From the IMG/VR virus record IMGVR_UViG_2531839532_000005, positions 1 through 8,731 of that record: 8,731 nucleotides of DNA. One strand, written 5' to 3'. Shown here piece by piece: positions 1 through 8,731 of the stretch. The translations under genes were made by a program, and so were the position numbers. The DNA comes from a virus. Its lineage: Duplodnaviria > Heunggongvirae > Uroviricota > Caudoviricetes. The notes beneath the pieces were generated by a model that saw only the letters and a list, made by a program, of their open reading frames with translations, had not been told where the DNA came from and did not search any database. The first letter of the stretch is position 1. Each line of letters starts with the position of its first letter.

Positions 1-341
1 CCCGTCGACCGTCCGGCACAGTCCATCACAGTGATAAAGGTTCTCAGTATGTATCGCTGGCCTACACACAGCGGCTTAAGGAAGCCGGATTACTGGCATC
101 AACAGGAAGTACTGGTGACTCGTATGACAACGCGATGGCGGAGAGCATCAATGGCCTTTACAAAGCGGAGGTAATACACCGTAAGAGCTGGAAAAACCGG
201 ACAGAAGTGGAGCTGGCCACACTCACGTGGGTGGACTGGTATAACAATCGACGATTGCTGGAAAGGCTGGGCCATATCCCACCGGCAGAAGCAGAAAAAG
301 CTTATTATGCTTCCATCGGAAACGATGATCTGGCAGCCTGA
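1..341 (+). CDS. IS3-family transposase OrfB (DDE integrase-core domain), C-terminal fragment; 5' part lies upstream of the window
   Basis: Frame 3 is open from the window edge to TGA at 339-341. The translation ...HSDKGSQYVSLAYTQRLKEAGLLASTGSTGDSYDNAMAESINGLYKAEVIHRKSWKNRTEVELATLTWVDWYNNRRLLERLGHIPPAEAEKAYY carries the third acidic region of IS3-family DDE transposases (D-N-x-x-x-E-S) and the C-terminal YNxxRxHxxLGxxxPxE tail. Assigned from memory of the family signature, not from a search. Confidence 0.8.
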   Translation, partial: RRPSGTVHHSDKGSQYVSLAYTQRLKEAGLLASTGSTGDSYDNAMAESINGLYKAEVIHRKSWKNRTEVELATLTWVDWYNNRRLLERLGHIPPAEAEKAYYASIGNDDLAA

Positions 342-426
342 GTTCACAGATAAAACACTCTCCAGGAAACCCGGGGCGGTTCATTTTGTTTACTGATGCC
401 GTAGAAAGGTCTCTTAGCAAGAATAA
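1..426 (+). mobile_element. Right-hand portion of an IS3-family insertion sequence; exact right terminus not determined (somewhere between about 345 and 426)
   Basis: The OrfB 3' end is followed by a short non-coding tail. IS3-family elements normally end a few tens of bp after the orfB stop. The hairpin at 427-445 and the fall in GC beyond about 460 look like they belong to the neighbouring gene, not the IS. I could not recognise the terminal inverted repeat by eye. Confidence 0.45.
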
Positions 427-445
427 CCCCAGTTTAACACTGGGG
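427..445 (-). terminator. Putative intrinsic terminator for the low-GC gene 463-1128 (stem CCCCAGT, loop TTAAC, stem ACTGGGG)
   Basis: Perfect 7-bp inverted repeat 427-433/439-445 located 18 nt downstream of the minus-strand stop at 463-465. On the minus-strand transcript the hairpin is followed by UUAUUCUUGCU (U-rich). Confidence 0.35.
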
Positions 446-462
446 TTGCTTGCAACAGAGCG

Positions 463-1128
463 TCAATTTTTAAGAGCACTGATACAGAAAAATTGCATGA
501 CATTTTTCTTTATTGATTTAAATAAGCTAAACATTGTGACAGGTTCAAAGCTAGTTAACTCGATGAATTCCTCTCTCATTTGAGAAAGTAACAGCTGACG
601 TACTGATTCAATTTCTGCTGTTTGTTTTCTCAAATATCTTGAGAAAACAAGTAGTTCATCAGCTGTTTTGTTTTGGCCATTTATAAACGTAACAGGTTGC
701 CCTAGCTTAGATATGAGAAAAAATTGGTTAATTTTATCAAGTAATGGTGGAATTATTTTTTTCCATTCAGCCCATTCTTTTTCACGATGAAACTCCAGAC
801 TGTGCTGACATGTTCTTAGTTGCTGCATATCAATCGCCCAGACCTCACTCTCATCGAGGCAATCTTTCCATTTGCTAATTACATTAATGTCAAATTTTTT
901 GTTCGGTAGATAATTATCTTTGGCGTGCGCTTCCAGTATAGAGGCAAGAGTACCTGTATATTGCATCAAATTGGTAGATGCTCGGTTTACTAGCTCTGAT
1001 ATTCGATCTAGTTGAGTTGTTCTAATCTCAAGTGCTTTCTTTTTACGTTCATTTCGTAAAGCAAAATATGCAGCAAGGCAGACTGCAGCAACTGTGGCTG
1101 CTGGTGCGATAAAAATTTGCATATTCAT
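463..1128 (-). CDS. Hypothetical protein, 221 aa: N-terminal single transmembrane/signal-anchor segment followed by a charged, probably helical domain; low-GC orphan (moron-like) gene
   Basis: ORF on the minus strand. I prefer the ATG at 1128-1126 (MNMQIFIAPAATVAAVCLAAYFAL...) because AGGA sits about 8 nt upstream, whereas the ORF-track start at 1152 has no RBS. Hydrophobic stretch IFIAPAATVAAVCLAAYFAL is followed by RNERKKK (positive-inside). G+C is roughly 35-40% on sampled 60-nt stretches versus about 55-60% in the flanking tail genes. No recognisable catalytic motif. Confidence 0.65.
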   Translation of the reverse strand: MNMQIFIAPAATVAAVCLAAYFALRNERKKKALEIRTTQLDRISELVNRASTNLMQYTGTLASILEAHAKDNYLPNKKFDINVISKWKDCLDESEVWAIDMQQLRTCQHSLEFHREKEWAEWKKIIPPLLDKINQFFLISKLGQPVTFINGQNKTADELLVFSRYLRKQTAEIESVRQLLLSQMREEFIELTSFEPVTMFSLFKSIKKNVMQFFCISALKN

Positions 1129-1322
1129 AACATGGATCCTTTGACATGGCATTTATGGGGGCTATTTCAGCAGTAATCATTTGTGTGTAAATTTGTTTGC
1201 TACAAATTAACATATTCTAATGTAAGGCTCTTCTGATTTTGACACCGGGTAGGCTGTCAGATTGGTTATGATTCTTGCTGTAAGCGCGTTAGCAAATGTC
1301 AGGGCTAATGCATCTAAGTTGT

Positions 1323-2432
1323 TTACTCTGTTTCTGCTATCCATTCCGGGATTTTGGCTTCAAGCTCAAGCTGCGTGGTAAAGCCACTGTTATCAATGGT
1401 GTGCTCGGCTTTTGCAATGATCCAGTCCTGATTATCAATCTCGCTTTTAAATCCTGTTACCGTGCCATGCATTTCGGGGTAGAGCTCTGCTCGTCCACGT
1501 GCCAGCGTGATGGAAAATGATGCGGCTCCGCGTTGTAGCTGCTGCCACTTTGCCGCCGCTGCGCGTCTTGCTGCCTGCTCGTTCTGATAAGTTTTGCGTA
1601 ACACAAACACATTGCCTTCCGCGCCTTCCATATAATCACCTTCACGGCTGCTGCTTTTCTCTTTTTTCGGTTTTGGCGGTTTGCGGCGTTTCACGCTGAC
1701 TTTTTTCTTTTTCCCGTAATTAAGATCAAGCCAGTAAGCGCGTACCCCCGTATACGCCTCGCGGTCAGCAATGCGGAACTGATGGCGATCGCCGCTGCTG
1801 CGTGTGATGGCGAACGATGGCAACGGCTGGCCCTGTGCGTTCACGCCACCGCCGGGCATGATGAATAACAGATTGCCGCTTTTTACCGTGGTGATTGCGC
1901 CCAGCATTTCCGCCATGCGCGTAAGGAAGGACATATCGCTTTCTTCGGTCTGGTCGGCGTGGTCGATTTCGATATCCATCAGCATTTCGCTGATTTGCGG
2001 TTTCAGACCATACCGATGAGCGATGGCGGATACCACACGCTCAACGGTCACATCATGCCAGGACACCTCACGTTTAACGTTAAATTCATCCCGAAAATCT
2101 GCGCTTCTGGCTGAAACGGTCAGCCTGTCCGGCGGTCCTTCGTGAGCGATTTCATCAACAATGTAAGTGCCTTTTTCAGTCAGCGGTTCCCCTTTCCAGC
2201 CAATGAGAACCGTCAGACGCGCGCCCCGTGGCGGTAGCTGCAACTGACCATCCGCATCATCCAGCGTGATGGTGAGCTGGTCCGCTTCAAATCCCCGGTT
2301 GTCGGTCAGTGACAGGCTCATCAGGCGTTCTGCCACGCCGGACAGCGTTTTACCCTCCGCGAGAATATCAAAATCCGGCATTTTCACGGGGTCTGTGCCC
2401 TGACTGAGCAATTGCATGGTGGTGTCGGTCAT
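1323..2432 (-). CDS. D: Phage late control gene D protein / tail protein D (gpD family), about 369 aa
   Basis: Minus-strand ORF. Start chosen at ATG 2432-2430 (MTDTTMQLL...) preceded by GGGAGGGAG. The ORF-track N-terminal extension up to 2564 is Arg/Pro/Ser-rich and probably non-coding. Motifs typical of gpD: RLMSLSLTDNRGFEADQLTITLDDADGQLQLPPRGARLTVLIGWKG, SARSADFR, SWHD, FLTRMAE, the lysine-rich KKKKVSVKRRKPPKPKKEK linker, YMEGAEGNVF, AKWQQLQRGAASFSITLARG, NSGFTTQLELE. Confidence 0.85.
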   Translation of the reverse strand: MTDTTMQLLSQGTDPVKMPDFDILAEGKTLSGVAERLMSLSLTDNRGFEADQLTITLDDADGQLQLPPRGARLTVLIGWKGEPLTEKGTYIVDEIAHEGPPDRLTVSARSADFRDEFNVKREVSWHDVTVERVVSAIAHRYGLKPQISEMLMDIEIDHADQTEESDMSFLTRMAEMLGAITTVKSGNLLFIMPGGGVNAQGQPLPSFAITRSSGDRHQFRIADREAYTGVRAYWLDLNYGKKKKVSVKRRKPPKPKKEKSSSREGDYMEGAEGNVFVLRKTYQNEQAARRAAAAKWQQLQRGAASFSITLARGRAELYPEMHGTVTGFKSEIDNQDWIIAKAEHTIDNSGFTTQLELEAKIPEWIAETE

Positions 2433-2589
2433 CTGCTCCCTCCCTGTGTGGCATGGTCGCATGTGCGTGCGGAGGGGGTTACTGCTTTTTGTTGTCGCCG
2501 TGGCGGGAGAACGGCGCAGGGGTGAGATTACGCGCGTGGTGGGTGATGATTGTTGCCGAATCATTTAACGGATACAAGGGGCTGAAGCT
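2433..2589. promoter_or_regulatory. Divergent intergenic region between D (-) and FI (+); candidate late-type promoter for the FI operon with an imperfect TGT-N12-ACA-like dyad at 2493-2510
   Basis: 157 bp separate the two divergent start codons. TGTcgccgtggcgggAGA at 2493-2510 matches two of three positions of the second half of the P2/P4 late-promoter dyad. GATGAT at 2545-2550 is a weak -10 candidate. The FI RBS AAGGGG lies at 2576-2581. None of this is strong; the promoter call is tentative. Confidence 0.3.
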
Positions 2590-3774
2590 ATGAGTGAAAC
2601 TCGTTTTCATGGTGCCCGTGTTACGGAAAATACCGACCTGGTAACAGCGATTAACGATGTTGATTCCAGCGTTATCGGTATCGTGGCAACGGCGGATGAT
2701 GCGGACGCGAAGCTGTTCCCGCTGAACAAGCCCACACTGCTGACCCGCGTCAATGACGTGCTGGGAAAATGCGGAACAACGGGGACGCTTTATCGTGCGC
2801 TTAAGGCCATCGCAGACCAGGTGAGCACAAAGGTGATCGTCGTTCGCGTGGCTGAACACAAAGAAGAAGACGAAAAGACGCAGGATCAACTGGTTATCGG
2901 TGGTTCTGAGGATGACGGCAGCTATACGGGGATGTATGCGCTGCTTGTTGCAGAGCAGGATGAAAGCATCGGATACCGTCCGCGTATTCTGGCCGCGCCG
3001 GAGCTGGACACGGAGGCGGTGACAAAATCCCTGTGCGTGATTGCGGGTAAACTGCGCGCATTTGTGTATGCCTCATGTCACGGCTGTAACACGATGGCTG
3101 AAGCGATTACCTACCGCCAGAAATTCAACGAACGTGAAGTGATGCTCTTATGGCCGGACTTCATCGCCTACAACCCGAAAAGGGGCGAAAACGAAACGTT
3201 CCCCGCGCCTGCTTATGCGTGCGGCCTTCGTGCGTACATTGACCATGAGCAGGGCTGGCACAAATCGCTGTCCAACGTTCCGGTTAAAAATGTGCTGGGG
3301 ATGTCGAGGCATGTGTTCTGGTCGTTGCAGGCCGAAGACTGCGATGCCAACAGCCTCAACAACAAAGAAATCACGACCATTATTCGTCGCAACGGGTTCC
3401 GCTTCTGGGGCAACCGCACACCGGAAACGAACGCCTACATTTTTGAGGTGTATACCCGAACCGCACAGGTGCTGGCTGATTCAATTGCGGAAGCGCAGTT
3501 TGAAACCATCGACAGTCCACTGACGCCTGCGAACGTGAAGGATGTTATCAGTGCCATCAGGGCAAAACTGGATTCACTGGTGACTGCCGGGAAACTGATT
3601 GGCGCGGAGTGCTGGTATGACGTGGTGGATAACAGCACCACGGATTTACGTCAGGGGCGTGTGCGTATTCGCTACAAATATACGCCCGTTCCGCCACTGG
3701 AAGACATGGAGCTTTACCAGACGTTTACTGATGAATACTTTGAACCCGCATTTGCGGTGCTGGGAGGTGCCTGA
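2590..3774 (+). CDS. FI: Contractile tail sheath protein (P2 FI family), 394 aa
   Basis: ATG at 2590 with RBS AAGGGG. Length and motifs match P2-type sheath proteins (FPLNKP, KLRAF, WPDF, EQGWHK..LSNV, IRRNGFRFWGNRT, YTRTAQV, YTPVPPLE). Stop TGA 3772-3774 overlaps the next start by one base (TGATG). Confidence 0.9.
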   Translation: MSETRFHGARVTENTDLVTAINDVDSSVIGIVATADDADAKLFPLNKPTLLTRVNDVLGKCGTTGTLYRALKAIADQVSTKVIVVRVAEHKEEDEKTQDQLVIGGSEDDGSYTGMYALLVAEQDESIGYRPRILAAPELDTEAVTKSLCVIAGKLRAFVYASCHGCNTMAEAITYRQKFNEREVMLLWPDFIAYNPKRGENETFPAPAYACGLRAYIDHEQGWHKSLSNVPVKNVLGMSRHVFWSLQAEDCDANSLNNKEITTIIRRNGFRFWGNRTPETNAYIFEVYTRTAQVLADSIAEAQFETIDSPLTPANVKDVISAIRAKLDSLVTAGKLIGAECWYDVVDNSTTDLRQGRVRIRYKYTPVPPLEDMELYQTFTDEYFEPAFAVLGGA

Positions 3775-4286
3775 TGGCTGTGCCAAAACATCTTCGCTTT
3801 TTTACGCTGTTTGTGGATGGTGAAAACGAAGTGGGTAAGGTGACGTCCGTCACTTTGCCTAAGCTGACGCGCAAAACCGACAGCTACCGGGGTGGTGGCA
3901 TGATGGGGGCGGTAAGTATTGATCTCGGCCTGGACGACTCCGCGCTTGATGCGAGCTTTGTCATGGGGGGCGCAGTTCGTGCGCTGTTCCTTAAATATGG
4001 CGGCACGATTGACGGCACGCTGCTGCGTTTTGCGGGTGAATACTACACCGATGCAGAAAGCGATCTGTATGAAATCGAGATGCGCGGGCGTGTGACGGAA
4101 ATTGATATGGGGGAAGCCAAACAGGGCGAAGCCACATCACACACTTACGCTGTCAAAAACACCTACTACAAGCTGAGCGTTAACGATCGCCCGCTGTGGG
4201 AAATCGACCTGTTGAACCACATCTACCGGAAGGACGGCAAGGACATTGTGCCTGACCGTATCCGTTCCGCGCTTGGGCTTGGCTGA
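3774..4286 (+). CDS. FII: Tail tube protein (P2 FII family), 170 aa
   Basis: ATG 3774 overlapping the FI stop, with RBS GGGAGG at 3762-3767. The size (170 aa) and its position directly after the sheath gene fit P2 FII. Confidence 0.88.
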   Translation: MAVPKHLRFFTLFVDGENEVGKVTSVTLPKLTRKTDSYRGGGMMGAVSIDLGLDDSALDASFVMGGAVRALFLKYGGTIDGTLLRFAGEYYTDAESDLYEIEMRGRVTEIDMGEAKQGEATSHTYAVKNTYYKLSVNDRPLWEIDLLNHIYRKDGKDIVPDRIRSALGLG

Positions 4287-4303
4287 TAAGTAATATGCAG
4301 GCG

Positions 4304-4322
4304 GCGCAGTGCGTCGCCTCTG
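4304..4322 (+). other. Intercistronic stem-loop between tube and E (GGCGGCG-cagtg-CGUCGCC, one G-U pair), possible partial terminator or mRNA stabiliser
   Basis: 7-bp stem with a 5-nt loop seen directly in the sequence, 18 nt after the FII stop. There is no strong U-tract (UCUGACUG follows), so if functional it is more likely an attenuator or 3'-end stabiliser than a full terminator. Confidence 0.25.
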
Positions 4323-4341
4323 ACTGAAAAGGAGACAACTG

Positions 4342-4716
4342 ATGAAAGACATCGATACTGAAACCCGGAATAACACCGTGGCGGATGATGTGACGGCAGG
4401 TGAGGATATGGCTGTCGAACGTGGCGTAAAACTGACCCGACCAATTGAGCGTGGTGGCGAAAAAATCACGTATGTGGAGATCACCGGGGCTATTGAACAG
4501 GCTGGATCCCTGCGTGGTCTGTCGCTGTCTGATGTGCTGAATCTGAAAGCGGATACCATGTTCACGCTGTTGCCTCGCGTGACCTCGCCACGACTGGATG
4601 AAGTGATGATTAAAAAAATGTCGTCACGCGATTTTATTCAGTTGTGCGCTGTGGCTGTAAATTTTATGAGCGAGCCAGACTCTGGCGCGAAGAGCGTGCA
4701 GGAGACGGCAGCGTAA
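4342..4716 (+). CDS. E: Tail assembly chaperone E (gpE family), 124 aa
   Basis: ATG 4342 with RBS AAGGAG at 4328-4333. It sits between tube and tape-measure genes and is followed by an overlapping -1 frame ORF, which is the conserved chaperone arrangement. Confidence 0.85.
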   Translation: MKDIDTETRNNTVADDVTAGEDMAVERGVKLTRPIERGGEKITYVEITGAIEQAGSLRGLSLSDVLNLKADTMFTLLPRVTSPRLDEVMIKKMSSRDFIQLCAVAVNFMSEPDSGAKSVQETAA

Positions 4717-4880
4717 TCACCCTGGTGTGCTTTGAGCACATCGAAGATCTGGTGGCAGATATCGCCGCCATTTTTAACTGGTCGCCCGCCGAAATCTTCA
4801 TGATGACGCCCGGCGAAGTGGTTAGCTGGCGTGAGCGGGCGGCACTTCGCAGCGGGAATGCAGACAATGAAGACTCTTGA
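4342..4880 (+). CDS. E+E' fusion produced by programmed -1 ribosomal frameshift at the A7 run 4612-4618; E' portion roughly 4614-4880
   Basis: The -1 frame has a stop at 4611-4613 and is then open from 4614 to TGA 4878-4880. The E frame reads ATT AAA AAA ATG across seven consecutive A residues (4612-4618), a Lys-tRNA slippery site. After slipping the sequence continues ...IKK-NVVTRFYSVVRCG...NADNEDS. The E' end overlaps the start of T. Confidence 0.65.
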
Positions 4881-7674
4881 TATCCGGGTCGCTTTCAGCG
4901 CCGTTGACAGGCTGACCCGGCCTGCCGAAAACGCCCGCCGCCTGATGGGGCAGTTTGGTGACTCCATCCAGCGAACGCAGGGGGCGATCAAAAATCTCGA
5001 GCGTCAGGCGCGTTCATTTGAGCGCGCCCGTGACGCTGTCAGTAAAGCGGATGCTGGCATATTGAAAGCACGACGCCAGCTTAACGCTCTTAATCAGTTA
5101 CAACGCACGGGTACAGTGCTCAGCGAAAAACAACAAAAGCTGATGCAGCAGTTAAGCACCCGGCTTGAACGCCTGAATGAATCGCGCACACGGGAAATTC
5201 AGAAAATGCGGGAACTTGGCGGAGAGCTGAAACGCCACGGCATTTCCCTGACAGGCAGCGATAACACCATCCAGCAGGCCATCAGACGCACCGAACAGTA
5301 CAACAACCAGCTTGAACGTGAACGGCAGGCGCTTGCGCGTGTAACGCGGGCGCGTGAGCGGTATTCGCGCGCGCAGGAAACCGCGGGAAAACTGAAAACA
5401 GGTGGTGCGCTGGCAATTGGTGCGGCAGCGGCGGGCGGCTATGCTGCCGGGCGTTTTTTGCAGCCCGCGATCGGGTTCGGCAAAGAGATGTCCCGCGTTC
5501 AGGCGCTGACGCGAATCGACCAGAACAGCCCGCAGTTTAAGGCGCTGCGTGAGCAGGCATTAAAACTTGGCTCTGAAACGCAGTTCACCGCAGGCGATGC
5601 CGCCAGTGGGCAGGCATTTCTTGCAATGGCTGGCTTCACACCGCAGGCCATTCAGGCTGCGCTTCCCGGAGTGCTGAGCATGGCAACGGCTGGCGGTATG
5701 GATCTCGGCGAGACGGCAGATATTGGCTCAAATATCCTGACGCAGTTCGGCCTTTCTGCTGACCAGATGGACCGGGTCGGTGACACACTCACCGCAGCGT
5801 TTACCCGTACCAACACTGACCTTCGCGCACTGGGCGAAACCATGAAATATGCAGGTCCGGTGGCGGGTAAGCTGGGAATATCGCTGGAGCAGGCCGCAGC
5901 GATGGCTGGCGTGCTGGCGAATATGGGCATCAGAGGGAGTGATGCCGGGACGGCAATGCGTGCCAGCCTGGCTCGTCTGGCATCACCGCCAAAGGCGGCG
6001 GCAGAAGCTCTGAAAGAGCTGGGCGTGTCCGTCTCGGATGCCGGGGGCAAAATGCGCCCGATGGAGGATGTGCTGGCCGACCTTTATAAAGCCACCCGCA
6101 AATACGGGGAAGTTGACCGGGTATCGTTCTTTAAGGACATTGCCGGAGAAGAGGCTTTCACATCGTTTATGGCGCTCGTTGATGCAGCGGGTGACGGTTC
6201 CTTACCTAAACTGAGAAAAGAACTTGAAGGCGCACGCGGTGAGGCTGAACGCACAGCAAAGGTTATGGCCAACAACCTTGACGGCGATCTGAAATCACTC
6301 GGCAGTGCATGGGAAGGGTTGCGCATCCGCATTGCAGATCTGATTGACGGTCCGCTGCGTTCTGTCACGCAGTGGCTCACACGGGTGGTATCAAGGGTGA
6401 CGGCGCTGGCGCAGGCCCATCCGACACTGACGCGCCAGCTACTGATAGCAGGCGGTGCGTTGCTGGCAATGACTGCAACGGTTGGCTCGTTGTCGCTGGC
6501 TATTGGTGTGCTTGCTGGCCCGCTGGCAAAACTGCGTCTTGGTTTTTCTCTCCTGACCGGATCAATGAATGCTGTCAGGGTCCTGCCAGCACTATGGGGA
6601 ATGGTGACGGGTTCCGTTTCTTTACTGGGAGGCGCTATCGGGGCGCTGTTCAGTCCGGTCGGGTTGATTGCTGCAGCGTTTGTCGCTGCGGCGGTTCTCA
6701 TCTGGAAATACTGGGAACCCATCAAGGCGTTTTATGCCGGGGTGTTCAGTGGGATTATGGAGCGACTGGCCCCGTTGCGCGAAACCTTTGAACGGTTTGG
6801 CCCTGTTTTTGACGCAATCGGAAGCGGGATCAGCCAGGTGTTTAACTGGTTTAAATCGCTGCTGTCACCGATGGAGTCCAGCAAGGAAACGCTGGATAAA
6901 TGTACCAGTGCTGGCGAGATATTCGGTAACGTTCTTGGCGGTGCGTTACAGCTTGTTCTGACACCTGCAAAAATGCTACTGGATACGCTGGCGTGGATAC
7001 TTGAAAAACTCGGTGTGCTTCCGGATGAAGCGGAAAGGGCGCGCAAGAAAATCGAAGACGCACAGCGTGCGGCCATTCTTCAGGACAAGGTTGCCTTGCT
7101 TCAGGGGGACCTGGCGAAAATCAATCCGCCGAAGCCTGTGGAAAATGGCAATGGCACCGGAGGTGATAAACCCAAAGACAACAAACCGCTCACAGACAGC
7201 AATACCGGTACGCTACGCAGACTCAGCAAAATTGCTGATAACACAGGTAAGCTGGTTGATGAGACGAAAAAACGCATTGGCCCCGGCGATATTGTCTTTA
7301 AGAACCTGCCCCGCGCACTTGCTGTTCGTGGGGAGTGGCAGGAGCGGAAGATTGCGCAGGTCAGTAAGCCTGCTTCCGCAATCAACATCACACCCGTGGT
7401 CCCGACTCCTCTGCCTCCGGCGCTGGTCCCTGTTGTTGCGGCCAGCTCCCGCCCGGTGGCGGAGGCCATACGATCGCCAGTGGCATCAGTTCCTGCAACT
7501 TCCCGTAACCGGGAGCCTGTTGTCTCCGGATTTGGCGGTGAAATTCATGTTCATCTGCATAACGTTGTTACGCAGAATCCCCGCGAACTGGCGAAACTGG
7601 TCGGTGAAATGGTCAGGGCAGAATTGGAACGACGCGACCGTGCCGGACGTGGCAGTTTTTACGATAAAGATTGA
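4867..7674 (+). CDS. T: Tail tape measure protein (gpT family), about 935 aa
   Basis: Long ORF directly after E/E'. Start chosen at ATG 4867 (MKTLDIRV...) with GGGAA 9-10 nt upstream; ATG 4859 and the track start 4831 are alternatives. N-terminal coiled-coil-like region, a central Ala/Gly-rich domain, hydrophobic segments encoded around 6415-6715 (LLIAGGALLAMTATVGSLSLAIGVLAG..., GLIAAAFVAAAVLIW) and a Pro-rich C-terminus are all typical of tape measure proteins. Stop TGA 7672-7674. Confidence 0.85.
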   Translation: MKTLDIRVAFSAVDRLTRPAENARRLMGQFGDSIQRTQGAIKNLERQARSFERARDAVSKADAGILKARRQLNALNQLQRTGTVLSEKQQKLMQQLSTRLERLNESRTREIQKMRELGGELKRHGISLTGSDNTIQQAIRRTEQYNNQLERERQALARVTRARERYSRAQETAGKLKTGGALAIGAAAAGGYAAGRFLQPAIGFGKEMSRVQALTRIDQNSPQFKALREQALKLGSETQFTAGDAASGQAFLAMAGFTPQAIQAALPGVLSMATAGGMDLGETADIGSNILTQFGLSADQMDRVGDTLTAAFTRTNTDLRALGETMKYAGPVAGKLGISLEQAAAMAGVLANMGIRGSDAGTAMRASLARLASPPKAAAEALKELGVSVSDAGGKMRPMEDVLADLYKATRKYGEVDRVSFFKDIAGEEAFTSFMALVDAAGDGSLPKLRKELEGARGEAERTAKVMANNLDGDLKSLGSAWEGLRIRIADLIDGPLRSVTQWLTRVVSRVTALAQAHPTLTRQLLIAGGALLAMTATVGSLSLAIGVLAGPLAKLRLGFSLLTGSMNAVRVLPALWGMVTGSVSLLGGAIGALFSPVGLIAAAFVAAAVLIWKYWEPIKAFYAGVFSGIMERLAPLRETFERFGPVFDAIGSGISQVFNWFKSLLSPMESSKETLDKCTSAGEIFGNVLGGALQLVLTPAKMLLDTLAWILEKLGVLPDEAERARKKIEDAQRAAILQDKVALLQGDLAKINPPKPVENGNGTGGDKPKDNKPLTDSNTGTLRRLSKIADNTGKLVDETKKRIGPGDIVFKNLPRALAVRGEWQERKIAQVSKPASAINITPVVPTPLPPALVPVVAASSRPVAEAIRSPVASVPATSRNREPVVSGFGGEIHVHLHNVVTQNPRELAKLVGEMVRAELERRDRAGRGSFYDKD

Positions 7675-7686
7675 GGAGTCATGGCC

Positions 7687-8175
7687 ATGATGATGATCTA
7701 CGGCATGTTTGTTTTTGAGCTGCGCACATTGCCGCATCAGCAGTTACAGCAAAATAAAAGCTGGCGGCATGTGAAAAATGAACGCGTTAACCGTTCAGCA
7801 AGCTGGCAGTATATCGGGGCAGGCGATGATCGCATCGTGCTTTCTGGTGTGCTTTATCCTGAAATCACAGGTGGCGAAGTGTCGCTGTCGCTGCTGACCA
7901 CGCAGGCGTATACAGGACGCCCCTGGCCTCTGATTGATGGCGTCGGACAGATTTACGGCATGTATGTACTGACTGAAACGAATACGACCCGCTCCGAGTT
8001 TGATCGCTACGGTAAGGCGAAAAAGATAGAATTTTCACTGACTCTTGAACGCTGTGATGAGGATTTGCGGGAGCGCCTGCAATCCTCATCGTTCAGTGAT
8101 ATGCTGTCCGGCTTCAAAGATAAGGTCACATCATCCCTTAACAGCGCGGCCAGCTCCGTTAAAGGGCTGTTTTGA
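7687..8175 (+). CDS. U: Tail protein U (gpU family), about 162 aa
   Basis: ORF directly after T. RBS GAGGAG at 7673-7678 favours ATG 7687 (MMMIYGMFVFELRTLP...) over 7681 (only 2 nt spacing) or 7690. Size and position match P2 gpU. Stop TGA 8173-8175. Confidence 0.85.
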   Translation: MMMIYGMFVFELRTLPHQQLQQNKSWRHVKNERVNRSASWQYIGAGDDRIVLSGVLYPEITGGEVSLSLLTTQAYTGRPWPLIDGVGQIYGMYVLTETNTTRSEFDRYGKAKKIEFSLTLERCDEDLRERLQSSSFSDMLSGFKDKVTSSLNSAASSVKGLF

Positions 8176-8182
8176 TTAACGC

Positions 8183-8212
8183 AAAACCGCTAATGGTCAG
8201 ATTAGCGGTTTT
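8183..8212. terminator. Bidirectional intrinsic terminator between convergent U and invertase genes: perfect 12-bp stem AAAACCGCTAAT / ATTAGCGGTTTT with 6-nt loop GGTCAG
   Basis: The perfect inverted repeat is seen directly. On the + strand it is followed by CATTTTCC (U-rich). The right arm contains the invertase stop codon (TTA at 8202-8204 on +) and its last four codons. Confidence 0.6.
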
Positions 8213-8731
8213 CATTTTCCTGAGTCTGCCTGGTTGTTTCTTCAGCCTGTATATCGCCTACAGGGTGATAACGATAAATCGTCGATATGCCGATGTCGTA
8301 AATGATCGCCAGTTGTTTCCTGTCATGACCGTTTTTAATCAGCCTCGCTATTTGCTCGTGTTGTTCTTTTGTCAACTTCGGGCGACGTCCGCCAATGCGT
8401 CCTTGTGCGCGTGCTGCTGCCAGCCCGGCCAGTGTACGCTCTACAATTAATTCACGTTCCATTTCGGCTAAAGCTCCCATGACGTGAAAAAAGAAACGCC
8501 CCATGGGTGTTGATGTGTCAATGCTGTCCGTTAGACTACGGAAATTAACACCTTTTTCCCGCAATTCCTCAATAAGCGTGATCAGGTGTTTCATACTTCT
8601 GCCCAGTCTGTCCAGCTTCCAGACAACCAGCGTATCTCCTTCTGATAGCGTTCTGAGCAGTTTTTTCAATCCCGGTCTGGCTGATTTCGTTCCGCTGATT
8701 TTATCTTCAAAAATCAGTTCACATCCTGCGC
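8202..8731 (-). CDS. Serine recombinase, Hin/Gin/Pin/Cin-type DNA invertase; N-terminal 25-30 residues including the catalytic serine lie beyond the window end
   Basis: The minus-strand frame is open to the window edge. The translation ...CELIFEDKISGTKSARPGLKKLLRTLSEGDTLVVWKLDRLGRSMKHLITLIEELREKGVNFRSLTDSIDTSTPMGRFFFHVMGALAEMERELIVERTLAGLAAARAQGRIGGRRPKLTKEQHEQIARLIKNGHDRKQLAIIYDIGISTIYRYHP matches the resolvase catalytic domain and C-terminal HTH of Hin-family invertases almost motif for motif. The ORF-track start at 8669 is an internal Met. Confidence 0.9.
   Translation of the reverse strand, partial: AGCELIFEDKISGTKSARPGLKKLLRTLSEGDTLVVWKLDRLGRSMKHLITLIEELREKGVNFRSLTDSIDTSTPMGRFFFHVMGALAEMERELIVERTLAGLAAARAQGRIGGRRPKLTKEQHEQIARLIKNGHDRKQLAIIYDIGISTIYRYHPVGDIQAEETTRQTQENENR

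Follow-up and report, generated by a model that had tools for sequence, protein, structure and literature searches.

The Locus

The stretch of DNA analysed here, referred to as the window (8,731 nucleotides), carries near its beginning a single gene of foreign composition, flanked on one side by tail gene D and on the other by the end of an insertion sequence; the carrier prophage is P2-related, of the Xuanwuvirus/Gemsvirus type, in E. coli, and in the window's strain it is defective. The features are as follows.

1-380, plus strand: 3' end of an IS3-family insertion sequence (rve_3/rve_2 integrase-core matches; annotated by PGAP as "IS3 family transposase" with programmed frameshift)
381-462, minus strand: 3' flank of the cassette, with a terminator-like hairpin at 425-447 (fold energy and comparison)
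463-1128, minus strand: coding sequence, stop codon included, of the orphan protein WP_096962397.1, 221 aa (ORF call, PGAP, composition)
466-1023, minus strand: helical-bundle domain, predicted cytoplasmic, residues 36-221 (AlphaFold2 model and alignment)
1024-1056, minus strand: basic juxtamembrane motif RNExxKKxLE, residues 25-35, in which N26, K30, and K31 are invariant
1057-1116, minus strand: single transmembrane (TM) anchor, residues 5-24 (Kyte-Doolittle 2.11)
1129-1322, minus strand: AT-rich 5' region of 194 bp, co-mobile with the gene (GC 38.7%)
1137-1141, minus strand: ribosome-binding site (RBS) AAGGA, 8 nt upstream of the ATG, read directly from the sequence (AGAGGA in the Kluyvera orthologue)
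1323-2432, minus strand: gene D, tail/baseplate hub, 369 aa, intact (Phage_GPD, E = 3e-17)

The D protein is identical over 369/369 residues to an annotated full-length D protein, and the stop codon of D forms the right boundary of an insertion of about 968 bp, located at the D/ogr junction. On the opposite side, the transposase C-terminus lies at 341 and the right end of the IS at about 378-388; relative to the IS-free JB2, an insertion of about 1.3 kb ends at window position ~379, between the orphan gene and ogr, so that the IS3 end cuts into the left flank of the cassette by 25-30 bp. In the IS-free JB2 and in E2348/69, the gene order is D, orphan gene, ogr, hok/gef, ihfA; in the window's strain ogr lies beyond the IS3 insertion, another 1.2 kb away. 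The first-pass annotation, according to which the gene takes the place of ogr after D at the end of the prophage, has to be corrected on both points: the gene precedes ogr rather than replacing it, and the prophage continues beyond it, with ogr behind IS3. The accompanying suggestion that the locus is in flux is borne out by this IS3 and by the frameshifted copy of the orphan gene in phage 520873. Other strains, too, have IS elements within the gene or close to it; in several of them, an IS3 lies inside the gene at nt 394.

The ~968-bp insertion is absent from P88, Chuche, P884B11, PhiR44_2, and Shae_phiSM, and 25 of the 31 sampled E. coli prophages with the hok-ogr-D arrangement (carried by 855 E. 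coli genomes) also lack it; the junction is empty in most related prophages. When occupied, it contains a single gene, which is of one of four unrelated kinds: the orphan gene (58 genomes), a DUF2971 protein matching the PADLOC candidate PDC-S31 (E = 5e-27), a PIN_12 protein (E = 1e-20), or a weakly HEPN-like protein (E = 1.2e-4). The three alternatives share with the orphan cassette the insertion point, part of the flanking sequence, and the single-gene format of 1.0-1.3 kb; they differ in that they encode soluble proteins with recognisable nuclease or defence-candidate domains, whereas the orphan protein is a membrane protein devoid of any recognisable domain. A moron, in the sense of Hendrix and colleagues, is an autonomous accessory unit in a prophage; its presence or absence among close relatives at the same junction and its deviating composition are both observed here, in keeping with the earlier view of a compositionally foreign accessory gene. 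The region ~380-1322 of the window is a self-contained moron-type cassette in a P88-like prophage, in which a 5' region precedes one gene and a hairpin follows it.

The Gene and Its Flanking Regions

Mechanically, the longest open reading frame extends to 1152 (229 aa); because the Kluyvera orthologue has a stop codon in the upstream extension and keeps an A(A/G)AGGA box 8 nt before the ATG, comparison supports the ATG at 1128 as the start, in agreement with the PGAP annotation (463-1128) and with the 221-aa minus-strand frame with its own RBS originally proposed. The G+C content, noted from the outset as markedly lower, is 35.7% (GC3 28.4%) against 50-57% (GC3 0.56-0.63) for the five tail genes D, FI, FII, T, and U. 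By simple arithmetic, a stop-free frame of 229 codons at the local AT content has a chance of about 7e-8 per start; dN/dS relative to the Kluyvera orthologue is 0.25 at dS 0.67, and in E. coli, where the carriers are 58/5,426 genomes, 54 of the 58 copies are full-length. The orphan gene is a real gene under purifying selection and not a chance frame. The allele found in the window carries P142L, at a mostly conserved proline; the common P142 allele is that of the E2348/69 type.

The 5' region travels with the gene: its block GAATATGTTAATTTGT is conserved in the lambdoid copy of Kluyvera, and distant clades, too, have upstream sequence of 160-260 bp that is co-mobile with the gene and includes GCTATAGT, invariant and located some 90 nt ahead of the ATG. 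A -10-like TAGAAT is found at 1219-1214 (minus strand), with a convincing -35 absent and a transcription start predicted about 7 nt downstream of 1214, and a strict promoter consensus scan of 1129-1322 returned zero passing sites; a sigma-70-like site is located at 1460-1431 (minus strand), inside the 3' end of D, and the Ogr-dependent late promoter motif TGT-N12-ACA is absent across the window. A convincing sigma-70 promoter was not found directly upstream of the gene.

On the 3' side, the hairpin at 425-447 combines a 9-bp stem, in which 5 pairs are G-C, with a loop of 5 nt; downstream of it lies ATTCTTGCTA. The fold energy of the hairpin in context is -26.7 kcal/mol (z = -5.1 versus shuffles). 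As regards the own terminator proposed earlier, the hairpin is strong, but its T-tract is weak. The hairpin is present in the copies of phage 520873 and JB2, while P88, with its empty slot, lacks it; in the Kluyvera copy another hairpin is found, which has no T-tract on the sense strand. No small ORF that could represent an antitoxin is conserved in the flanks across contexts, and an Rfam search of the flanks for an antitoxin RNA matched no family; a toxin-antitoxin module was therefore rejected.

The Orphan Protein

The N-terminal TM anchor postulated by the first-pass annotation is found at residues ~5-24; it is the only hydrophobic segment of the window protein (the next best has a Kyte-Doolittle value of 0.93) and is directly followed by RNERKKK. 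Conservation within the family is highest in the TM helix and the juxtamembrane motif: the helix displays a conserved face, P9/T12/V16/A20/L24, in which T12, A20, and L24 are invariant and V16 and P9 are kept in 22/26 and 25/26 members, respectively. In nearly all of the 26 members, the N-terminal flank of the anchor is neutral or acidic and the C-terminal flank basic; the topology predicted in this way, by the positive-inside rule alone, is N-out/C-in, with 4-7 residues outside, one TM helix, and a domain of about 190 residues inside. The bundle domain contains the invariant residues Q108, H114, R115, W122, L129, L166, R177, L180, and F213 (the motif C.H.L.FHR..W is encoded at nt 763-810), and as many as 15 positions are invariant among family members sharing only 20-30% identity.

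An AlphaFold2 model based on 26 sequences (pLDDT 79.2, pTM 0.66) contains six helices; an earlier model, built on 5 close sequences, was of low quality (pLDDT 62.6). Structure comparison returned generic four-helix bundles only; with Foldseek, no viral structure matched below E = 0.17. According to the model, the protein consists of a single-pass anchor and a generic four-helix bundle, probably cytoplasmic; the modelled fold is a generic helical bundle and carries no functional information. The domain displays 6-10% identity to the 4HB_MCP domains of chemoreceptors and histidine kinases, a match to be regarded as generic because de novo designed bundles score equally well; 4HB_MCP domains are periplasmic and lie between two TM helices, whereas the orphan protein has one helix and a domain predicted to be cytoplasmic. 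Such a sensor domain was rejected on these grounds, a Pfam match being also missing. Two other assignments were likewise discarded: a HEPN nuclease, since R115 follows the invariant H114, no conserved Arg is found 4-6 residues before it as Rx4-6H demands, and no HEPN profile matched; and an i-spanin of the Rz/LysB type, since the gene lies between D and ogr, LysB/LysC of JB2 are located elsewhere, and the charges predict N-out/C-in.

The initial impression of a helical domain without a recognisable motif agrees with the outcome of the database searches. Against Pfam, NCBIfam, PHROGs, and PADLOC, the orphan protein gave nothing significant (its best PADLOC match, REase_II with E = 0.023, covers the TM region only); no match was obtained in PDB sequence and profile searches. 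When all 26 members were used, nothing significant was found in Pfam, none matched PADLOC-DB v2.0.0, PDC candidates included, at E <= 0.01, and PHROGs v4, which is expected to cover P2 fun/tin/old, Sie proteins, and spanins, yielded nothing significant, apart from a marginal match of one member (E = 0.0037) to a PHROG that has no name beyond "membrane protein". The protein accessions were not found mentioned in the literature and are absent from the DefensePredictor supplements.

The Family and Its Genomic Contexts

The family, previously undescribed, is small (23 representatives among 1.84 billion proteins) and occurs in Enterobacteriaceae only; its members are always solitary and always located on mobile elements. 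In Kluyvera, a homologue with 73% identity lies in the nin region of a lambdoid prophage; a 99%-identical cassette of 871 bp is found in two different lambdoid backbones, directly after the antiterminator Q; and the Citrobacter homologue belongs to a lambdoid early region. Other copies reside on ICEs, inside or adjoining transfer/replication modules (one beside hipA), and on Rep3 plasmids, three of them directly adjoining Rep3/ParA genes. The cassette, indeed, moves alone between unrelated mobile elements, be they phages, plasmids, or ICEs. Strains carrying the gene include pathotypes such as EPEC E2348/69.

Islands and plasmids with a homologue also carry SMODS+S_4TM, KAP NTPase, CAP12-TIR, RES, and nSTAND genes; recognisable defence islands, however, make up only 3-4 of ~14 distinct contexts, and three contexts merely adjoin plasmid rep/par genes. 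A functional link to CBASS was considered and rejected: the SMODS+S_4TM pair neighbours the family gene in only 2 of the ~14 contexts, which are related to each other, the spacer is not conserved, and the divergence is different. In a Salmonella ICE, an Mrr-type restriction endonuclease has taken the place of the family gene, of which a 35-codon remnant is left; the Mrr gene is separate from this remnant, which it follows in a different frame, and a fusion of the N-terminal module to a restriction endonuclease was therefore discarded.

A Possible Role in Conflicts between Mobile Elements

The best explanation at hand, to which a probability of about 0.5 may be assigned, is that the locus represents a self-contained mobile accessory cassette acting at the inner membrane and serving conflicts between mobile elements, above all the protection of the lysogen against phages. 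We infer this role from the alternatives found in the slot, the solitary mobile homologues, the replacement by Mrr, and the co-mobile 5' region; the rarity and narrow range of the family, unusual for a broadly useful defence, count against it, as do the lack of PADLOC matches, the absence of its accessions from the DefensePredictor supplements, the generic fold, the missing promoter directly upstream, and the small share of defence islands among the contexts. The orphan gene is, in this respect, a good candidate for a new anti-phage gene. More tentatively, the protein may be the founding member of a new family of single-protein, membrane-anchored immune or exclusion proteins, carried by a plug-in cassette of ~0.9 kb, and the D/ogr junction an uncatalogued minor defence hotspot of P88-like phages. 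It has been reported that 6/8 randomly chosen unknown loci in P4 hotspots protected against phage and that a machine-learning defence signal is present in 15-32% of unknown P2 proteins (PMC13586616).

As for a possible mechanism, the conserved face of the helix would hold the protein in the membrane, either in oligomeric form or attached to a membrane protein of the host; the cytoplasmic bundle, with its invariant Q108/H114/R115/W122/R177, would sense an infection cue, and the outcome would be either the loss of membrane integrity or potential, leading to abortive infection, or an obstruction of infection at an early step associated with the membrane. The former may be favoured because hardly any of the protein would be exposed to the periplasm.

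A comparison with known systems helps to place this proposal. Like the P2 genes old, tin, and fun(Z), and like the systems described by Rousset et al. 2022 (PMC9122126), the orphan gene is a non-essential foreign gene at a fixed P2-type junction, present or absent among close relatives and swapped for unrelated cargo; it differs in its site, D/ogr instead of the gpA-portal or tail-fibre/Z-fun positions, and the protein shares no sequence or profile similarity with the P2-like cargo described. With RexB of lambda and the TM effectors of CBASS, retrons, and Pycsar it has in common that it is an inner-membrane protein of a prophage or mobile element, and the conserved TM segment suggests oligomerisation; there is, however, no homology to any of these proteins, and the SMODS+S_4TM pair that twice neighbours the family gene has a separate evolutionary history. 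Membrane-acting effectors of abortive infection are multi-pass proteins or are paired with a separate sensor; the orphan protein, single-pass and solitary, would have to both sense and act.

Alternative Explanations

Next in plausibility, at odds of perhaps one in five, comes an accessory role unrelated to phages, in which the protein would be a membrane-tethered regulator or adaptor serving the carrying element (maintenance, replication, partition, or control of induction) or, alternatively, a lysogenic-conversion factor altering the physiology of the host envelope. The three plasmid copies next to Rep3/ParA genes, the ICE copies in or beside transfer/replication modules, the resemblance of the four-helix bundle to sensor/adaptor domains, and the occurrence in pathotypes such as EPEC E2348/69 are consistent with such a role; yet the same cassette is also found in classic moron slots of phages, unconnected with replication; whatever the element type, the majority of its close relatives lack the cassette; and nuclease, defence-candidate, and restriction genes alternate with it in the same slots.

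Superinfection exclusion is rather unlikely, if only slightly more so than the phage-unrelated role: the TM helix would act on a host component of DNA translocation, blocking genome entry or an early envelope step without killing. The protein is, indeed, single, small, membrane-bound, and prophage-borne, and no partner is co-encoded; moreover, the TM helix and juxtamembrane motif are its most conserved part, which points to a specific partner within the membrane, itself conserved throughout Enterobacteriaceae. The protein recalls T4 Imm/Sp, HK97 gp15, and P22 SieA in being a small single-gene membrane-anchored protein that a temperate phage encodes outside its essential modules; it shows no sequence similarity to them. 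In known superinfection-exclusion proteins the functional part is mostly exposed to the periplasm, so that the bulk of the orphan protein, predicted to be cytoplasmic with only 4-7 residues facing the periplasm, counts against this type of defence; copies also occur on plasmids, ICEs, and chromosomal islands, and no PHROG is similar, though the library should cover the phage exclusion proteins described.

Still less probable is a toxin-like or selfish gene of little benefit, either a hitch-hiking membrane-active protein or a decaying remnant. Such a reading could account for a locus repeatedly struck by IS elements and frameshifts (IS3 at nt 394; phage 520873), for the P142L allele of the window, and for the defective state of its prophage; it is contradicted by the dN/dS of 0.25 over dS 0.67, by the 54/58 intact copies, by the 15 positions invariant at 20-30% identity, and by the recent spread of 99%-identical cassettes between phages, and an antitoxin-like partner ORF or RNA was not found. 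Finally, a virion, tail-assembly, or lysis component (spanin-like or holin-like, for example), to which the adjacency to the tail gene D on the same strand and the superficially i-spanin-like succession of N-terminal anchor and long helices might point, is effectively refuted by the distribution of the gene, which is missing from most phages of the same genus, viable isolates, and present on plasmids, ICEs, and islands; in addition, holin, endolysin, LysB, and LysC are already encoded in the lysis cassette of JB2, an intact relative, a PHROG match is absent, and i-spanins have a topology opposite to the one predicted here.

Concluding Remarks

Should the orphan gene have no effect on phages, it would be one more uncharacterised prophage moron. 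Should it prove protective, a very small single-gene membrane system, belonging to a fold family so far unrecognised, would be added to the catalogue of defence, and the D/ogr junction of P88-like prophages would be a cargo slot with at least 4 alternative single genes, present in ~16% of complete E. coli genomes. The rarity of the family, its tight taxonomic range, and its promiscuous transfer make it a clean case for the shuttling of a cassette among phages, plasmids, and ICEs.

Architecture of the prophage and position of the candidate gene

The window is an exact match to the chromosome of E. coli strain 300709, whose prophage adjoins ihfA and falls among the P88-like, P2-related phages (matched records: Xuanwuvirus/Gemsvirus). 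Its features are the following:

1-~380 (+), 3' end of an IS3-family element
463-1128 (-), candidate gene
1323-2432 (-), tail gene D
2590-8175 (+), tail sheath FI, tube FII, E/E', tape measure T and U
from 8202 (-), Hin/Gin-type DNA invertase gene

In P2 itself, the genes from FI through D and ogr are all transcribed in the same direction; here the FI-FII-E-T-U block and D (1323-8175) are divergently transcribed and, since this arrangement is common to phages P88, 520873 and 500465-2, it is a feature of the lineage rather than a local accident. Within 1323-2564, PGAP calls D as a 266-aa "VgrG/Pvc8 family" protein and adds a spurious partial ORF on the opposite strand. The reading frame of D is nevertheless intact, its 369 aa being 100% identical to a D protein that is annotated at full length in a different genome, which rules out a truncation and makes the short call an annotation artefact. 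The invertase gene (8202-8731) adjoins tail-fibre genes, and the segment carrying the tail-fibre and assembly genes (28200-31900 in L001 and L002, the loci of strains 300709 and JB2) lies in opposite orientations in the two strains, as expected for an invertible host-range segment. In strain 300709 the baseplate gene V is directly followed by a shortened terminase small-subunit gene M (L001 33723-35067), whereas in JB2, an intact relative, S, R, LysC, LysB, endolysin, holin, X and L are found between V and M (L002 33345-37872); the absence of these genes indicates that the window's prophage is defective, the IS3 insertion being a further hit.

The first-pass annotation took the candidate gene to occupy the place of ogr after D, and this proved wrong: the order D, candidate gene, ogr, hok/gef, ihfA is found both in EPEC E2348/69 and in JB2, an IS-free strain whose copy of the candidate gene is 100% identical. 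In strain 300709 an IS3-family element of ~1.3 kb is inserted between the candidate gene and ogr, and for this reason ogr falls just outside the window. The insertion lies 25-30 bp inside the left flank of the cassette (the gene with its 5' region and hairpin) and parts ogr from everything upstream of it; ogr and the hok/gef gene are found beyond the element (L001 18740-20341, left of window position 1), and a copy of ISEc20 (IS110-like) lies between hok and ihfA.

The D/ogr junction as a cargo slot

Alignment with P88 gives the empty state of the junction, in which about 40 bp separate the stop codon of D from the ribosome-binding site of ogr; in the window's prophage about 968 bp are inserted exactly at this point. 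The junction was searched for in 5,426 complete E. coli genomes with a composite query in which hok and ogr are joined directly to D. The three genes occur together in 855 of these genomes; the occupancy of the slot after D, whose tabulation the first-pass annotation had proposed, was read from an evenly spaced sample, in which 25 of the 31 full-length matches are empty and the other six hold one of four alternative single genes.

Cargo at the D/ogr junction, with inserted length
Candidate gene: +968 bp
DUF2971 protein, 261 aa: +1,062 bp; opposite strand; PADLOC PDC-S31 match, E = 5e-27
PIN_12 protein, 356 aa: +1,287 bp; PIN_12 match, E = 1e-20
340-aa protein: +1,293 bp; opposite strand; sub-threshold HEPN_RiboL-PSP match, E = 1.2e-4

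PDC-S31 is listed by PADLOC as a single-gene defence candidate. Short flanking stretches, common to different cargoes and absent from the empty site in the alignment, fit an exchange by recombination, and the candidate gene is not essential for the phage. Published surveys map the main P2 hotspots to the interval from gpA to the portal gene and to sites among the tail or late genes; the D/ogr junction is not named in these surveys, and the slot has not been singled out previously.

The candidate gene and its protein family

All the sequence features listed by the first-pass annotation are present. The ORF comprises 221 codons from an ATG at 1128, with the ribosome-binding site AAGGA 8 nt 5' of it; another ATG in the same frame, at 1152, lacks conservation, since the Kluyvera orthologue has a stop codon in its place. 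The G+C content is 35.7% (28% at third positions), compared with 50-57% (56-63%) in the adjoining tail genes. The hairpin at 425-447 forms a much stronger fold than shuffled sequence does (z = -5.1), passing a terminator scan only marginally because its T-tract is poor, and residues 5-24 form a strongly hydrophobic anchor followed by RNERKKK. The ORF is not a chance one but a real gene under selection: by our own arithmetic a stop-free run of this length is very improbable at its AT content, dN/dS is 0.25 at dS 0.67 with respect to the 73%-identical Kluyvera orthologue, and complete E. coli genomes contain 58 copies, 54 of them full-length. Codon 142 (703-705) encodes Leu in the window, in JB2 and in one IMG/VR contig, and Pro in 9 of 10 other close E. 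coli copies and in 20 of 26 family members; the residue falls in a low-confidence loop of the structural model.

The encoded protein is a member of a family not described before, whose membrane anchor is conserved. A word-indexed search retrieved only 7 clusters, an exhaustive HMM search 23 at E <= 1e-3 among 1.84 billion representatives (nearly all of 215-235 aa), and a second search with a wider alignment 30 clusters, every one of them from Enterobacteriaceae and carrying the annotation "hypothetical". Elsewhere the family is rare, with 4 matches in a one-genome-per-species collection, and it is found on 5 of 72,556 plasmids and on 15 viral contigs. The low G+C is confined to the E. coli/Kluyvera clade, the other clades having 44-54%. 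Fifteen positions are invariant over 26 members sharing as little as 20% identity: T12, A20 and L24 along a single face of the transmembrane helix, which also carries V16 (22/26) and P9 (25/26); N26, K30 and K31 in a juxtamembrane motif; Q108, H114, R115, W122, L129, L166, R177, L180 and F213 in the soluble domain. In nearly all members the N-terminal flank of the helix is neutral or acidic and the flank after it basic, so that by the positive-inside rule the large domain is predicted to be cytoplasmic.

The AlphaFold2 model built from the 26 sequences (pLDDT 79, pTM 0.66, all five models in agreement) contains one long helix (residues 3-71) running from the membrane into an antiparallel helical bundle. 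The matches from structure searches with it, at 4-14% identity, were de novo designed bundles and four-helix sensor domains, with nothing significant among viral structures; profile searches with the family found no match in Pfam, PADLOC, PHROGs or the PDB. The earlier description of a membrane-anchored helical protein with no recognised motif stands, the remote-homology and topology checks that it called for having yielded generic bundles and a predicted cytoplasmic domain; the modelled fold class is clear and gives no functional information.

Genomic contexts of the relatives

Every context examined is a mobile element or an island, in which the gene always stands alone.

Contexts of family members
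Kluyvera, 73%-identical orthologue: lambdoid prophage, in the nin region next to a colicin-like gene
Two lambdoid backbones, 35%-identical homologues: directly 3' of antiterminator Q, 5' of the lysis genes
Citrobacter braakii: lambdoid early region
ICEs, two copies: one within the cluster of transfer genes, one directly after hipA (L014)
Rep3 plasmids, three copies: adjoining rep/par genes
Pseudescherichia chromosome and Klebsiella plasmid: ~500 bp 5' of a CBASS-like SMODS+S_4TM pair (L007 6001-9199, L009 6001-9233)
K. aerogenes: integrase island at smpB that also carries a KAP NTPase and an SMC-like ATPase
Salmonella Infantis SARB27, PFGI-1-type ICE (L024 6001-7174): first 35 codons of the family gene, then an Mrr-type restriction endonuclease gene

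The gene is a self-contained cassette moving horizontally. In the two lambdoid backbones, where it occupies the classic moron position between Q and the lysis genes, an 871-bp cassette is 99% identical (L042 versus L043/L044, 7830-8700), while Q and the nin genes differ and nothing else is shared within the loci compared, which implies a very recent exchange of a single-gene unit. Upstream non-coding sequence of 160-260 bp travels with the gene in three unrelated elements, including an invariant GCTATAGT about 90 nt 5' of the ATG; the E. coli and Kluyvera copies carry a different conserved block at a similar distance. No conserved small partner ORF or known RNA was found beside the family genes. 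The SARB27 remnant lies directly after hipA, the slot of the intact member in another ICE (L014), the family gene having been displaced there by the restriction gene. KAP NTPase, CAP12-TIR, RES and nSTAND genes are found near the Pseudescherichia and Klebsiella copies; between these two loci the two modules diverge differently (76% versus 86% nucleotide identity) and the spacer is not conserved. In Kluyvera, a 408-aa protein with a colicin pore-forming domain is encoded directly beside the orthologue (L022 5077-6652), with a 100-aa ORF on the opposite strand in an immunity-like arrangement.

Transcription and instability of the locus

A promoter scan found no consensus sigma-70 site in 1129-1322, and no Ogr-type late motif is present anywhere in the window. 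The minus strand has a single sigma-70-like site (1460-1431, GTAACA-18-GATAAT), which falls within the 3' end of D. It would precede ogr by ~150 bp in phages whose slot is empty; here the candidate gene and its hairpin are interposed. Should those phages use this site as their ogr promoter, the gene and hairpin would, through the insertion, come to stand between that promoter and ogr.

The suggestion that the locus is in flux is borne out by several strains in which IS elements or frameshifts have struck it: in strains 165, 779, CREC-591 and others the gene is broken at about nt 394 by an IS3-family element, IS1A lies within the D-to-candidate region in AR_0118 and AR_0128, and the copy of phage 520873 is frameshifted. 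These repeated hits might mean that the gene is costly to carry, or simply that it offers an AT-rich target.

Possible function

The reading that best fits these observations is a function in conflict, in all likelihood one that protects the host from other phages; to a conflict or defence role as a whole we assign a probability of about one half. It is favoured by the exclusive association with mobile elements, by the alternation, seen in two separate slots, with genes of the nuclease, defence-candidate and restriction types, by the neighbours in three islands, and by the published success rate for unknown hotspot cargo, six of eight P4 loci being protective (PMC13586616). Since almost nothing of the protein would be periplasmic and the transmembrane face is the most conserved part, abortive infection acting at the membrane is the version of this role that we tentatively favour; the cytoplasmic bundle might sense an infection cue, and the anchor might oligomerise or act on a host membrane protein. 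Classical entry exclusion is a less likely version of the same role.

The main alternative, a role in the biology of the carrying element itself or in host envelope physiology, is unlikely, and a selfish or decaying gene is less likely still. The distribution of the gene all but excludes a part in the virion or in lysis.

That this is an orphan cargo gene is well supported, and it may reasonably be regarded as a candidate, one of many such, for a new single-gene membrane-anchored defence family.

Follow-up and report, generated by a model that had tools for sequence, protein, structure and literature searches.

The question raised by this locus is why a P2-like tail operon stands back to back with gene D and end to end with a DNA invertase, and whether the invertase put it there. 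The window, the whole 8,731-nt stretch of DNA analysed here, holds D, FI, FII, E, T and U. The annotated P2 record shows these genes as FI-FII-E-E'-T-U-D-ogr, all co-directional, as an earlier sequence-only reading of the window had stated. That reading explained the departure from P2 by one inversion of the FI-U segment, possibly catalysed by the adjacent invertase at secondary sites, and named a lineage-specific gene order and a misassembly as alternatives. The reading we favour, at a probability of about 0.85, is a single ancestral inversion that became fixed, with the invertase independent of it and the late promoter probably carried along to serve D. The genes and the terminator candidate are as follows.

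1-385, plus strand: 3' end of IS629 (IS3 family), with rve_2/rve_3 Pfam hits and 97% matches to IS629 in Stx phages
463-1152, minus strand: orphan cargo (moron) gene between D and ogr, encoding 221-229 aa, with a low G+C of 36-39% and a hydrophobic N-terminus
1323-2432, minus strand: gpD (baseplate hub, 'late control D'), 369 aa, intact; PF05954 (Phage_GPD), phrog_52 at E=2e-166
2590-3774, plus strand: FI, tail sheath (Pfam sheath domains)
3774-4286, plus strand: FII, tail tube; PF04985 (Phage_tube), E=8e-46
4342-4716, plus strand: E, with TAC_7 and P2_GpE Pfam hits on 4342-4716 and 4644-4880
4342-4880, plus strand: E+E' through a -1 frameshift; candidate slippery heptamer A_AAT_TTT at 4659-4665, in the correct register
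4867-7674, plus strand: T, tape measure (PGAP start; the open frame is 4831-7674); PF10145
7681-8175, plus strand: U, tail protein; PF06995 (P2_GpU), E=5.5e-39
8183-8212, either strand: candidate bidirectional terminator, a 12-bp hairpin between an A-run and a T-run (terminator scan; fold of -17.6 kcal/mol, z = -2.6)
8202-8731, minus strand: 3' 176 codons of a Hin/Gin/Cin/Pin-type serine DNA invertase; Resolvase (PF00239) and HTH_7 (PF02796) on 8202-8669, phrog_125 'DNA invertase' at E=2e-99

Judged by its sequence, the window is the tail-core end of a P88-like prophage (Xuanwuvirus, Peduoviridae) of E. coli 300709, which matches it at 100% identity with 2 SNPs. The phages P88 (94% identity over 85% of the window), PhiSM (96%), P884B11 and others are 92-96% identical to it and have the same gene order. 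The high nucleotide identity to P88 and the prophage-wide collinearity apart from indels place the prophage in Xuanwuvirus. Orthologues of FI, FII, E/E', T, U and D were all found by Pfam and by tblastn/BLASTP against P2 (33-49% identity), as expected of a Peduoviridae tail core. Gene order is no criterion for this family, and the ICTV puts P88 in Peduoviridae. The gpD is a full-length orthologue of P2 gpD (49% identity over residues 19-369) and 99% identical to the D of P88 and PhiSM; its open frame spans 1323-2564 on the minus strand, with the ATG at 2432 as the likely start. Annotation pipelines mislabel or shorten D in the inverted-block context. Mapping against P88 put the insertion of IS629 and the cargo gene exactly between the D stop and ogr, a gene present in the prophage; PGAP annotates the IS3 transposase at locus coordinates L003:19128-20341. 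The cargo protein had no match in Pfam, PADLOC or PHROGs; its gene accompanies the tail genes in phage 520873 and in over 650 E. coli genomes. The Rfam gathering scan of the window found no RNA family.

The gene identities and coordinates held up under Pfam: D is divergent from FI across a 157-bp spacer (2433-2589), and U, ending at 8175, converges on an invertase gene that extends from 8202 past the window end. The two stops, at 8175 and 8202-8204, are 26 bp apart, and the hairpin at 8183-8212 would be a terminator common to both genes. The whole order is H-G, the invertible fibre segment with the invertase, then U-T-E-FII-FI pointing back towards them, then D and ogr pointing away. Compared with P2, only the FI-U block is flipped, as the geometry of a single inversion predicts; the other modules of P88 (Q P / O..S / V..G / D ogr / int C / cox..A) keep the P2 orientation. 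D lies opposite to FI-U and is uncoupled from the F operon, and this holds clade-wide in place of the co-directional FI-FII-E-T-U-D. The canonical U to D adjacency was found in 388 of 522 phage records, among them all sampled ones whose D is 38-53% identical; P2, Cartapus, ST340-VIM1phi10.2, vB_YenM_56.17 and RSA1 show it as well.

The distribution of the inverted order decides in favour of a lineage-specific arrangement. All 107 loci with D of at least 65% identity in which FI and U were both detected show the inversion, in a sample from which lineages with D at 53-63% identity are absent, and FI is opposite to D in 20 further truncated loci. The order spans at least three phage genera (Xuanwuvirus, Reginaelenavirus and Senquatrovirus, besides many prophages) and about 20 Enterobacterales genera, from which the 40 species-representative genome loci (D 65-99% identical) are drawn; SEN5 and Kp4871-3, of other genera, show it too. 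One locus with U on the D strand (L108) was considered as an exception and set aside: its tape-measure gene is split between two prophage variants, and FI-U is not flipped. Both orientations were looked for in complete E. coli genomes, and only one was found: the actual D/FI junction is present in 1,355 of 5,426, and the flipped junction occurs in none of the 1,411 that carry these genes. The inverted loci are monophyletic in neighbour-joining trees of D, FI, FII and U, computed with five outgroups and without bootstrap support. The inverted FI-U is an old, fixed order of this lineage and not a recent event. It is also functional, because P88 and PhiSM, which have it, are described as active phages (PMC6456863). 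The simplest account is that the FI-U operon (5.6 kb) turned over once in the ancestor of the clade and then became fixed in that orientation.

The mechanism first suggested, in which the adjacent serine invertase flipped FI-U at secondary sites, recently or reversibly, so that both orientations may coexist, draws on two features: the invertase gene abuts the block, and one weak site-like 26-mer in the D/FI spacer, at 2486, agrees with a crossover site at 15 of 24 positions. The real sites lie elsewhere, however, and score 19-20/24, against only 12/24 at the U/invertase junction; the match at 2486 ties with four others in the window, overlaps the conserved Ogr-type site described below and is at chance level. 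The search of 2300-8731 for inverted repeats gave 73 chance-level pairs, none of them at the two junctions, and no inverted repeat brackets the block. The only pair that spans it (2337-2353 and 8096-8112; 17 nt, 82%) lies within coding sequence and was discarded. Since the flipped junction is missing from all 1,411 E. coli genomes with these genes and the same order is found in invertase-free members (SEN5 and 34 of the 40 species-representative loci), we regard this mechanism as highly improbable. An older event, in which an invertase located between G and FI in the ancestor turned the block at secondary sites that have since decayed, is a better candidate, though an unlikely one. Such an ancestor is plausible because Cartapus and vB_YenM_56.17, of related genera, carry an invertase exactly upstream of FI, so that the 'restored' order invertase-FI...U-D proposed from the sequence does exist. 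Against it, no residual sites are left, the most divergent inverted members (SEN5 and L045) are without the invertase, and it is the 3' end of the gene that abuts the block, not the site-bearing 5' end; a site would also have been needed at the tight U/D junction, where the genes of canonical phages overlap.

The operon need not have turned in place. Phage genomes are mosaic, variability is known for the slot beside the block (fun/Z in P2), and a tail-core operon from another phage could have replaced the original in opposite orientation. Genes inside and outside the block are, however, about equally diverged from P2 (43-49%), with FI, FII and U (43-46%) resembling D (49%) and slightly more diverged than J (54%), and trees of genes from both sides recover the same monophyletic group. 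Replacement is in our view very unlikely. An assembly artefact at both junctions, the other alternative of the sequence-only reading, is excluded, as many phages sequenced independently share the identical D/FI junction with the 1,355 complete E. coli genomes. We retain the single ancestral inversion, later fixed.

The invertase itself has another partner. Its full gene encodes 199 aa (L003:28202-28801, that is, to 8801 in window coordinates); it is incomplete here because the window ends, with no mutation involved. The protein, which begins MLIGYVRVSTNDQ, has a Resolvase domain with the N-terminal serine and a C-terminal HTH_7, as members of the serine invertase family do. Two inverted 26-bp crossover sites, TTCTCCCAAACCAA(C/G)GT..., lie outside the window at L003:28857-28882 and 30733-30758 and bound a tail-fibre segment that comprises the fibre C-terminus and assembly genes. 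The invertase occurs in only 6 of the 40 genome loci and 29 of the 62 viral loci of the clade. This Gin-like cassette, independent of the block and patchy in distribution, flips the adjacent tail-fibre C-terminal segment; it neither made nor keeps the orientation of FI-U.

The inversion leaves the transcription of D to be accounted for, and the spacer between D and FI offers these candidate elements.

2433-2589, between the divergent genes: 157-bp D/FI intergenic region, the proposed bidirectional activator-dependent late promoter
2453-2471, minus strand: putative D-side promoter half, the -10-like GACCAT (reverse complement of 2453-2458) and the box CAYGCGCGCG (2460-2471), from conservation
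2492-2510, both directions: candidate Ogr-type activator site TTGT-N12-AGA with its dyad centre at 2501.5, from the clade alignment
2545-2563, plus strand: putative FI-side promoter half, the -10-like GATGAT (2545-2550) together with a conserved start region that reads GAATCA here and GAACTCA in the clade, from conservation

The spacer is 145-161 bp long in nearly all of 44 distinct clade sequences, with three outliers of 177-195 bp. In the candidate activator site, a single dyad whose clade form is TTGT-N12-A(G/C)A, TTGT and A2508 are invariant in the 41 aligned distinct sequences and A2510 is kept in 38 of them. Each hexamer lies 46 bp from the dyad centre; positions A2 and T6 on the D side, and A2, A5 and T6 on the FI side, are conserved in all 41 sequences, and the CAYGCGCGCG box is near-invariant in the clade. 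The dyad centre is 88 bp from the FI ATG, a distance that is 83 bp at P2 pF. The P/O intergenic region of this phage also holds a single copy of the motif, and its P side bears a similar CGCGCGCG box along with a hexamer placed at an equal distance. A search of the window for exact TGT-N12-ACA gave no hit in the spacer, where the site emerged with one mismatch and the help of the clade alignment. The scan of the spacer for sigma-70 consensus promoters was also negative, as is expected for P2-type late promoters. Measured against the Ogr/Delta-type promoter of P2 (TGT-N12-ACA centred about 55 bp before the start, with a weak -10 and without a -35), the geometry is P2-like and the half-site is AGA. 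Of the earlier claim that D is uncoupled and needs a promoter of its own, the first part stands; the second is probable, since the conserved Ogr-type dyad and the flanking -10-like hexamers suggest that D probably has its own promoter in the D/FI spacer.

The inversion would have carried the pF late promoter along and left its dyad-symmetric Ogr site between FI and D, where one site would drive both genes from mirror-image -10 elements, like P2 pP/pO, and D would thereby stay under late control. We put it at somewhat better than even that the spacer is a compact, mirror-symmetric bidirectional late promoter that arose when the inversion moved the pF Ogr site beside D, that this site took over the former last cistron of the operon, and that CAYGCGCGCG, also on the P side of pP/pO, would be an undescribed element of leftward late promoters. 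The predicted D leader is short, about 14 nt, which counts against the promoter model, as does the AGA that the window has in place of an ACA half-site. The CAYGCGCGCG box could be something other than a promoter element.

As for novelty, the inverted order can already be read from dozens of annotated phage genomes in public databases and from roughly one in four complete E. coli genomes; term searches of papers on P88, PhiSM, SEN4/5, global P2-like diversity and P2/P4 defence hotspots found no discussion of the inversion. The discovery value is small, the arrangement being ordinary and present in public genomes. The inverted FI-U is a clean synapomorphy for one Peduoviridae clade (Xuanwuvirus, Reginaelenavirus, Senquatrovirus) and a natural case of an operon split by inversion with its regulation probably kept through a symmetric activator site. 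It also cautions annotators that an adjoining invertase is no evidence that a segment is invertible.

Among known systems, P88 and PhiSM (Xuanwuvirus) are closest, with 92-96% identity over 1313-8729 and the same order and orientations, the convergent invertase included. The window's copy differs by IS629 and the orphan cargo gene between D and ogr, and its prophage by a 3.2-kb deletion of L-S genes outside the window, a loss that makes it defective. Like the Gin/Cin/Pin/Hin (G-segment-type) systems, its invertase adjoins a 1.9-kb segment that encodes alternative fibre C-termini and the assembly genes. Inverted TTCTCCCAAACC... sites delimit this segment, and one of the two falls within the fibre gene. 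Nothing unusual was found in comparison with these systems; the cassette simply lies next to the inverted tail operon and is oriented towards it. In Escherichia phage Cartapus (Elveevirus) and Yersinia phage vB_YenM_56.17 (Duonihilunusvirus) an invertase cassette likewise separates the fibre genes from the tail-core operon, but FI-U-D is canonical and co-directional, the order that the sequence-only reading proposed as ancestral.

With the P2 F operon (FI-FII-E-E'-T-U-D, transcribed from pF under Ogr), the window shares seven orthologous genes at 33-49% identity, the E/E' frameshift, the overlap of T with E' and an Ogr-type site that precedes the FI ATG by about 83-88 bp. Because its FI-U block is turned with respect to D, ogr and the V-G operon, transcription from pF cannot reach D as it does in P2. 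The model for the D/FI spacer is the pair of divergent late promoters pP/pO, for which the P2 record annotates a single activator site. The window departs from it in the half-site, AGA and not ACA, in the extra conserved CAYGCGCGCG box on the D side and in that we infer the function of D/FI. The likeness lies in one dyad between two divergent late genes, with predicted starts about 55 bp to either side, and the P/O spacer of the same phage (154 bp) has the layout of its D/FI spacer (157 bp).

The FI-U block (FI, FII, E/E', T and U, plus strand) lies opposite to D, and every gene call of the sequence-only reading was confirmed by ORF listing and Pfam. The features are as follows.

135-341, tail of an IS3-family transposase
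463-1152, minus strand, 229-aa ORF, unassignable
1323-2564, minus strand, gpD; translation probably begins at the ATG at 2432
2433-2589, D/FI spacer, 157 bp
2590-3774, plus strand, FI, tail sheath
3774-4286, plus strand, FII, tail tube
4342-4716, plus strand, E, with E' in the -1 frame to 4880
4867-7674, plus strand, T, tape measure
7681-8175, plus strand, U
8176-8201, U-invertase gap, 26 bp
8202 to past the window end, minus strand, serine recombinase

D is a full-length orthologue of P2 gpD with 369 intact codons, despite its RefSeq/PGAP split (window 1323-2564; L003:21323-22176, L003 being the E. coli 300709 locus that holds the prophage) into a 266-aa 'VgrG/Pvc8 family' protein and a partial pseudo-ORF. 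In the PhiSM record, D is named 'ogr/Delta-like zinc finger' and the sheath gene 'late control gene D'. E/E' has a candidate slippery site, A_AAT_TTT, at 4659-4665. U and the invertase, which converge, probably share a terminator: a 12-bp hairpin (8183-8212) preceded by an A-run, followed by a T-run and overlapping the stop codon of the invertase.

The E. coli 300709 chromosome, where ihfA adjoins the prophage, matches the window apart from two substitutions (window versus NZ_CP025903.1: G vs T at 3183, C vs T at 8108). Several members of the genus Xuanwuvirus (Peduoviridae), among them Escherichia phage P88, Citrobacter phage PhiSM and Xuanwuvirus P884B11, match the window at 92-96% identity. 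P88 and PhiSM, active temperate phages according to PMC6456863, have exactly the gene order of the window. The source prophage itself is very probably defective, because about 3.2 kb outside the window, equivalent to P88 16941-20113, is missing at L003:34390-34397; the end of M, L, X, holin, endolysin, a DUF2570 gene, R and most of S are gone. Furthermore, IS629 and the orphan gene at 463-1152 are inserted exactly between the D stop and ogr (window 1-1322; L003:18740-21322), whereas D and ogr are just ~45 bp apart in P88 and most clade members. The orphan gene has low G+C and a TM-like N-terminus, and searches of Pfam, PADLOC and PHROGs gave no match to it. More than 650 E. coli genomes have it alongside the tail genes but without the IS, and therefore the D-ogr slot behaves as a moron/cargo site.

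The annotated P2 record reads FI-FII-E-E'-T-U-D-ogr, all co-directional. Since the gene calls and coordinates of the window hold and P2 shows this canonical order, the non-canonical D/FI arrangement is real. In P88, int and C, cox to A, Q and P, O to S, V to G, and D and ogr keep their P2 orientation; the FI-U block alone, located between D and the tail-fibre genes with their invertase cassette, is reversed. This module comparison bears out the proposal that one FI-U inversion gives back the canonical order. Escherichia phage Cartapus and Yersinia phage vB_YenM_56.17 have this 'restored' order, their invertase lying directly upstream of FI.

The D protein served to fetch 47 loci from bacterial genomes that represent their species and 80 loci from IMG/VR, and the proteins of the window were placed on all of them by tblastn. 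In all 107 loci where D, FI and U were detected (D at least 65% identical), FI-U is opposite to D and FI adjoins D; FI is likewise opposite to D in 20 additional, truncated loci, the only canonical loci in this mapping being purposely added outgroups. The 40 genome loci span about 20 genera, including Salmonella, Edwardsiella, Serratia, Erwinia, Pantoea, Klebsiella, Brenneria, Pectobacterium and Symbiopectobacterium, and Salmonella phage SEN5 (Senquatrovirus) and Klebsiella phage Kp4871-3 (Reginaelenavirus) share the inverted order. When phage records were searched by tblastn with a fusion of U and D, 388 of 522 proved to have the two genes side by side and co-directional, including P2, PSP3 and phages of Ralstonia, Burkholderia, Mannheimia and Xanthomonas; all sampled records with D at least 63% identical match D alone, with U elsewhere in the record. 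Three further outgroup genera, inspected directly, are canonical. The inverted order is thus a fixed lineage order, as one alternative of the sequence-only reading had it. Contigs in two Firmicutes assemblies (L009, a Vagococcus sp. assembly, and L050, a Planococcaceae MAG) carry D 98-99% identical to that of the window, probably through contamination or mis-binning.

Neighbour-joining places the inverted loci in one clade, with all five canonical outgroups outside, in the trees of D, FI, FII and U, and divergence from P2 is much the same for genes within the block as for those beyond it. Both results point to a single ancient in situ inversion and disfavour the import of a foreign tail module. 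It had also been raised as a possibility that the adjacent invertase flipped FI-U at secondary sites, or that both orientations coexist; neither holds. In the variable slot taken up by fun(Z) in P2, the invertase is an ordinary host-range switch of the Gin/Cin/Pin type. Its real crossover sites, TTCTCCCAAACCAACGTTTAAGAAAA and TTCTCCCAAACCAAGGTAATCAAGAA (L003:28857-28882 and 30733-30758), flank a 1.9-kb segment of alternative fibre C-termini and assembly genes just outside the window. When each 26-mer of the window was scored against these sites (maximum 24; real sites 19-20), the U/invertase junction reached 12 and the D/FI spacer 15, the latter being one of five such matches in the window and overlying the proposed promoter element described below. 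A search for inverted repeats found none bracketing the block, and among loci with the inverted order, only 6 of 40 from genomes and 29 of 62 from viruses have a recognisable invertase. A chimeric query for the flipped junction (D 5' end plus the reverse complement of the U 3' end) was covered to at least 80% in 0 of 1,411 E. coli genomes carrying either half, whereas the actual junction, queried as a control with the D and FI 5' ends joined, was covered in 1,355 of 5,426. In IMGVR_UViG_2654587728_000014 (L108:430-7576), the tape-measure gene is broken at residue 443, with its halves on opposite strands (99% vs 89% identity) and two oppositely oriented invertase genes between them; it looks as if two distinct Xuanwuvirus-like prophages had recombined or undergone inversion, or as if the assembly were chimeric.

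The sequence-only reading therefore stands in its geometry, its lineage-order alternative and its inferred separate promoter for D, but not in an invertase-mediated or polymorphic inversion. The inverted order is already in many deposited, annotated genomes, and term searches found no remark on it in papers on P88, PhiSM, SEN4/5, global P2-like diversity and P2/P4 defence hotspots. The best description is a rearrangement that defines a clade and has modest evolutionary interest.

Across 44 distinct clade sequences the D/FI spacer almost always measures 145-161 bp; three outliers have 177-195 bp. A promoter scan found no sigma-70 consensus promoter in it. Among 41 aligned distinct sequences, TTGT (2492-2495) and A2508 are invariant and A2510 nearly so; this TTGT-N12-A(G/C)A element would be a P2 Ogr-type dyad, and many clade members have a perfect TGT-N12-ACA. 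Mirror -10-like hexamers flank the dyad centre (2501.5) at 46 bp each: GATGAT on the FI side (2545-2550; A2, A5 and T6 kept in 41/41) and GACCAT in the direction of D (2453-2458; A2 and T6 kept in 41/41). Just upstream of the D-side hexamer, a CAYGCGCGCG box (2460-2471) is nearly invariant (37-41 of 41 at most positions), exceeding the conservation of neighbouring coding sequence. The 154-bp P/O spacer of the same phage has one copy of the dyad motif with hexamers at the same offsets, and a similar, similarly placed box, CGCGCGCG, on its P side. The prophage carries ogr, and D is probably expressed from an Ogr-type divergent promoter in the spacer, as the conserved dyad and hexamers suggest. 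The dyad centre lies ~69 bp from the ATG of D and 82-88 bp from that of FI, compared with 83 bp at P2 pF. Because the P2 record has a single activator site for divergent pP and pO, with starts 111 bp apart, such a shared-site model predicts starts near 2557 (FI) and 2446 (D), the latter giving a D leader of ~14 nt that would contain GGGAGGGAG.

Follow-up and report, generated by a model that had tools for sequence, protein, structure and literature searches.

A Gin/Pin-type DNA invertase gene meeting gpU tail to tail in a P88-like prophage of Escherichia coli

The feature at the right-hand end of the window (the whole stretch of viral DNA analysed, 8,731 nucleotides) is, with a probability of roughly 0.93, part (the 3′ 88%) of a gene whose product, a DNA invertase of the Fis/enhancer-dependent Gin/Pin type, belongs to the tail-fibre switch of a P88-like prophage and ends in an unconserved tail. 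The enzyme would act on two inverted 26-bp sites of the pix type, one upstream of its own start codon and the other within the tail-fibre gene H, and inversion of the 1.88-kb segment between them would swap the C-terminal, receptor-binding part of H and bring in the matching assembly gene, resulting in two host-range variants, as with Mu G, P1 C and e14 P. On the other side, the FI-FII-E-T-U block lies opposite to that of P2 and Fels-2, so that the 3′ end of the invertase gene meets the 3′ end of gpU; a hairpin between the two would act as the terminator for both genes, and the tail would be a run-on encoded by the gpU-flank DNA, with the frame ending inside the terminator stem.

The window matches the genome of E. 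coli strain 300709 (NZ_CP025903.1) over its full length, with 2 of 8731 nt differing (positions 3183 and 8108), and that of strain JB2 over 379-8731, likewise with 2 nt differing (383 and 3183). Everything described here beyond 8731, including the orientation of the invertible segment, was extrapolated from these two genomes, and invertase residues 1-24 were taken from the near-identical genome 300709. The element is a P2-family, P88-like prophage (Peduoviridae, Xuanwuvirus) adjoining ihfA, in which the P2-type late genes FI, FII, E, E′, T, U, D and ogr are annotated and GPD and GpU are matched in Pfam. Its T-U-invertase region has 88-90% DNA identity to P88 and other Xuanwuvirus and Gemsvirus phages. 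Positions outside the window are given in the coordinates of the individual loci, i.e., L003 for 300709, L001 for JB2, L002 for P88, L005 for Mu gin and L013 for PhiR44_2.

In 300709 the prophage is defective, and the switch may lack phenotypic consequence in that strain. The tail-completion, lysis, X and L genes, about 3 kb in all, are absent between V and M (L003 25723-27067 compared with L001 21124-25651). The prophage also carries an ISEc20 near hok (L003 8793-9989) and an IS3-family element, the end of which forms window positions 1-378, between ogr and an ORF of 229 aa. This ORF (window 463-1152, minus strand), located between gpD and ogr, has conserved counterparts in JB2 and E2348/69. 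Neither Pfam nor PADLOC yielded a match for it, and it is possibly a cargo gene.

The features around the invertase gene are as follows, with the basis of each assignment in brackets.

7681-8175, plus strand: gpU tail gene, the last gene of the FI-FII-E-E′-T-U block, convergent with the invertase gene (PF06995, E 5.5e-39)
8183-8212, both strands: shared hairpin with a 12-bp stem (terminator scan and folding of either strand)
8202-8731, minus strand: 3′ 88% of the DNA invertase gene, comprising 2 nt of codon 24, codons 25-199 and the TAA stop (translation)
8202-8261, minus strand: tail of 19 non-conserved codons (VGDIQAEETTRQTQENENR) and the stop (tail survey)
8262-8390, minus strand: helix-turn-helix DNA-binding domain, residues 138-180 (HTH_7; alignment to Hin 1hcr)
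8391-8731, minus strand: catalytic (resolvase) domain and helix E, residues 25-137 (Pfam; invariant alignment columns)
8717-8731, minus strand: putative distal Fis-binding core GCGCAGGATGTGAAC, gene positions +71 to +85 (homology to the hin 5′ region)
L003 20857-20882, window-equivalent 8857-8882: crossover site 1, TTCTCCCAAACC AA CGTTTAAGAAAA on the invertase strand
L003 22733-22758: crossover site 2, TTCTCCCAAACC AA GGTAATCAAGAA, inside the tail-fibre gene H after codon 382

The invertase and its putative enhancer

Translation of the window gave a minus-strand frame (8202-8729) that is open over 175 residues and ends in a stop (AGCELIFEDK...STIYRYHPVGDIQAEETTRQTQENENR*). The frame exits at the window end, and residues 1-24, including the catalytic Ser9, fall outside. 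In 300709 the full protein of 199 aa is encoded by an intact ORF (L003 20202-20801), the start codon of which is at window-equivalent 8801, 70 nt beyond the window end. The 199-aa protein is matched by the Pfam families Resolvase (PF00239, residues 3-135, E 6e-52) and HTH_7 (PF02796, residues 138-180, E 1.4e-12), its best solved relatives are the Mu Gin structures 4m6f and 3uj3 (E 1e-91), and it aligns with the Hin DNA-binding domain 1hcr at E 9e-13. Its identity is 82% to e14 Pin, 78% to Fels-2 Fin, 75% to P1 Cin, 73% to Mu Gin and 68% to Hin.

The residues on which catalysis and activation depend in the family were followed in alignments. S9 is invariant among the relatives, and M114 corresponds to the wild-type, Fis-dependent state; the roles of the catalytic S9 and of wild-type M114 have been described (PMC3575834). 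McLean et al. (PMC3798978) listed Hin R43, K47, K/R48, K/R51, Q151, R154 and L155 as specific to Fis/enhancer-dependent invertases, and all of their equivalents are present here: the basic helix-B residues R42, K46, K47 and R50 in the catalytic domain part, and Q150, R153 and L154 in the Fis-contact patch, where the first two are invariant and L154 is at least 90% conserved. The gene is a serine DNA invertase of the Gin/Pin/Hin family, and the Hin-family call of the sequence-only reading was thus borne out by the Pfam domains, the matches to Gin structures and the 68-82% identity to family members. The gene shows no sign of decay, and the enzyme presumably depends on Fis.

The position of the recombinational enhancer was mapped by aligning the 5′ region of the gene to that of a Salmonella hin locus. 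In the hin enhancer, an ATTTA and a TAATG segment lie between the two Fis sites (McLean et al., PMC3798978); in the hin gene these segments were found at +50 to +64, flanked by 15-bp cores with G/T...C ends at +26 to +40 and +74 to +88, the centres of which are 48 bp apart. The homologous positions in the present gene are +23 to +37 for the proximal core, outside the window, and +71 to +85 for the distal one. The centre of the proximal core is about 98 bp from that of the nearest crossover site (see below), and about 100 bp has been reported for Hin. By homology, the enhancer would accordingly extend across the window end within the 5′ portion of the gene, which agrees with its expected location in the sequence-only reading. 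A strict scan for Fis motifs (G..C ends with an A/T-rich centre) found no pairs 48 bp apart and did not single out the homology-derived cores.

The invertible segment and the tail-fibre gene H

No crossover site was found within the 8,731 nt, in line with the earlier remark that the invertible target is not visible there. It had been suggested that the target may lie just beyond 8731 and that the stretch be extended in search of inverted 26-bp sites, and such sites were found in the near-identical genomes. A half-site search of the 32.7-kb 300709 locus yielded exactly two copies of TTCTCCCAAACCAA, in inverted orientation, and the two 26-bp pix-type sites to which they belong (TTCTCCCAAACCAACGTTTAAGAAAA and TTCTCCCAAACCAAGGTAATCAAGAA) have identical inner half-sites and the cores TT and AA. 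From the window end it is 126 nt to the first base of site 1, which lies upstream of the invertase gene at a distance of 56 bp from the start codon and is identical at 25 of 26 positions to the crossover site beside e14 pinE. The gene had been said to border the tail-core operon where its relatives border an invertible segment; this contrast was false, as the segment is on the 5′ side of the invertase and the operon on its 3′ side.

Comparison of JB2 with 300709 revealed a clean inversion of the 1.88 kb at L003 20869-22749, with 99.95% identity and collinear flanks. The H gene is intact in either orientation, encoding 544 or 496 aa, of which the first 382 residues (...DYLGLGE) are common and the remainder divergent. 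Two tail-fibre assembly genes lie inside the segment in opposite orientations, and each variable end of H has its own. Both types of invertase-proximal junction are present in many complete E. coli genomes, in counts that include related elements such as e14. Assemblies of strains with such a prophage can differ by this 1.88-kb inversion without real divergence.

The alternative orientation of H is mislabelled as a pseudogene by automatic annotation. In JB2, H (L001 17789-19279) was called a pseudogene by PGAP, with a separate "gp53-like" ORF, and is actually a single intact frame of 496 codons; the call is an annotation artefact of the flipped state.

Flipping has been followed directly in a close relative. 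The prophage at the same chromosomal position in EPEC E2348/69 is 98% identical to the window, and its invertase is 97% identical, with the same 19-residue tail bearing one substitution. Goldberg et al. (2014, PMC4272514, Table S1) detected and quantified two overlapping, phase-variable inversions in clonal E2348/69 cultures at 1891695-1893703 and 1892127-1893703 and confirmed them by PCR, and the ends of these inversions match the three half-sites found at this locus (NC_011601.1 1891695, 1892134 and 1893696). E2348/69 has other Hin-family invertases, in a Mu-like and a second P2-like prophage, which could possibly act in trans, and the flipping there is therefore no strict proof that the orthologue is the active enzyme.

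The sequence-only reading had offered as an alternative a decaying remnant of a rearrangement, an invertase gene whose invertible target has been lost. The defects of the 300709 prophage (the deletion between V and M and the IS3 and ISEc20 insertions) and the lack of a crossover site within the window would fit such a relic; however, the 199-aa ORF is intact and retains all catalytic and activation residues, including those for Fis contact, two perfect inner half-sites stand just outside the window in 300709, the segment is inverted between the near-identical prophages of 300709 and JB2, and the orthologous E2348/69 locus flips in culture (PMC4272514). On these grounds the relic was ruled out, provided that the source of the window does not depart from 300709 and JB2 just past 8731, and there is next to no chance that it is the right description.

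An active switch of the Gin/Pin type, the preferred reading, has several known counterparts. One is the Pin/P segment of the E. coli K-12 element e14, which flips in culture (PMC4272514): besides the 82% protein identity, the matching site is at the same distance from the start codon, the tail-fibre assembly gene name tfaE is common to both, and both prophages are defective. They differ in that e14 is lambdoid and the present host element P2-like, that Pin has a tail of 4 residues as opposed to 19, and that mcrA, rather than gpU, lies 3′ of pinE. The Gin/G segment of Mu provides the closest solved structures, with S9 and M114 conserved, and has the same split of the tail-fibre gene into a constant and a variable part, with two cassettes of variable part and assembly gene in opposite orientation. 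Its G segment, however, is about 3 kb rather than 1.88 kb, its sites are of the gix type (TTCCTGTAAACCGAGGTTTTGGATAA) rather than the pix type, and the Gin tail has 13 residues. Hin of Salmonella shares the domain layout, the Fis-contact residues and the enhancer-homologous 5′ DNA about 100 bp from the site, but its H segment flips a flagellin promoter instead of part of a tail-fibre gene, and its 9-residue tail is basic.

Counterparts of the whole locus are found in P88 and other Xuanwuvirus and Gemsvirus phages and in the E2348/69 shufflon, which share the synteny, the hairpin and invertases that are 83-97% identical. The E2348/69 locus has three sites, and hence four states, as opposed to two sites here. 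P88 differs in the Gin-like N-terminal half of its invertase, its gix-type sites and a tail of 15 residues. The P88 invertase (L002 26977-27564) is a mosaic, in which residues 1-100 are identical to Mu Gin at 99 of 100 positions and residues 101-180 are of the window type; judged by the sequence comparison, this mosaic implies recombination inside the invertase gene between cassettes.

The junction with gpU and the reversed FI-U block

The tail-to-tail placement of the invertase gene against gpU, noted in the sequence-only reading, was confirmed by the Pfam match and the coordinates of gpU. The stop codons of gpU (8175) and the invertase (8202) are separated by 26 nt, and the hairpin at 8183-8212 (AAAACCGCTAAT-GGTCAG-ATTAGCGGTTTT, 12 pairs) bridges the end of the invertase gene: its right arm spans the stop (8202-8204), Arg199, Asn198 and 2 nt of Glu197, and the last invertase codons are indeed embedded in the shared hairpin, as had been stated. 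The folding free energy is -17.6 kcal/mol on the plus strand and -16.9 on the minus strand, with z-scores of -2.6 and -3.6, and the stem is conserved in Xuanwuvirus and Gemsvirus phages. The hairpin is followed by UUUUCAUUUU on the plus strand and by just UUUU and then GCGUU on the minus strand. It is probably a bidirectional intrinsic terminator for gpU and the invertase, going by its sequence and folding. The whole window was also compared with Rfam at gathering thresholds, with no match.

The invertase had been contrasted with members of its family that sit in the usual place, and this contrast did not hold. In Fels-2, a P2-like Salmonella phage (Felsduovirus), the invertase Fin is likewise located between the invertible tail-fibre segment and FI-FII-E-T-U-D, and the order on one strand is H, invertible segment, invertase, FI, FII, E, T, U and D. 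Fin thus has the same two neighbours, and only the orientation of the FI-U block differs: in Fels-2 the invertase is followed by FI on the same strand, whereas in the window gpU runs towards the invertase gene, and D and FI point away from each other. The same reversal of the block relative to P2 and Fels-2 is seen in P88 and its relatives, and it is fixed across the P88-like lineage. The U/invertase arrangement was also found in P88, P88_4B11, phiSM, 503458, 520873 and 500465-2, and the corresponding junction in 620 of 5426 complete E. coli genomes. P88 and phiSM are active, plaque-forming phages (PMC5285337; PMC6456863), and the arrangement is therefore compatible with function. Literature searches turned up no description of the reversed block, and the P88 paper is silent on both the invertase and the reversal of the gene order.

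The gene gpD is split from the FI-U operon and is transcribed away from FI across a 157-bp spacer (window 2433-2589; L001 27610-27763). The canonical P2 late-promoter box TGT-N12-ACA, which is present upstream of Fels-2 FI, had no match in the window. A box TGTTGT-N12-AGAAC was seen in the middle of the D|FI spacer, and a similar box lies midway in the divergent O|P spacer; one activator site at the centre of the spacer may act on the late promoters of both directions.

The proximity of the invertase to a reversed block invites the explanation that the enzyme acts, or once acted, on the 5.6-kb FI-U block itself, with the junction and the hairpin as the scar of an inversion at secondary sites. 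The block is inverted relative to Fels-2 and P2, one of its breakpoints adjoins the invertase gene, and the hairpin arms contain AAAACC and GGTTTT. These half-motifs, however, are 18 bp apart rather than 2, and a search of the window for inverted repeats and crossover-like sites, in particular at the ends of the block, returned nothing beyond chance. Of 1370 E. coli genomes with a match to the D|FI junction, 1355 have it, i.e., it is fixed and the block is not flipping today, and PhiR44_2 and Chuche have the block in the same orientation as the window without any invertase. An action of the enzyme on the FI-U block is thus very improbable.

The C-terminal tail

The sequence-only reading had drawn attention to a C-terminal extension longer than that of Hin and proposed its comparison with other invertases. 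The greater length is real, as 19 residues follow the ...YRYHP motif, compared with 9 in Hin (from the 52-residue chain 1hcr), 13 in Gin, 6 in Cin, 5 in Fin and 4 in Pin, and the tail is the longest among the 120 closest homologue clusters. As a special feature it did not stand, however, since the tails that follow ...Y(R/K)x(F/H)P in these 120 clusters range from 1 to 19 residues and are unrelated, with no conserved sequence. Even in the clade closest to it, where the cores are 94-97% identical, the tails read VGDIQAEETTRQTQENENR, AGESSGTIEKSQKTK, VEKRQTQSEL and VGTVITQPEM.

The origin of the tail is suggested by PhiR44_2, which lacks the invertase and the invertible segment and keeps gpU, the hairpin and about 60 nt of the tail-coding DNA (L013 5577-5663 against window 8176-8262). 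The homology to the window stops at about 8262, i.e., at the boundary of codons 180 and 181, which by this alignment marks a module junction. As the tail DNA is retained beside gpU without an invertase, it goes together with the gpU flank, and the frame of the invertase would simply continue into that flank until it reaches the stop in the hairpin. In P88, DNA alignment showed that the 15-residue tail differs from that of the window through small indels between the helix-turn-helix and the hairpin. In the AlphaFold model, which is only moderate overall (mean pLDDT 68), residues 183-199 have a pLDDT below 50, compared with 73-83 for the helix-turn-helix. The Hin tail is unstructured, and its deletion leaves Fis-activated inversion unaffected (PMC3798978). 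The 19 residues are thus an unconserved and probably disordered run-on, and would be dispensable.

It could be argued instead that the acidic tail is a functional novelty that modulates DNA binding, Fis dependence or site choice, or couples the termination of translation to the hairpin. Besides its length, the tail is preserved, but for one or two substitutions, in several clusters numbering hundreds of members (P0003, P0007) and in E2348/69, and the invertase stop codon sits in the hairpin stem. Against this stand the different tails of 10 or 15 residues in proteins with 94-97% identical cores (P0006, P0008, P0015), the indels of P88, the low pLDDT, the deletable Hin tail and the persistence of the tail DNA beside gpU in PhiR44_2. 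A function of this kind is highly unlikely. Slim, too, is the chance of the stronger proposition that the invertase caused the lineage-defining reversal of the FI-U block at secondary sites, leaving the hairpin and the tail-coding stretch as the scar, or of its milder version, in which the acidic tail tunes the enzyme. The "extension" should not be taken for a new domain.

The invertase is typical of its well-studied family, and the type of prophage that carries it is common and already annotated. The switch itself is already known, as it is annotated in phage records and its flipping has been published for a 98% identical prophage. Beyond correct annotation the finding therefore matters little: what it describes is a host-range switch of the standard kind, in a type of prophage that is very common in E. 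coli.
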